DNA from: a virus
Reading direction: 5' to 3' (one strand)
Length of the DNA: 64,000 nucleotides
IMG/VR virus record: IMGVR_UViG_3300029922_000004
The notes under the pieces were generated by a model, which was not told the DNA's origin, did no database searches, and was given only the letters and a program-made list of their open reading frames with translations. Both the position numbers and the translations under genes were made by a program. This document shows, piece after piece, positions 1-64,000 of the stretch (position 1 is the first letter of the stretch; each line of letters opens with the position of its first letter).

Positions 1-210
1 GAATGTAGTTCTATTGAGGTAAAATCAACCTCCAAAGGGACTCAAAGTTTTGACCTACCCCAAATCTTTAGAAGAGACCAAACAAGTTCAAGAATGCGTC
101 GAGATTCATATACTGCGCTTTTATTGGTCACATGGGCCTTGAAGCAATACAGTGATATTTTGAATGTCCCACCCGAAGACAACTCAGGCTTCACCCCAGT
201 TCTTGTCTAG
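1..210 (+). CDS. terL: Terminase large subunit, C-terminal end (partial; not in ORF track)
   Basis: Frame 1 is open from base 1 to TAG at 208-210: ECSSIEVKSTSKGTQSFDLPQ...RMRRDSYTALLLVTWALKQY...; the R-D-x-Y-T-A-L helix resembles the end of TerL nuclease domains, and the gene lies just upstream of the portal. Confidence 0.6.
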   Translation, partial: ECSSIEVKSTSKGTQSFDLPQIFRRDQTSSRMRRDSYTALLLVTWALKQYSDILNVPPEDNSGFTPVLV

Positions 211-216
211 TGTAAT
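210..216 (+). promoter_or_regulatory. Putative late promoter motif GTGTAAT
   Basis: GTGTAAT overlapping the upstream stop codon, 24 nt before ATG 241; the same motif recurs before 13 other structural gene starts. Confidence 0.7.
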
Positions 217-240
217 TAAAGCATATTGGATTAAGGAAAT

Positions 241-2670
241 ATGTTTGATAGTTCTATACGTCTTAAGCAGTTAAATCAGCCAGAATTGAGCGGATATATT
301 TCTGGTATCATCGCCGGTTTTCCAGAGGCGTCTACCACTGGAACTATAATCCCTTCGGGAAGTGGAATCTATAATCTCGGCTCACCTCAAAATCCCTATT
401 CAAAAATCTACACCGAACAATTAAATGTTCCTTCTGGTTCGGGCATCAATTTCGGAAGCACATTTTTCAACGCTTATACTTCTGGCGGCGCAGCCTACAT
501 TGATGTCGGGAGTTTTCAGATTAGTTCAAGCGGAAATTACATCTTTATACAAGGCCCAAGCGGTGTTGCGGGACCGAGTGGCGCTTTAGGACCAACTGGT
601 CTTACTGGGACTAGCGTAACTGGTATTTACTATAATACGTCTAATAGTAACATCTACTTTCAGCTTTCTAATAACACCACAACCGGCTTTTACTTCCCGC
701 CGTTTAGTGGAGCTAGTGGGGTTGGACTTACTGGATTTTTTCAGAGCGGTTATCGAATATTTCCGCAATTTAATCATTTTCAAGGAACGGGTGCGCCGTT
801 AATTTTACCGGCGGGGCCAGCAGGACCTCCGGGTTCTATCAGCCTTTATTTCCAATCGGGGGATTTAACGGATTCGCTTTCGCAAGTTAATTTTCCATCC
901 CAAGTGGATATTAACCCTTATTATTCTACTGGATATTTCCCGCCGATTTCGTTAATGCAAGGGATGGCATATACAATGGACTGTAGCGGTCTTAACACTC
1001 ACATAATTTCTACCGCCGATTACCAATTTTTGAGTGGGATATTTTCGGGGCAGATTAATAACGTTCCTAACCCCGGAACGTCAATGCCATATTATGAAGA
1101 CCCCGCGAATGGTACTGGATATTGGCGTTTGGTATTTTTTCCTAGTAGCACTCCTACTGGATTTTATTCTACCGCGAATGACTCATATAACATTTTTGGG
1201 ACATTAGAGGCTACCAATACTCAGGTTTATGGAAGTTCCTTAATTAACAATGTTTATAGAACTAATATTTCTTTCACTACAGAATTCACGGCATTTGGAA
1301 CTTATAACTATGGATTTATGGTCTACACTATCGGCGTAGATAGTTCTCAAGATGCTGTATTAACAACTCCGTCTACGGGATATGCTTTCGTGGTAGGTAG
1401 CGTTAATATTTCTTCTGGAATAGGTCCCGTCGGACCACAAGGCCCACAAGGTAATCTTGGTCCAGTTGGTCCCCAAGGTAATTTAGGTCCTCAAGGTGAG
1501 CAAGGTTCGATAGGATTAAGTGTTTCGTCTTACAATCAGCAACAGGTAGGAGCTAATAGTTATCAAATTCAATTTGTCTATTCCGACGGCTCTCTGGGGC
1601 CTTGGATAGCGTTACCTAGCGGCGGACCTTCTGGATTGCAAGGACCGAGTGGATTACAAGGGTCATTGATTAATTATTTCGCGGGAAATTATACAACGAC
1701 TGGAGTTTATCCTACTAATACCACTCTAGTACTAAGCGGTTCAAGCTATATTAATAAAAGCGGGTCTTCTATTTCTGGAATAGCACCACCCAGCGGTCCT
1801 TGGCAGTTAATAGCTCAACAAGGTGGTATTGGTCCAAGTGGAGCAACAGGATTCGCGGATAAGTATAGTTCTAGTTTTTCAGTCAGTTATAACAACACTG
1901 GAATTTTGGTAAACAACGTGAATTTTAGCGGTACGGGTGCAATATTTCAAGTTGGACAAACAGTTCAAATTAGCAATCCTAGTTTATCGGGCTACGCTTA
2001 TACGCCGCAGCAAAGTATTATCGTAGCGTCTAATAGTATTACGGGAAGTTATTTCTATGGTCTCATCAATTCATATAATTCAACTGGTGTTTTAAATTTT
2101 AACGTGACTAGCGGAGGGACTGGAATAATTAATAGTACGGTTAGCGGGAATTACTTTCTATATTACAATTATGGGAATGCTACGGTTAATCTAGGAGCGA
2201 ATTTAGTCAGTGGGGCAACTGGACCAGTCGGACCTATCGGACCACAGGGACCTTCTGGACAACCTTCGGTAATGAGAAACGGGGTCTATGTCGGAAATTC
2301 AGGAATGAGTTTCACTTTTGAGCCATCAGGTTTAGATGTGTTTAATTTGTTGATAACTGGGGATGGAACGCAATATTATGGAGGTAGTAGCGTATTAATT
2401 GACTTTGACTATAATTATTGGACCACTGGAAAAGCGGTAATAGTGAAAATTAGAAATTCGGGAATACCGTTCGGAAATGAAGAACCGGCCCTTTTTTATT
2501 TTCAAAGCCTAAACAGCGGAGTAAATAATTATACTAATCAAATTAAATGGCCGTCCAATACATACAGCCGCCCAGATGACGGAGAGGCTTTTTTATTTAC
2601 TCTGCTGAGGTTCCCCGATGAATTCGGAAGTCCTGCTATCTATGGGACCTACAGTAATACATATAGGTGA
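241..2670 (+). CDS. Collagen-like repeat virion fibre protein
   Basis: 809 aa; several G-P-x triplet runs (GPSGVAGPSGALGPTG, GPVGPQGPQGNLGPVGPQG); N-terminus FDSSIRLKQLNQPELSG shared with the 18969 gene. Confidence 0.7.
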   Translation: MFDSSIRLKQLNQPELSGYISGIIAGFPEASTTGTIIPSGSGIYNLGSPQNPYSKIYTEQLNVPSGSGINFGSTFFNAYTSGGAAYIDVGSFQISSSGNYIFIQGPSGVAGPSGALGPTGLTGTSVTGIYYNTSNSNIYFQLSNNTTTGFYFPPFSGASGVGLTGFFQSGYRIFPQFNHFQGTGAPLILPAGPAGPPGSISLYFQSGDLTDSLSQVNFPSQVDINPYYSTGYFPPISLMQGMAYTMDCSGLNTHIISTADYQFLSGIFSGQINNVPNPGTSMPYYEDPANGTGYWRLVFFPSSTPTGFYSTANDSYNIFGTLEATNTQVYGSSLINNVYRTNISFTTEFTAFGTYNYGFMVYTIGVDSSQDAVLTTPSTGYAFVVGSVNISSGIGPVGPQGPQGNLGPVGPQGNLGPQGEQGSIGLSVSSYNQQQVGANSYQIQFVYSDGSLGPWIALPSGGPSGLQGPSGLQGSLINYFAGNYTTTGVYPTNTTLVLSGSSYINKSGSSISGIAPPSGPWQLIAQQGGIGPSGATGFADKYSSSFSVSYNNTGILVNNVNFSGTGAIFQVGQTVQISNPSLSGYAYTPQQSIIVASNSITGSYFYGLINSYNSTGVLNFNVTSGGTGIINSTVSGNYFLYYNYGNATVNLGANLVSGATGPVGPIGPQGPSGQPSVMRNGVYVGNSGMSFTFEPSGLDVFNLLITGDGTQYYGGSSVLIDFDYNYWTTGKAVIVKIRNSGIPFGNEEPALFYFQSLNSGVNNYTNQIKWPSNTYSRPDDGEAFLFTLLRFPDEFGSPAIYGTYSNTYR

Positions 2671-2749
2671 TATGTTTAAAATCCTATTGCCTTTTTCATG
2701 GTTTCCAATATAATTTTTATCTGCCCCGTGAGAATTAGTCACACTTTTA

Positions 2750-2756
2750 GTGTAAT
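2750..2756 (+). promoter_or_regulatory. Putative late promoter motif GTGTAAT
   Basis: Intergenic, 21 nt before the portal ATG at 2778. Confidence 0.7.
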
Positions 2757-2777
2757 TTACTTATAATACCTAGAATT

Positions 2778-4934
2778 ATGGCTAAAAAGACTAAAAAGGA
2801 ACTCCCCGCAATCCAAATGATTGGAGCCGTCGGTAACAAGTCTTCGCTCAAGAACCCTCCTGTTAAGAAGTTGGGTAAAAAGTCTTTTATGCCAGAGGGT
2901 TTTTCAATGGCTTCTGAAGATGATGGCAACGGCGGGGGCGGAAGTTCTGGTGGGCGCAGAGACCGCGCGGGTAGCGTTTTAAGAACAGACCGTTATAAGA
3001 ATATTAGCGACGGGTTGGTTCCATTTCGTAACTCAAATGCCATATACGACAACGGTAGTTCGGGGGTTGATATTAGGGATGCTGTTATTTTGTGCCAAAA
3101 ATGCTATTGGAACTTCGCTCTCTTCCGTAATATCATTGACTTAATGACCGAGTTCTCAATTGACGATATTCTTTACGCGGGTGGTAATATGCAGTCACGT
3201 AAATTCTTTGAGGCCCTCTTCAATAAGATTAATATTTGGGACCTACAGGATAAATTTTATCGAGAATATTATCGTAGCGGTAACGTATTTATTTATAGAT
3301 TTGATGCATCGGTTGAACCCGGAGACGTTAAAAAAATTATAACAAGTCTAGCATCTAAAACTTCAGTTGGCAATCCAGTAATGGACCAAAATCAACCAAT
3401 GGGCGCTCCAGAAAATCATATGGGTTATCCCACTGGCTACCCTAAAAGTAAGGACGACATTGACAATAATCCTCTTCTACAAGACGGCCCAGTTAAGTTG
3501 GAGGTAGAGCCAATGAAAATGCCCGCGAGATATATTATTCTCAATCCTGCCGATATTAATATGTTGGGAACGGCGAACTTCTCATATGGTATCTATTACA
3601 AAATTCTAACCGAGTACGAAGTATCTCGTTTGCGTAATTTACAAACCGAAGAGGATATTGAGGTGTTTAATACTCTGCCGAAATTTACCCAAGACCAAAT
3701 TCGCGCGGGTGTCCGTAGCGTTTACATTCCCCTTGACACGAAAAAAGTCAAGATAGTATTCTACAAAAAACAAGACTACGAACCTTTTGCAGTACCAATG
3801 GGTTATCCCGTTTTGGAAGACATTAATGCCAAGATTGAAATGCGTAGAATCGATATGGCGATTTGCAGGACAATGCAGCAGATTGTATTGTTAGTGACCG
3901 CTGGAAACGAACCAGAAAAAGGCGGCATTAATCAAAAACATCTAGAAACTTTAACTAAAATTTTTAAGAATGAATCAGTTGGTAGAGTTTTGGTTGCAGA
4001 TTATACCACAAAAGCCTCATTTGTTATTCCTCAAATTGCTGACTTGCTTGACCCAGCGAAGTATGAAGTTATTGACCGCGACATTAATATCGGTCTTAAT
4101 AACGTGTTCCTTGGGGGCGAAAAGTTCGCCAATCAACAAAAGAAAGTCGAAGTATTTGTTAAGAGGCTTGAACAGGCAAAACAGTCATTTTTAAATAACT
4201 TTTTAATTCCTGAGATTAAAAGAATAGCAAAATCATTGAATTTCAAGTCGTACCCAACGCCATACTACGATTCTAACCAATTCAAAGACGACGTTTCCTA
4301 CGCTAAGATTTATACACAAATGGCCACGCTTGGTCTTATTACTCCCGAACAGTGCGTAGAAGCGATACAAAACAATAGACTCCCTGAGAGCGACACAATG
4401 GAACCGGCGCAAGAAGCTTACAAAACTCAACGTAAAAACGGCCTCTATGTTCCCCTAGTCCCACCGCCACCTGTACCCGGAGCAAAACCCGGAACTGCCG
4501 CGCCCGGACAAACTGGACGCCCACAGGGAACTAGTGGAATTCCTCAGGCTACTAAAAAGATTACGCCGATGGGTTCTAAAGGCAGCGCCGATATAAAAAT
4601 TAGTCTTCCTAAGATTAAAGACAACATGGTAATCGCTCAGGAAACTGAAAAAGACATCATTGCATTCCTTAAGAAAAAACACAAAGTCAAAAAACTCACC
4701 AATTTGCAAAACTCCGTTGCTTCTGGAATCCTTACTACGATTATGAGTAATGAAGAGAGCGATAAGTGGCAGTCTTCTGTTAAAGATTATTGTAATGAAC
4801 CAATGGATAAAAACTTGGAGAGGGTTTCGGCGGTATTGGATATGGCTTATGCTCACCAAGTTGACGGCTATCTCGGCGCGTTATTCTATTCAAGCAGAGC
4901 AACTGAAGTTCCAGAAGAACCGAAGGAGGCGTAA
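2778..4934 (+). CDS. Portal protein
   Basis: 718 aa between terminase and head genes; portal-like segments (CYWNFALFRNIIDLMTEF, FYREYYRSGNVFIYR, PFAVPMGYPVLEDI) and a Pro/Gly-rich GRPQG tail followed by a C-terminal extension. Confidence 0.8.
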   Translation: MAKKTKKELPAIQMIGAVGNKSSLKNPPVKKLGKKSFMPEGFSMASEDDGNGGGGSSGGRRDRAGSVLRTDRYKNISDGLVPFRNSNAIYDNGSSGVDIRDAVILCQKCYWNFALFRNIIDLMTEFSIDDILYAGGNMQSRKFFEALFNKINIWDLQDKFYREYYRSGNVFIYRFDASVEPGDVKKIITSLASKTSVGNPVMDQNQPMGAPENHMGYPTGYPKSKDDIDNNPLLQDGPVKLEVEPMKMPARYIILNPADINMLGTANFSYGIYYKILTEYEVSRLRNLQTEEDIEVFNTLPKFTQDQIRAGVRSVYIPLDTKKVKIVFYKKQDYEPFAVPMGYPVLEDINAKIEMRRIDMAICRTMQQIVLLVTAGNEPEKGGINQKHLETLTKIFKNESVGRVLVADYTTKASFVIPQIADLLDPAKYEVIDRDINIGLNNVFLGGEKFANQQKKVEVFVKRLEQAKQSFLNNFLIPEIKRIAKSLNFKSYPTPYYDSNQFKDDVSYAKIYTQMATLGLITPEQCVEAIQNNRLPESDTMEPAQEAYKTQRKNGLYVPLVPPPPVPGAKPGTAAPGQTGRPQGTSGIPQATKKITPMGSKGSADIKISLPKIKDNMVIAQETEKDIIAFLKKKHKVKKLTNLQNSVASGILTTIMSNEESDKWQSSVKDYCNEPMDKNLERVSAVLDMAYAHQVDGYLGALFYSSRATEVPEEPKEA

Positions 4935-5680
4935 TGTCCTTCGGCACTTTTAATCTCTACAATTTTTTCCAAAGTCCTAATACCGGAGTTACTCCCGCAC
5001 CGGGGACTTACGATGTCACTTCAATCGTAGAGGGTGTTGGCGAATCTGGAAACATAGCGGACTTCAACTGGCCTTTCCCGTACGCTGGGACTTCTGTTCC
5101 AATAGAAATTGTCGAGGGCGTCGGCGGTGCATTCCAATTAAAATTATTCAGTGATTCATATGTCGGACTAAGGTTCGCTTCGGTTAATGAGGTTTTTTCT
5201 GGGCAGTTACAGGGAGATTCCGAAAATTCTCATTCCTCCACAACAATATCGGGTACATTTAATCCAATGGATTCAGGATTTCAGAATTCGTATGTTGTAT
5301 TTTCTGGATTAATAAGCGGCGCTCCCCAAGACTCTCCGGTTAATTACATTGTCCTAAGCGGCGTTATTACAGACCAACATCCAGATTTTGGGCTTCCATT
5401 CTTAGTGTTTTCTGGGCAGTCCCTGAATGACCAGCCAAACATAAGTGACATTGGTTATACTATTTCCGGCACAGTTTCTGACGCGGACTACTCTAATCCC
5501 ACTTTGAATATTACATTTAGTGGAACTTTTATACCCACAAATCAAGATACTGCGAATATTTCATATGGGTTTTATGGGATGGCGACGTATAATAATGTAA
5601 CCGTTACGAGTACCGGCTTTATAAATTCGGCCAATATAAAATATGGTTTTGCATCATTTATCAGCACTCGCGGGGCATAG
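4934..5680 (+). CDS. Virion structural protein, Ser-Gly-rich
   Basis: 248 aa, coupled to the portal (TAATG overlap); beta-rich S/G/T/N composition with about 10 SG dipeptides. Confidence 0.55.
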   Translation: MSFGTFNLYNFFQSPNTGVTPAPGTYDVTSIVEGVGESGNIADFNWPFPYAGTSVPIEIVEGVGGAFQLKLFSDSYVGLRFASVNEVFSGQLQGDSENSHSSTTISGTFNPMDSGFQNSYVVFSGLISGAPQDSPVNYIVLSGVITDQHPDFGLPFLVFSGQSLNDQPNISDIGYTISGTVSDADYSNPTLNITFSGTFIPTNQDTANISYGFYGMATYNNVTVTSTGFINSANIKYGFASFISTRGA

Positions 5681-5686
5681 TGTAAT
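5680..5686 (+). promoter_or_regulatory. Putative late promoter motif GTGTAAT
   Basis: Overlaps the TAG of the previous gene, 12 nt before ATG 5699. Confidence 0.7.
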
Positions 5687-5698
5687 TAAAAGAAGGCA

Positions 5699-8467
5699 AT
5701 GAATTCAAGCATCAATTGTGGAATCAAAGGCAGTTACCAAGTCCAACTTAAAAGTGGGGGCAAGGTAGTTGAGGAAACTCCTTGGTTTAGTAACGACATC
5801 ACCAACGCAGGTCTTAACTATCCTTTTATTTATTCATTCGCGAACTGTTTCATGTTCCTTTCGCTAGGTGGTTCTGCTTGGGTTTACAGCTCTTTGAGAC
5901 AACAAAACACGGGAACAAATTCTCCCATTCAATCATTTCAAGTTTATGACCCGACATTCACTGGCAACGCTCAACAACCAAACGCGACCGGATATTACCA
6001 ACATACTGGACAGTATATAGGCTGGGAAGGATACGAAATCGGCGGTCAGCATAATTCAACTTTCGCGGGGTCTTTTTCTTCTACTTGCGGGACTAAGTTT
6101 ACTAATCAAGGAATTAATCTATATCGTGGGTGGACGATTCCTACCGGCGCTAATGAAAACGGAGCAGTTCTCGGACAGGCTTTGACCATCAACGGCTTCA
6201 TGGTGTCTCCAAGCAGCGGGGCAAACATAACAGGAAATCAAGCATTTAGTTTGGTAGATAGAACGGTAACTATTCCATCTGGATTTACCGCAACTATAAC
6301 TTATCAACTGAGCTTAAATTTCAATAATTATCAAACTTATACTTATTTTTCTGGTGTTCAGGGGGATTCTAACGGCTACTTTAATACTGGCAATGCGGCT
6401 ATTGGAACCAATGGTTCTGAATTAGGACTTTTAAGCGGCTGGAGTAATTTGAGTGGTATTTATAGTCAAATTTATCCGGGGGTTCAAATTGTTGATTCTT
6501 TAGGGGCATGTATCATTCCAGCGTGGGGAGACCAAGCGGAACCGATGTATTCTCAATGTCCCAACTTGTATTTTTATCTATCTCCCGATATTTCTGAATT
6601 TGCAGTAAGTCCATATGGTTCGACGGGCATTAGCGAATCTGGTGCGTATAATACCCCCGGAGTAATGGCCAATTATACAGAATTTGTTTCAAGTGTCGGC
6701 GGGGATTTAAGTGTTTATAGCACGGTGGAAAATTCTTGGCCCGCTAATCCTGTGGCGTGGTATTATTCGGGATTATCTAATGGCGGGTCTCAATCAAATG
6801 GGCCTTCGACTGTAACGTCGGTGACGATTCCTTCTAATATCCGATTGCAGAATTTACTTTCTATTCAAGACTATATTAATGATAGCCCGATTTCTCCATC
6901 GGCTTTTACTTACCAAGTGCAAGGATATGTTTCTCCGATTACCTCTCAAGAGCCAGTAGCGTTCGCAACGCCGGGAAGTTTAGGAATCAATTCTAGTTAC
7001 GCAAATTACGGCCAAAGAGCGGTTTACTCAACCTATCTCAAAAGATTACCGCCAACGGGTTCTACCTTAACTGGGGTTGGTGGCGTTGGTATTAGAAATA
7101 AAAAAGTCACCAAGTCCGCTCTCTTCTCTCCAATCCAAAGCGCTGGTACTAATAGCAGATACGGTTCTCTAGTATTAGGATATCTTTCCGCAGTGGGAAC
7201 AATAGGTAGCTTAACTTTCCAACCTTATGTTGATTTTCTTTTCTTTAATAATTCGGGCAGGGCGGCGGATACGCCTCATTATAGGTTGATTCCAGATATT
7301 TGCCTGACCGACAGGGGTAGCGGTGTCTCGCAAGTGAGATTTGATATTACTGGGGCTAATGGTTTAGCTCCAAGTTCGATTAATAACCTGTATAATGTAT
7401 ACGGTTTTATGGGTCCCGGTGTTGCGATTACCCCGACCACTGCTTCTGGGTTAGATATTAATCATCCCGAACTTCAAGCTGGCGGTTCTGGATATCTATT
7501 TACTGGGGAGATTTTAAATCAAGGCGTGACAGGAATGGAAAACTGTAACGGCGGAACTGGTTGGGGTGCTGTATATGGAATTATTACCGGCTGGAACTTT
7601 TTGGGGAGAGAATATGATACTTGCCTAATTGATAATACTCCTTGGTATACCACTGGGTTTTCTGGTTTTAGTGGTAGTTATGGGGTCGGAACTTATCCTA
7701 ATCCGACAGGGGATTCTAATCTTTTATACTGGCCAGTCAAAGGTTCTGGACTAGGTTTGAGAATTACTGGAATGCAATATTATCTTAATGGTTATGGTAA
7801 TATGTCTGACCCCTTTGATTATTTCATAACCGGTAATTATCAGATAATTAGTGATATAATCTATACTGGGTTTGCTTTAACTGGAACTAATGCCGTCACT
7901 ACTGACTTATATCAATATACAGGAAATTCAAATTTAATTTATTTTTCTGGAGCTGGAACATCTGATTTCCCGTTAAATATCTCTGATATTACAGGCAACC
8001 TTTCTCTTCAATATAACATTACTGGTAAAAGTTATAATTTTCAAATAGCGACGGGACTGGGTGCCAATCCAGTTCTATTTTCTGGCTTTAAAATACAAAC
8101 TGGGACATGGGGCTATGAACAAAACTGGACACCGGCAAACATACTAGCCTCTACTGGGAATTCTATAGTAGGGAAAGATACATCTAATCATAATATTACT
8201 TTGGTTTATTTTGATGGCTTTAATTATTGGCCTTTGACTGGAAATGCTAATTTTAGTTTGCTACCTACTCAATTTAAAAAACCCTCTGGCGTCATCCATC
8301 ATGTCGAAAATATAAATGGTTCTGGTAATAGACTTTTACCTAATTACGCCTATCCCAATAACCAAGGTATTAATTACTACTCTCCAGTTCAAGGCGGCGC
8401 TTATCCCGGTCTTTCGATGCAAAATGGAATGCAGGTATTTTTTGATTTCAACTGGTCGGGAGGTTAA
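5699..8467 (+). CDS. Large virion (tail/fibre-associated) protein, paralog of 8470..10329
   Basis: 922 aa; N-terminal FSNDITNAGLNYPFIYSFANCFMFLSLG matches FIDNFITNSGVLYPYHFAFADCFRYLSVG of the next gene. Confidence 0.6.
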   Translation: MNSSINCGIKGSYQVQLKSGGKVVEETPWFSNDITNAGLNYPFIYSFANCFMFLSLGGSAWVYSSLRQQNTGTNSPIQSFQVYDPTFTGNAQQPNATGYYQHTGQYIGWEGYEIGGQHNSTFAGSFSSTCGTKFTNQGINLYRGWTIPTGANENGAVLGQALTINGFMVSPSSGANITGNQAFSLVDRTVTIPSGFTATITYQLSLNFNNYQTYTYFSGVQGDSNGYFNTGNAAIGTNGSELGLLSGWSNLSGIYSQIYPGVQIVDSLGACIIPAWGDQAEPMYSQCPNLYFYLSPDISEFAVSPYGSTGISESGAYNTPGVMANYTEFVSSVGGDLSVYSTVENSWPANPVAWYYSGLSNGGSQSNGPSTVTSVTIPSNIRLQNLLSIQDYINDSPISPSAFTYQVQGYVSPITSQEPVAFATPGSLGINSSYANYGQRAVYSTYLKRLPPTGSTLTGVGGVGIRNKKVTKSALFSPIQSAGTNSRYGSLVLGYLSAVGTIGSLTFQPYVDFLFFNNSGRAADTPHYRLIPDICLTDRGSGVSQVRFDITGANGLAPSSINNLYNVYGFMGPGVAITPTTASGLDINHPELQAGGSGYLFTGEILNQGVTGMENCNGGTGWGAVYGIITGWNFLGREYDTCLIDNTPWYTTGFSGFSGSYGVGTYPNPTGDSNLLYWPVKGSGLGLRITGMQYYLNGYGNMSDPFDYFITGNYQIISDIIYTGFALTGTNAVTTDLYQYTGNSNLIYFSGAGTSDFPLNISDITGNLSLQYNITGKSYNFQIATGLGANPVLFSGFKIQTGTWGYEQNWTPANILASTGNSIVGKDTSNHNITLVYFDGFNYWPLTGNANFSLLPTQFKKPSGVIHHVENINGSGNRLLPNYAYPNNQGINYYSPVQGGAYPGLSMQNGMQVFFDFNWSGG

Positions 8468-8469
8468 TC

Positions 8470-10329
8470 ATGCCCGGAACCAATCTAAAATTAAACGGCC
8501 AATTCAAATTTGACCTCTATACTCCCCAAGGTGAACTAATTACGGGGTCGAAATTTATAGATAATTTTATAACTAATTCGGGGGTGCTATATCCTTACCA
8601 TTTTGCGTTTGCAGATTGTTTCCGATATTTAAGCGTCGGGGTCGGAACTCTAGCCAACTCAATCGTAACTAGTGGTTCGTATCTACCAACTACTGGACTC
8701 TCTTCTCCGCTATCTCAATATTCTTATATAGGAAGTCGTCAGGCGTGGGATGGGGGTCAGAATTCTACTTATTATGCTACTCCGGGAAGTTTCGGTGCAG
8801 GATGTGGATATATCAATAATGATAATGGCGTCAGTCTAGTTAGACAATGGAATTTACCTGATAATACCGGCGGCGTGTTTAACTCTGCTCAGATATTTAA
8901 TGAGTTTATGGTCTCCCCCGGCCAGCCTTACGTTACGGGAGTTGGTGGGGTAAAGTTATGTACTTGCGCTGAAACTGATGGGGTAGCGACTACCGGCAAA
9001 GATTGCTCTTCAATCGCGGAATATTACGATTGGTTAGCAAGTACTTACACCTCTCAAAACCATTCGGTTAGATTAAGAATGTGTGATGCTAAAAATGCCT
9101 TCGCCCGCGTTTTACCGGCTGGCGGGGTTAGCGTGGTTTCTGGAAGTGTTTTAACCGTAACTTATCAATTAAACATAGTAGTAGACACGGGCATTCACTA
9201 TACGTCACTGGCGTATAATCGCGGGGATAATAATACCAACTGGAACTATCAACTTAACTCATTTAATACTATTACTAATCCCGGAGTTGCGTTAATTAAT
9301 GACGGAACGGTTTTCGGTATTACCGCGCCTAATGGAAATCAGCGACTTCAGCATTTTGACTATAATATTTCTGACGGCAGAACTTATACTTTCGCTAATG
9401 AATATGGTGAATCAATAATAGGGCCGTTTGGAGCGCCATTAGAGCCTTCTAACTTTTTTCAATTGAACCAACCTGCGAATCAAAATGTGGTTGTATATTT
9501 TTCCAACGACGATTTACAATTTATCGTGAGTCCAAATGGCGGGGCATTTACCGCTACTGGAAATTATTCTCCATGGAACATCTGGGCTGATGGTAATATT
9601 TCTGGAACATATTCTTATGGACAAATCGTATCTAGCGGCGGAAATTCTTATCAGTATATTAACGTAAATCCTTCAAGTGGAAATTTTTTAACCAACACGG
9701 CTTATTGGAGCAATATCGGCGCGGAGAATGACGTAACGCTTTCTACCAGTGGTTTAATGGGTTTTTCCAACAATAACGAAACCGCAATTATCAGCGGCGG
9801 CGGGTATTGGTCTGCAAGTCCAAACGCTTTTAATATCAGAACCTCTTCCGGTTTTGCCCCCAACCCGGGGGATATAACGCAAAACTCTGGTATGACAGCC
9901 TCTTCTTTTACTTCTGTGAAAGCCAGCCAACCCACGTTTTCATTGAGTTTTATAGGTAATAATGCCGCCAACGGAACAAGAAGCGGACAGGTTTCCTATA
10001 CTTATAGTTTTGAAAATTATACATTCTCCAACGGCTTGCAGGTCAAAAGTTTTGTCGCCGCTTATCAGGATGTAGCGTATGGTACAGCTTTTGGAATGGG
10101 TGATAACGTAAATTCAGTACCCTTTTTTGATTCGGTGTTTTCTGGAGTATCTGGTGCTGGGACTTTCTTACCCGGACTAGAATCTGTCACCACTGGAGTT
10201 TGGATTACTGGGATAGATAATTTGGATTATAACAATTTGCAAAGTCAGAGTAATTCTTTGTATCCAATACTTAATTTAACTTTGGGGTGGAATGTGCCGT
10301 GTCCATCTAATGTTGTGGGGTGCAGTTAG
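8470..10329 (+). CDS. Virion (tail/fibre-associated) protein, paralog of 5699..8467
   Basis: 619 aa; shared N-terminal domain, shared T(I/V)TYQL strand and a terminal aromatic strand ending in W. Confidence 0.6.
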   Translation: MPGTNLKLNGQFKFDLYTPQGELITGSKFIDNFITNSGVLYPYHFAFADCFRYLSVGVGTLANSIVTSGSYLPTTGLSSPLSQYSYIGSRQAWDGGQNSTYYATPGSFGAGCGYINNDNGVSLVRQWNLPDNTGGVFNSAQIFNEFMVSPGQPYVTGVGGVKLCTCAETDGVATTGKDCSSIAEYYDWLASTYTSQNHSVRLRMCDAKNAFARVLPAGGVSVVSGSVLTVTYQLNIVVDTGIHYTSLAYNRGDNNTNWNYQLNSFNTITNPGVALINDGTVFGITAPNGNQRLQHFDYNISDGRTYTFANEYGESIIGPFGAPLEPSNFFQLNQPANQNVVVYFSNDDLQFIVSPNGGAFTATGNYSPWNIWADGNISGTYSYGQIVSSGGNSYQYINVNPSSGNFLTNTAYWSNIGAENDVTLSTSGLMGFSNNNETAIISGGGYWSASPNAFNIRTSSGFAPNPGDITQNSGMTASSFTSVKASQPTFSLSFIGNNAANGTRSGQVSYTYSFENYTFSNGLQVKSFVAAYQDVAYGTAFGMGDNVNSVPFFDSVFSGVSGAGTFLPGLESVTTGVWITGIDNLDYNNLQSQSNSLYPILNLTLGWNVPCPSNVVGCS

Positions 10330-11153
10330 ACTCGGTTTAAAACTTCGTGAGCTTTTTTATATTTACGGTCAAGATAGATATTTGCTTGACCATAAAGAAG
10401 CCGGAGAACATCTTTCACTTCGGATTGTGTCCCTATGTTAATAGTTCGATAAGTTTTATAATCGGAGATATAACTTCTATTGTTTTTAATTATATTATTA
10501 TCTTGGAAGTACTTTTCTATTTGGTTTAATATCTCTATAGAACTGCTTGTTATTGAAAAATTGGCGCATTGATATTTGTCTTTTCTAACATAAATGCATC
10601 CGTCGCCATCAGAATACCCTCTGATTATATGAGGCCATAGTTTTTTGTCAATAGTTTCTGGGATTCTAACTCTAAATGTTTTATTATTAACCATTCCATA
10701 TTTTCCAAGAGATTCTACCATATACTTTGAAGCGATACTTAATTCATAACAAGTTTTTCTTTTATCCGAATATATTGTTTTTATTGGGACGCTACTTTCA
10801 AGCGCAAGTTTTAATTTTTGTATAGCATCAAGGTCTATCAAGCGTAATTGAACGGACCAACTGGTTTTTTTGGCTGAAATATATCCGTCAGCCAACAAAA
10901 ATCCAAACCAATATGCCTTTTCTTCAGTATTAATAATATCGAAATACTTTTCGTTTGTCTGGTATTTCCTTGCTCTATCTCTCATATCATAAGACCAATG
11001 AAATCCAGCTTTTCGGAGAAGGACATTGAGATAACTGGTAGATATGTAATATTTAGTTTTTAAATCTTTTTTTCTCATGTGATTTTTATAGTCAATAATT
11101 AATTGATTTTTCTGGTCCAGTGTTAGAACTACCCTGCGTGTTTTAAATTTCAT
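10326..11153 (-). CDS. Free-standing LAGLIDADG homing endonuclease
   Basis: Two LAGLIDADG-like helices (WFGFLLADGYI, IIRGYSDGDGCI), N-terminal HTH-like segment, AT-rich; stop overlaps the convergent gene stop at 10326-10329. Confidence 0.85.
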   Translation of the reverse strand: MKFKTRRVVLTLDQKNQLIIDYKNHMRKKDLKTKYYISTSYLNVLLRKAGFHWSYDMRDRARKYQTNEKYFDIINTEEKAYWFGFLLADGYISAKKTSWSVQLRLIDLDAIQKLKLALESSVPIKTIYSDKRKTCYELSIASKYMVESLGKYGMVNNKTFRVRIPETIDKKLWPHIIRGYSDGDGCIYVRKDKYQCANFSITSSSIEILNQIEKYFQDNNIIKNNRSYISDYKTYRTINIGTQSEVKDVLRLLYGQANIYLDRKYKKAHEVLNRV

Positions 11154-11160
11154 AATATAT

Positions 11161-11167
11161 ATTACAT
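11161..11167 (-). promoter_or_regulatory. Variant late motif ATGTAAT on the minus strand
   Basis: Reverse complement reads ATGTAAT-ATATATT-ATG, 7 nt before the LAGLIDADG start at 11153. Confidence 0.45.
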
Positions 11168-11214
11168 CAGAAACAATAAATAGTATAAAGTATTTTGATT
11201 TATTTTTGTTTTTT

Positions 11215-11221
11215 GTGTAAT
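11215..11221 (+). promoter_or_regulatory. Putative late promoter motif GTGTAAT
   Basis: 7 nt before the GTG start at 11229. Confidence 0.7.
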
Positions 11222-11228
11222 TAAGGGC

Positions 11229-12779
11229 GTGATTAAGCCTAATTTTACCAGTATTTTTGCATCTTTGCCTGTGCGTTGCGTTATAGGAGATGAGAAAGAC
11301 AAATATTTATCATTGGCTTCATTGGCGAGTTTGAAGCCTTTTATTCCTTATGTTGACCCGAAAAACGTAGACCTACTTCCCATTGCCTTTGATAGTTGTA
11401 TAATCAACGTCTCAAATCTCAACGGGGATATTATTGATACAGAAACGGCTCTTTCTATCTATAAAACTTTCGAAAAGAAACAATGCAATACCGAGCATAA
11501 TCGCCATCATGTTGTAGGAGTTATTCTTACTGCTTCATTAAGTGAATATGGAACTAATAGATTACTCACTGAAGATGATGTGAGAGGAAAAGATATACCT
11601 TTTTATATTACTTTGGGCGGAGTTTTATGGAGAACAGTTAATGAAGAGCTATGCGATTTGATAGAAGACTCTAATATTCCTAGTTCAGAAAACTATTTAA
11701 ATTTTTCAGCGAGCTGGGAGTTGTACTTCAGTTCCTTCCTAATAATAGAGATGGAGCAAGGCAAAAAAAATCTGTCAGATGGAACTATCATTTCTAATCC
11801 TGAACAGATAGAGTCTCTGAAAAAATATCTCAAGTGCTTCGGCGGTTCTGGCGTTAAGGACGGTAAATGTTACTATCGTATGCCTAATGAAAATGTCATT
11901 GCCGCAGGTATCGGTCTCACAGAAAAACCCGCCGCAGATGTCAAGGGAATCGCGGTAAACATTGATGAACCAGAAAAGGTAATTACACCCGCTACTGCCC
12001 CTGCGGTGGCCTCTGCTGAAATTATTGCAGAAAATGTAGAAATTATTTCACAACCCCAAATTTTATGTGTAAAGAAAGAGGAATACATTATGAAACTCAA
12101 TTCAATCACCGATATCACGGACGAAAATTTGAAACAGTGCAATGCGTCTGTTATCACAGATTTTATTAAGTCAGAGTTGACTAAGGCTAGTGAAGGTTTC
12201 GTTTTGGAAAAACAGCAACAAGCTGAGGCTAACGAAAAATTGAAGGCGTCTATCGGACCCTTGACAAAGACCGTTGAAGAAATGCAAGCGACTATCGCTG
12301 ACTTCAAAAAGGCACAAGAAGCCCGCGCCGCTCTGGATACTTTTAACGCCCGTATGAGTGAGGTCCACGCCTCCTATACTTTGCCTGATGAAGTTGCGAA
12401 GTTTGTGGCTGATGATTTGAAGGCGTGTGCGACTGAAGAAGCGTTTGCTTCATGGAAAGCCAAAGCCGCAATTCTTTTGAAGCCTTATAGCAAGGCGAGC
12501 GACATGGGCGACGACGAGGCACAAGCCAAGAAAAAGGCCGCTGACAAAGAAAAAGCGGATAAAGACGCCGCCGATAAGAAAGCTGCCGACGACAAGGCCG
12601 CGACCGATGCAAAAGCCAAGGAAGCAATCGCATCAGTGGTAGAAGATGCAATTGACAATGCAAAGAAAGAAGCGGGCGGTCTTCCCAATAGTTCAGCCTC
12701 GGCTGCTAAAGGATTGAAAGAAAAGTATGCAACCGCGTTTGCAATGACAGTTGACGGAAGAGATGTAAAAGTCGACTAA
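11229..12779 (+). CDS. Prohead protease fused to C-terminal scaffolding domain
   Basis: Between portal region and capsid genes; protease-like NLNGDII, EHNR (His) and SASWE (Ser) motifs; C-terminal charged coiled coil with AADK repeats. Confidence 0.75.
   Translation: MIKPNFTSIFASLPVRCVIGDEKDKYLSLASLASLKPFIPYVDPKNVDLLPIAFDSCIINVSNLNGDIIDTETALSIYKTFEKKQCNTEHNRHHVVGVILTASLSEYGTNRLLTEDDVRGKDIPFYITLGGVLWRTVNEELCDLIEDSNIPSSENYLNFSASWELYFSSFLIIEMEQGKKNLSDGTIISNPEQIESLKKYLKCFGGSGVKDGKCYYRMPNENVIAAGIGLTEKPAADVKGIAVNIDEPEKVITPATAPAVASAEIIAENVEIISQPQILCVKKEEYIMKLNSITDITDENLKQCNASVITDFIKSELTKASEGFVLEKQQQAEANEKLKASIGPLTKTVEEMQATIADFKKAQEARAALDTFNARMSEVHASYTLPDEVAKFVADDLKACATEEAFASWKAKAAILLKPYSKASDMGDDEAQAKKKAADKEKADKDAADKKAADDKAATDAKAKEAIASVVEDAIDNAKKEAGGLPNSSASAAKGLKEKYATAFAMTVDGRDVKVD
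12090..12779 (+). CDS. Putative nested in-frame scaffolding protein (internal start)
   Basis: In-frame ATG (Met288) preceded by AGAGGA and by GTGTAAA at 12067-12073, at the protease/coiled-coil boundary. Confidence 0.5.
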   Translation: MKLNSITDITDENLKQCNASVITDFIKSELTKASEGFVLEKQQQAEANEKLKASIGPLTKTVEEMQATIADFKKAQEARAALDTFNARMSEVHASYTLPDEVAKFVADDLKACATEEAFASWKAKAAILLKPYSKASDMGDDEAQAKKKAADKEKADKDAADKKAADDKAATDAKAKEAIASVVEDAIDNAKKEAGGLPNSSASAAKGLKEKYATAFAMTVDGRDVKVD

Positions 12780-12819
12780 AACAATTTTATTACAAAATAA
12801 TAAAGGAAAAAAATAAATT

Positions 12820-13440
12820 ATGGCAACATTCACAAATACCCCCAACGTCACCCTTCGTGGTTTGAGAGACTACGACGAGAAGGCCGTCATCAACATGTAT
12901 ACCTTTTCGGGGCAGTCAGGCACTACGCAAATCGTCCCCAAGGGAACCCTTGTGGCCATCGCGCCGCTTGTTGGTAGCTCTGGCTGGAGAAACGATGCTG
13001 ATGCGACCTACATCATGGGTTCATACGGCGACTTCTCGGTCAACAACGTTCAGGCTTTGCGTTATGGAACGCCCGCCACTACTACGTGGTATGGAACCGG
13101 CACTGGCCCTTCATTCAGCGGAGAATATCCGTTGGGCATTACCTTGTTCGATGTCCGTGAATTGGACGAAAACACCATTCCGCTTAAATACAACCCGCGC
13201 AAAGCTGCCGAGTTGGAAGCGTGTATTTCCGGTCAAACGGTTCCTATCGTTACTCGCGGTATGTTCCTTTACAGCGGTATTACTGGAACGGTTACGGCTG
13301 GTGCGCCGATTTACGGTGGACCTAACGGAACTATTGCGGCTTACACAGGTGGCGCAAGCGGCGGCAGTTTCCAAATCGGTTACGCCCTCGGTAACACTGG
13401 TGTCGATGGTTCGGCTCTAATCAAACTGAACATCAGCTAA
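12820..13440 (+). CDS. Head decoration/cement protein
   Basis: 206 aa directly upstream of the capsid gene; beta-tulip-like pattern LGITLFDVRE...GQTVPIVTRG...IGYALG; GC-richer, high-expression-type codons. Confidence 0.7.
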   Translation: MATFTNTPNVTLRGLRDYDEKAVINMYTFSGQSGTTQIVPKGTLVAIAPLVGSSGWRNDADATYIMGSYGDFSVNNVQALRYGTPATTTWYGTGTGPSFSGEYPLGITLFDVRELDENTIPLKYNPRKAAELEACISGQTVPIVTRGMFLYSGITGTVTAGAPIYGGPNGTIAAYTGGASGGSFQIGYALGNTGVDGSALIKLNIS

Positions 13441-13476
13441 TCTTATCTATAACACATAAGGAAAAAATAAAATACT

Positions 13477-14652
13477 ATGCAAATTCAACTAAAAAACACC
13501 CCCGAACAGTGCGAGCTTATCAAGGCGATGGGTTCTAAGAATCCCGCCGTGGCTCGTGAAGCTACCGAGGCGATTGCCGCGTTTCTCGCGCCCGTCATCA
13601 AGAAGGTCCTTATGACCGCCGGAACTGCGTCCACGATTTATCGTGACATCGAGTTCGACGAAGATAGTGACCCGTCCATTCCGTTGGATTTGTTCTACAA
13701 TGAAGGTGCTGGTTACGTGTCGGTTTGGTCGCAGAGCCAAGCTGGTGGTATGCCTACCTCACAGGTTGCTGGTATGGCCGAAATCAAATTCGGAACTTAC
13801 CGTTTGGATTCCGCCGTTTCCTTCAACAAGAAGTACGCCCGCAAAAACCGTTTGGATGTCGTTAGCAAGGCTATCGAACGTATGGTCAATGAAGTTTTGA
13901 CCAAACAGGAACGTAATGCTTGGGCTGTTATCTTGAAAGCCCTCGCTGAAGCCTATACGCCGGTTTACGCTGGTGGTCAGGCTGTTCAGACTACTTATGG
14001 TCACACAGTTGCTGGCGTGAGCGCGGGAACGTTCTTGCTCCAAGACCTGAACAACCTTATCGTTCGTATCAAACGTATGAACGAATCATACAGCGGTAAC
14101 ACTCCGATTCAGCCTTATTCGCACGGGATTACCGACCTTTATGTGTCGCCCGAAGTTAAGTCTTACATCCGTGCGTTTGCTTACAATCCTATCAACACGG
14201 CATCATCTGACTCGACTGCTATCAGCGGTCCTCGTGGCCAGTTCTTGTCCGATAATCTTCGTGATGAAATTTGGAAGAGCGCCGGTATGCAGAGCATCTA
14301 CGGTGTGAATATCGTGGAACTTATCGAATTCGGTAATAACCAGAAGTATAACGGCTTGTTCCAAGCGTTCGCCGGTTCCGGTAACAGCGCGTCACAGGTT
14401 CAGGGACAAAACAGCGGTCCTACTTGGACTAGCACGGCAACTCAGCAAATTGCAGTTGGTATCGACAATACGCGCGGTGCGTTTGTTCGTCCAGTGGCAA
14501 TTCAAGCGGAGTCGGGTGGCACGTTCTCAGTGTTGCCGGATTCGAGCTTCGAGATGTATGGTCCTAGAGTGCAGAAGATTGGGTTTTTTGGTTTTCTCGA
14601 AGAATCCAGAGCATGCCTTGATGCGCGCTCGTGCGTGGGATTGGTTCTGTGA
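13477..14652 (+). CDS. Major capsid protein (HK97 fold)
   Basis: 391 aa after protease/scaffold and decoration genes; A-rich leader with AAGGA; ends KIGFFGFLEESRACLDAR; followed by a strong terminator. Confidence 0.85.
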   Translation: MQIQLKNTPEQCELIKAMGSKNPAVAREATEAIAAFLAPVIKKVLMTAGTASTIYRDIEFDEDSDPSIPLDLFYNEGAGYVSVWSQSQAGGMPTSQVAGMAEIKFGTYRLDSAVSFNKKYARKNRLDVVSKAIERMVNEVLTKQERNAWAVILKALAEAYTPVYAGGQAVQTTYGHTVAGVSAGTFLLQDLNNLIVRIKRMNESYSGNTPIQPYSHGITDLYVSPEVKSYIRAFAYNPINTASSDSTAISGPRGQFLSDNLRDEIWKSAGMQSIYGVNIVELIEFGNNQKYNGLFQAFAGSGNSASQVQGQNSGPTWTSTATQQIAVGIDNTRGAFVRPVAIQAESGGTFSVLPDSSFEMYGPRVQKIGFFGFLEESRACLDARSCVGLVL

Positions 14653-14664
14653 TTTAATAATCTC

Positions 14665-14694
14665 AAAGCGAAGAAGAAATTCTTCGCTTTTTTT
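14665..14694 (+). terminator. Rho-independent terminator after the capsid gene
   Basis: Perfect 11-bp stem AAAGCGAAGAA-GAAA-TTCTTCGCTTT followed by TTTT. Confidence 0.85.
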
Positions 14695-14695
14695 C

Positions 14696-14724
14696 TTGAC
14701 AAAGATGGAAGAGTAGTATAAGAT
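14696..14724 (+). promoter_or_regulatory. Sigma70-type promoter of the LAGLIDADG gene
   Basis: TTGACA-17 nt-TAAGAT; ATG 14731 follows 6 nt later. Confidence 0.7.
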
Positions 14725-14730
14725 ACTGAT

Positions 14731-15600
14731 ATGAGTGATTATATATTGTGGTCAGCGTTAGAAATTAATATACTAACAAAACATGCTGGTCAAATGAGTT
14801 TTAGGGAAATGACTAAATTCTTCAATGGACGAACCGCGTCGAGTTTACAGAAAAAAGCTCTCAAGCTTGGTCTAACGAGCAAATGGAAGGCCACTAAAAA
14901 TACAGTCAATAAACATTTTTTTGATTTGCCTAATCTATTAAACTCATATTATATGGGTCACTTCGCGGCTGATGGGTATCTTAAATTTAGAGGGGGCAGC
15001 ACAGTATATGCTCTACAAATGAATACAAAGGACATAGAAATTATAAATAATTTTAAAAGAGATTGCGAATTTAGTGGCCCAGTGAGGTCTTATCAAAGAA
15101 AAAATTACAAAAAAGAAACCATGAAAGATGTTTCTTATATGTATATCTCAAACGTAACTGAATGGAGGGAGCCTCTTAAAAATAATTTTGGTATTATCCC
15201 CAATAAAACTTTAAGAATGTCTCCACCACCCCTAATGGATGAAAAATTTAAACACGCATATTTGATTGGTTATCTTGATGGAGACGGTTCTATTTTATTC
15301 GATAAAAAACTAGACAGAATTATTATAAAATATTACAGCAGCAACCTTAATATTATGAAATGGATTCATCAAGAGCTTACGTCTATTTTAACAAAATTAA
15401 ATTATAATTCTAGATTTACAATCACTAAAATTGAAAACTGTTATAGCCTTTGCCTTTTCGGTCGACTGGGAGCGGTAGTATTTAATTATCTAAAAGATAT
15501 TGATGTTCCTAAATTAAAACGTAAATGGTATAATCCAGATACTTTAGAATGTCTTGGAAGATACAAAGTGAAATACCCCGATTTGTTCAATAAAACCTAG
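14731..15600 (+). CDS. Free-standing LAGLIDADG homing endonuclease
   Basis: Motifs YMGHFAADGYL and LIGYLDGDGSI; N-terminal WSALEINIL...GRTASSLQKKA Myb/HTH-like segment; AT-rich. Confidence 0.85.
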   Translation: MSDYILWSALEINILTKHAGQMSFREMTKFFNGRTASSLQKKALKLGLTSKWKATKNTVNKHFFDLPNLLNSYYMGHFAADGYLKFRGGSTVYALQMNTKDIEIINNFKRDCEFSGPVRSYQRKNYKKETMKDVSYMYISNVTEWREPLKNNFGIIPNKTLRMSPPPLMDEKFKHAYLIGYLDGDGSILFDKKLDRIIIKYYSSNLNIMKWIHQELTSILTKLNYNSRFTITKIENCYSLCLFGRLGAVVFNYLKDIDVPKLKRKWYNPDTLECLGRYKVKYPDLFNKT

Positions 15601-15659
15601 GTTTTTTAGATATTGTTTAAAAACTTATATTTAATTTCCCTTTTTCCACTATAATACAT

Positions 15660-16019
15660 ATGCCTAAAACATCCAAAAAGAAACCCGCCCTAAAAGACCT
15701 CGCGCAAGCCAACGCCAAAGTCCCCACGATGGAACTCACGTCCCTCGACCAGATTTGGGGGTTCAGCGAAATCTCGCGGTATGGCACGACCGACGAGGGG
15801 GAATACAAACTGAAAATTTTCGACATGACCCGCGCCGACCTCGAAAATCACGCCCGCGCCGTCGGGTGCTTGGTTTTGGAAAGTTCGGAGAGGTTGCGTA
15901 ATGAACTTCTAAAACAATTCCGCGCCTACATCCTTTCTTTGAGGAAGCCCGCGAGTCTTCCGCAGGGAAAAATCAAAGTGTCCGACGCCGCTCAAAAGGT
16001 TCTAAACGAGGGGCGTTAA
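15660..16019 (+). CDS. Hypothetical protein (head module; Rho-N/HeH-like helix pair)
   Basis: 119 aa with phage-core codon usage; MTRADLENHARAVG resembles HeH/Rho N-terminal helices. Confidence 0.5.
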   Translation: MPKTSKKKPALKDLAQANAKVPTMELTSLDQIWGFSEISRYGTTDEGEYKLKIFDMTRADLENHARAVGCLVLESSERLRNELLKQFRAYILSLRKPASLPQGKIKVSDAAQKVLNEGR

Positions 16020-16067
16020 TCCCCCGCCGATTAAGTGCTTTTGGATGGTCAGGGGAATCCGATTCTT

Positions 16068-16074
16068 GTGTAAT
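16068..16074 (+). promoter_or_regulatory. Putative late promoter motif GTGTAAT
   Basis: 9 nt before ATG 16084, which supports 16084 rather than 16045 as the start. Confidence 0.7.
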
Positions 16075-16083
16075 AGGATAGAC

Positions 16084-18681
16084 ATGAAGAATTTTTTAAT
16101 ATCGTTGCTTTTAATGGTGAGTTGTTTTACTGGTCTGGCGGGAACTTGGACCTCTTATCCGACGGTGACGAATTTGACTGGGCCGGAAACTTTTTTAACT
16201 ACTACCCCGAATCCCACTAATAATCAGCAGATTTCGTATGCGAATTTGGCTTCTGAGATACAGGCTGGAGGTTCAGCCACGGCGACGGCGGCGTCTTTCC
16301 TGTCTTCATCGAACCTCACGGTTGCAGCGACGAATCAGGCGGTTCTCACAGCCAACATCTACGCAATGCTGATTTCAAACGTGCTGAACTCTAAGATTGA
16401 TTTGAACAGCGGGAACGAAACGAATTTCACCTTGAGCACAAGCAATTCAATCACGGTGGCGGGCAATGCAGCGTTGGCAAATGTCATCACGAATCAAACT
16501 CCTAACACGTTTGTCCAGACGGCGACGAATGCCTTCAACGCGGCCACGGCGACGAATGTTATCAACAACGGCAGCACGCCATCTCTGTTTGTGGCGACCG
16601 TTGCCAATGGCGGCAATGATTCAAACATTGGTTCGCAGTCGTCTCCCTTTGCAACCGTTAACCATGCTGTGTCTGTGCTGTCTGGCCTCGGCGGCTCTGG
16701 AAGCATCTATATCGGTGGCGGGAATTACACGAATCAAATCATCAATGGGTCCTTGCTGAAAAATTTTCACATCAATGCGCAGGGAAATGCTCCGGTAAAA
16801 ATCATTGAGGGCGACCCTCTGAGCACTTGGACGCTGGTGAGCGGAAATGTTTATTCATGTCCGGTTAGCGGTCAGACATCGAACGATGTTGTGACACTGA
16901 TTGGACGTGGCGACCCGACTGCGGCCAACATGGGTATGCTGTTCGAGCAGGGCACTCCGCAGGGTTTCATTGACAATAATCAGATTGTGCCGATGCAGAT
17001 TCAACCCTCTGCCAACGCGCAGAACGGATGGATTACGAACCGCAATGACAACTATGCACTCTTGTATAACACGAATCTCGTGAACCTGACAGCCAATGGC
17101 GAATGGGCTTACACCAACAGCGGAGTTGGCAATGGCGGCACGGTATATGTCGTGTTTTCGGACGGTGGTGTCCCGAACAGTCGCACCGTCTATGTCATCT
17201 CAACGAACAATTTCATCTACAACTGCACTGGTTCAAATGAAGTTCAGGTGACTGGCATTGAGGTGGATTTTGGAAATAATGATTTTGATGTTTCATCCGC
17301 CGCAAAAGCGGAGTTCAACGGCTGCAAGGCCAGTGGTGGCTATGAAGGCATCCGCGCCAATCAGACAGGGGTTTTGAACATCAACGATTCGGAGATGCAG
17401 CAGTGCTACGATTGCGCCGTGGTGACAGAATACGGAACCGTTTTCAACGGAGCAGGAATGTATGCACACGACTCGGCCCGTGAAGGTTTTGCGCAGCATT
17501 ACAAGGTCGTGGCCAAAATCACGGACAGCGTCGGGGCATTCTGCGGCATTAATGGATTTGTGGATTTCGGGTCGAGCGGGACATATAACAACATCACGAC
17601 GATTTCCAACGGGACAGGCTATTCCATTTCAGCAGCGGCGCAGGGTCTTGGTGGTTACAAGGCAACAATTTCGAACTCCAAATTTTTGGGAGACCGCGTG
17701 GCGTCCGTCGCAACGAGTGGGACTAATACATCTGTGATTGTCAAAACCAGCAACCTCATGCCTAATCATGGCACTTTCTACTGGTATTATTACGCATACG
17801 GTGTCACAAATTACGCCGAGTTCGACAATTGCATCGGCTCTGGTCTGTGCAGCTATTATCTGGTTGACCCATCTGACAGCATCGTTTTCAATGCACTCAC
17901 CAACTCCTATGCTCTTGTTTCTCGGACGAACGCCACGTTGATTTACGGGACGGGTTCGCCAACTTATGTTGGCTACGCCGACCAAAACGGAAGCTCACCC
18001 ATCATCGGCCCGCTCACAATGTCAGGAGCGCAGGATTTTTCCACAAACTTTGTCATTGCCTCTACGGCCTCGACGATTGCCTCAAACGGCGGGAACGTCT
18101 ACGCCAACAATCTGGTTGCATCGAGCATAGGTGTTGCGGCAGGGTCAACCTTCGACTACCTCAATACATACATCGGCGACACGTCAATTTCGCAATCGTC
18201 CTCGTCCACATTGCAGGATAATTTCATTGGTGGATTTAACACAGGCACATTGGGAGGAGCGACAATTCCGAGCATGGTTGGGGATTTTATTTGGGCGGGA
18301 CACAACTACGCGACTGTCACAAACTCGCACAGTTGGGTCATGTCTGATGGGACGACATCAATTAATTCACTGTCAAACAATTACGCCCACTTCTACTACC
18401 AAAACGGTTATTTCCTTGACGGCGGGGCAATCACAGGTAACGGCGGCGGGTTGACGAACTTATCCACTCATGGCTTTGTCTATCTATCACATGGCAGTAA
18501 TCAAGTATCAACAGCAGCATTTGATACAAATAATCTTCCTATTTTAACATACGTCAGCACCAATGGGGTTTCAGCGCAGATTTTCTTAAATCCTTCAAAC
18601 TGGACGCAAAATGTATCATTTACAGTGTATAGCAGCAGCAGCACCGATACAAACCCATTTGCATGGCATATCATTCGATGA
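16084..18681 (+). CDS. Signal-peptide-bearing parallel beta-helix (pectin lyase-like) fibre/depolymerase-like protein
   Basis: Starts MKNFLISLLLMVSCFTGLA (Sec-type signal); VATVANGGNDSNIGSQSSPFATVNHAV is a typical beta-helix entry motif; GGAITGNGGGLTNL fibre motif near the C-terminus; GC-rich relative to flanks. Confidence 0.65.
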   Translation: MKNFLISLLLMVSCFTGLAGTWTSYPTVTNLTGPETFLTTTPNPTNNQQISYANLASEIQAGGSATATAASFLSSSNLTVAATNQAVLTANIYAMLISNVLNSKIDLNSGNETNFTLSTSNSITVAGNAALANVITNQTPNTFVQTATNAFNAATATNVINNGSTPSLFVATVANGGNDSNIGSQSSPFATVNHAVSVLSGLGGSGSIYIGGGNYTNQIINGSLLKNFHINAQGNAPVKIIEGDPLSTWTLVSGNVYSCPVSGQTSNDVVTLIGRGDPTAANMGMLFEQGTPQGFIDNNQIVPMQIQPSANAQNGWITNRNDNYALLYNTNLVNLTANGEWAYTNSGVGNGGTVYVVFSDGGVPNSRTVYVISTNNFIYNCTGSNEVQVTGIEVDFGNNDFDVSSAAKAEFNGCKASGGYEGIRANQTGVLNINDSEMQQCYDCAVVTEYGTVFNGAGMYAHDSAREGFAQHYKVVAKITDSVGAFCGINGFVDFGSSGTYNNITTISNGTGYSISAAAQGLGGYKATISNSKFLGDRVASVATSGTNTSVIVKTSNLMPNHGTFYWYYYAYGVTNYAEFDNCIGSGLCSYYLVDPSDSIVFNALTNSYALVSRTNATLIYGTGSPTYVGYADQNGSSPIIGPLTMSGAQDFSTNFVIASTASTIASNGGNVYANNLVASSIGVAAGSTFDYLNTYIGDTSISQSSSSTLQDNFIGGFNTGTLGGATIPSMVGDFIWAGHNYATVTNSHSWVMSDGTTSINSLSNNYAHFYYQNGYFLDGGAITGNGGGLTNLSTHGFVYLSHGSNQVSTAAFDTNNLPILTYVSTNGVSAQIFLNPSNWTQNVSFTVYSSSSTDTNPFAWHIIR

Positions 18682-18890
18682 AAAACCTAATCTTTGTCGG
18701 ACTACTTTGCTGTTTGTTTCTGATTGGAATATCTGTTCATGCAGGTTTTCAATCTGATAGTGCATCGTTTGGAACGGCCACAGCCTCTACTTCGTTTGAT
18801 ACAACTGGTAATAGTAAAGGCAGTAATGCTTTTACAGGCGCACACTGGCTGATTGTTACAGCAGTAGAACCTATTGTTGCTTCATGCTAA
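18678..18890 (+). CDS. Small signal-peptide ORF, possibly a truncated remnant
   Basis: ATGA overlap with the upstream stop; MKNLIFVGLLCCLFLIGISVHA signal-like start, then only about 48 aa. Confidence 0.4.
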   Translation: MKNLIFVGLLCCLFLIGISVHAGFQSDSASFGTATASTSFDTTGNSKGSNAFTGAHWLIVTAVEPIVASC

Positions 18891-18953
18891 TGAATATTTA
18901 ATAGGCACGGGTATGACTGGGAAAATTGTGCAATAATAATATGCCGCTGTAAT

Positions 18954-18960
18954 GTGTAAT
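18954..18960 (+). promoter_or_regulatory. Putative late promoter motif GTGTAAT
   Basis: 8 nt before ATG 18969. Confidence 0.7.
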
Positions 18961-18968
18961 TACCTTAT

Positions 18969-20972
18969 ATGGCGGCATTCGATAGCAGTGTGAGGCTGAA
19001 ACAGTTAAATCAGCCAGAGGTGAGCGGATTTATCCTTCAAGTAATTCAAGGATACTTATCTAATTCGGGTTCTCCTGTAGCTGCCACGGGACTTTTAAAC
19101 GAAGTTTTTTATCCATTAGAAAATAATCCGTCAGGATATACCATTTCCGGCGCGTTTATTTCTCAATCCGACCTAGATAGCGCTACAACACAAGTACTGT
19201 CCTATGTTGCAAATAATTATTATCCTGACACAAACCCTAGCGGATACGCATCATCATTGACTGGTAGCGGAGCTTACTATCCACTCAATAGTAATCCTAG
19301 CGGATATATAACCACAGGACAAACCGGTAACTTCGGCGGTGGTAGCTTTAATACAGGGACTTTAGTCGGAACGTTCTACTTAAACTCCAATCCCTCGGGC
19401 TATATCACAGGTCTAAATACTGGCTCATTTGTCACAACAGGACAAACTGGAAGTTTTATTACAACCGGTCAAACCGGAAACTTCGGCGGCGGTAGTTTTA
19501 ACACTGGAACTTTAGTGGGAACATTTGTCAGCGTCAATGGTGCCGAAGAAATCTACGGCCAAAAAATTTTTAATCCAACAACAATTTTCAACAATGGTAT
19601 CTTGGCCTATGTAAATGGTTATCTCCAAAATTATACGGGGTCATCAACCGCCGGACAAACCACGCTAGATTGGCTAAGTCGTGTTACTTATGATTCCTCA
19701 AATAATACTTCAATAGACTGGCAAAATCGACAATTAAAAGCTGGCTCCCTGACAATAGTAGACTGGTCGAATGGAATATTAAGCGGTACTTGGCAAGCTC
19801 AAGGATTAACGATTAGCGGACATAGCGTAGTTACTGGCGGGCCATATTACTTGAACAGTAATCCGTCGGGCTATATTACAACGGGTCAAACCGGAAACTT
19901 TGGCGGCGGCAGTTTTAATACTGGGACACTTGTAGGAACGTTTTACTTGAATAGCAATCCTTCGGGTTATATTACTGGAGTAAATACTGGTTCTTTTGTT
20001 ACAACCGGACAGACAGGAAACTTCGGTTTTAACAGCGGCTCATTAGTGGGGACATTTTCTCTTAATACTGGCGTTGTTCATATAACCGGCAATGAAACGG
20101 TTTCGGGGTTAAAAACATTTGTTTCTGGAATATTTTCCGCAGGATTCAGCCAAGCAATTAAAACCCAATCATCCAATTACAACCTAACCAATCTCGACAG
20201 TTCAATTCTATTCAGTGGCAATAACCTCACGGGAACTCTTCCTTCTGCGGCGACTTATTCCGGGCAGGTTTACAACATAAAATTATTAACAGGTTCCTTG
20301 ACAATAACTGGCGCTCAAAAGATAGACAACAGCAATACTTATAATTCATTTACCACGGACAAAGGTATATCAGTCCAAAGTGACGGAACTCAATGGTGGG
20401 TGATTAATCATTCTCCAACGGGGCTTTTAACTGGAAGTTTTTATCCATTGACGGGAAATCCTAGCGGGTATATTCAGGATTTTACCAGCGGGGAATTAGA
20501 AGTATTTTGTGACGGGTCAATTGCTCTAATGCCGGGGCAGGGTTTGTTATTGGACATGGCTGGTAGTCCTATTTTAGATGGCGCGGGGAATTATATCTAT
20601 ACCCCGTCTTCTGGAAATGTCGGCATCAATAATTTAAATCCACAATATACTCTAGACGTAAGCGGCGTAGGTAATTTTACAAATGGTTTGATAGTAAGCG
20701 GGGTAAGTGTCTCAACTGGTCTCAATAATTACATTAACAACCAACAAAGTTTTATTTACAACGTTTCTACTACTGGCAATAATAGTTACTTTGTGCAGTT
20801 TCCGTTTAACTTCCCCGCCGCGCCTAGGGTAAGCCTGACTCTTGAAATAACGGGGACTTATGTTTACGCCGTAGCCGTTTCCAACAGGACAATAAGTGGA
20901 TTTACTGCTTTATTCAGCGATATAATACAAGAATCGGGGGTTAGTTTGGATGTTTTCGCATCCCTCAATTAA
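18969..20972 (+). CDS. Repeat-rich tail/head fibre protein
   Basis: 667 aa; 7 NPSGY motifs, TGQTG repeats, C-terminal H-type-lectin-like FPFNFPAAPRVSLT domain; N-terminus shared with the 241 gene. Confidence 0.7.
   Translation: MAAFDSSVRLKQLNQPEVSGFILQVIQGYLSNSGSPVAATGLLNEVFYPLENNPSGYTISGAFISQSDLDSATTQVLSYVANNYYPDTNPSGYASSLTGSGAYYPLNSNPSGYITTGQTGNFGGGSFNTGTLVGTFYLNSNPSGYITGLNTGSFVTTGQTGSFITTGQTGNFGGGSFNTGTLVGTFVSVNGAEEIYGQKIFNPTTIFNNGILAYVNGYLQNYTGSSTAGQTTLDWLSRVTYDSSNNTSIDWQNRQLKAGSLTIVDWSNGILSGTWQAQGLTISGHSVVTGGPYYLNSNPSGYITTGQTGNFGGGSFNTGTLVGTFYLNSNPSGYITGVNTGSFVTTGQTGNFGFNSGSLVGTFSLNTGVVHITGNETVSGLKTFVSGIFSAGFSQAIKTQSSNYNLTNLDSSILFSGNNLTGTLPSAATYSGQVYNIKLLTGSLTITGAQKIDNSNTYNSFTTDKGISVQSDGTQWWVINHSPTGLLTGSFYPLTGNPSGYIQDFTSGELEVFCDGSIALMPGQGLLLDMAGSPILDGAGNYIYTPSSGNVGINNLNPQYTLDVSGVGNFTNGLIVSGVSVSTGLNNYINNQQSFIYNVSTTGNNSYFVQFPFNFPAAPRVSLTLEITGTYVYAVAVSNRTISGFTALFSDIIQESGVSLDVFASLN
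19270..20060 (+). repeat. Coding tandem repeats (YxLNSNPSGYITTGQTGNFGGGSFNTGTLVGTF)
   Basis: Repeated units visible in the translation; 32-nt exact identity of 19893-19924 with 21360-21391 in the next gene. Confidence 0.85.
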
Positions 20973-20976
20973 TCTA

Positions 20977-21057
20977 GTCAACAACATCTAGGCTAAAGCC
21001 GTAGATGCTTGTAAGTGAGAACCACCTACGATTGGCGAGTTGACTTTCGCCTGCCCA
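20977..21057. mobile_element. IS200/IS605-family-like terminal structured element (non-autonomous remnant)
   Basis: GTCAAC (20977) ... GTTGAC (21039) enclosing hairpins ATCTAGGC-TAAA-GCCGTAGAT and GTAAGTG-AGAAC-CACCTAC; resembles ends of TnpB/IscB-bearing elements; no transposase or TnpB ORF adjacent. Confidence 0.5.
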
Positions 21058-21089
21058 TAATTAAAAGGATAGCGGCTACGGGAATTTTT

Positions 21090-21096
21090 GTGTAAT
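21090..21096 (+). promoter_or_regulatory. Putative late promoter motif GTGTAAT
   Basis: Intergenic, upstream of the second repeat-rich fibre gene. Confidence 0.6.
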
Positions 21097-21146
21097 AACA
21101 ATGCGTATTAGTGCGGAAAGCCGCCAGTTTGGGAAACCAACAATGT

Positions 21147-22469
21147 ATGGCACAAAGATTTAGAACTGAAACACTTATTTTAAGCGGACAGGACGTAACC
21201 GGGATATTTTATCCATTAACCGGCAATCCAAGCGGCTTTGTTTTATCTTCACAAACGGGTTCGTTTATTACCACCGGCCAGACGGGTGTTTTTGGAGCAA
21301 GCGGAAATTTTTATCCTCTCAACTCGAATCCTTCGGGGTATATAACTACGGGGCAAACTGGAAACTTTGGCGGCGGCAGTTTTAATACTGGCACGTTGGT
21401 AGGAACTTTCTACTTAAACTCCAACCCTTCTGGATATATAACGGGCGTAAATACCGGTTCATTTATTACTACTGGACAAACCGGCGCTTTCTACCCGCTA
21501 GGATTCAACCCGTCAGGATACATTACCGGCGAAGCTCTTTTTACAGCGAATAGTGGAAGCTATGTAACGATTACGCAAAGTGGGTTATTGACGGGTTCAT
21601 TTTATCCGCTTACAGGAAATCCAAGCGGATTTATTCTACCCTCTCAAACCGGTGGGTTTATTACAACCGGTCAGACTGGAGCATTTTATCCTTTAGGATT
21701 TAATCCCAGCGGTTACATCACCACTGGACAGACAGGAAATTTTGGCGGCGGCAGTTTTAATACTGGCACGTTGGTTGGAACGTTTTACTTAAACTCTAAT
21801 CCATCGGGTTATATAACAGGTTTAAATACCGGTTCATTTATTACTACTGGACAAACCGGCGCTTTCTACCCACTAGGATTCAATCCGTCTGGATATATTA
21901 CCACAGGGCAGACTGGGAATTTCGGGGGTGGCTCTTTTAACACGGGAACTCTGGTGGGAACTTTTGCCCAACTTAATACTAATCAAGCGGGGAATTTAAA
22001 TATCAGTGGTTCTGGAAATTTTATTAGCGGGCTTTATCTAAGTGGGAATCAGGTCGTCACAGGTGGGCCATATTATCTTAATTCCAATCCTTCGGGATAT
22101 ATCACTACGGGACAGACCGGCGCATTCGGAGGCGGGGGGGTTACTAATCCAGCATGGGGAAATTTAACTTTTGGGGCGACAACCACATGGAATACGGCAA
22201 GTAATGTCTGCGAAGATAAACAGAGATTGACTTTAACTGGCTCTTCCACTTTGGCCATTTCCGGTTTATACAATGGATGGGCTGGTCTTCTTCAAACAAT
22301 ACAATCGGGCAGTGGATATAATCTTACTTTGCCTTCTGGAACCAAGGTAGCCTACAATGGTTCTGGCGTTATTTCTTTAACAACTGGAATTTCAGGGGCA
22401 AGAGATATGGTTAGCTTCGTTTATGACGGAACTTATTTGTTCGCTAATATAGCCAATTATTTTAACTAA
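21147..22469 (+). CDS. Repeat-rich fibre protein
   Basis: Likely start MAQRFRTETL at 21147 (track start is GTG 21111); 9 NPSG[YF] motifs; C-terminal LTFGATTTWN...LTLTG...GLLQTIQSGSG...RDMVSFVYDG domain typical of fibre tips. Confidence 0.7.
   Translation: MAQRFRTETLILSGQDVTGIFYPLTGNPSGFVLSSQTGSFITTGQTGVFGASGNFYPLNSNPSGYITTGQTGNFGGGSFNTGTLVGTFYLNSNPSGYITGVNTGSFITTGQTGAFYPLGFNPSGYITGEALFTANSGSYVTITQSGLLTGSFYPLTGNPSGFILPSQTGGFITTGQTGAFYPLGFNPSGYITTGQTGNFGGGSFNTGTLVGTFYLNSNPSGYITGLNTGSFITTGQTGAFYPLGFNPSGYITTGQTGNFGGGSFNTGTLVGTFAQLNTNQAGNLNISGSGNFISGLYLSGNQVVTGGPYYLNSNPSGYITTGQTGAFGGGGVTNPAWGNLTFGATTTWNTASNVCEDKQRLTLTGSSTLAISGLYNGWAGLLQTIQSGSGYNLTLPSGTKVAYNGSGVISLTTGISGARDMVSFVYDGTYLFANIANYFN
21200..22130 (+). 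repeat. Coding tandem repeats (FYPLGFNPSGYITTGQTG units)
   Basis: 49-nt exact duplicate at 21448-21496 and 21823-21871, plus multiple diverged units. Confidence 0.85.
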
Positions 22470-23137
22470 TGAGTACCTTTAGAAACATGGTCAAGCCACC
22501 AGTCACCAACGGTTTAATTTTGTGGTGGAGATTTAATGAATTATCCGGGACAATCTTACAGGATTCTTCTGGATATGGAAATATAGGGACATTAACAAAC
22601 GGTGCGACTTGGGTTAAAGGACCCTTTTATGGCAATGCACTCAATCTAAATGGAAGCAATCAAAATATTACCACTAATTTTAATATATCAAATAAATTAT
22701 CAAATAATTTTACTATAAATATTTGGGTAAATGTTTTGAATAATCAATCAAGTGGAACTGGGGCTTTTTTATGGTCTGCTTCTGTCTCTGGAGGAACCCG
22801 TTTCTATCTTGCTATACCAGACTCGACCGCCCTAACAAGTTCAAAAATAGGATTAAGTTCTTGGAATCCCATAGAAGCTAACACAATAAATCTAAATACT
22901 TGGAATATGTGGACCATTATTCTCTCTGGAGCAAATGGTTATTTTTATTTAAATGGCGCATTGAAAGATTCTCAAACTGGAATAACTGTATCTTTACCTA
23001 ACACTACTCTCTCAGTGGGACAACAAGCTGCTGGCTCGGAAGTGGGCTTCTTTAATGGTAATATCAACAATTTTCGTATATATAACCGCGCTTTATCAAC
23101 CTCTGAAATTTCAACGCTTTATCATGCTGGTGAGTAA
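22469..23137 (+). CDS. LamG/concanavalin A-like lectin domain virion protein
   Basis: GLILWWRFNE...DSSGYGNIGTL...W...ALNLNG...FTINIWV...WNMWTI...FNGNINNFRIYNRALSTSEI is the canonical LamG-like pattern. Confidence 0.85.
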   Translation: MSTFRNMVKPPVTNGLILWWRFNELSGTILQDSSGYGNIGTLTNGATWVKGPFYGNALNLNGSNQNITTNFNISNKLSNNFTINIWVNVLNNQSSGTGAFLWSASVSGGTRFYLAIPDSTALTSSKIGLSSWNPIEANTINLNTWNMWTIILSGANGYFYLNGALKDSQTGITVSLPNTTLSVGQQAAGSEVGFFNGNINNFRIYNRALSTSEISTLYHAGE

Positions 23138-23140
23138 ATA

Positions 23141-23147
23141 GTGTAAT
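23141..23147 (+). promoter_or_regulatory. Putative late promoter motif GTGTAAT
   Basis: 7 nt before ATG 23155. Confidence 0.7.
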
Positions 23148-23154
23148 ATATGTT

Positions 23155-23499
23155 ATGCCAGTCCAATACAATTTTGCCGTTTCTCAGGGTTCCGACATAA
23201 ACTTTTCGCTTATAGCGTCGGGTTCTTCTGGTTTGCCCCTTAATCTATCTGGATGTTCGGCGGTAGCGGGAGTAAAATATGGGTATGCTTCAACTGGATA
23301 TTTGATAAATCTGAATCCCCAAATAGATTCGAGTCTGGTTAGTGGCATTATCAATATTTATGTATCCGGCGTCTTAACGACTGGGACCCCCATAACCAAG
23401 GCTGTTTGGGATTTAGATATTATCAATACCGGGTCGGGGACTAATACGAAAGCGTTTTACGGTTATTGCGAAATTTACCCCCAAATATCTCTATTTTAA
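23155..23499 (+). CDS. Small virion protein, BppU N-terminal-like Ig fold
   Basis: YNFAVSQGSD...PLNLSG...AVWDLDII...KAFYGYCEIYPQIS matches the common QG-x-D / YD-x-E / G-x-x-x-V-x-P family. Confidence 0.6.
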   Translation: MPVQYNFAVSQGSDINFSLIASGSSGLPLNLSGCSAVAGVKYGYASTGYLINLNPQIDSSLVSGIINIYVSGVLTTGTPITKAVWDLDIINTGSGTNTKAFYGYCEIYPQISLF

Positions 23500-23500
23500 C

Positions 23501-24076
23501 ATGAAAAGCTGGAAACATATTCCTAGATTGCCGGGCGTTTATAAATTAACTAATAAAATTAATGGTAAAATTTATATTGGCAAGTCTATATCATTGAGAA
23601 GGAGATTAATGGAACATCAATACGAACGCCGTGATGCTTATCCAATAGAAAGGGCAATTAAAAAATACGGTATGGATAATTTTGAAATAGAAGTACTGCA
23701 TCAAGAAATAAATATAGACAACTTGTGTCTTTTAGCGATAGAATCCGCATATATTGAATTTTTCAATTCGACAGATAAAAACCTAGGATATAATGTCTTA
23801 CAGTTTGGAGGGGGAGATAGAACTGGTATTCCTCATTCGCAGGAAACGAAAAATAAAATCTCAATAGCGAACAAAGGTAAAGTATCACACAATAAAAGAC
23901 CCATCAAACAAATAAATATTACAACTGGAGAATTAATCAAAGTTTGGCCATCTATGAAAGAGGCCGCTGCTGGTATGGGTATTAGAAACTATCAGGAAAT
24001 ATACAGAGTATGTAAAAATATAAGACCTAGATGTCACGGATTTAAATGGCAATATGCCAAAGAGAAAAGTTTATAA
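23501..24076 (+). CDS. GIY-YIG homing endonuclease with NUMOD3/NUMOD1-like tail
   Basis: GVYKLTNKINGKIYIGKS...E...GYN; HSQETKNKIS and WPSMKEAA...IYRVC...GFKWQY. Confidence 0.9.
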   Translation: MKSWKHIPRLPGVYKLTNKINGKIYIGKSISLRRRLMEHQYERRDAYPIERAIKKYGMDNFEIEVLHQEINIDNLCLLAIESAYIEFFNSTDKNLGYNVLQFGGGDRTGIPHSQETKNKISIANKGKVSHNKRPIKQINITTGELIKVWPSMKEAAAGMGIRNYQEIYRVCKNIRPRCHGFKWQYAKEKSL

Positions 24077-24077
24077 T

Positions 24078-24581
24078 ATGAAAATTGTAACAATAGCAGA
24101 CGAGATTGTCCGCGAAAATGGGCTAAAGGAATCCTATATTACCTCTACGGCTTATTGGCTTCGTTCGAATGTCGGGAAGTTAAACCTTTTACTCTATGAA
24201 GACTTCTATGTAGACCCAGTGACTCTGGAGATTTTTAAGGACAAGGGGAATCCGTGTGAGATACATAAACTCGCGGCGGCAATATTTAAGCTGATGTATA
24301 GGTCATATTACTTCGACCTGCAAATTAGTAATACGATTTTCTCCATGAATGAGAATTCGATATTGTCCGCGAGTGATGAAGACTTTAAAGTGACCAAAAT
24401 CAATCGCTCAGAGGTGTTAAAGACTTTAGCCCAACTTAAAAAAGACACAGAAACAGAATTAAAATTTGCCGTCCATTATTATCGCTCAAATTACGGAATT
24501 CCACGGGGAGTTTCGGGTGATGATTTTGTCGAGGGCCACTATAATAGCGTGTATTCTCATGGTTACAAAAGAGACTATTAA
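24078..24581 (+). CDS. Putative head-tail adaptor
   Basis: Helical protein first in the neck cluster; ATG 24078 (MKIVTIADEI) preferred over the track start 24054, which overlaps the endonuclease. Confidence 0.55.
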   Translation: MKIVTIADEIVRENGLKESYITSTAYWLRSNVGKLNLLLYEDFYVDPVTLEIFKDKGNPCEIHKLAAAIFKLMYRSYYFDLQISNTIFSMNENSILSASDEDFKVTKINRSEVLKTLAQLKKDTETELKFAVHYYRSNYGIPRGVSGDDFVEGHYNSVYSHGYKRDY

Positions 24582-24583
24582 TT

Positions 24584-25627
24584 ATGGCAAGAGAAAAAAT
24601 ATGTGGAATTTATGTGATAGAGGCCATGTCTGGAAATCCAGATAAGATAGGGTTTAAGTACGTTGGGCAATCTTTAAACTGTAATAGGAGATTACTTAGA
24701 CATCAAAATGAACTAAAATTACAAAAACATTATAATCCAAAATTGCAAAGATATTATAATAAGTATGGAGTGTATTCATTTAAATTCTATATCATTAAGT
24801 CATATTTACAAAAGGAACTTGATTTTTGGGAAAGATGGTGGATAAAATGTTTTAATAGTCAAGAAGAAGGTTTTAATTTAACGAGTGGTGGTCATAGTGG
24901 GGAAGCAGCGAGAAAACCAATAACGCTTCATAATATTTACACTGGTGAAATTAAATCTTTTAAATCACAAACAGAATTTGGAGAGCAATATCATGCCTCG
25001 AGCGCTAATCTAACGGCCCTCTTAAAAGGTAAACAAAAGACTATCAAAGGGTGGTGTCTGCCCCAAAATATATCCCTCTATAAACCACAGCAATATTCTC
25101 TATACCATTCAATGCACGGAAAAGTCATTGTGTGTGACCTGAAAGAATTTAGACAAAAATACAACATCGGATACCCAGAACATCTTACGGAATTATTATC
25201 TGGTAAACGTTACTCGTGCGAGGGGTGGAAATTAGAAAACGGAAGAGAAAGGGATAATGCAAACGCCCATAAAAGATTCCATTTTAAGTTAATTAACAAT
25301 TCTGGTGAAATAATAGAGGGATTTAATCAAACTGAGTGCGCTAAAAAAATAGGAGTAACCCACCAACTTCTTTGGAACGTCCTACATGGTAAAAACATAT
25401 CATGCGCTGGTTGGAGATTAGTCAATGGAAGAGAAAAAAGCAATGGCAATGCTAATAAGAGATTTAAGTTTAAAATCATAAACGCAACTGGAAAGATAGT
25501 AGAGGGGTTTAATCAGACAGAATGTGCTAATAAAATAAATATACCAGTTAGGCAATTAAATAAGATATTAGTAGGGCAACGAAAAACTTGTCATGGTTGG
25601 AAACTCTTAGAAAGAGAGTATAAGTAA
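24584..25627 (+). CDS. GIY-YIG homing endonuclease with tandem NUMOD1-like repeats
   Basis: CGIYVI...KYVGQS...HYNPKLQRYYNKYG...GFNLTSGG, followed by four related units each ending in GW. Confidence 0.9.
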   Translation: MAREKICGIYVIEAMSGNPDKIGFKYVGQSLNCNRRLLRHQNELKLQKHYNPKLQRYYNKYGVYSFKFYIIKSYLQKELDFWERWWIKCFNSQEEGFNLTSGGHSGEAARKPITLHNIYTGEIKSFKSQTEFGEQYHASSANLTALLKGKQKTIKGWCLPQNISLYKPQQYSLYHSMHGKVIVCDLKEFRQKYNIGYPEHLTELLSGKRYSCEGWKLENGRERDNANAHKRFHFKLINNSGEIIEGFNQTECAKKIGVTHQLLWNVLHGKNISCAGWRLVNGREKSNGNANKRFKFKIINATGKIVEGFNQTECANKINIPVRQLNKILVGQRKTCHGWKLLEREYK

Positions 25628-26085
25628 TGAATAATTGGATTTCTCAAACTGAACGCGAGGCTCTTTCTGGAGATTTTCAGAAAGTATTTAATTCCTTTGC
25701 TAGAGAATTTACGGTTTTTAAGGTCCCAATAGTTCAGGCATTGGTTTCTCCGTCATTAGTTCCACAGGGAACTTTTGGTTTTGGCGCAGCCCCCGTTCAA
25801 ACTCAAGAAATTTTTATTCCTGTTTCATCAGTATTTTCTGGATGTATTAGATATTATGGTCACAAACACTTGGGACAAGCAGCTCTTATACAAGATACTA
25901 ATACTATGACACCGGTAGGTCAGGTTCAAATTCAAGTGACGCCAGAAGCTCACGCCTATATAGAATCAGGTCAAACTGACGGATTTTTTTTCGACTCAAA
26001 AATGTTCTATTTCGTCGGAAAAGACCAAGCCTATCCCTTTCTCGGCGGGTTGTATTATAAGTATCAGTTAGCACCTAAAATCTAA
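25627..26085 (+). CDS. Putative head closure protein
   Basis: 152-aa beta-rich protein following the adaptor; TAATG-coupled at both ends. Confidence 0.5.
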   Translation: MNNWISQTEREALSGDFQKVFNSFAREFTVFKVPIVQALVSPSLVPQGTFGFGAAPVQTQEIFIPVSSVFSGCIRYYGHKHLGQAALIQDTNTMTPVGQVQIQVTPEAHAYIESGQTDGFFFDSKMFYFVGKDQAYPFLGGLYYKYQLAPKI

Positions 26086-26711
26086 TGGCTACTATAAGTT
26101 TAAAATTCAATTCCGCAGAATTCCAAAAAAAATTCCGCGCCCACATTGATTCTGATATTAGAATTAAAACCGCCGTGAACAAGTATGCTAATAATATTTT
26201 TGGAGGGGCGAGAAAGGCCATGCTTAAAGAGTTTAATGACCATCCTATCACCAAGGAATTAAGAGAAGGGCCAAATGGGGACAATCTTTCTAATACGCTG
26301 AACGGGAAAGGAAACCTTTTTACATTCTTGGGATTTTATGCGGACCAAGACCCTGTAACACCAATAGAGCTTCTTCTTGAAATGACTAATATGCGTCGAA
26401 CGGTTGTTAGAGGCAATCATGTTTATTTTAAAATTCAAGCTCCAGATAAAAAGATGATTGAGAGCGTTACGGAGATGACTTGGGCTGGAATTTCGTGGGC
26501 TTTTGCAGTCGAAACGGGCGCGTTCGAGGGCGGCGCGGACTTAACGCATTTTATTTTTAGGACATTTCAAAGTGGTAGCCGAAGCGGGCGCGGTCTTCAA
26601 ACTACGGGGATTGCGAGAGAGGACGAGTTCGAACCAAAAATGTACATGAGTGAGATTTTGGGGAATTTCCAACTACGAATTAACTCCGCGAATTTGGGGC
26701 TAAAGTTTTAA
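26085..26711 (+). CDS. Putative neck/tail-completion protein
   Basis: 208 aa, basic; position between closure and terminator genes. Confidence 0.5.
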   Translation: MATISLKFNSAEFQKKFRAHIDSDIRIKTAVNKYANNIFGGARKAMLKEFNDHPITKELREGPNGDNLSNTLNGKGNLFTFLGFYADQDPVTPIELLLEMTNMRRTVVRGNHVYFKIQAPDKKMIESVTEMTWAGISWAFAVETGAFEGGADLTHFIFRTFQSGSRSGRGLQTTGIAREDEFEPKMYMSEILGNFQLRINSANLGLKF

Positions 26712-26732
26712 CGAGAAAATGATACAATAGAT

Positions 26733-27383
26733 ATGGATAATCGCTTAAAACAGACCGGTGTATATCGCATAGTTAATGAAATGAATGGGCATTATTATAT
26801 TGGAAGTACATCTGTATCTTTTCATGTCCGTAAAAATAGTCATTTGCGGGAATTAAGAAAGAATACTCACGAAAACCGACATCTACAAAATGCATTTAAT
26901 AAATACGGGGAAGAGGCTTTTACTTGGGATATAGTTGAGATTGTCCCGCCAGAGCAGTGCTTGACTAGAGAGCAGTGGTATTTAGACAATAAACCGTGCG
27001 AATATAATATTTGTCGTACGGCAGGGTCAACCCGTGGAGTAAAAGCTTCTAAAGAAACGCGAGCTAAAATTAGCGCCTCTAAAATAGGTAAAAAAGATTC
27101 TCCAAAAAGAATAGAACAAAAATCTCAACATATGTATGAAAGAAATTTAATTGGCGAAAGAAATTATATGTTTGGTAGAAGCGGTATACTCAATCCAGCG
27201 TCAAAACCTACCGTTTACTTTAATTCTAATACTAATATGATACATGAATTTGAATCTGTGACGGCTTTGGCAAAATTTTTAGATATTAGTGTTCAATATA
27301 CGAAAGATATATTAAAGGGGCAAAAAACTGGTAACTTTTTAAAAAAAACTGGAATTAAAATACAATATAAGGAGGTAATTTGA
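26733..27383 (+). CDS. GIY-YIG homing endonuclease (NUMOD3-like)
   Basis: TGVYRIVNEMNGHYYIGST...HENRHLQNAFNKYG...YNIC..AGS; SKETRAKISASKIG. Confidence 0.9.
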   Translation: MDNRLKQTGVYRIVNEMNGHYYIGSTSVSFHVRKNSHLRELRKNTHENRHLQNAFNKYGEEAFTWDIVEIVPPEQCLTREQWYLDNKPCEYNICRTAGSTRGVKASKETRAKISASKIGKKDSPKRIEQKSQHMYERNLIGERNYMFGRSGILNPASKPTVYFNSNTNMIHEFESVTALAKFLDISVQYTKDILKGQKTGNFLKKTGIKIQYKEVI

Positions 27384-28207
27384 CCCCCCAGTTAGATAAT
27401 TTTCTCTGTTCGTCTTTGCTTCTTTTTATTCAACATGAAGTATTAAGACAGGGCTGGGCGTATTCCAACCAGTCTAGTTTATTCTACCCAGACACAAATG
27501 AAATCCAAGGGCTGTATACTTATACTTCACCCTATCGTCCCCTAGTTAATGATGTTTCTATAAGTGGAGCGAATGTAATGTCTGGAGTTTTTGTAAATGG
27601 AAACTTTACCACCATCGGGTCTTCGGGATTATATTGTATAAACCACAGTCAAGGGTCAGTGACTTTTACTGCTCCGGTCAACGGAACAATCAGCGGAAAC
27701 TTCGCGGTCGCGGAATATAATTCGTGGATTTCAGATAGCAGTGACTACCACACTATATTTACCACAAAATATTCTTCCAATCCTCAGTATGCCGAAGTCG
27801 CAACTGGTCTTCAGGTAGAAGAAAAGACTTTCCCCGCAATTATTTTAGTTCCCAAAGTCCAAGAATTGCTCCCACTGTGTTTTGGGGGCCTTGATAACAA
27901 TTCATTAAGAGTCAGATGTATAGTAATCACGGACAGCGCATTTTCCAGAGTCGCGGTAATGAACATCCTTAAGAACCTCAAATTAAAACAATTACCTTTA
28001 GTTTTGTCAACCCCTTTTGATTATTTGGGTAACGCCACGGGAACTCAACCCTATAATTATACGGGATTGCCGTTCAATACCTCTCAAGTCCCACTAATTA
28101 TGTCAGCAAAAGCCGCCCAAATCCCTGAAAGCGATTCATTTTTAGATGCTACCAAGCAATTTGGCATGGTTGATATGGAAATCAGCACTTTTACCTCCCA
28201 CCAGTAA
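27380..28207 (+). CDS. Putative tail terminator/completion protein
   Basis: Immediately upstream of the tail tube; FPAIILV...LCFGG...VRCIVITD pattern typical of tail terminators; TTG start overlaps the endonuclease stop. Confidence 0.55.
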   Translation: MTPQLDNFLCSSLLLFIQHEVLRQGWAYSNQSSLFYPDTNEIQGLYTYTSPYRPLVNDVSISGANVMSGVFVNGNFTTIGSSGLYCINHSQGSVTFTAPVNGTISGNFAVAEYNSWISDSSDYHTIFTTKYSSNPQYAEVATGLQVEEKTFPAIILVPKVQELLPLCFGGLDNNSLRVRCIVITDSAFSRVAVMNILKNLKLKQLPLVLSTPFDYLGNATGTQPYNYTGLPFNTSQVPLIMSAKAAQIPESDSFLDATKQFGMVDMEISTFTSHQ

Positions 28208-28240
28208 ATTAAAAATAATTTCTTAAATCCTCAAATTTAA

Positions 28241-28247
28241 GTGTAAT
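28241..28247 (+). promoter_or_regulatory. Putative late promoter motif GTGTAAT
   Basis: Intergenic, 28 nt before the tail tube ATG at 28276. Confidence 0.7.
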
Positions 28248-28275
28248 GAATTATAGAAATTAAACAATAAACTTT

Positions 28276-29175
28276 ATGCCCATCACACGCACAGCGTATT
28301 ACGCACAAACTGGTAGAATCACAACTCCTAATGGCACTTATCTTTTGCCGATAAGTTCCGCAAACGTGGAAGTTTCAAGTCCTGTGGAAGCGGTTCTTAG
28401 TTTCGGTCAATTCGGCTCTCTGAATCAGGCCCAAGCAAATCTCACGACTTGTAAATCCTCTTGGAAAATGCACATGGGTTCAGGAGTTAATATTACTGGG
28501 ATTTCGGCCACCGTTTTGAATGATTTGATTAATTGTACTCTTACTGGTTCCCCGTTTACCGTAGCGGTCGGCCCCGGTGGATTTACTATGACTGGCATTC
28601 TTGACAGTCTGGCCCTAGATATTTCAATGGGTGGGCTGGGAATGTGTGACTTGGGTTTTGCCGGAATCGGTCATCCTTATATTTCTCCTCCGACTAACCA
28701 AGGAACTGCGGTTAGTACGACCTACTCGATTTCACCAATTTCTACCATGTCGATATCCACAGGAGCCGGGGCTTTGAGTGGCGTTTTTGCTTCTTCGTTG
28801 AAATTCTCTTATTCATTACCTACAGATGTTCTGAGTGCTTTGGGAGATAATCCTGATGCATTCCAAGGCAACATGGCTAGTCAAATCGCTTCTAAAGCCC
28901 CCTACAAGGCAACTTTTTCCATAGATGGTGTGGGCGTAGACCCAACTACTATCGCGACCGGACTAGCGGGCCTAGCATACAATATAGGTGACATTTCTGT
29001 GACTCTTCCTCACGCTAAAATTATCTCTCGTGGATTTACAAACGCGGCTGGACAGGTTGCAGCGACGTTTAATTATACACTGGAAGATACAAGCGCGACT
29101 CTCGGCACTGTTGCTCTCGCGGCTTATGCTGACGTTAATACCAGCATGGGAGTTACTCCGACTTACGGCGCATAA
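28276..29175 (+). CDS. Major tail tube protein
   Basis: 299 aa with two similar beta-sandwich halves, own promoter and terminator; precedes chaperones and tape measure. Confidence 0.7.
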   Translation: MPITRTAYYAQTGRITTPNGTYLLPISSANVEVSSPVEAVLSFGQFGSLNQAQANLTTCKSSWKMHMGSGVNITGISATVLNDLINCTLTGSPFTVAVGPGGFTMTGILDSLALDISMGGLGMCDLGFAGIGHPYISPPTNQGTAVSTTYSISPISTMSISTGAGALSGVFASSLKFSYSLPTDVLSALGDNPDAFQGNMASQIASKAPYKATFSIDGVGVDPTTIATGLAGLAYNIGDISVTLPHAKIISRGFTNAAGQVAATFNYTLEDTSATLGTVALAAYADVNTSMGVTPTYGA

Positions 29176-29197
29176 CCCTAGTTTTTCAATTCAATTC

Positions 29198-29234
29198 AAA
29201 TCCATTAAATTCACTTTTAATGGATTTTTTGTTT
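29198..29234 (+). terminator. Rho-independent terminator after the tail tube gene
   Basis: 12-bp stem AAATCCATTAAA-TTCACT-TTTAATGGATTT followed by TTTGTTT. Confidence 0.75.
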
Positions 29235-29283
29235 CTGTCTCTCAATTAAAATCAATCAAATCTCCTCAATTAACCTAATTTAA

Positions 29284-29290
29284 GTGTAAT
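29284..29290 (+). promoter_or_regulatory. Putative late promoter motif GTGTAAT
   Basis: 21 nt before ATG 29312. Confidence 0.7.
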
Positions 29291-29311
29291 ACTATCTGGT
29301 ATAAGGACGCT

Positions 29312-29647
29312 ATGATAGAAAACAACCTCATTTCATTGCAGGTCGAAAAAGAGATTAAATCTCTCTTTAAATCCTACCTCGAATTATTGGAGCAAATCCA
29401 AGTTGACCACGATGCAATGCTGACAAAAATAGACCCCGAAACAGCAATTAAAATAAATTATTTAAATAAATCCAAACACGATAACCTCAGGAAGTTAATA
29501 CTTGACCGTTCTAATGACTCTATCAGGAATATATTGACATTTCTTGACTATTTTGACTTTCAGATTAACAAAGAAAAGGTAGAAAACGCTGCCAAGCAAA
29601 GACGCCTTTATTCTAAAACAATACTATCCCCGCCGGTCATCATATAA
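29312..29647 (+). CDS. Small helical hypothetical protein (tail module)
   Basis: 111-aa ORF between the tail tube and chaperone genes. Confidence 0.6.
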   Translation: MIENNLISLQVEKEIKSLFKSYLELLEQIQVDHDAMLTKIDPETAIKINYLNKSKHDNLRKLILDRSNDSIRNILTFLDYFDFQINKEKVENAAKQRRLYSKTILSPPVII

Positions 29648-29653
29648 TATACT

Positions 29654-30499
29654 ATGGAAAAAACACCACAAAAATACCTCTACGAAACTTTTGTCAACAA
29701 GGAAATTGAAGAAAAAATCGTTGAAAAACGCCAAGAGAACGGCGCGGAAGTCGAAGTCTCTAAGACCGTCAAAACTCTTAAACCCGTCAAACTCGCCATC
29801 CTAAAACCTAATCGCAAAAAGTTCAAAGAGGCGGAAATCTTTTACGCGCAGAGCCTTTCATCCTATCTGAAAAAGGGTTTGCTTCCTCACTCCCTAGTTT
29901 CAAAACGCTATCTTAACGACGGCGGGCCGTTAAGCGAAAACGCCAAAAAGGTCGTCACGGTCATGCGCGAAAATTATACGAGTCTTCAAGTGGAATATTT
30001 TGGGATGAAGTCGCCTCTAACCGCCGAACAAACTAAACGTCGCGGGGAAATCCTCGTAGAAATGACCGACATTAATAAAGCGTTGCAGGAAATCGAAAAC
30101 AGTTACTCTGAGATTTTCGAGAATACCGCCGAAGCCAAGAGCCGCAATGATTTGATTGAGTGGTGGATTCTAACCCTTAGTTTAATTGAGGAAGAGAAGG
30201 ATGGCAAAAAGAATTACGTTCCGTTTTTCCCCGGCGAAGACACCGATGCTAGGATGGCTAAATTGGAAGAGCTTGAGGCTTTGGAAGATGATTTCACTAA
30301 TGAAGTTATTAAGAAGTTTTCTTATTTTATTAGTTTCTGGAGTCGCGCGGGGCTTGACGTGAAATTGGAAGATTTCAAATCCGCCGAAGAGAACTACAAT
30401 CTCAAAGTCACGGACTATAAGACAGAAGAAGCTTCGCCCGAACCCGCCGTAGAAACCAATACGGGTGATAAAGTAGAGGTAGAGTCCCCCGTCGTATAA
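29654..30499 (+). CDS. Putative tail assembly chaperone 1
   Basis: Acidic helical protein between tube and tape measure. Confidence 0.6.
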   Translation: MEKTPQKYLYETFVNKEIEEKIVEKRQENGAEVEVSKTVKTLKPVKLAILKPNRKKFKEAEIFYAQSLSSYLKKGLLPHSLVSKRYLNDGGPLSENAKKVVTVMRENYTSLQVEYFGMKSPLTAEQTKRRGEILVEMTDINKALQEIENSYSEIFENTAEAKSRNDLIEWWILTLSLIEEEKDGKKNYVPFFPGEDTDARMAKLEELEALEDDFTNEVIKKFSYFISFWSRAGLDVKLEDFKSAEENYNLKVTDYKTEEASPEPAVETNTGDKVEVESPVV

Positions 30500-30500
30500 T

Positions 30501-31352
30501 GTGGACAAGAAGGTAATATCGGAATTGGATTGTCTTAAGTTGGTTTATTTTGAGATAATTGATGGTTATTCTCCCTGCTCCGACCTCGATTGCTACATTA
30601 AACACTTCTCCGAAAAAGAAAGCCATTTACTTCTACAAAAGAAAATCGAACTCCAAAAATTCTACTCTGAGGGTGGCGTTCCCCTCGAAGAAGAACTCCT
30701 AAAACAGCGCATAGAATCAGGGGATTGGTCTAAAGACAAAGAGGAACAAATCCTTCAATTAAAAGTTGACATCACGGATGCTGAAAACGGGCTTCATACC
30801 ATTCTCCCCGCACAACGCGGATTTCTTGAGGGTATACTCGCGGGCAAGCAAAAAGAATTAGGAGAACTTCGCTACGAAAGAAAAAACGTCCTAGGAAGAT
30901 GCGTAGAAGATTTAGTTGACGAGGATGTCAATGATTATGTATCCTATCTCTCTTGCTATAAAGACCCATCGCTTACTGAGCATATTAAAAAATCTTACCA
31001 AGACTTTCAAGAGCTTGAACAAGAGGAGACTAATAAGATAGCCATTATACTAAGTGAGAATTACAAACGATTCTCCGAGGAAAATCTTAAATTTTGTTCT
31101 GTTATGCCATTTTTCTTGAATAGATTCTCTTACTGCAAGGAGGATATACAAAGTTTTCTAGGAACTCCTGTTAATCAGCTTACCCATAATCAAAATTACC
31201 TTTTCTCAATGGGCGTTAGAAATCTTAATGTCCTTCAAAAAGCCGAGGGTAGTCCTCCTGACCTAAACCTCAACGCCACGCCTTTGTCAATCTCCAAATG
31301 GTACGACATCCAATACTCCATACAACTAGGTAAATCTAAACAGAAGAGTTGA
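30501..31352 (+). CDS. Putative tail assembly chaperone 2
   Basis: Acidic helical protein directly before the tape measure; distantly similar layout to the previous gene. Confidence 0.55.
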   Translation: MDKKVISELDCLKLVYFEIIDGYSPCSDLDCYIKHFSEKESHLLLQKKIELQKFYSEGGVPLEEELLKQRIESGDWSKDKEEQILQLKVDITDAENGLHTILPAQRGFLEGILAGKQKELGELRYERKNVLGRCVEDLVDEDVNDYVSYLSCYKDPSLTEHIKKSYQDFQELEQEETNKIAIILSENYKRFSEENLKFCSVMPFFLNRFSYCKEDIQSFLGTPVNQLTHNQNYLFSMGVRNLNVLQKAEGSPPDLNLNATPLSISKWYDIQYSIQLGKSKQKS

Positions 31353-31404
31353 TTTGAATTAGTGTGATTACTCCCCCAGAATAAATTCCGGGGTTTTCCC
31401 GTTT

Positions 31405-31411
31405 GTGTAAT
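31405..31411 (+). promoter_or_regulatory. Putative late promoter motif GTGTAAT
   Basis: 11 nt before the tape measure ATG at 31423. Confidence 0.7.
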
Positions 31412-31422
31412 TATAAAAGGTT

Positions 31423-34400
31423 ATGGCTGGAGAATATACACTAGATGTGTTGGTGAATCCTATCGAGAACCCCGCTGCGGCAAGAGCAATGGGGTCGAGA
31501 ATGGGAGACTCGTTCTCTGATGGATTTAATAAAGCCGCCAAACAACCCCTCGGCAGAATCACTTCTGACGTTTCTCAGTTCCAAAGGTCAATCGAAGCGT
31601 CCAACGCCCGCGTTATCGCGTTCGGAGCATCCGCAGGAAGCATTTATTTGGTTCAGGCGGCGTTTAGAAAACTTCTTTCCGACGCGGTTATTGTTCAAAA
31701 GAGCCTTACTGACATTAACGTAATCTTGGGGCTTGGTTCGACGGCCATGAAGTCGTTTTCGAATGAAATGTTCAAAGCCGCCTCTCAAACCGGCCAAACC
31801 TTTGAAACCGCCGGGAAAGTAGCGCTAGAATTCGCCCGTCACGGTGTTTCTGCGTCAGAAACAGCCAAACGTATGACTTCGGCGATGCAACTGATGAGAA
31901 TCTCTGGATTGGGGGCTACAGATGCCGTAAACTCGATTACAGCCGCGATTAACGCTTTTAGCAAGGAAGGCATCACTTCGGCGGATATCGTCAACAGGCT
32001 GACCGCCGTGGATACTAAATTCGCCGTTTCAGCGCAAGACTTGGCAAAAGCTGTTCAGCGTGTCGGTGCGACCGCCGAAGACGCGGGGGTGCGTTTTAAT
32101 CAACTCTTAGGCTTCGTAGCCGCCGCTCAAACCGTTACTGCTCGTGGTGGTGCTGTTATCGGTAACGCTTTCAAATCCATATTTACGAGACTGGCTCGTC
32201 CACAGGTTTTAGACGACTTGGAAAGTATAGGCGTTACTACCAAAACGGCGGCGGGGCAGATTTTGCCAATGGTGACTATTTTGAAGAATTTGGCGTCTCA
32301 ATATGACCATTTGAGCTACTCCCAAAAATCTTTCGTATCTGAAGCTGTCGGCGGCGTTTATCAGGTCAACATTTTAAAAGCCTCTCTCGCTGACTTGGGT
32401 AACGGTCTTTCCATTTTTGACAAAGCAACAATGGCCGCAGAACAGTCCACGGGGCTGATAGACAAACGTATGTCTATGCTTAATGAGACTATTTCTTCCA
32501 AACTAAATACCTCGGTTTTGGAGATTACCAAATTATTTGCGAATTTTAGCACGATATCATTCGGCTCTTCTTCTAAAAGTGGTCTGGATGGAATGAATCA
32601 GGAAATCGCTTCTATTAGTAAATTGTTCGAAGATATTGTTCCTGATGATTCCGTCGGAACTAAAATCGGTAAAACTTTAGCTGTCGGAATAGTTAAAGGA
32701 TTGGGGGACATAGTATCAGGTCCGGGTATTCAATTAGCAATGGCTTTATTGGTGAAGTCTTTCGGGACATTGGGAACTTTCGCTATTCAAGCTGGTAGGG
32801 AATTTTTGGGGGCTAATAGCCAAGCAGAAAGAATGGCCGCTATTCAGAAAAGTATTAGTTCGTTTATCCTAAGTAACGCTGAAGCTCAAACTGTTTTTAA
32901 TAATCAATTATTGACTGGAATCCAACGAACGGAAAAGATAGTCCAGATGTGGATGCAAGCCAACGTCGCCAGCGCGACTTTCCACGCACAAGTCAAAGGA
33001 ATAGCTGAAAAAGGTGCAGTATTGGCTTCTCCTAATATCGGCGGATATCAAAGTAAAGCGTCTGGTTACGTCCCCGATTTCGCATCAGAAGAATCAGAGG
33101 CCCGTTCGCTTGGAGCATTAAATCCTAAAGCCGAATGGGGCAAAGGAACAATCGGCGGCAAGAAGTTCATTAAAAATGACCAAGAAATTGAAATCCCCGG
33201 ATTTGGAAGAAATGGAGACTCGGCGGTTATACCGATGTATGCAGATGGATTTTACCCCGTCCATCCCAAGGAGCCATATAGTGTTTATGACACACAGAAT
33301 CGAACAATCGTCAGGAAGGGTTTTTATGAGAACATTAGGGGGTTGAGAAGAACCTCTGAAAATAAAAATCAAGAATATGGAGCTTATAGATACACGGTAT
33401 TACCTCATTCGGAACTAGAAAGAAGAAGTTTTGAGGGAATGGCTAATAATCCCAATGCCTCCATGTCAGTTGGTAGTAAAACCATCTCTGGAAATGATAT
33501 ATTAGAATATTTTAATCAGAAAGAAAATACAAGAAAGGCTAATTTATGGGGTGGTCAATATGCCGATGGATATGTCCCACCACTGATGGGGCTACATGTT
33601 AAGCCCAGCGGGAATCCATATAGAGATAAGAATGCTCGTAGATTTAATGGTCTTTTAGGCGAATTAGGTACTGGAATAGCTTCGCCAGATGACTCTATTA
33701 GAGGACCGACATCTAAAATATTTGAGAAATTATCTTCAGAATTTTTAAGGAACACCCTCTCGCAACAGGGCGCAGGAGCGATTGAGAGCAGAATTTTAGG
33801 GAAACCAATTAGTCCCCAGCAATTCAAGCAGTTTGAGAAACTATATACTGGCCTAATAAAAGAACCGTATAATGCAGACGAATTCCATAATTATAAAAAA
33901 CCGCTTTACGGTGATAGTTTTCCGGGTTACGATAGCATACATACCTTTTCTACTCATAACGAAGAGCTTGCTAAGAAATTAGGAGTGAACGTCGGAGACC
34001 TAGTGACGCTTGCCCTACAAAGTAAAGGTGGTAAGAATTTGAGGATTGCAGATTTCGCTACCATGGACGATGGCGATTCCGTTCTGCAAAAAGAGGGGTA
34101 TGATAAACCCAGCGTTAGGGCGCTGGCGTTTAGAGATGCAACCACTCTTCCCGGTAATGTACTATATGACGAAATGAATCGTAAAGCCGCAGGATTTCTT
34201 CCATTAACATTTAAGAAAACCTTCAATAGAACCTTCGGAACTCATCGCCTTTTTGGTATGAACGGTAGCGACCCCGTTGGTGATATCGAATATAGCGGCT
34301 CAAAGATGAAAGAGATAGAAGGTTTTGATATCTACGACAAATATCGCGGCAAAGGTCTCGCTAAACAGTTTTATCAAGCATTAGGTAAAGGAAGTATTAA

Positions 34401-37400
34401 GGGAACTATTCTTCCGAATACTGACTCCGAAGGCAATACATTTTTCCCCCAATTAAGCCGCGCCAGCGTTGCAAAAGATTCCTATGTTCTCCACTATGGG
34501 TATATGGACAAAAATCAGAAAATTAGCGTCGCCGACTTTAAGAAACTCATTTCCGCTCATAAAGGGGATAGCCAATTCTGGGAAGATAACTCGTTTGACC
34601 TTCATACGCAACATGCCGCTGGTTTTATTCCTAATTTCGCCAGTCAGAATATCATGGATTCAGTATTTGTCGCAGCTAGTAAAATGCCGAACTCTGCTAA
34701 CATTATCGAAAAACTAAAGGAAGGCTCTGGTCTTTCTGATGAATCTTTCTTAAAAGCGGCTAAGATTTTAGGGGTGAATATGGGTGGAGGGTCGCCAGTC
34801 AATCCGAATTCCATGTGGGATAATATCAACCAAGCATTTAATTCAAAGAAACACGATGATTGGTGGAAAAATGTCGACGTAAAACTCAAAGCGAGAGACG
34901 CAAAGTTCGGCTATCCAATTACAGACAACGAACAAACAAACATTAATTTTGTACAGGGGTTATTCAAAAGAAAATTCTCCTCCTTCTCGAATGTTAAGGA
35001 TATGATGGACCATCGGGAGTACTCTGGTGAACAAAACAATGAAACTGGTGCTTTTGGCACGGGTCTTGATTTCAATTCTGACCATGATACGTTACTAAAC
35101 AAATTTAAAGAAAAATATTTTAGAACGGTAGTTAGCAGAACAAAACCCCAAAATACAAATCTACATTTCTCAATGTTTGGAGCAGAATTCGGATTAGACG
35201 ACGATTTTAAAGATTCGGATATGTCTTATGGGAGACAATCTTCTTTAGAGAAGTTTTTTGCGAAAAGAATGAATAAATACTCTTCTAGAGGGAGATTTTC
35301 GAGTGGATTTGTTCCTAATTTTTCACCTCTTTCAGACGCGGTCAAAAGAGAGATGAGCGCGGGCTATTCTTCATCACAAATCCGTATTGATAAAAGCCCC
35401 TCTTTGATATCTTCGTCTAACCCTAGTGGATTAGGTGTTTATAATTCAACCGAAGGGTCCCTTTCCAATGGAATAACTCTCGCTCAAAGCGCGGGTATTA
35501 ATCCAAAAACCAAAGGTATGGCGGCTGGATTCGTTCCAAACTTCGACATGGGTAATATCGGGATGTCAATGATGCTTGGTATTTTTCAAGGCAGCGTTAC
35601 CGACGTATCTAAAAAGCTTAACTTCCTATCTTATGGATACGACAAACAAATCGAACATCTCCGCAAAATCAACGAAGAATATACCGCCATCGAGAATGAT
35701 ATCAAAGTAAAAGGCAGCGCCACTTATAATGGTCAGACTTATACAACTGGTGGTAGAGGGTCGAAATTCAGAGAAGATTTCAAAGCGGCTAACGCCGGTT
35801 CAGGTTTGACCTTCTATCCAGACGCGGTAAAAAAGCAGGAACAGGATTACGGCCAGTATATAGATAAAAAATCCGCCACTCAACAAAAAATCAAAGGCTT
35901 CGCATTTCAATCGATGTTCGGCGCTCCTATAGCAGCAGAAACATTATCAAGTTCGGCGAGTAGTTTGGGTTTTGCAAATGTCGCCAAAGGTTTGGAGACT
36001 TTCTCCGGCGGTCTTACTTTGGCCTCACAGATGTTGTCTTTATTACCGAATAAGTTGGGTTCTGCGTTGGCAGCAGGAGAATTAATTACCTCGTTGGGGA
36101 GTTCAATATCAGTGGCGGTAGCTAAAGTCGGAACCTACGAAAAAGCATTGGATGTCCAAAGCACGGCATTAGAAAGAATGAGTAGTGCTTCTAATACGGT
36201 CTTGGACTCTTATAACAAACTCAACCAATTATATAATAGCAGTACCTCCACTTTTCAAGATTTTATAACCCAACAGAAGAGACTTTCAGAGGCTTTACAG
36301 GATTTAGGAGCGAGTCTCCCAAATGGAAAGGGAGCCGATTTAGTAAGGCAAATTACTTCTGCCGGAAGCGATGAAGATAGACGCACAGCAGTCGCTCAAG
36401 CACAGGACGCACAACAACAAGAAAGAAACGTCAACGCCACAAAATTGGCTTTAGCCCAAGCGAAAGTTAAAAGTTCTTTCTTCGGAATTGGCGTGGGTAA
36501 TTCTTTCACCGCCAACAACAAAGACGATATCATCGGCAAGAGACAACTATTAGAAGATTCGGCAAAAACGATGGGAGAAGTGGCAGAAAGCAGCATGTCG
36601 CGCTCAATAATGTCCAGACTGACCTCTGGGACTCTGACTGACCGGGATATTTCTGCTATAACCAATCGAGCGGAACAAGGGCCAGATAATAAAGGCAATG
36701 TTCTTGGATTACAGGGGGATTCTTTAAAAACTGCGCTGGCTCAATTAAAATATAACTTGGAGCAATTCAAACTTCCTTCGGGGATTTCTCCAGATGTTTG
36801 GGCTAAACGTAATGAGGATTTCGCTTCCGCGTCACAAGCAGAAATAGCTTTACGCAACAGATACAATCAAGAACTTCAAAATGCCCTTGCTAAAGGAGCC
36901 ATAGTCTCCGACTACCTTTATAAAAGTGCTACAGCCGGAGAAGAAATTAGAAGCGGCAAGGCTTCATACGAAACCCAAAAATCAGGATTCAATGTCAGGC
37001 TCGCCGGACTAACAACCAATGAAGCGGGTATGATTGGTTTAAACGCCCAACAAAAGTCAAGAGAAGCGAATGACGAAATAACGAAAAAGCGAAATCTCAA
37101 TTTTATTAAGGGCAATTCGGATATTAATGGTTTTATCAGTAAGACTATCGCCGAAACTTTCGCTGGAAAACTTAAGTCCGTTCAGGACTCTACTGCTGGC
37201 ATTAGTCCGCAGAAACAGGCCGAGGCCGCTTATCTTGCCAAACAACAAATAGCATTCGCCAAAGACCCCAAAGGCTTAATAGATATTGCTAATAATCCAG
37301 AAGCTTTTGCTCAAAAATTTCTTGGTGGAACTGCTAAAGACGTAATTGGCAACCCGAACAGCGGTATTACCAACGAAAAAGAATATGATGTTTTATCAAA

Positions 37401-39540
37401 TTCTCTTTCTAGTCTCGCTAAAACGCCGGAGTTTTACGCCAAACTTCAAGATATTCTAACCAATACACAAGCAATCGAAAAAGAGGGCTTTTTAAGACAG
37501 GCTGGTATTAGTGACGAACAGTTAGAGCAGTGGAAAGAGGTTAATTTTAAGGACTTGGCAAAGTCTTTGTCGGGTTTAAGTTTATTGGACAAAGGAGGGG
37601 CTAGGACAAAAGCTAGGGAAATTAAACAAGCCGAATGGCTTGAACAAAATGCCAAAGACCCAATAACTAGGGGTCGCGGAGCGAGAACTTTGTTGGAAAA
37701 CATGACTTCAGCAGAAAGGGATTATTCAAACCCTTGGGTCAAAAAGTTAGCCAGCGAAGTCTATGCTGGAGAGGTTACTGGGGATAAGTTGGCCAAGGGC
37801 AACGGAGCATTTGCTAACTATACGAATGCTGCCGACCAAAATGACCCTAATAAAGCTGATGCAACAGCAGCAGGATTCGATAACTCTAGGGCCTTCGCTC
37901 AAACATTTAGTATGGGCTTTAGGAATGGACCAAAAATAAGCCTTGGAGATACCAATCCAGCCGGAGCGCCGCCTTCCATAGATATAACTGATTTACAGGC
38001 TAATATTAAAGTTGCTGATACTAACCTTGATACATTTGGGAAAAACGTAGGACTTGTTGGGTCTCAATTAGCGACTTTGCTACAACAACTTAAAACTTTA
38101 GAATCAACGCCGCGACCCAAACCTCCCACTGGAAATCCAAACACTACACCACCACCGATATCAACCGACGGCTCAATACATTCGTTTTTGGCTAGACATG
38201 GAGAAGGAATAGCTGGAACGATTGGGACTGGACTAGCGTATGGATTTGGTTCCGCAGTCTTTAATAGGGGTGGGACCTTATTAAAGGGTCCAATGAGCAA
38301 AGTCGGTCAATGGGGAAAGAATGCTTATAAAGAATTTAGAGAGGGAAAAGTTGCTGTTCCAGAGGTGAAAATTCCAACATCCGCTGGAATCCCATCGGGT
38401 TCTTCAACAATAGTTACTCCGATGACAGAAGCTGAACAACAGGCTAGAGAATTAAAATTAAGAAAAATAGAAACCTTTGCCAGCCGAACCTCTAAAAGTA
38501 ATGACCCATCAATGGCCGCCCAACATGAGGTAGCGAAAGATTTACACGCAGAGCAAACAGCTAAATATGAAAAACAATTAGAAGACGAGGCAAAATACTC
38601 TAAAGATTTTTCCAAAAATGATTACTCCCACATTCTTAATGCCCCCAAAAAACCAATGTTTTCAAACGCTCCTTTCGCTCAGTTTAAGGGCGACGAAGCA
38701 ACTAAAATATTTAATAAAATTCCACAATCTAGGCTTTTGCCGACGGTGACTAAGGCTACGTCTGCTATGGGAAAATATGCAGCACCGCTTTTACGAACAC
38801 TAAACCCTCTAATGAAGTATGGCGGAAAAGCATTGGGTGTCGCTGGAACTTTGGCTAGTGGATATGATGCTATTCAGGATTTTAGACATGGAGATTATTG
38901 GGGCGCGGCTGGAAACGCAGCAACTACAGCGGCGGGATTTACTGGCGTTGGACGAGCGTTTAACGCAGGATATTATGGTGGGCAAGCTGTCGGAGATGCT
39001 GCCACTTGGTTAGGCGGTCACAAGAACAATGCTCTAGCCGCACAATATGGTCAAAATGCCCAAAACACTTTCGATAATACTAACGCAAGTACCGGCGACA
39101 AAGCCACAAGCCTAGCTTATTTTAACGCTCGAATTAAGAGCTACCAGAATTCCTTAAATAGTTACGGTAATCCATTTAGGGGCGGCGGTAATAGTTTTAA
39201 CCCAGATATTGTTGAAAAACTAAAACAACAAATCTCAAACTTGGAAAATCAAAAGAACTCTCTTTATAATTCCCCCAATAAACCAAAAACTGAGTCTGCG
39301 TCTCCGGCGGAAGGTCCAGCACCCGCTGATGATGATACACAATCCCAAGATAATCTTACAACTTCAATGAATACTTTGGGAGATAAAATCACTGCTTTGA
39401 CAAATGCCAAATCACAAGTAGGGGTTGATATTAATGTGAACTCGGCGTTTTTAACTGCAACGATTAATAGTGCCGTAGGAAATGCTTTCGCTAGACTGAG
39501 TGGGAAGCCGAATCCCGTACAAGTGACTCAACCGGCTTAA
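31423..39540 (+). CDS. Tail tape measure protein with internal cassette array
   Basis: 2705 aa; TP901-type N-terminal domain (SFSNEMFKAASQTGQTFETAGKVALEFARHG...GAVIGNAFKSIFTRL); Ala/Gly-rich helices; central region with non-TMP domains. Confidence 0.9.
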   Translation: MAGEYTLDVLVNPIENPAAARAMGSRMGDSFSDGFNKAAKQPLGRITSDVSQFQRSIEASNARVIAFGASAGSIYLVQAAFRKLLSDAVIVQKSLTDINVILGLGSTAMKSFSNEMFKAASQTGQTFETAGKVALEFARHGVSASETAKRMTSAMQLMRISGLGATDAVNSITAAINAFSKEGITSADIVNRLTAVDTKFAVSAQDLAKAVQRVGATAEDAGVRFNQLLGFVAAAQTVTARGGAVIGNAFKSIFTRLARPQVLDDLESIGVTTKTAAGQILPMVTILKNLASQYDHLSYSQKSFVSEAVGGVYQVNILKASLADLGNGLSIFDKATMAAEQSTGLIDKRMSMLNETISSKLNTSVLEITKLFANFSTISFGSSSKSGLDGMNQEIASISKLFEDIVPDDSVGTKIGKTLAVGIVKGLGDIVSGPGIQLAMALLVKSFGTLGTFAIQAGREFLGANSQAERMAAIQKSISSFILSNAEAQTVFNNQLLTGIQRTEKIVQMWMQANVASATFHAQVKGIAEKGAVLASPNIGGYQSKASGYVPDFASEESEARSLGALNPKAEWGKGTIGGKKFIKNDQEIEIPGFGRNGDSAVIPMYADGFYPVHPKEPYSVYDTQNRTIVRKGFYENIRGLRRTSENKNQEYGAYRYTVLPHSELERRSFEGMANNPNASMSVGSKTISGNDILEYFNQKENTRKANLWGGQYADGYVPPLMGLHVKPSGNPYRDKNARRFNGLLGELGTGIASPDDSIRGPTSKIFEKLSSEFLRNTLSQQGAGAIESRILGKPISPQQFKQFEKLYTGLIKEPYNADEFHNYKKPLYGDSFPGYDSIHTFSTHNEELAKKLGVNVGDLVTLALQSKGGKNLRIADFATMDDGDSVLQKEGYDKPSVRALAFRDATTLPGNVLYDEMNRKAAGFLPLTFKKTFNRTFGTHRLFGMNGSDPVGDIEYSGSKMKEIEGFDIYDKYRGKGLAKQFYQALGKGSIKGTILPNTDSEGNTFFPQLSRASVAKDSYVLHYGYMDKNQKISVADFKKLISAHKGDSQFWEDNSFDLHTQHAAGFIPNFASQNIMDSVFVAASKMPNSANIIEKLKEGSGLSDESFLKAAKILGVNMGGGSPVNPNSMWDNINQAFNSKKHDDWWKNVDVKLKARDAKFGYPITDNEQTNINFVQGLFKRKFSSFSNVKDMMDHREYSGEQNNETGAFGTGLDFNSDHDTLLNKFKEKYFRTVVSRTKPQNTNLHFSMFGAEFGLDDDFKDSDMSYGRQSSLEKFFAKRMNKYSSRGRFSSGFVPNFSPLSDAVKREMSAGYSSSQIRIDKSPSLISSSNPSGLGVYNSTEGSLSNGITLAQSAGINPKTKGMAAGFVPNFDMGNIGMSMMLGIFQGSVTDVSKKLNFLSYGYDKQIEHLRKINEEYTAIENDIKVKGSATYNGQTYTTGGRGSKFREDFKAANAGSGLTFYPDAVKKQEQDYGQYIDKKSATQQKIKGFAFQSMFGAPIAAETLSSSASSLGFANVAKGLETFSGGLTLASQMLSLLPNKLGSALAAGELITSLGSSISVAVAKVGTYEKALDVQSTALERMSSASNTVLDSYNKLNQLYNSSTSTFQDFITQQKRLSEALQDLGASLPNGKGADLVRQITSAGSDEDRRTAVAQAQDAQQQERNVNATKLALAQAKVKSSFFGIGVGNSFTANNKDDIIGKRQLLEDSAKTMGEVAESSMSRSIMSRLTSGTLTDRDISAITNRAEQGPDNKGNVLGLQGDSLKTALAQLKYNLEQFKLPSGISPDVWAKRNEDFASASQAEIALRNRYNQELQNALAKGAIVSDYLYKSATAGEEIRSGKASYETQKSGFNVRLAGLTTNEAGMIGLNAQQKSREANDEITKKRNLNFIKGNSDINGFISKTIAETFAGKLKSVQDSTAGISPQKQAEAAYLAKQQIAFAKDPKGLIDIANNPEAFAQKFLGGTAKDVIGNPNSGITNEKEYDVLSNSLSSLAKTPEFYAKLQDILTNTQAIEKEGFLRQAGISDEQLEQWKEVNFKDLAKSLSGLSLLDKGGARTKAREIKQAEWLEQNAKDPITRGRGARTLLENMTSAERDYSNPWVKKLASEVYAGEVTGDKLAKGNGAFANYTNAADQNDPNKADATAAGFDNSRAFAQTFSMGFRNGPKISLGDTNPAGAPPSIDITDLQANIKVADTNLDTFGKNVGLVGSQLATLLQQLKTLESTPRPKPPTGNPNTTPPPISTDGSIHSFLARHGEGIAGTIGTGLAYGFGSAVFNRGGTLLKGPMSKVGQWGKNAYKEFREGKVAVPEVKIPTSAGIPSGSSTIVTPMTEAEQQARELKLRKIETFASRTSKSNDPSMAAQHEVAKDLHAEQTAKYEKQLEDEAKYSKDFSKNDYSHILNAPKKPMFSNAPFAQFKGDEATKIFNKIPQSRLLPTVTKATSAMGKYAAPLLRTLNPLMKYGGKALGVAGTLASGYDAIQDFRHGDYWGAAGNAATTAAGFTGVGRAFNAGYYGGQAVGDAATWLGGHKNNALAAQYGQNAQNTFDNTNASTGDKATSLAYFNARIKSYQNSLNSYGNPFRGGGNSFNPDIVEKLKQQISNLENQKNSLYNSPNKPKTESASPAEGPAPADDDTQSQDNLTTSMNTLGDKITALTNAKSQVGVDINVNSAFLTATINSAVGNAFARLSGKPNPVQVTQPA
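33058..35544 (+). repeat. Seven dispersed xxG[FY]xP peptide repeats delimiting cassettes in the tape measure
   Basis: ASGYVPDF 33058, ADGFYPV 33241, ADGYVPP 33562, AAGFLPL 34186, AAGFIPNF 34615, SSGFVPNF 35299, AAGFVPNF 35521. Confidence 0.85.
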
Positions 39541-39557
39541 GCAGTCGTATAAAAAAT

Positions 39558-39728
39558 TTACTCTTCCTCTGGGATTGAGATACCCATTGTGGTTCCGCAG
39601 GAAGAACACTTAAAACTGTCATTTTTACCTTCCTTTTTAACAAGTTCCATAGTCGAAGTTCGACAATCAGGACAGTCTGGAACAAGTAATCTGACCTCTC
39701 TGCCTTCGTTGGTAATCGTTATAATCAT
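39558..39728 (-). CDS. Small zinc-ribbon protein
   Basis: CPDC...CSSC; ATG at 39728 preferred over the track's TTG at 39743. Confidence 0.55.
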   Translation of the reverse strand: MIITITNEGREVRLLVPDCPDCRTSTMELVKKEGKNDSFKCSSCGTTMGISIPEEE

Positions 39729-39748
39729 ATTTATTATAGTCAAATTAA

Positions 39749-39988
39749 TTAAAAACGATAAATATCTGTATTTTGGCGGATATGGTAAGAGCAGTTTTCT
39801 TTAGTGAGAGGATGAGAAGTCCCAATTAGTGATGGTACCATGCTAGATAGCACCTTGTATTTCCATTTTTTATCCTTTTCGTCCTTAAAAACAATAACTT
39901 CTCCGGGGCAACAATCCGTTAGAATGTCTCCATCATATATGGCATTTTCATATGCATCTATAAAACCAGTCTTCTTTTTAGTTTTCAT
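39749..39988 (-). CDS. YopX-like small protein
   Basis: TGFIDAYENAIYDGDIL resembles the YopX TGLKDKNGKEIYEGDI motif; the track's TTG start (40024) is actually the -35 box. Confidence 0.6.
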   Translation of the reverse strand: MKTKKKTGFIDAYENAIYDGDILTDCCPGEVIVFKDEKDKKWKYKVLSSMVPSLIGTSHPLTKENCSYHIRQNTDIYRF

Positions 39989-39995
39989 ACGATAT

Positions 39996-40024
39996 ATGCT
40001 AACAGAGCTTTCGTAAAAAGTCAA
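39996..40024 (-). promoter_or_regulatory. Sigma70-type promoter
   Basis: TTGACT-17 nt-TAGCAT, then 7 nt to ATG 39988. Confidence 0.7.
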
Positions 40025-40045
40025 GCATAATATCCAATTAAAACA

Positions 40046-40052
40046 GTGTAAT
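40046..40052 (+). promoter_or_regulatory. Putative late promoter motif GTGTAAT
   Basis: 9 nt before ATG 40062, back-to-back with the minus-strand sigma70 promoter. Confidence 0.7.
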
Positions 40053-40061
40053 CAGAAGAAT

Positions 40062-41837
40062 ATGTTGAGTGGGTGTATCACCGGAACTTTGGGCTTTTCG
40101 CTAAAACGAGAATTTTTCTCGGAATCATTCGCGTTTAGGGATGTTTCCACATATAATTACGAAATCTACAGCACGGACTTCAGCGGCCAGAGCGCGGTCA
40201 CAATTCAATCGGGAATCGTCAATCAATTTGCCCAAGTTTACTCAGGCGACATAAGATGCCGCGTTTTTGAGACCCAAAACAGTTACCAGTTTCCTTCGGA
40301 TAGTTTAAGGGCGGCAAAATTCAACGTCAGTATAGAGATAAAAAGTCCCGTCAATAACCTCGGTGGTCAATTCGGGGAATTAAATTCAGGATATTATTCC
40401 GGCGTCAACCCCACTTTCTGGACGGCTTACGGACAATATCTTTTAGGATTTCAAGAAGAGTATACTTTCAATACTAATGAAAATGGCAACCGCGAGTGGA
40501 ATCACGGATTTTCTTTCGGGCTACAGACGGGTTGGAGCGGCGCGAATGATGTAAATGGTAGAAAAGCTTTTGCCCAAACTATAGCCAGCGGAATCTTTTC
40601 GAACGACCAATATACCACCTTCGGCCTCTATACGATGGTGGGGGAAATTTCTGGACTAGCTAATAATAGCGTCTTTCGTAACTATTGGAATGAGTCCTAC
40701 GATTTGTTGAAAAACACTTATTCGTTCGGACGAAAAAGAACTGAGTTGCCTTTTAATGGCGCGGGGACACTTTTTAATATTGCTCAAACTATCGATTTGG
40801 GAACAGACGGAATCACCACCGTTTCTGAAAAAGCATCTACCGTCGGTAAGATAAATTTTGCTACGGTTCAAAGCGATTTAGCCAACTATCTCGCGGGGGC
40901 TTATGGGAGATGTTCGGGCGTTTATAATTCATTCTATAATACCAACGTCATAGCTCAAGATGCGCAGTATTCGGGGGTAAGTATTTACCTGCCTCTAATC
41001 AATACACCCTTAAAAACAACACGAGTTTATGATTCAAGGTCGCTTGCTGCCTCATATGACGTAAGTTTTTCAAACAGCCCCAACGTATCAGGTGACGGCA
41101 CAATCACGAATCAATCGCTTGAGTTCTCGATAGACCCTTATAATAGAGTAGAAGCAACACATTCGTTTGATTTTACTGTGAATAAACTTTTAAATAACTC
41201 TGGATATTTTACAACTTTAATGTCAAACACGACCGGTCAAAGCCCTGCCGCTGTAGCTAGTTACTATCAAAACAACCTATCGGGAGTTTACACAATCTAC
41301 CCCTCTTTGAACCTTGTAAAGAACTCCTTGGACTGGCCCAATATAAAACCCAAAGCAACGGCAAAGTTCAGCTACTCAAATTCTCCTGTATACTTTGTTA
41401 CCACTAATGGGATAACATTTAAGATGTTAGATGTTGAAGTTCAGAATAAATTACCGGCGGATATAATAAATGAATATAAAATAATCAACAGACCGACTAA
41501 TAAAAGTATCTTATCGTACGGTTATCAGAGCGAGCGCGGGGAGATAACTGTGAGTATCAAGTCTTTGTTGGGTAAATCGTCAAAGCAGTTTTTCCCCGAT
41601 GGTGTTGGTAGCTTTACAAACTTGGATGAGGTAGGTTCACCGCTTTCTACATACCTTCAAGCTCTCTACAAATTTGGGGGAAGTGTATTTTTGTCAAATT
41701 TCAGTGGCACTCCCACTATCGCATTAAACTGGTTTCTCCAAGATTCCAAATATAACTTGAATAGCAATGGCGATTTGGGCGTCCAGTTAATTTATACTTA
41801 TACTTGGAAAAAACGCCTTGCACAAAACAACCCCTAA
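40062..41837 (+). CDS. Tail tip/distal tail-like protein
   Basis: 591 aa, first late gene after the tape measure; beta-rich. Confidence 0.55.
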   Translation: MLSGCITGTLGFSLKREFFSESFAFRDVSTYNYEIYSTDFSGQSAVTIQSGIVNQFAQVYSGDIRCRVFETQNSYQFPSDSLRAAKFNVSIEIKSPVNNLGGQFGELNSGYYSGVNPTFWTAYGQYLLGFQEEYTFNTNENGNREWNHGFSFGLQTGWSGANDVNGRKAFAQTIASGIFSNDQYTTFGLYTMVGEISGLANNSVFRNYWNESYDLLKNTYSFGRKRTELPFNGAGTLFNIAQTIDLGTDGITTVSEKASTVGKINFATVQSDLANYLAGAYGRCSGVYNSFYNTNVIAQDAQYSGVSIYLPLINTPLKTTRVYDSRSLAASYDVSFSNSPNVSGDGTITNQSLEFSIDPYNRVEATHSFDFTVNKLLNNSGYFTTLMSNTTGQSPAAVASYYQNNLSGVYTIYPSLNLVKNSLDWPNIKPKATAKFSYSNSPVYFVTTNGITFKMLDVEVQNKLPADIINEYKIINRPTNKSILSYGYQSERGEITVSIKSLLGKSSKQFFPDGVGSFTNLDEVGSPLSTYLQALYKFGGSVFLSNFSGTPTIALNWFLQDSKYNLNSNGDLGVQLIYTYTWKKRLAQNNP

Positions 41838-41840
41838 CAT

Positions 41841-43484
41841 ATGGCTACCACCAATTTAAATATTTACTACGGCGGAAATCTAATCTCGCCCTCGCCTCTA
41901 ATTAATTTTTCAGAAGAAAATATTTCTTATGGATACGTTTTTGGATATAATCAAAATTTACAAATTCAAGGTCTATACACAGGAATTTCTACTAGTGGAG
42001 CCTGTGTAAATTACCTAACGGGGATTTTCGGGTCGCAGTTCCAAAATTTATTAGTTCAAGATAATTTATCAAATACTCTCTATAATTTCAGTGGGGTGAC
42101 TGTACAGTCTATAGATATAGAGCCTAGCACATTTTTTTCTGGCAGCTTCGTTAAATGGACCGCAAAATTAAAATCCTATTCCGTTCCGTCGGGCGTTTCA
42201 GACATTGAAAATTCTTATAACTACACTCAAAACACTGATAGTACGGTTGATGTAATACATAAAGTCTCTGCTCGCGGCGTCCGAAACTCTAATGGAGCCT
42301 TAAACAATGCTATTTTATTTGTTCAAATGTTCACGGGAACCGACCCATTTTCTGCCTGTGCGCCCTATTTCGTACCCAGCGGTTCTGGGTGCCTCATCTC
42401 CCAAACCGAAAATATAAACCGCATAGATTCAATTTATTCAATAGTTGAAAATTTTCGTTATAACACTGGCTCCTTTGTTCCCTACATCAAAACTACCAGT
42501 CTCGATATTAGTGAGTCAATCAATGACGAATACCGCAATATTGACTACTCGTGCAAAATTCAAGGAAGTCCAATTACAAAAAATTTAAATTCAATAATTA
42601 CAAGTTACCTCAGTTATGGGATGCTTGCAGACATACAGCAGGATTTCGGAATTTCGACGACCGGCTTTGTTAAAAATTCTTACTCGGTCAACGTTGATTC
42701 TGGGGCGGCTTCTGTCGATATTCGCGTGGGATATTTATCGGGAGCTTCTGCATCAGGTTTTTTTGATTACGTCGTAAGTTTGGAGAACGACCACCTTAAC
42801 AATACAGAAAATTGGAAAATAGCGGGAGAATTTACCTGCTTTGGAATGCTAGAGTATAAGTTACAACAACTTAATAACTTCATCTCTATCAATGAGTCTA
42901 ACTCGTGGCATGGATATTTAACGGGGCTTATAGCAGCTTCTCCTATATTCGCGGCTAACCACGATACTGGAAAACTTTTTTCTAATAATCCTAAAGTGGT
43001 CATCGCGACAAATACCGGCCTAGCGACATTGTCACTATCAATGGACTGGGATAATAATTACGAACCAGTGGGGCTTTCCGATTTAACTTATTCTTTGGAG
43101 GCGAGTCCCGCAAGATGGATTTACGAATTACTCCCGGCGGCTTCGATAGAAGGGGAATTTATTATACAGGATTTAAGAACCCAAAGTCAACCCCGCCAAA
43201 AATTCTCTTTAAGTGCTAAAACTTATAATACTTTAAGCGGTTTGAGTCTTTTGAATGGTTATATGAATAATCTGGTTGGGGGATATGTTATTTCGGGAAC
43301 TGAGAATGCGGTTGTTAATTTCCTAACCGATGAAAATATTAACACTGGTATTTATGATGTATCACATGAGCAAACTTGGTTGGGAGAAGACGTAATTAGT
43401 ACTGGTATTCTCTTTTTACAATCCATCGGAAGCAGCACGGCGGCTGTTCCTGCGAGACCCGGAGGATTTTACTGGGGTTATTAA
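41841..43484 (+). CDS. Tail tip protein, probably distantly related to 40062..41837
   Basis: 547 aa, similar alternating beta-strand/helix repeat layout; position in the tail-tip cluster. Confidence 0.5.
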   Translation: MATTNLNIYYGGNLISPSPLINFSEENISYGYVFGYNQNLQIQGLYTGISTSGACVNYLTGIFGSQFQNLLVQDNLSNTLYNFSGVTVQSIDIEPSTFFSGSFVKWTAKLKSYSVPSGVSDIENSYNYTQNTDSTVDVIHKVSARGVRNSNGALNNAILFVQMFTGTDPFSACAPYFVPSGSGCLISQTENINRIDSIYSIVENFRYNTGSFVPYIKTTSLDISESINDEYRNIDYSCKIQGSPITKNLNSIITSYLSYGMLADIQQDFGISTTGFVKNSYSVNVDSGAASVDIRVGYLSGASASGFFDYVVSLENDHLNNTENWKIAGEFTCFGMLEYKLQQLNNFISINESNSWHGYLTGLIAASPIFAANHDTGKLFSNNPKVVIATNTGLATLSLSMDWDNNYEPVGLSDLTYSLEASPARWIYELLPAASIEGEFIIQDLRTQSQPRQKFSLSAKTYNTLSGLSLLNGYMNNLVGGYVISGTENAVVNFLTDENINTGIYDVSHEQTWLGEDVISTGILFLQSIGSSTAAVPARPGGFYWGY

Positions 43485-43486
43485 TT

Positions 43487-45199
43487 ATGAACGTGCCAAG
43501 TTTTTTATCATGCTTATCATTAACCGGCTTCCAAACCGGGGCGAATTTGCTTGGCTTATATTCAATGCAGAGCGGCACCAATTTGGTAATATTTAACCAA
43601 ATCTTTCCAACGGGTTCATCGGTTATAAGTGGTCTTCCTTACGATGGCGCATTACCCTTGGTGTTTAACGGAAGTGGAAACCAAACCAGCGGATTACTCA
43701 GCGGTAACAACTTTTATCAACTCAGCTACGAATTTAATACAAATTTTAGTTCAATAATTTATCTAAACTATTCTGGCTGTAATTATAGTGGTAATAAGAA
43801 TCTTCTCCTAGTCTCTACTACAACTAATCCCAGTGGTAATTCTAACTCGGTCTACTTGGGTATAACTCCCTCTAACAGGTTATTCATCAATGCCCCGAAT
43901 TACAGTTCGACTATCCCCCGAGAAATTGGAGTGAGTGATTTTGTTTATCTCGGCGTGAATAATAATCAATTCGTCAATTATGGACTATTCTCCATTGCGG
44001 ACAACTATTTCTACGGCGATTCCTATGATGCTGGTGCGCCGACATTAAACATACAGGACTTATCATTCGGCGGGGCGTTAAACTTTCCACCAATGTTCAC
44101 GGGGTATTCTGGAGTTATTAAGGAAATTTATTTATTCAGCGGCGGGCTGCAAAGTAGTTCTATTAACAACTGCGTAGGGTGTGCGTTTGCCACGGGTATA
44201 ACAATTACTTCTGGGCAACTAACATATACTGGTCTACAAATTACGGGGTCTCTATGGAGCGGAGTTTCAGTGGTTAGTGTAACTGGGCAGACTTTGGCAT
44301 TAGTCCCTTATTTAACCCAAACTGGTACAGGATATGTCTACGCTAACTCTGGATTGTCCGGTATGGTCACAAATTATCAGTCATTAGTGCCTCTTACTCA
44401 AAATATTCCTTACTCGGTGAACTATTCTGGTCAATCCGTACTATTTAACAATTCCGCGAAAATCAGTGGATTACTTTACGATATTTACTTTACTCAGGGA
44501 TTAGCTTCTGGTGACGTTTGTGAGATTTATAGTTATAGCACTCCTAATTATCAGATAGGACTTCCTATTAGTAATTTTCAATTCCCTAGTTCTAATCAAG
44601 TTGTTCAAATCTATGGTAACGGATTAGCCGAGACACAAAATATAGACTATAGGGTTGCATTTAATAATTTAATGGTTGGGTTTGATGGAAGCGACGTTTT
44701 ACAATATGACGTATACCCCTCCACCTATACAATGCCTTATGCTACGGGCTATATCCAAACCGGGGTGACTGGTAGTAATTTTGTTCAGATTACCGGAGTC
44801 AGCGGGCTTAACATTTCAGGTTTCCAGTTTTCGTTCTATCTTAATGGACAAAAGATGCCATCCGGCGTTAATTATTCAATCTCCGGCGCGGGGATAGTTG
44901 TTTCGGGGAATGATTTGAGTGATATCAACGATTCCGGCGCGGATTATCTTGAGGCGAAGTTCATCCCCATCTATCCAAACACAACGGACACCGTTTACAC
45001 GATTACCCAGAGCGGAAATTATATCAGTGGCACATCTCCATACAATATTAGCGTGTGGTGGAATGGCCTTAGACTATTTGAAGGAATTGATTATTTTGTG
45101 AATGCACGATGCTCGTTCTGTTCTGGCAATTTTAACTCACCCAATTATCCCTTCTCACTCTATAATAGTAGTCTAGACACAATCAATTTATTTAATTAA
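43487..45199 (+). CDS. Tail-associated protein with degenerate LamG-like N-terminal domain
   Basis: LLGLYSMQ...FNTNFSSIIYL...GYSGVIKEIYLFSGGLQSSSI; C-terminal YLNGQKM / WWNGLRL..GIDY repeats. Confidence 0.5.
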   Translation: MNVPSFLSCLSLTGFQTGANLLGLYSMQSGTNLVIFNQIFPTGSSVISGLPYDGALPLVFNGSGNQTSGLLSGNNFYQLSYEFNTNFSSIIYLNYSGCNYSGNKNLLLVSTTTNPSGNSNSVYLGITPSNRLFINAPNYSSTIPREIGVSDFVYLGVNNNQFVNYGLFSIADNYFYGDSYDAGAPTLNIQDLSFGGALNFPPMFTGYSGVIKEIYLFSGGLQSSSINNCVGCAFATGITITSGQLTYTGLQITGSLWSGVSVVSVTGQTLALVPYLTQTGTGYVYANSGLSGMVTNYQSLVPLTQNIPYSVNYSGQSVLFNNSAKISGLLYDIYFTQGLASGDVCEIYSYSTPNYQIGLPISNFQFPSSNQVVQIYGNGLAETQNIDYRVAFNNLMVGFDGSDVLQYDVYPSTYTMPYATGYIQTGVTGSNFVQITGVSGLNISGFQFSFYLNGQKMPSGVNYSISGAGIVVSGNDLSDINDSGADYLEAKFIPIYPNTTDTVYTITQSGNYISGTSPYNISVWWNGLRLFEGIDYFVNARCSFCSGNFNSPNYPFSLYNSSLDTINLFN

Positions 45200-45204
45200 A
45201 AATC

Positions 45205-48200
45205 ATGTCAATCCAAATTTTAAAGGGTATTTCTATCATACCTCAGGGCAGCAACAATCGTTTTGTTTCTCAAGCATGGGTTCCAAATTATGGGTTCGGG
45301 GGCTGGACCTATAACGTTTCTGCTGATTTGAGCTACTCAGAAAAGCCCAGCGAAGTAAAAATAAGTTTCGTCCTTGAAACTTCTACCTTCTCTCAATCGG
45401 CGTCTACTTTTGATATTACTCAGGCTGATTTAAATTGTAGCGCAGGTGCGGGCGGTCTTGCGAATGAATCTTGGTATGATTTACAGCTTGACGGCATCAC
45501 CCTCTATAACATGCTCCTATACTCCTACCAGACTAGAATAGAGGCTGGGCAGAAAGTTCTGGATGTAGTCTTTAAGGATTATTCGATTATCTTGGATAAA
45601 ATTTACGTAGGGCTATTTAAGAAGCAGGGATACTTATATCCCCATTTAGTAAACTCTATTTTGGAACTACCTATACGCTGCGCCTCGTGCGAGTATACGG
45701 GTGACGCGATTACTGGAACCGGTTTTGCAACAAGAGATATAGGATTCGGATGTTATATAGGTTCAAACGGTAATACTTATGACTTATTTGAAAACTCATA
45801 CTATACACAGGAGAGTGTATTCCAAGAGTGGCAAGACAACGTCATTAATAATTCTGGTCAGATTAGTCAGCTAGATTTAAATGGAGGTTATATTATTCTA
45901 GGAACCGAAGCTGCAACGGAGGAACGCTGCAACTCAGCGCCCAACATAACCTATTCATTTACTGAACTAATTTGTGCTTTAAGAAAAGGCGGATTAAACT
46001 TCTCCGGCTCTTTTCCGTATGGAACCGGCGACTCTGATTATGTCTATCGCAACAATCATAATGGAAGTTTGCGTGAGGTATTGCAGAATTGGGCGAGCGA
46101 CCTAGGCTATACTTTCTATTGTAGCGGTCGGACCTTTATGGGAATTAACCTCCAAAATCCAATCGACATTTCCGCAATAGCTCAAATCGGCGACCCGAAT
46201 AGTTCAGTTGGGCAATATTTTGAAATTAATGCGGCGTCCGGTAACTCCGCGATTTTGAACTTAAACTTAAGCGCATCTCTTGATAATACTTTCATGCAGT
46301 CTGTAGTCGTCGATAACAGTTACCCCATTACCCAAAAGGATATTTCTAAGAGCGTTAAAAAATATGTCGGTATAACGCCTCTTCATCCTATCGCTCTAAA
46401 CCAAATCTCAAGCGGTATTATCAATGACACAAATCTATATGGTACTAGCTTCTCCCGCAGAGCGTTTGAAACTCCTTGGTTTGACGCCGGACAGTTTAAC
46501 CAAAGTTACTTTGCAACTTTTGGTAGACTGGACGGAAGAAGTTATTCCGACGTTGACGCGGCTATTGCTCTATCAAATTATAACGACGCTTTGAGAGATA
46601 TATTCGTTGCTCAAAGAGCATTAAACAATGTTGGGTCTTTCGGCGGGGTATTGTCTAATACCGTACAAAATAACGCTGTTGTGGGTTCTGGATGCTTGAC
46701 TAATCCTTATTGCCTTTCCAATTTTGCGGCGCTAGGTATGTTCCCCTTAATGGAGATTACTGGCAGTGCTACGAAAGCTGGAATCATACGTGATAATTTC
46801 ACCAATGCCGATAAGAACAATATTTCTAATTTAAACATAGACCAGCAATTTTTTAGAGTCTTTATTGGTTATTATTGTGATGATTTAAAAGGTTCTATTG
46901 TAGAGTGGGAAAAAGCGGCGGCTAATGCAATGTATAAGTATGGTGTTGTTACCAAGGGGATTTTGACAGAGGAGCCATTTGTCCCGCCGAATTTACTGAC
47001 CGATATTTGCCCGACGGCGGGTTTTTTTGGATTAGATGGCCTAATCTATACGCGAGTCACGAATACTTTCACCCCCAACACTGAAAGATACGCGGCTGTT
47101 CAGTATACCCCATTTGCGGACGCCCTGCTTTACTCCGGCTACGTTTCAAGCAACGCCCAAGGTTCATATTACAACAATAACAACCAATACAATCCATTTA
47201 TCCCGCCGGGTTATTCTGATTATCCGGGGAGATTGCCTACTGGTTTATGGGTGTCAACTCTTGACAATTCTTGGGGGACCTTACCAATTGACTTCGCGCG
47301 GTCATTATCATTTAATCTAGATGACCCATGTGCCGACCAGTATTCTTTGAGCGAGGGAGTTCAAAACTTGTTGTCTAATAGCGAACAAACTTTGCAAGAT
47401 TGGAAAATTGAATATTTTAAACCAATAGTAAATTCAGACCTATCTACCATCTCAAATTATATACAAAGCAATACTGAAAACTTTAGCGGTACCTTGGATG
47501 AAACCATTAGCACTTATATTAACCTTAATTACATCAAAAAGAAAGACTGTAAAAAACTTTCTCTTTTTATAATTCCCGATACTACTGGCCATCCTAACGT
47601 TCAGATTAATTTTACTCCAATGCCGGTCAATAAAATTAATAAAGTAGTTTTGGGAGCGTTCAAGCAAAAGTTATATGAGGCTGATTTAAGGAAGAACACG
47701 ACGGAGACTCCTAGCATATGTTCAATCTCGCTATTAGACGAGATGTGTCGTAATATTCTCTCGGGCGCTAATGGTTTTGATGCTCAATTTAATCCGCCGC
47801 TTACTAATCAACAAGTGGGCTGCGTAATCATGGAAGATAAAAATAATTACATGTTGGAAGGTTTTGAAAGCGGGATATTATTTGCCCCTAACGCAAGAAG
47901 CCTTGATATCTCTATCACCAAAAATCCTAACAACACTCCTTATCCGACTCTGGATAACAATGGTGACTATTATTACAGTGATTTAAACATCGGTAGTTTA
48001 ATTCTTAATACATCACAAGTCAATACCTCAATCGTTTACCCAATTCAATCTTTTCCTAATAGTTACTCCAATTATTCGGGGATTCTACAATCTGATATAA
48101 CGACTGAATATAGATTGCCCGCGTTCGCACAAGTATTTGGAACGCCGGTAAATATCATCAACAATAACACTTCCTCATTTAAGCTTGTAATGAACACGGT

Positions 48201-48573
48201 GGATAGTACACTTGACCCGCAATTAGACCCCCTCACGACCGAAGTAAAGTCTTATATCACAGTGTTGGATGGAAGCGGCAATAGCATCATTAAAACGCCG
48301 CAGGAATATTACAATTACGTCCAGAATTTAAATAATTATAATTTAACCACACCAACTAAAGAGGTTTCTCTTACCTTGGCTGGGCCTCCAAGTCAATTCG
48401 GCGGGTTTACTCAATACCTTACTCCGGGGTCTGGATTGCAGCAGTTTAAGTTGAGTATCACTGACAATGGGGTAAAGACCGATTTGGTGTTTGCAGACCG
48501 CCCAAAAGTTCTTCCGAAACAAGAAGCTCTACTAAATAAAATTGGCCCACGAATCAAGGGAAACTACAACTAA
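45205..48573 (+). CDS. Baseplate hub / central tail-tip protein
   Basis: 1122 aa; YNVSADLSYSEKPSEVKISFV and GSLREVLQNWASDLGYTFY resemble hub (gp27/gp44-like) domains. Confidence 0.55.
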   Translation: MSIQILKGISIIPQGSNNRFVSQAWVPNYGFGGWTYNVSADLSYSEKPSEVKISFVLETSTFSQSASTFDITQADLNCSAGAGGLANESWYDLQLDGITLYNMLLYSYQTRIEAGQKVLDVVFKDYSIILDKIYVGLFKKQGYLYPHLVNSILELPIRCASCEYTGDAITGTGFATRDIGFGCYIGSNGNTYDLFENSYYTQESVFQEWQDNVINNSGQISQLDLNGGYIILGTEAATEERCNSAPNITYSFTELICALRKGGLNFSGSFPYGTGDSDYVYRNNHNGSLREVLQNWASDLGYTFYCSGRTFMGINLQNPIDISAIAQIGDPNSSVGQYFEINAASGNSAILNLNLSASLDNTFMQSVVVDNSYPITQKDISKSVKKYVGITPLHPIALNQISSGIINDTNLYGTSFSRRAFETPWFDAGQFNQSYFATFGRLDGRSYSDVDAAIALSNYNDALRDIFVAQRALNNVGSFGGVLSNTVQNNAVVGSGCLTNPYCLSNFAALGMFPLMEITGSATKAGIIRDNFTNADKNNISNLNIDQQFFRVFIGYYCDDLKGSIVEWEKAAANAMYKYGVVTKGILTEEPFVPPNLLTDICPTAGFFGLDGLIYTRVTNTFTPNTERYAAVQYTPFADALLYSGYVSSNAQGSYYNNNNQYNPFIPPGYSDYPGRLPTGLWVSTLDNSWGTLPIDFARSLSFNLDDPCADQYSLSEGVQNLLSNSEQTLQDWKIEYFKPIVNSDLSTISNYIQSNTENFSGTLDETISTYINLNYIKKKDCKKLSLFIIPDTTGHPNVQINFTPMPVNKINKVVLGAFKQKLYEADLRKNTTETPSICSISLLDEMCRNILSGANGFDAQFNPPLTNQQVGCVIMEDKNNYMLEGFESGILFAPNARSLDISITKNPNNTPYPTLDNNGDYYYSDLNIGSLILNTSQVNTSIVYPIQSFPNSYSNYSGILQSDITTEYRLPAFAQVFGTPVNIINNNTSSFKLVMNTVDSTLDPQLDPLTTEVKSYITVLDGSGNSIIKTPQEYYNYVQNLNNYNLTTPTKEVSLTLAGPPSQFGGFTQYLTPGSGLQQFKLSITDNGVKTDLVFADRPKVLPKQEALLNKIGPRIKGNYN

Positions 48574-48579
48574 GGGCTA

Positions 48580-48586
48580 GTGTAAT
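48580..48586 (+). promoter_or_regulatory. Putative late promoter motif GTGTAAT
   Basis: 7 nt before ATG 48594. Confidence 0.7.
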
Positions 48587-48593
48587 TAAAGTT

Positions 48594-50495
48594 ATGGTAT
48601 TTACCGGCACAAGTAGTTTAAATTTGCCACAGGTTAGTCAATTTAGTTTTTTGATTACCGGCATAAGGATTTCTGATACTGGTCTAATGAACATAAGTTT
48701 TTTGGACACTGGCAGCGGACAATTTTCTTTCGCTTTCTCCGGCGGGTATGTCATCAACAATAAAATCATCTCCACTTACAACACCATCCAAGAAACCAAC
48801 ATCGCGGGATATGTTTCCGGCGGTCAGTTAAGTTATCAGATTAATGGTATAACAAATCAAAATTCCATTGCTTTTTCTACATTGGATACTTTTGAGATTC
48901 AGGCTAATAATTCAACAATGACTTGTGACGCAATATTCTCAGCTAACAACATCAACTACTCCCTAAGTTTTCTCCCTAATTATAACTGTTACGGAATTCT
49001 GACGGGGACACTTACGACTGATACCGCGTTTTATTTAGACAATTACTCTTTTGTATTCGGTAATACTAATCAGCAGATTCTCACAGGAAATTATTCTGGA
49101 GCGTTGATGAACAGCGGCGTTAATACTTTACAATTCCAAGACATAGACTACGTTTTGATGGAGTATACTAATCCTTTTACCTTATCTCTAACTACAACCT
49201 TCGGAGAAATCAATGAAAGTTTCGTTACGCAAAGAACTGGAGTCACCAACCAAAACATACTTTTTATAGCAGATTATGAGACCAACGACTATGCTCAATA
49301 CTCGTTGTTTAATGGATATTGGAGTGGAAATTCATTTACCTATGTTGATAATTATTTAGATTATAATTTGGGGTATAATTTTGGAAACACAGATTATGTT
49401 GGCGATGATTTGTCTGGTGTTTTAACCGTGGCTTTTCAACCAATATCGCCGCTTAATAATTCTGGATATACCGCGAGTTATATTACTGGATTTAACCTAG
49501 TCAGCGGCGGGACTTATAGCGGAGTGCCAAGCATTGCGTTTTCACAATATTACTACGTCACTGGCATTCAAAATGCGATACAAAGTTTCCTGTTTAGCAC
49601 GGGCTGCGTTAATTCGATATCCGTAACCTTTAGCGGTGGCTGCCCCACTTCGGGAGCAAGCGGAAGTCTTATTTTGAAACCAGTTACTTTAAGTGGTATT
49701 TATAACACGGGATTGGCTAAATTCAATATCGTCAGCGGATATTCTGAAATTAGCAATGGGTATGCTTATCAAGCAATTCCGTCGTTTGTTCTGGCAACGG
49801 GGGGCGGTTGCTATAGCGTTCCAGACGCTTCCGGTTCTACGGCCCAGTTTAAGCCCGCAATCGGTCTGGGTGCGGTTTATAGTTTAGCGGCGGGATTGAC
49901 GGGTATTGCATTAACAAGCTCTAAAACGGGCATCAGCGGCGTAATTACGGGGTATTCTGTGACTGGACTAGAGGTGACAAACATCGGATTCGGTTACAAT
50001 ACGACTTTCCCGCCGAATATCCAGTTTATTAGACAAAACGGGGACTCCAACCATAGCAATGCGAGTGGTAATTTCACCTATAAAACCACGGGAAACTACA
50101 ACTTTACAGGCTTTTGGGGCGTTCAATATAACCTAAATTCAGTGGGATATCAGAATCTTAGCGGCTATAATGGCTACTATTCCGGTCAAATCCCATTTTT
50201 TGGTGAGAATAGCGTGACTTTATCGTTATCGTGTTCTGGCTTGGATAATACTTCGGCGGTGTCTGGGATGCTAACTTTATCGTTATCGGGGAATGGAGAT
50301 ATAATGACCGAGCAAAAATACGTTTTTCAATCAAGAACATTCAACTTAAATACTGGTGCTTTAGCCCCCAATTCATATCCGGTGAATAATTTTTATCCAT
50401 TGCCGGATTTATCAAATTTATTTGATGAAAGTCAAAACGATTTGGAATATCAGGCCAATTTCGGCGGCGGGGATAATAACATAATCAATTTCTAA
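48594..50495 (+). CDS. Virion tail-associated protein
   Basis: 633 aa, SG/TG-rich; contains GGTYSGVPSIAF, GYAYQAIPSFVL and GFGYNTTFPPNI repeats like those of phage baseplate wedge/adhesin proteins. Confidence 0.55.
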   Translation: MVFTGTSSLNLPQVSQFSFLITGIRISDTGLMNISFLDTGSGQFSFAFSGGYVINNKIISTYNTIQETNIAGYVSGGQLSYQINGITNQNSIAFSTLDTFEIQANNSTMTCDAIFSANNINYSLSFLPNYNCYGILTGTLTTDTAFYLDNYSFVFGNTNQQILTGNYSGALMNSGVNTLQFQDIDYVLMEYTNPFTLSLTTTFGEINESFVTQRTGVTNQNILFIADYETNDYAQYSLFNGYWSGNSFTYVDNYLDYNLGYNFGNTDYVGDDLSGVLTVAFQPISPLNNSGYTASYITGFNLVSGGTYSGVPSIAFSQYYYVTGIQNAIQSFLFSTGCVNSISVTFSGGCPTSGASGSLILKPVTLSGIYNTGLAKFNIVSGYSEISNGYAYQAIPSFVLATGGGCYSVPDASGSTAQFKPAIGLGAVYSLAAGLTGIALTSSKTGISGVITGYSVTGLEVTNIGFGYNTTFPPNIQFIRQNGDSNHSNASGNFTYKTTGNYNFTGFWGVQYNLNSVGYQNLSGYNGYYSGQIPFFGENSVTLSLSCSGLDNTSAVSGMLTLSLSGNGDIMTEQKYVFQSRTFNLNTGALAPNSYPVNNFYPLPDLSNLFDESQNDLEYQANFGGGDNNIINF

Positions 50496-50496
50496 A

Positions 50497-51504
50497 ATGC
50501 CATCTAACAATCCAACTATGGGGTATATTAGTGCTACTAATACGAACACCAAAAACGAGGGTGAAGTATTTGATGCGACAGTCATTGCCAACTACGGAGA
50601 CCCCGGACTTGACGAAGATTATCAGTTTGACTTACTCAGCCGTTATGTAATTTGTATGATTGAGTCGTCTAATCGCGTAGTAACAACAAATCAATTTCAA
50701 AACATGATTGTCGCGGTGAAGAGACCCTATTCGTTGTGGGTAGATTATCAAGGGGGAATGGCGGCTTCTCCAAACGCCCAGCAGCGCATCGATAAACAGT
50801 TAAATTCAAATCTGGGGCCAGCCTCCAATTATACCACTAACAATATCCCGCGCATTAATTACCCTTATAATTTAGGCGACAAAATTAAAATTAAGTTAAT
50901 TAAAAATCAACAATACCATTATATCCTCAATGGGGATACCTTCTTTCAATCGGTGGCGGTATATAACACGCCCGGACAGACTCCTAACTACTGGGGAAGT
51001 CCTAGTGTCGCAGCTACAGAATATTATCAGAGTTGGCACACGCAGGGATTGAACAGCAACGTCTATATTACTAATGGAAACGCGGTTCCGAATTTTCAAT
51101 ATAATCTACAGCAAAAAACCATTACGCCGCTAGGAAAGGGTCCACAGAATAATTTTAATTTACCTAATGGATTCTATTATCCTTGCTTGAATAAGATGCA
51201 GTATGAGGCGTTTGTTTTACAATTATATCCCGCGCAAGCACCGGCCTTAGTATCGCTATTTCAAAATCAATCCAACGCGGGCTACTATTACAATTCAAAT
51301 GGGGGATATGTTTACAAAAATTTATTTACACAGAATATTTTTACGGTGAAGTATGAAGATATTAACGGAGGATTAAAAGCGCGAGTAGGAAATAATCAAT
51401 GTATACCGCTTGTGGTGACAAGCCCAAATTCTTTTGTAGTACCCGCTTCAAGGTCAACCGGGACTGTAAATTATAATCCGAGCGTGATTACGAAGGCGAA
51501 TTAA
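50497..51504 (+). CDS. Hypothetical virion protein
   Basis: 335 aa, N/Y/Q-rich, coupled to the upstream late gene; overlaps the convergent YopX gene by 17 nt. Confidence 0.5.
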   Translation: MPSNNPTMGYISATNTNTKNEGEVFDATVIANYGDPGLDEDYQFDLLSRYVICMIESSNRVVTTNQFQNMIVAVKRPYSLWVDYQGGMAASPNAQQRIDKQLNSNLGPASNYTTNNIPRINYPYNLGDKIKIKLIKNQQYHYILNGDTFFQSVAVYNTPGQTPNYWGSPSVAATEYYQSWHTQGLNSNVYITNGNAVPNFQYNLQQKTITPLGKGPQNNFNLPNGFYYPCLNKMQYEAFVLQLYPAQAPALVSLFQNQSNAGYYYNSNGGYVYKNLFTQNIFTVKYEDINGGLKARVGNNQCIPLVVTSPNSFVVPASRSTGTVNYNPSVITKAN

Positions 51505-51910
51505 GTAGTTCAGGATTTTCGAAGATGTTGCCGACGATTTCTCCCTCGACTCTATTTTCCGATAAGTCGCAAGATATAAAATCATAAAGTGGGTCTGGAC
51601 TTTTACCGTCTAACCAAAAGCAACCATCTCGGTAAGTAATTTCGCTCAATTCCCATTCTGGATTTTCAGGATTATCATCAATACAAATTTTTACAATATC
51701 TCCTTCATATAAGTCTTTCCCATTACCGTCTTTGAGACCGGTGAATTGTTGGAGAATATATAGGTTCTTATCTACTAACTGAAGGTCGGTATTCCAATCT
51801 CTGGTTTCTACAAAATACAACTCTCCATCAAAATTAATAATCCATTCTTCTTTTGATAGAAAGCAATTTAATTCTTTGTGCCAAACACGAAATTTAATTT
51901 CTCTATTCAT
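51488..51910 (-). CDS. yopX: YopX family protein
   Basis: MNREIKFRVW...QFTGLKDGNGKDLYEGDIV...EIVGNIFENPELL; ATG 51910 (TAATG coupling) preferred over 51946. Confidence 0.85.
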   Translation of the reverse strand: MNREIKFRVWHKELNCFLSKEEWIINFDGELYFVETRDWNTDLQLVDKNLYILQQFTGLKDGNGKDLYEGDIVKICIDDNPENPEWELSEITYRDGCFWLDGKSPDPLYDFISCDLSENRVEGEIVGNIFENPELLNSPS

Positions 51911-52092
51911 TATTCTCCTCTGTAATCGAATTCTAAGCCTTCCCAATAATTGTTGGATGAGCGATGTCTATAGGGTTGGATTTCTCCGTCAAAAATTTTC
52001 ATATTGATATATGTAGTCGTCTTTTCCTTTTGCAAGTCGAGGCTTTTTAAGACAATATCTATCACCTCTTCTTTTGTTAGTTTGATTTTCAT
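51910..52092 (-). CDS. Small hypothetical protein
   Basis: 60 aa, coupled to both neighbours in the minus-strand operon. Confidence 0.55.
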   Translation of the reverse strand: MKIKLTKEEVIDIVLKSLDLQKEKTTTYINMKIFDGEIQPYRHRSSNNYWEGLEFDYRGE

Positions 52093-52093
52093 A

Positions 52094-52927
52094 TTATTTG
52101 GCGATTTTCTTTTTACATCTCTCCGTCATTTCAAGACATTTGAACTTAGGAATATCTGTTATAACTTTGATATCTTCTGCGCCATCAAACTTTTCCTTAA
52201 TTAACGAGTTCTTAATCGTTTCAAGAGTAACGCCCGCTTCGGTCATGGCATTTTGAAGAAGTTCATAAGTCTTTTCTAGAGGCTTCGATTCTTGATGACC
52301 AGTCGGCGCAAGTTCTTCCTGTGAAACGATATTAATTCTCAAAAAGTTTCTCACCGCGCGGACGAAGGCGCGATTTTCCGCGATTGGTCCGAGGTAGTTC
52401 TTACCAAAGCTGTTGGTATTAAAAGGGCTTGCGTCACCGATTGCACTAAAAGATACTTCCCGCCCTTCTGTTTCAAAATTGGGAATCCAGCGAATCTTAC
52501 AAGCCGCGACAATATATTCGTTAGAGGGTGAAGTAACACTGTATTCGACATCGTAAAACCCCCTGATATGGGCTAAAAATTTAATTCCTGAAAGCAACAA
52601 AAGAAGGTCTTTATCTTCAAGTCCGTCAACCGTCGGCGGGATTGGTTGTTTACGCTTTTCAAAATTAGCCTTGTTGACTGCCAAGTGTTTAGAATCAAGC
52701 ATTTTTCTCCAGTCTACCTGACCTTCTGAGTTGTATACATATTTAACTCCGCTTTCCAATAACCCATGTTCGTTTCGTTTTACGGTTTTTGGAGGGATAC
52801 AACTGGGAACATCTGTAGAAGATGGTTCAGCGGGGTCTGGAACTATTGCGGGGACAGTGGGGAAAAGTCCATCAGGGATTTCTCGCGAAATATGGGAATT
52901 TGGTCCATCTGTGATTGGCTCATTCAT
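52094..52927 (-). CDS. Putative Rad52/Sak-like single-strand annealing protein
   Basis: LLLLSGIKFLAHIRG...VAACKIRW...FSAIGDAS...IAENRAFVRAVRNFLRI follows the beta-beta-beta-alpha annealase layout. Confidence 0.5.
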   Translation of the reverse strand: MNEPITDGPNSHISREIPDGLFPTVPAIVPDPAEPSSTDVPSCIPPKTVKRNEHGLLESGVKYVYNSEGQVDWRKMLDSKHLAVNKANFEKRKQPIPPTVDGLEDKDLLLLLSGIKFLAHIRGFYDVEYSVTSPSNEYIVAACKIRWIPNFETEGREVSFSAIGDASPFNTNSFGKNYLGPIAENRAFVRAVRNFLRINIVSQEELAPTGHQESKPLEKTYELLQNAMTEAGVTLETIKNSLIKEKFDGAEDIKVITDIPKFKCLEMTERCKKKIAK

Positions 52928-52936
52928 ATAAAAAAG

Positions 52937-52965
52937 AATATAACCGAGATTTCACTTTTTGTCAA
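52937..52965 (-). promoter_or_regulatory. Sigma70-type promoter
   Basis: TTGACA-17 nt-TATATT, 9 nt before ATG 52927; the -35 box contains the TGA stop of the upstream gene. Confidence 0.75.
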
Positions 52966-54146
52966 GACTTTTTCAGCTTGATAATTGTTAAGAATTCAAG
53001 ATTTTCCCAGAAAGCGGGGGAATCTATGACTTTTTGATACTCAAAGTGGTTATTCATCGGAATCCCGCGTTCTTTGGCGGCGAAACTGTAGAAAAATTTA
53101 TCCTCGGATGCCGTGATTTTAGCAGAGCGATAATACAAGTCGCCGATGTCATTTTGCAGTTTAACGATAACGTCGGGCGGGGCTAGTTCAACTTTGTTAA
53201 TGTTTCCGTATTCGTAGTAGTGGATTTTCAACTTCTGAATCTCCTCGGCGGGAAGTTTCGAAATCATTACAAATTTAATCCCCGCTTCTCGTATGGACTG
53301 AATGTATTCGACGCGCTTATCGTCCGAAATCATAATGATGACCATTTGAATATGCGGTTTGAACTGCTTGAGAAGATTGACGTTAATCGGCTGGTCGATA
53401 ATTATAAAACTCTTTTTATAATTCGAGAGTTGATGAATAAAGCATTGTTCGTCGTAACCCAAATCGGTTCTAATTTCGACCATGAATTCGGGGTTAAATA
53501 AGATACGCTTATGGTTAGGAATGGATTCTTGAATGGACGCGCCGGAATATTTGCGGCCCATATACACCGTTTCAAAGGGACATACGAAGTTTAGATTTAA
53601 CAATTTACACACCGCGTTGGCGATTTCTTCAGGGTGAATTAGGTTGATGGTTTTAGGATTCTCGTCGTTGTTAAAAGAGGGTTTTAGACCAGTCTTTTCG
53701 TAGGATTTAAGAAGAATTTGCTTGGATTTATCACCAAAGTAAGGGCCGGTTGTCTCCGCGTATTGCGGCGCGAATAATGCAACTAAGGGGATATCAAAAA
53801 CAGAGGCCACATGAATGGGAAACCCGTCTACGCCAAAATGTAGGAGCGATTTTGAGATTAGATACGCTAATTGATTCGGAGTCGCTTGACCAAGGAGATT
53901 TATGCAGCCGATATGCGGGCGGTCTTTAGCGTCACCAATTTGAACGAGGCGGATGTCGTTTTTTTGGAGAATTGGACTAAGAATATTAATACAATCTTGA
54001 ACGAAGTCATACGAACGCCCCGACCCAAGCCCCTCGGAATGAAAAGTTATATACCGCTCAAATGGAATTGGAAAATAGGTTGTATAGATGAAGGGCTTGC
54101 TTATCTTGCTTCCAGTTGACAATGCAAATTGTTCGGTTTTATTCAT
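52962..54146 (-). CDS. Glycosyltransferase, GT9-like C-terminal Rossmann domain plus unknown C-terminal domain
   Basis: YITFHSEG...RSYDF...LVQIGD...NLLGQATPNQLAYLISKSLLHFGVDGFPIHVASVFDIPLVALF matches the heptosyltransferase-type nucleotide-sugar domain. Confidence 0.75.
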   Translation of the reverse strand: MNKTEQFALSTGSKISKPFIYTTYFPIPFERYITFHSEGLGSGRSYDFVQDCINILSPILQKNDIRLVQIGDAKDRPHIGCINLLGQATPNQLAYLISKSLLHFGVDGFPIHVASVFDIPLVALFAPQYAETTGPYFGDKSKQILLKSYEKTGLKPSFNNDENPKTINLIHPEEIANAVCKLLNLNFVCPFETVYMGRKYSGASIQESIPNHKRILFNPEFMVEIRTDLGYDEQCFIHQLSNYKKSFIIIDQPINVNLLKQFKPHIQMVIIMISDDKRVEYIQSIREAGIKFVMISKLPAEEIQKLKIHYYEYGNINKVELAPPDVIVKLQNDIGDLYYRSAKITASEDKFFYSFAAKERGIPMNNHFEYQKVIDSPAFWENLEFLTIIKLKKS

Positions 54147-56103
54147 GGGTTAGACAACTTTTAAAATCAATGGCGTCTTTGGCATTATGAGAATAGGACT
54201 GATTTTTCAAAGGTAGATATACTATTTCGAAAGTTCCGCGATGTTGCCCTTGTCCTTCACCGAAAAGCGGGTTTTCAAAGATTGGATTATATTCAAGTAT
54301 TCCATTAATATATGGATTACCCTCTATAATAGAGCGAAATGGCGGTTTAGTTGCAACATACAACGCCCAATCGGGGTAGCGATTTTTGATAGATTCGAAA
54401 GTCGCGGTTGCTAGATACACGTCGTCGGCGTTTTCTGGAATTACTACGAGAACGCGGCCTTTATCGGCGGGGTTAAGGAAGTCCTCTAACTTTGACCCTC
54501 CTTTTTGTTCTTGGAGAGTTTTAAACGCGACTTGGCGGAAGTATTGTTCAATTTGGGGGCGCTCTAGGTCTTTATGAATCCTATTGGCCCAGTGAAGAAA
54601 ACCTTCGTCCTTCCTATCCACGGGACGGTCAAGTATTTTTGCGTATAGATACAGAATCCATTCACCATCATCTGCAATTTGGGGTATTTGATGATTCGGG
54701 TCTGCGTTTAACTTTTTATTTTCAAACACAGATGGGTCATTTATAAACGGCGCGGCGTCAATAAACTCTTCATATATTTTTCCAATGCTATCCACAGAAA
54801 ACGTCTTTAAAGCAAACTCTCTGGCGTTATTGCTTAATTTTTTATATTCTTTGGAATCCATCAGGTAAAACTTCTTCATTACCTTGGCAATAGAGTAAGG
54901 AAAGGTCCATGATTTTATGAAGTTCGTTCCAGCCCCTTCAAGATATTCGGAATAGTCCAATGGGAAGGTTGCAGACTCGACGGGTCTTTTACAGAAGTCT
55001 TCTCCACAACTGTAATTAGTCACTGCGCCGGGGAGACCGCATAATTTACTTTCTATTGCAAAGCCAATTTCTAATCCGCCAGAGGTAATTGGTGCAAGAT
55101 AAAAATTAGAGATATTATAAATTTCATTTAATTGTTTTTCTGTAACGCCAAAAGCTGGACCCGTGGTAGTCTGAGATTGGGGTGAGTTACAAAACCTGCA
55201 TTTTAAATTATCTCCTTGATAGTGTTTAATTTCATATTGTCCACAGTCTCGACATATATAGGTGGTTAAAATATCCTGTATTGGTACTCCAAATTGGGCG
55301 CAAAATGAGGGGATATTCCATCCTTCATTAAAACTGGTATGAAAAAGAAATTTTACATTTTTAATTTGTGGATTGTCTTTCTTGAAGAGGGACATTGCTT
55401 CGATAAGATTTGGATAACCTTTTCTTAGCTGATTTCTTGAAACACAGGAAAAAATTACTTCATTTTGTGGTATATTAAACTTTTTTCTAAGTTCAGCTTT
55501 CTCTGCCGAGGGGAGGGGATAAAATGGCGAGCAATCAATAGTTCCATAGACAGTCTTGACGTGACTTAAACCCATCTTATGCATCTCTTCCGTGGAGAAT
55601 TCATTCCAGTTCCAAAAGTGCTTAGACTTCTTGGCTAGGGCAATTGCAGTTGGTAATATGGGTCTACTGTCCAAGGTAACATATGGTACAGAAGTAATCT
55701 TGTTATACCAAGGATGCTCTGCTATAAAATCGACCCCCCAAACGTCGTTAACCATCCACAAAACTTCTACTTTTTCTTTTTTTACAAGTTCATCTATCGT
55801 GAATCTTCCATATGCAGCGGTGCGTTCGATATCCCCATGAGATTGAGGTGGATTTTGTTGTTTTAATTGATTGATTTGTTCTGGAATAATCACGCCGTAA
55901 CATTTCCACGGAACCCTATCGAGGTCTGGATTATTTGCAATAGTCCCCGCACAAAACTGAACAATATCATATTTACCTGTTTGATATAGATAACTAATAA
56001 TAGATTTAGCGTATCTGCCGAAGCCAGTTTTCGCAAGGGCATGGTCAACGAGAAAGGCTACCTTTTTTTTCTTATTTATTCCATTCATAAACTTTATTAC
56101 CAC
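54139..56103 (-). CDS. Multidomain glycosyltransferase (GT4-like + Zn ribbon + DUF4214-like + GT9-like N-terminal domain)
   Basis: KTGFGRYAK, VSRNQLRKGYPNLIEA, GGLEIGFAIESKLCGLP (GT-B); CRDC...CRFC; LYAKILDR..D..GFLHW; RVLVVIPENADDVYLATATFESIKNRYPD. Confidence 0.8.
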   Translation of the reverse strand: MVIKFMNGINKKKKVAFLVDHALAKTGFGRYAKSIISYLYQTGKYDIVQFCAGTIANNPDLDRVPWKCYGVIIPEQINQLKQQNPPQSHGDIERTAAYGRFTIDELVKKEKVEVLWMVNDVWGVDFIAEHPWYNKITSVPYVTLDSRPILPTAIALAKKSKHFWNWNEFSTEEMHKMGLSHVKTVYGTIDCSPFYPLPSAEKAELRKKFNIPQNEVIFSCVSRNQLRKGYPNLIEAMSLFKKDNPQIKNVKFLFHTSFNEGWNIPSFCAQFGVPIQDILTTYICRDCGQYEIKHYQGDNLKCRFCNSPQSQTTTGPAFGVTEKQLNEIYNISNFYLAPITSGGLEIGFAIESKLCGLPGAVTNYSCGEDFCKRPVESATFPLDYSEYLEGAGTNFIKSWTFPYSIAKVMKKFYLMDSKEYKKLSNNAREFALKTFSVDSIGKIYEEFIDAAPFINDPSVFENKKLNADPNHQIPQIADDGEWILYLYAKILDRPVDRKDEGFLHWANRIHKDLERPQIEQYFRQVAFKTLQEQKGGSKLEDFLNPADKGRVLVVIPENADDVYLATATFESIKNRYPDWALYVATKPPFRSIIEGNPYINGILEYNPIFENPLFGEGQGQHRGTFEIVYLPLKNQSYSHNAKDAIDFKSCLTHE

Positions 56104-57586
56104 AGTCCCATATTCTATTCCAACCGTTATTTTTCATGTTTTCCCATTCTGATAATTCTGGATTAAATTTATCCAAGACTTCCGACAAATGACTTTTTCT
56201 AAAATTATATCGGTGATAAAGCTTCCTCTCTTGCCTTATAAAATACCAATAATTGGGTCTGGAATTATGTTTTAAAGAGAATCCAAGATTCTCGTATAGA
56301 TGTCCCACCGACCATCTTCTATCCGCATAAGATATTATAGTATTAGGTAGTTCTTTTCTCGTAAAAAACTTAAATAATTTGCTTGCTCCACCTATAATTG
56401 AAAAATTTGCGATATTGCAGAATCTACTCAGTTCCCAAGTCCCATGTTTTATATTTTTATGCCCTAGCGCAACTCTGGGTTTACAAAAAGTCATCACAGA
56501 AACTAAACGATTTTTATAGAACAGCCCCAGATTTTTTTGTGATTTATCAGCACCTTGAATATGATATTTAGTAAGAAATTTGTTTTTTGTTACAGCATCT
56601 ATTTCTTTAATATGACATTTCCTTGCATAAATTTTGTATTTTAGTAATCCGAGGATTGATTTTAACCGCGAAAAGACAATTTTGGTTTTTTTAAGAATTT
56701 CGCAGTCATATATCTGAAGCAGTGAAATGTCCTTCTGTTGACATAATTCTAATTTATTTCTGTCGGCATATTTATCTCCGTCGCGTTCGTCTCGAATTAT
56801 TTGACTATGCCAATATAATCCATTACATTCAATCCCTAAATTAAGAGATGGAATAAATATATCTAATTCTTTTCCTTCTAGTATTTTTCTATCATTTTTT
56901 ATATAAACAATATTATGTTTGTCCAGAAAAGAGTGAACGATTGTTTCCAAGCCCTTATTAAAGATTCCGCATTTGGGACACCCACAGACACGGTGAACAG
57001 CTATAGACTTTGAAAACCATCCGTGTTTGGGACATTTGATATTAAGAATCGTCTTATCTGTAACATCTTTTTCATTTTCAATAGTAGAAACATCATAAGT
57101 ATATTTATGATTGTAAATCTTATTAAATAATTTAATATAATAACTAATTCCTTCTCTTGCATTATATCCATTATTTTTTAAAGCACAGGCCGGGCATCCA
57201 TATTTTGAATTAAGATGAACGGCGGGATTTTGGTCGAATTCTCCATGAATAGGACAAATGATGGTTACTTTTCTATGAAAGCCATTGTATTCGACACTAG
57301 AATAGTTAAAAAAATTGTTATACTTTAAATTTGCTCTCTTAATGAATTCATCTTGAGGCAACCGTTGATTTTTATTTACCGTCTCGTTCCTACATTGATG
57401 ACACCCTCCATTCCCGTCGTTTCTTTTATGTCCATGATATCTGATAAAAAAAGACCCATGTTTTTTACAGACAATTTCAAGTTTATCATCGTATCCTGTA
57501 TAATTTACCTTAGAATAATCAAATTTATCCCCATGTTTTTCCGTAAACTTGCGTATGATTTGTTCGTTAGTAAGCCTTAATTTCAT
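56072..57586 (-). CDS. Hef-like homing endonuclease (DUF723-like Zn repeats, Vsr/PD-(D/E)XK-like nuclease, GNAT-like C-terminus)
   Basis: Three HGDKFDYSKVNY...ICPIHGEF...GCPAC-type repeats; ELDIFIPSLNLGIECNGLYWH; WELSRFC...GGASKLF...ISYADRRWSVGHLYENLGF. Confidence 0.75.
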   Translation of the reverse strand: MKLRLTNEQIIRKFTEKHGDKFDYSKVNYTGYDDKLEIVCKKHGSFFIRYHGHKRNDGNGGCHQCRNETVNKNQRLPQDEFIKRANLKYNNFFNYSSVEYNGFHRKVTIICPIHGEFDQNPAVHLNSKYGCPACALKNNGYNAREGISYYIKLFNKIYNHKYTYDVSTIENEKDVTDKTILNIKCPKHGWFSKSIAVHRVCGCPKCGIFNKGLETIVHSFLDKHNIVYIKNDRKILEGKELDIFIPSLNLGIECNGLYWHSQIIRDERDGDKYADRNKLELCQQKDISLLQIYDCEILKKTKIVFSRLKSILGLLKYKIYARKCHIKEIDAVTKNKFLTKYHIQGADKSQKNLGLFYKNRLVSVMTFCKPRVALGHKNIKHGTWELSRFCNIANFSIIGGASKLFKFFTRKELPNTIISYADRRWSVGHLYENLGFSLKHNSRPNYWYFIRQERKLYHRYNFRKSHLSEVLDKFNPELSEWENMKNNGWNRIWDCGNKVYEWNK

Positions 57587-57607
57587 TTTCTATTAAAGAC
57601 TTATATT

Positions 57608-58126
57608 TTAAATCGTCTCCACGACTTCCTGAATTTTTACTCCGGCGAAAGCCTGTTGAAGACAGAAAATCAAATACTCACGAATAAGCCGACTTTCAGG
57701 ATAGTTCGTTCCAAAATAGAACGAGTTTTTAGGAGCGGTTGAATCCTGTTTGTCGGTGATAGTAATACTGAAACTATAACCCCGTTGCGTAGCCTTCTCC
57801 CCTTCCGGCACCTTATTCATCCACGGCGAAAAATTTATAGATTTGATTTGCTTTTCGGAATCGTGCATTGAAGAATACGCGCGGTTACGGTCGAGAAGGT
57901 CGAGAATCGCGGCCACTTCCATTTGATTTAAAGCCACTGTTACGCTTTTGGCTGGATTATTACGGCTCTCCTTAAACCCGCCGATGCGCTTTTCGGCGTC
58001 CCAAGTCGATTGTTTTAACAATGAAAAAAACACCGTCCCGTCTTTGGCAGATTGGCTAAATGAACAGGCGAAGCCGGTATTTGATTTATTCGGGTGATAC
58101 AATGGGAGCGGGGCGATTTGATTCAT
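57608..58126 (-). CDS. Putative Whirly/PC4-like ssDNA-binding protein
   Basis: Two beta4-alpha repeats (YHPNKSNTGFACSFS...VFFSLLKQ...VALNQMEVAAILD; ...YSFSITI...FYFGTNYPESRLIREYL). Confidence 0.4.
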   Translation of the reverse strand: MNQIAPLPLYHPNKSNTGFACSFSQSAKDGTVFFSLLKQSTWDAEKRIGGFKESRNNPAKSVTVALNQMEVAAILDLLDRNRAYSSMHDSEKQIKSINFSPWMNKVPEGEKATQRGYSFSITITDKQDSTAPKNSFYFGTNYPESRLIREYLIFCLQQAFAGVKIQEVVETI

Positions 58127-58140
58127 AATTTTATCTTTCT

Positions 58141-58169
58141 ATTATAATTCAATTCTCGGAAAAAGTCAA
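58141..58169 (-). promoter_or_regulatory. Sigma70-type promoter
   Basis: TTGACT-17 nt-TATAAT, 14 nt before ATG 58126. Confidence 0.8.
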
Positions 58170-58176
58170 GTAAAAA

Positions 58177-58183
58177 GTGTAAT
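58177..58183 (+). promoter_or_regulatory. Putative late promoter motif GTGTAAT
   Basis: 26 nt before the GTG start at 58210, divergent from the sigma70 promoter. Confidence 0.65.
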
Positions 58184-58209
58184 TTAATATAATAAAATTA
58201 AGGCAAACG

Positions 58210-61200
58210 GTGGATTTTACAAGCACAACTGGTAATATTATTGTCGGAAACGTTTTTGAAGGGGCATACTCAATCCCAATTCTCCCCACTGGCTACGTTG
58301 ACGGAAGCCCATTTTATTACGCGTTAATCAATCAAGGAATTAATCCTTCTGGCATTACAGGAACTTTTGTATATTTTCAATCTGGGAACGAGTTTATTGA
58401 TTCGGGTTATTTACTATCGGGGCTAATAGGACAATCACAAGTTTTGTCGGGGGCTACTTCAAGCCCATCTAATGCTTCGGGCTATTTGTTTTATAGAATT
58501 AACGCCTCGATATATGGAACATGTTGTGGGGTAGGTTCAGATGCTAACGTCTGGTTTTCGGGGTACAGTTTTTATAATGCCTTTCATCCCGGCGGATACT
58601 ACTCCCCGCCGTTTGGCGAAAACCTTTCCGTCTACAAGCAAAATCAAGATGGTACAAGTTCATTAAGTGAAGTGGGTAGTTGTGATTCTCTTACTACTAC
58701 AGAATACAATGATATTTTCGGCATCAATACCCAGCTAGATGACTTAATTAACGACTCTTCTGATAGCGCAACTGCTTATATCAATTCCCCGGCTATAGCA
58801 TGTCCACAAGATTTGTCGGTGACTTATTACTGGCACGAGACAGATTACAACATCATCGCGGGGACTTCTAGCGCCATCGCGGGTAATACGTTTTATAATA
58901 CTAATCCTATACCTACTTCGCTGGATAACTTTTACGTTAAAACTAATCTAAGATATGCAACAAGTGGAAGTGGATTAGGAATATTAGTAGATAATGGTGA
59001 TGGTACAAAAACCGAGGAAATCCTTGAGACTATCTTATATGATAGTTCTGGAAGACCAATCCCCGCCTATCCAACGTTTGATGGTGGCGTTTCAGGTCAT
59101 GCAAACTCGGATATTTTTAATACACAGACTTGCCCCGGATATATTGCCGAAAATGGTATTGCTATAGGTCAGAATACTGAAAGCCAATTAATAGACGTAG
59201 CTGATGCATCTCAAGGCAGCGATGGACATTTTGACTTTTTCAACTGGTGGAATATATGGCACTTTTTACCAAAGGAGAATAGTGATGGTTTTCCTTTCTC
59301 CAACGGTTATAGTAATAGCGGCAATGTGGGCCTCACAACCGATACTGATGGTAATCAAGGTAGTTCTCTTTTTGAATATAGTCTGGCGGATAGTGACGCT
59401 TACTGGGACAGAAGGCAGTGTCCCGAAGCGATATCATTTCTTCCTCATACTTTTGGGGCGTCAATTTTTGCGTGTCCACAATATTACTTGGATGTTCCGT
59501 ATTATGCAGCCAATAAGAAATTTGGATTTTATGGAACAAGATTTCTAAATGGATGTGTCAGTCTTGAGATGGATTATCCTACCGGTACAACGCCAAACGT
59601 TTCTGACTTACCAACGGGATATACTTATATCACCCCGCAGGAAATTGAACCTTCTCCAGACGCGGGAATTAATTGGAGCTTCCCTAACTACACGAATCTT
59701 CTAAGAATAGCCGCCGCAGAGGAGAAACAATCAGATTTCTATGCTTTAAATAAATCATTCTTCTTGTGGACGAATTCGGGGTTGGTAACGCAATCCTCAG
59801 ATTTTGCCGTTTTAACTGGTAACAGTGGTTTTTATCCCTTGTTTTTGAGTCTTTTCGGGCAATACAACAACTATTTCCCCAGCGGAACAGGTGATTTTGT
59901 TAATAAAAATAGCGGTCTTTTTGAAAGCGGTGTGGGGTCTATTTTCTACGACACCGGCACAACATATGAATTTTTAGGCAATAACGACAATTATATATTA
60001 TTTAAAAATCAATTAACTTCAATACTTACAGGCATTAATGAAATTAATAGTTGGGCATCAATAGAATCCCAGTATGCTTGTGGCGTTTTAGACTCTAATG
60101 GAAATATTGCGTCGGACTTTTATGGGGCATTAAATAGTGGCAAGCAATCAAGATTACAGACTAGATACTTTGAAAATTACGTTAAGGGAAATCCAATTGA
60201 TTTATATCCTACTAATAAAATAACATTTAGTTATGACCACGCGGGAGACTTCATTAATAGTAGTGGGTGGGGTAAATCGCCTTTTGGTTTTGGATTGAAT
60301 AGTAGTTTTGCCGATAGTGGACTTACAAGAAGATATTTTGTCGGTGCTTATGGAGATGGTGAGGATATTTCTGAATTAACCAACTTTATAAGTCAGACCG
60401 CTAACATTAATAACGGCGCGTTCTATCCGGGGTATTTTGATAATAACCAGAATATGGAATTGCCGGAGCCAACCTATACTCCGGTTCTGACAGGTAGCGG
60501 CAGTATGAACGGCGGAACGTTTAATCCTCTTCCTAATGGGTGGATGGCTATGGGTTATAATGGTGTCGGTGAAATGAAAAACAATTTTTCGTGTTTTACT
60601 CCGATATTTATAAGGCAACCATTCAACAAAACGTACTGTAAGGTGGGTCAGTCGCCCACTTTTCGCTCTTTAGCAGTTGATTATCATACAATTCCCGAAG
60701 ACAAGATAAATATCCGCTATCCCGAAATTGTTTACTGGGCAGAAAAGTTAAAAATGATAGATACCAACTACAATAACCTATATCCCCTATCTTATAAGTG
60801 GTACAGAATTCCTACAGGTAGTTGTACTGGTTCTAATGGTCAGGCTAGTTTTTCTAATTTTCTTTTGAATCCTAATTTTGAACTACTAGACCCTTCTAAT
60901 CCTACGGGTGATTGGTGTGCTTTAGAGGGAGATGGTCCGATTTGTACTTTAATTCATCCAACTGGCTGCGTACCGGCATTCACTCCAAATGGGGCATGGG
61001 CTTATCCTAATATTGATACCCCAATATATAAAACCGCGCAACAGAATAACTTCTATATGACAAAAAAGAAGGGCGCAATTAAAGGGGTGGATGACCAGTA
61101 TTACTATTTCTGTATGACTAGAGGAAGGTTTGGAATAAGAATTAGCGAGCCTTCAGAACTATTTATCGAGGATTGGTTAAAATTTGATTTGTCAATACAA

Positions 61201-62961
61201 AATGGAGGCAATGTCACTATTAACCCCACCGTTCAGTTTGTGGCGGGCGATACTGGTATTTCTTGTAGTCCTACTAACGTTGTAAGTTATGGTGGATTCG
61301 TTAGAGACAATGATTCAATTCCAGAAGATGTTATTCAAGAACAAATCCCGCCGCCAAACGCAGGATATGGGGATGTTTTTTCTTATAAATTTGTAGGCTC
61401 GTGGGCTTATCGTGGAGCGAATCAAACTTACGTACCCGGAACTTTAAAAGATACTAGGGGACTTCAAGAAACGTGGGGTAGGTTGCTAGACTACGGAACT
61501 TTGGTTCAATATAATGTAACGTTGGCCCAAGAAGATGGAGATTTTTTGTATGGTAGGAATCATCTCCCAGTTTGCAGCAATAATACTATGGTAACCGCCC
61601 AAGATGGCATTAAAGTCATAGTAGATGGGGTTGTTCATTGGGCTAATATGCAGAGTCCAATCGTGGATACTGACGGAAGATATGGGGTTTTGTGGAATCA
61701 ACTAGGAAATGCCGGTGAACTTTATGTTCCATCTGACATGACAAGTAATGGGGGAATCGCAAGTTGGAGTCCCGGTGTTGGTCAATGGCAGTATGGTAAC
61801 AATTTGGGAACAATACATTCTTTCGGATGGGATAGTCAACTAGCCGACATAACTAAAATAGGAAATGGCGGTTTTGATAATACCAGCCTACAAACTTTGA
61901 AAAAGAACCTTTTGGGTGGTGGGGCTTTGGGTGGAGAAAACTGTGGATGGAATAAGTATGGTTTAGGTAGGAATATGGCTTATTGGATTGAAGGATTTAG
62001 TTCCTTTTATTTATATTGTGACTCGCTTAAGAAAAAGAACATCACTAATTATAATTACATGAATCCCGGCTTGAGGCAGACTAACAGTTCAGTGCAATAT
62101 TTCTGGCTCGGTAAACCTAATAACAGCTATTTAGATAGGTATCCTCTTTTCGGCCCTTATGCTTATCAGTGGAAAACCTATCCACACAACAGAGATAGAA
62201 ACGGTAATGGAATATCAGAGGGGTTATATTCCTATGGATGGAATACTAATTATACTTTACAATATGATGCTCCCGCGATTTATGGATTATTTATGAAGTA
62301 TGGTAGTTCTAATAGAGATAAGGCCACTATTAACGCGGCTAGAGCATCTGTGTTCGGCCCTAATCCCACATCAGTCACCTCTACTCGGTTCGGCTTTACA
62401 AATGGAGATGGGGGTACGCGAGGACAGTACGGAAATATTTGGTTGGGCAATATCTCAGACCCGGGAAATGCGACAAGAGATTACGTTAATTCTGGGGTTT
62501 TTAACGCAGAGACTCAAGAAATGAATTTGTACGGATGTTCCGATGAAGATTTGTTGGCGGGAAGATGTTTTGACCCCTGCTTGAGTATGAGATATCAATT
62601 TGGATTCCTTCCGGGCGGGAAGAGACAGGATATGACAACAAATTATCCCGGCGGTTCTGGTTATAGAATTGTTGCTAATGCCCCAGTCATAAACAATGCT
62701 CCCGTAACCCAAACGCAAGATGTAAATGGAACATTTTTCCGTGGGGCTTTTGGAACCCCTCATATACAATATTTGAAAACTCAAGTGGGTGCCATATTAA
62801 CACATGAATTAAATGGTTTATCTCCTTGTTTCGATGGGGGCGCTGACCACTGCAACTATATCACCCCGACTCTTAATATCGGTTCTTCTATGTATTTAGA
62901 ATCAACAACATCAAACTTTTTTGCGAATGCGAATTTAGCAACTCAATCGGTCAATCTCTAA
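58210..62961 (+). CDS. Large virion protein with an interrupted Ig-like domain
   Basis: 1583 aa, S/G/N/Y-rich; TPIFIRQP...KVGQSPTF...PLSYKWY...YYFC...GIRISEPSEL Ig pattern. Confidence 0.6.
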   Translation: MDFTSTTGNIIVGNVFEGAYSIPILPTGYVDGSPFYYALINQGINPSGITGTFVYFQSGNEFIDSGYLLSGLIGQSQVLSGATSSPSNASGYLFYRINASIYGTCCGVGSDANVWFSGYSFYNAFHPGGYYSPPFGENLSVYKQNQDGTSSLSEVGSCDSLTTTEYNDIFGINTQLDDLINDSSDSATAYINSPAIACPQDLSVTYYWHETDYNIIAGTSSAIAGNTFYNTNPIPTSLDNFYVKTNLRYATSGSGLGILVDNGDGTKTEEILETILYDSSGRPIPAYPTFDGGVSGHANSDIFNTQTCPGYIAENGIAIGQNTESQLIDVADASQGSDGHFDFFNWWNIWHFLPKENSDGFPFSNGYSNSGNVGLTTDTDGNQGSSLFEYSLADSDAYWDRRQCPEAISFLPHTFGASIFACPQYYLDVPYYAANKKFGFYGTRFLNGCVSLEMDYPTGTTPNVSDLPTGYTYITPQEIEPSPDAGINWSFPNYTNLLRIAAAEEKQSDFYALNKSFFLWTNSGLVTQSSDFAVLTGNSGFYPLFLSLFGQYNNYFPSGTGDFVNKNSGLFESGVGSIFYDTGTTYEFLGNNDNYILFKNQLTSILTGINEINSWASIESQYACGVLDSNGNIASDFYGALNSGKQSRLQTRYFENYVKGNPIDLYPTNKITFSYDHAGDFINSSGWGKSPFGFGLNSSFADSGLTRRYFVGAYGDGEDISELTNFISQTANINNGAFYPGYFDNNQNMELPEPTYTPVLTGSGSMNGGTFNPLPNGWMAMGYNGVGEMKNNFSCFTPIFIRQPFNKTYCKVGQSPTFRSLAVDYHTIPEDKINIRYPEIVYWAEKLKMIDTNYNNLYPLSYKWYRIPTGSCTGSNGQASFSNFLLNPNFELLDPSNPTGDWCALEGDGPICTLIHPTGCVPAFTPNGAWAYPNIDTPIYKTAQQNNFYMTKKKGAIKGVDDQYYYFCMTRGRFGIRISEPSELFIEDWLKFDLSIQNGGNVTINPTVQFVAGDTGISCSPTNVVSYGGFVRDNDSIPEDVIQEQIPPPNAGYGDVFSYKFVGSWAYRGANQTYVPGTLKDTRGLQETWGRLLDYGTLVQYNVTLAQEDGDFLYGRNHLPVCSNNTMVTAQDGIKVIVDGVVHWANMQSPIVDTDGRYGVLWNQLGNAGELYVPSDMTSNGGIASWSPGVGQWQYGNNLGTIHSFGWDSQLADITKIGNGGFDNTSLQTLKKNLLGGGALGGENCGWNKYGLGRNMAYWIEGFSSFYLYCDSLKKKNITNYNYMNPGLRQTNSSVQYFWLGKPNNSYLDRYPLFGPYAYQWKTYPHNRDRNGNGISEGLYSYGWNTNYTLQYDAPAIYGLFMKYGSSNRDKATINAARASVFGPNPTSVTSTRFGFTNGDGGTRGQYGNIWLGNISDPGNATRDYVNSGVFNAETQEMNLYGCSDEDLLAGRCFDPCLSMRYQFGFLPGGKRQDMTTNYPGGSGYRIVANAPVINNAPVTQTQDVNGTFFRGAFGTPHIQYLKTQVGAILTHELNGLSPCFDGGADHCNYITPTLNIGSSMYLESTTSNFFANANLATQSVNL

Positions 62962-62971
62962 TATAATAAAC

Positions 62972-64000
62972 GTGAGTCTTATAAGTCAAATTTACGGGTT
63001 AGCGGCTTCTGCGATATATATACGCTGCGGTTCTGGAAGCAATACCTCTTTAGTTTTACAAGCTTTGAGTAGCGGGCTTGGTGCAACCACTGGGGATGGG
63101 GCTTATGCTTATAATTTATTCTTACAAACCAACCCATTTACTTCTAGTGGTTTCGGCGGAAGCTCTTTATACCAAACACAATTAGAATCGGCGGTATCTT
63201 TATTTGAACCAAACACTTATAGTAAAATAGGTACGGCGGCTATTATTTATGGATTTGCAAACTTCCCCAACGCTGACGAGTCGATTATCACAGAAAAAAT
63301 CAACACTTATTGCCAAGGGGTAACTACCCTTCTCGGAGAAAGCAATAATTATTTTCCACAAAGCGGTCTAGATTATATTCTAGGTCAAATTAATCTTTCT
63401 TTAATAAATTCGGGTATTGCTGAGTCTCCTGAAAACATTACTGGAGTTTCTATCAATTACAACTGGTATAATTCCGCCCCATTATTTGCTAATCCAAATC
63501 CAGATTCTACATTAATCAGAGACGTTGAAAATCAGTATTATTATTTAACGGGACGATTAATTTATTCATCTCTTCCTACTGCACAACCATGTATAGAATA
63601 TATTCGTAATATACAAACGCCCACCGGTATTATCACACTTTCAGTCATTCAGAATACTCCATGTTATGACCCTTCATCCTATATTGGGCCTTATTCAGGG
63701 ATAAATTTTTATAGAGAGTTCAATGACGGCCCCGGAAGTTCTGGGTACTTCGACCTACCTACACTGCAAGAGTTTGTAAATTTGGACAAGGCTATTTTAA
63801 AACCTCACGATTATTCTAGTAATGTGGTGGTTGCTTATTCCCACGAAAAAGACGCCAGCGGTAATTATATTTACCTTGATTCTGGAATGGTAAATGATAT
63901 ACCGGGATTTTATAGTTCGGGGGGCGAATATGGTCATGGTGTTACTAATTTTATTACCAATGATAAATACTGCCCTTGGGAAAATTACCAATTAGAGGGC
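62972..64000 (+). CDS. Virion-like protein, partial (not in ORF track, runs off the window)
   Basis: GTG at 62972 opens a frame (MSLISQIYGLAASAIYIRCGSGS...) that I could read without a stop to base 64000 (...KYCPWENYQLEG). Confidence 0.65.
   Translation, partial: MSLISQIYGLAASAIYIRCGSGSNTSLVLQALSSGLGATTGDGAYAYNLFLQTNPFTSSGFGGSSLYQTQLESAVSLFEPNTYSKIGTAAIIYGFANFPNADESIITEKINTYCQGVTTLLGESNNYFPQSGLDYILGQINLSLINSGIAESPENITGVSINYNWYNSAPLFANPNPDSTLIRDVENQYYYLTGRLIYSSLPTAQPCIEYIRNIQTPTGIITLSVIQNTPCYDPSSYIGPYSGINFYREFNDGPGSSGYFDLPTLQEFVNLDKAILKPHDYSSNVVVAYSHEKDASGNYIYLDSGMVNDIPGFYSSGGEYGHGVTNFITNDKYCPWENYQLEG

Follow-up and report, generated by a model that had tools for sequence, protein, structure and literature searches.

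A tape measure protein of an uncultured phage carries a chain of exchangeable modules joined at a conserved peptide

The 64,000-nucleotide stretch of DNA analysed here (the window), which comes from an uncultured phage, probably of fresh water, encodes on its plus strand a giant protein of 2705 aa (31423..39540). The preliminary description had named it a tape measure protein (TMP), and this is borne out by matches to PHROG TMP families (E 1e-39 to 1e-11) and by the PhageMin_Tail domain PF10145, which assigns it to the TP901 family with 82.4 bits against a gathering cut-off of 33.2 (aa 118-303; 31774..32331, +), within a conserved N-terminal region of 545 aa. Residues 50-600 are aligned in about 114 of 119 homologs, and the N-terminal dN/dS is 0.085 against the relative L002, in which the gene order around the TMP is also kept; the flanking ORFs have no Pfam or PHROG match. 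With the TP901-1-family TMPs the protein shares this N-terminal domain, the great length, a helical, Gly/Ala-rich C-terminal part and, probably, a place in a tail gene block; the cultured relatives of that family, however, are about 25% identical in the PF10145 region and have none of the array described below. Searched as a whole, the TMP yields PF10145 alone in Pfam, its cassettes being empty at E values up to 10 except for a weak GNAT hint; no cell-wall hydrolase domain was detected in it (Pfam), and no protease domain either in it or in the neighbouring ORFs scanned. The protein contains no cysteine, as had been reported from its translation; since Cys makes up 1.14% of the residues in the rest of the window's ORFs, the probability of this in 2705 residues is about 4e-14, but T5 pb2 likewise has none, so that the property is not peculiar to the TMP described here.

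Between the conserved N-terminal domain and the variable C-terminal part lies an insertion zone (aa 546-1374) in which the peptide [AS][ASD]G[FY]xP occurs seven times, at aa 546, 607, 714, 922, 1065, 1293 and 1367 (nt 33058-35544), each copy where the preliminary description had placed it; there is no further match in the TMP, nor is the motif present in any other ORF of the window. Measured with a PSSM of the family, only copies 1, 5, 6 and 7 are good matches: the first, ASGYVPDF (33058..33081, +; 19.2 bits), is near-canonical, and AAGFIPNF (34615..34638, +; 32.5 bits), SSGFVPNF (35299..35322, +; 28.0 bits) and AAGFVPNF (35521..35544, +; 27.1 bits) are canonical. Copies 2, ADGFYPV (33241..33264, +; -8.4 bits), 3, ADGYVPP (33562..33585, +; 4.5 bits), and 4, AAGFLPL (34186..34209, +; -2.7 bits), have decayed; at the position of copy 2 the related TMP P0002 has the canonical ADGFVPNF, and copy 4 has lost NFAD by a 5-aa deletion when compared with other carriers of the same cassette. 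The decay of these three copies is tolerated, and hence no single junction is essential.

The motif belongs to a family, as 129 related giant TMPs hold 667 copies of it (0 to 11 per protein, usually 2-11), with the consensus [FYAM]-[AS]-x-G-[FYH]-[IV]-P-N-F-[ANS], and the core G-x-[IV]-P-N-[FL] would be expected by chance 0.006 times per 2705 aa. The information is limited to about nine residues, from -3 to +6, of which P, N and F are near-invariant, and the flanks, with their many G, K, N, P and S residues, resemble linkers. No relative departs from the canonical form in its last copy, which has NF in 120 of 125 proteins and NY in the other 5.

The segments between the copies (53, 99, 200, 135, 220 and 66 aa in order) are called here s0 to s5, and it is the two short ones at the ends that are most widely kept. 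The conserved first module, s0 (33082..33240, +; short-module HMM, aa 545-612, 37 bits), is of a type that stands in first place in 43 of the 129 relatives, and it is 98% identical in amino acids to its counterpart in P0002 at a pS of 0.40 (dN/dS 0.014). The nearly universal last module, s5 (35323..35520, +; HMM 96 bits; dN/dS 0.058), is the final cassette in 108 of 129; it is modelled by AF2 as a small alpha/beta fold of order H-E-E-H (pLDDT 74.7), for which Foldseek returned nothing better than E >1 in PDB and BFVD and the best Z across VIA was 2.7. Both are distant paralogs, which suggests the duplication of a repeat unit. Directly C-terminal to the array, where the variable C-terminal part of 1330 aa begins, an apolar stretch was read from the sequence, MGNIGMSMMLGIFQGSV (35548..35598, +), which stays below the Kyte-Doolittle peak threshold of 1.2 and has apolar counterparts after the last motif in P0123 and P0124. 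Neither the motif nor the s0 and s5 modules are found in any INPHARED phage record, the motif string is absent from the literature searched, and no cultured member of the motif-bearing family is known.

The four large segments had been described as mutually unrelated, and compared pairwise by BLASTP they indeed show no similarity (best E 0.11); they contain 11-18% FWYH, against 6.8% in the N-terminal and 7.9% in the C-terminal part. Cassette s1 (33265..33561, +; 99 aa) has no Pfam or PHROG match and a single relative, in the TMP P0123, at 49-51% identity. The same two collections are silent on s2 (33586..34185, +; 200 aa), the second half of which (aa 769-919) is a sub-module common to six other TMPs. 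Cassette s4 (34639..35298, +; 220 aa; dN/dS 0.074), predicted to be helical, is common to eight other TMPs only; its AF2 model, from a shallow alignment, has a pLDDT <50, and the ESM Atlas gave no usable match. An exhaustive phmmer search with aa 615-1292 against 1.84 billion representatives returned 16 matches, all of them giant proteins of 1700-3360 aa, 13 being TMPs by Pfam or PHROG annotation and the remaining three (P0125, P0126 and P0127) judged so from their length and shared cassettes only. The cassettes are thus found only in giant TMPs, and the earlier idea that they are foreign is not supported.

For s3 (34210..34614, +; 135 aa), which is present at varying positions in 11-14 other TMPs, several lines converge on a GNAT-fold module. 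The loop of GNAT motif A, R/Q-x-x-G-x-G/A, is present as RGKGLA (aa 975-980, within nt 34345-34365), and in an alignment of eight family members its two glycines and the A-K that follow are invariant. The cassette itself stays below the gathering threshold in Pfam (PF14542, 12.5 bits against 30), although the homologous segment of P0039 (31% identity, E 6e-15) passes that of PF00583 with 25.6 against 20.7 bits, and sub-threshold matches to the GNAT clan occur in 7 of the 8 members. The AF2 model reaches a pLDDT of 70-88 over most of aa 926-1066, with dips to 62-69; its best Foldseek matches are GNATs (E 1.7e-3 to 1e-2, probability 0.99-1.0), and VIA lists nothing but GNAT-type acyltransferases in its first 45 places, with Z 6.9-8.1 and an rmsd of 2.5-5.3 A over 97-119 aligned residues. 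A Z below 8 alone would be middling, and the assignment is made because the VIA matches are uniform and the sequence evidence agrees. Judged from sequence and model, s3 has a GNAT acetyltransferase fold and may be catalytically competent. The suggestion that the cassettes are globular domains accordingly holds for at least one of the four large ones, s3, which is of an enzyme type; no fold is recognised in the other three.

The two AF2 models also bear on the junctions. Of the four copies they cover, three (the decayed copy 4, copy 6 and copy 7) are outside the folded cores, in parts modelled with low confidence; copy 6 falls within residues 1-12 of the s5 model, where the pLDDT is low. Copy 5 still has its first residues in the confidently modelled end of s3, and from P-N-F onward (model residues 150-159) the pLDDT is <50.

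The modules are under purifying selection. The dN/dS is 0.06-0.09 in s4, s5 and the N-terminus and 0.014 in s0, and the constraint on s3 and s4 is about that on the N-terminal domain and greater than that on the C-terminal ruler. This bears directly on the idea that the inserts serve as filler for the ruler or pad its structure and take no action on the host, with the motif as a conserved helix-breaking linker from an ancestral repeat unit. Such an origin would suit the confinement of the cassettes to TMPs (the s3 profile finds no free-standing protein of 79-291 aa), the lack of a recognisable enzyme family in most of them and the distant paralogy of s0 and s5. However, filler would hardly be as constrained as the N-terminal domain, nor would it be expected to hold a GNAT fold in which motif A is conserved, and the near-invariance of P, N and F exceeds the needs of a mere linker, so that we consider padding improbable.

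Modules have been gained, lost and exchanged among the relatives, and the breakpoints lie at the motif peptide. The 551 cassettes were sorted into 143 families, whose order differs among close relatives; of the HSP ends, 51.5% are no more than 5 aa away from a copy of the motif, where 7% would be expected at random, the HSPs not being independent of one another. Along the TMP, the number of homologs covering a position drops from about 100 to 0-5 immediately behind copy 2 and is back at 116 at copy 6, and the DNA homology to L002, the closest relative, ends inside copy 2 at 33252 and restarts at 34210, after copy 4. Aligned homologs therefore bear out what the preliminary description would have predicted: the number and identity of the cassettes vary at the motif, and what is kept are the flanks and the short module at either end.

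It had also been proposed that the motif is a recombination junction, which is correct in so far as module swaps break there. A further step would be to regard it as mainly a DNA-level recombination site, a nucleotide stretch promoting cassette exchange, and breakpoints do fall at the motif in DNA and protein alike. However, the conserved stretch is merely some 18-27 nt with several third positions free, and its synonymous positions vary like the rest of the gene: motif Gly codons are GGA, GGT, GGC and GGG in 41, 40, 9 and 9% of cases against 37, 31, 22 and 11% gene-wide, motif Asn is AAT in 78% against 74%, and the three canonical copies of the gene at 31423-39540 differ from one another at silent sites. 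As synonymous codon use in the motif is that of the whole gene, the motif is under selection as protein and not as DNA, and the DNA-level explanation is largely refuted, with a very small chance of being right.

What the peptide does is a matter for interpretation. Our preferred explanation, in which our confidence is evenly balanced between belief and doubt, is that the protein is a TP901-family TMP with a chain of TMP-restricted, independently folding modules, and that the motif is most likely a processing signal. The modules would be linked by flexible linkers bearing the peptide, with s0 opening the chain and s5 closing it; they would travel in the tail lumen within the TMP, and at infection would leave the tail together with it. 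A tail tube lumen measures about 4 nm, and three copies of folded domains of 135-220 aa would be too big to lie in it side by side, which counts against this passage. If the GNAT module is an enzyme it would depend on acetyl-CoA, which would place its action in the host cytoplasm. [quoted passage not shown] Against this explanation count the very fact that single copies can decay, the failure to find a protease domain in the TMP or the ORFs scanned, and the recognition of a fold in just one of the four large cassettes. More specifically, and only tentatively, the motif could be a site for a protease or for self-cutting at its invariant Asn, and these TMPs could be polyproteins that load exchangeable enzymes, here a GNAT, into the lumen of the tail, to be freed separately into the host ahead of the DNA.

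The cutting of TMPs has precedents. T5 and lambda have the only TMPs known to be cut, inside particles and by a catalyst still unknown, and the lambda site is not known (PMC12617516); in T5 the cut follows R1127, with a hydrophobic stretch on one side and an enzyme domain on the other, and divides pb2 into pb2* and pb2C (Linares et al. 2023, PMC10038345). The likeness is that of a Cys-free TMP carrying an enzyme domain and cut, in T5, at a linker beside a hydrophobic stretch. The T5 site, SFVPR|A, has the three residues FVP in common with G-F-V-P-N-F-A, but it has Arg where the motif has its invariant Asn, it is one site where ours is an array, and the T5 enzyme is a muralytic peptidase whereas s3 has the GNAT fold. 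The family HMMs of s0 and s5 do not match T5 pb2, residues 1100-1160 included, and the T5 cut window scores -11.1 bits on the family PSSM (rank 2 of 1210), against +27 to +32 for true copies; by these comparisons the two regions show no sequence homology.

Instead of being cut, the modules could stay covalently joined, and the motif would then be an assembly or docking signal that binds a tail assembly chaperone or the tube lumen, or keeps three TMP chains in register around bulky inserts. A repeated short linear motif in flexible linkers suits multivalent binding, the last copy, beside the apolar stretch, is always canonical, and s0 and s5, which adjoin motifs, are the most constrained parts; the failure to find a protease domain in the TMP or the neighbours scanned points the same way. 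However, the C-terminal 1330 aa, which must also be chaperoned and threaded, have no motif, a protein may have anything from 0 to 11 copies, usually 2-11, and copies decay in a gene that is retained, so that we regard docking as rather unlikely.

Other systems offer partial likenesses to the array. In mycobacteriophages, Piuri and Hatfull reportedly described in 2006 enzyme motifs embedded in the TM4 TMP, which are single peptidoglycan-hydrolase motifs with no fencing peptide; these TMPs, like ours, carry non-ruler domains, there active at infection. MARTX toxins, whose arrayed effectors are freed by a cysteine protease domain within the toxin, resemble the array in the row of variable effectors within one polypeptide, the shuffling from strain to strain and the short processing sites between, but they are secreted bacterial toxins and not a tail part, and no protease domain was detected in the TMP. 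The polyvalent proteins are giant virion-delivered polypeptides of several variable domains that presumably undergo processing into units (Iyer et al. 2017, PMC5512222, where tape measures are mentioned 0 times); they are head-packaged and lack a common junction peptide, unlike the array TMP, in which Pfam detects none of their hallmark domains, the processing MPTase peptidase included, and which is not counted among them. The Sle1-type effectors of actinobacterial contractile injection systems are TMP-derived proteins packed in a tail-like tube, and their functional domains can be exchanged (Nagakubo et al. 2026, PMC13277306), but, compared by description, they have one C-terminal functional domain and no motif-fenced array, and belong to a contractile injection system.

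In any case, a near-invariant junction peptide of nine residues in a family of hundreds of rulers provides a defined sequence on which questions of cutting, docking and release can be posed. Delivery of the modules, if it occurs, would make long phage tails carriers of an exchangeable protein cargo, which bears on phage-host conflict and on the engineering of tails for protein delivery, and the polyprotein reading, if true, would amount to a programmable route of protein delivery in long-tailed phages.

The tape measure protein (TMP) of this virus contains an array of exchangeable modules delimited by a short peptide motif, and this motif is under selection at the protein level. The protein, of 2705 aa, is encoded by the ORF at 31423-39540 (+); it carries PF10145 (PhageMin_Tail) at aa 118-303 (82.4 bits; cut-off 33.2), and several PHROG tape-measure families match it with E-values down to 1e-39. 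The preliminary description had counted seven copies of the motif, and a count of its pattern does give seven, at aa 546, 607, 714, 922, 1065, 1293 and 1367, with no further occurrence in the protein, the spacing of the copies defining the pieces s0 (53 aa), s1 (99), s2 (200), s3 (135), s4 (220) and s5 (66). The four large cassettes, s1-s4, are unrelated to one another by BLASTP, as had been claimed, and aromatic residues are about twice as frequent in them as in the rest of the TMP. The reported lack of cysteine is likewise borne out, with 0 Cys in 2705 aa, when the other ORFs of the window contain 1.14% (probability of none in 2705 residues, about 4e-14), and in 129 sequences of the family only 3 of 336,567 residues are Cys; since T5 pb2 is also Cys-free, this looks like a trait of tape measures, which the inserts share.

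A search with aa 540-1380 returned 315 proteins, all giant (1.6-4.4 thousand aa), and PF10145 is present in nearly all of the 120 matches listed out of these 315. The phages of this family, probably of lake water, are represented here by contigs of 80-206 kb. The form G-x-[IVLMF]-P-N-[FLY] occurs 667 times in 129 sequences, with an expectation of 0.006 per protein, and in these sequences the information is limited to positions -3 to +6, with the consensus [FYAM]-[AS]-x-G-[FYH]-[IV]-P-N-F-[ANS], between flanks that show no conservation and are rich in G, K, N, P and S. Scored on the family matrix, copy 1 of our TMP, at 19 bits, and copies 5, 6 and 7, at 27-32 bits, are good, and no other copy is, copy 3 scoring 4.5, copy 4 -2.7 and copy 2 -8.4 bits; in copy 4 a deletion of 5 aa, common to the closest relative, has removed NFAD. 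The last copy of the array is canonical in all of the 125 proteins checked. The motif was found in no other ORF of the window, and no relevant paper in the literature searched contains its strings. We also compared [IV]-P-x-F with the C-terminal peptide of FtsZ and with the SSB tip, and dropped both, as the flanking residues that define these two are missing.

The preliminary description had offered a recombination-junction signal as one reading of the motif; such a signal residing in the DNA is largely excluded, because codon use at each motif position equals that of the whole gene (24 distinct genes, 127 motif copies). Silent sites differ among the three canonical copies of the window's TMP gene, and selection acts on the motif peptide and not on the DNA.

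The exchange itself is seen in the alignments. Homologs cover aa 50-600 in about 114 of 119 relatives, fall to 0-5 right after copy 2, number 11-14 over s3 and 1-5 over s4, return to 116 over s5, and fall again after copy 7. Within the arrays, 51.5% of alignment ends lie at most 5 aa from a motif, against 7% of points placed at random; the medians of this distance are 5 aa and 44 aa, respectively, and both figures come from alignments that are not independent of one another. The 551 stretches between motifs belong to 143 families, 84 of which have a single member, and the order and content of the modules vary even between close relatives: the array closes with an s5-type module in 108 of 129 proteins and opens with one of s0 type in 43, and s3 changes its position in the array from protein to protein, always flanked by motifs. 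In the closest relative, the protein P0002 encoded at the locus L002, where nucleotide identity is about 76% across the tail block, DNA homology ends at 33252, inside copy 2, and restarts at 34210, immediately behind copy 4. Thus, the variation in cassette number and identity that had been predicted, with breaks of homology at the motif, is what the TMP alignments contain. One related protein, P0123 (locus L030), has at aa 556-740 a degenerate, insertion-bearing motif (GGFSVPNAA) ahead of its s1 cassette, which joins an s5-like module directly, with no motif separating them.

The idea that the cassettes are foreign is not supported. When aa 615-1292 were searched exhaustively with phmmer in 1.84 billion representatives, there were 16 matches, all of them proteins of 1700-3360 aa and 13 annotated as tape measures, P0125, P0126 and P0127 being called so by their length and shared cassettes only; a profile search with s3 for proteins of 79-291 aa found none. 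The other carriers amount to one protein for s1, six for the second half of s2, about a dozen for s3 and eight for s4, and judged by these sequence searches the cassettes are confined to tape measures. There was no match by tblastn of the array in 50,697 phage records, and no relative in a metagenome contig collection scanned with aa 615-1292; in the nearest cultured phages the array is absent altogether and identity over PF10145 is only about 25%. The sole match among 185,579 species genomes was L036 (SIBX01000034.1), a piece of 5021 bases that had been assigned to a Candidatus Paceibacterota MAG of a deep-water Lake Baikal metagenome, which is probably a mis-binned phage fragment and no evidence for the host.

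Silent changes relative to L002 are almost saturated (pS 0.6-0.8), dN/dS comes to 0.014 in s0, 0.058 in s5, 0.074 in s4 and 0.085 in the N-terminal domain, and the cassettes are to be read as functional coding sequence. In s2, at window 33769-34180 (TMP aa 783-919), the P0002 and P0003 homologs retain three short elements, F-E-K, G-Y-D and x-K-G-G in that order. The distal C-terminal part of the TMP (window 36670-39540, aa 1750-2705), to which one relative only aligns, at 55% aa identity, has a dN/dS of 0.145 and so evolves faster than the inserts. In P0053, a related tape measure of 4034 aa, a VanY D-Ala-D-Ala carboxypeptidase domain lies at aa 3280-3362, in the C-terminal part past the last motif and outside the fenced array.

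As for their folds, s3 has that of a GNAT. Its RGKGLA, at aa 975-980, corresponds to GNAT motif A; seven of eight members of its family have sub-threshold matches to the GNAT clan of Pfam (best 7.8e-4), a homologous cassette of P0039 (31% identity, E 6e-15) passes PF00583. A sequence profile search of the PDB yielded no more than GNAT YycN (E about 0.4). In an AF2 model of aa 918-1300, s3 is mostly confident (pLDDT 70-88, with dips to 62-69), and almost everything it retrieves with Foldseek is a GNAT (E from 1.7e-3, probability 0.99-1.0), VIA giving Z 6.9-8.1 across 97-119 residues to GCN5, RimI, Naa50/60 and others. The Foldseek comparison that had been suggested for the cassettes thus placed s3 but not the s5 module, a small helix-strand-strand-helix unit (pLDDT 74.7) with E above 1 in the PDB and BFVD and a best VIA-wide Z of 2.7; PDB profile searches with s5 and s0, its distant paralog, gave nothing, nor did Pfam give anything consistent on 22 short modules. 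The helices of s4 have pLDDT below 50, too low for any statement on its fold, and an ESM Atlas search with s4 gave no usable match. Alignments mixing full-length TMPs or multi-domain fragments were kept out of folding, as the repeated motif attracts fragments and misaligns them. In the two models, which cover s3-s5 and copies 4-7, the motif is of low confidence and outside the cores (all of the decayed copy 4 and of copies 6 and 7, copy 5 from P-N-F on), which fits a linear motif in linkers. That the inserts are pure spacer is unlikely, given the selection on them and the GNAT fold of s3.

Around the TMP, three GIY-YIG/HNH-type homing endonuclease genes (23501-24076, 24584-25627 and 26733-27383, all +) and a further endonuclease gene (14731-15600, +) lie among the structural genes, and they look mobile because the GIY-YIG genes of L002 are at different positions. 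Directly upstream of the TMP, two ORFs of about 280 aa each (29654-30499 and 30501-31352, +), in different frames with one base between them, are a candidate tail chaperone pair; the frame of the second is open just 18 nt upstream, across a CCCCC run, and neither a family match for the two nor a frameshift site was established. Together with the ORF at 28276-29175 they make up the candidate chaperone and tube genes. An ORF of 878 aa (16045-18681, +), with a C-terminal K1 capsule lyase domain (PF24146, 27.7 bits, cut-off 27), may encode a fibre or depolymerase.

What the motif does can be answered tentatively. We favour, as a possibility still short of even chances, a processing site, since the motif lies in linkers at every domain boundary, the long C-terminal part is without it, the cutting of TMPs has precedent, and the GNAT of s3 would need acetyl-CoA and so could work only once free in the cytoplasm. 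The other reading, a peptide for docking or assembly, is rather doubtful. No protease was found in the TMP and neighbouring ORFs scanned, which belong to a contig of 186 kb, and P0031, a TMP seemingly split naturally at the motif, proved an artefact of N gaps in its scaffold.

T5 pb2 is cut after R1127 (PMC10038345). The local sequence there is ...NSFVPR/AE... (the stroke marking the cut), and this stretch ranks 2 of 1210 in pb2 on the family matrix, yet its score is -11 bits; neither the s0 nor the s5 family HMM matches pb2, so the cut site was rejected as a homolog of the motif and the likeness comes down to three residues, to be taken as a lead and not as evidence. Speculatively, the T5 register would place a cut between the invariant Asn and Phe; a cut after Phe would likewise agree with the pattern F/Y/L, then A/N/S.

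Enzymes embedded in tape measures, tape measures that are cut, polyvalent proteins, and injection-system effectors derived from TMPs are already known; what is new relative to these is a junction peptide that fences swappable modules.
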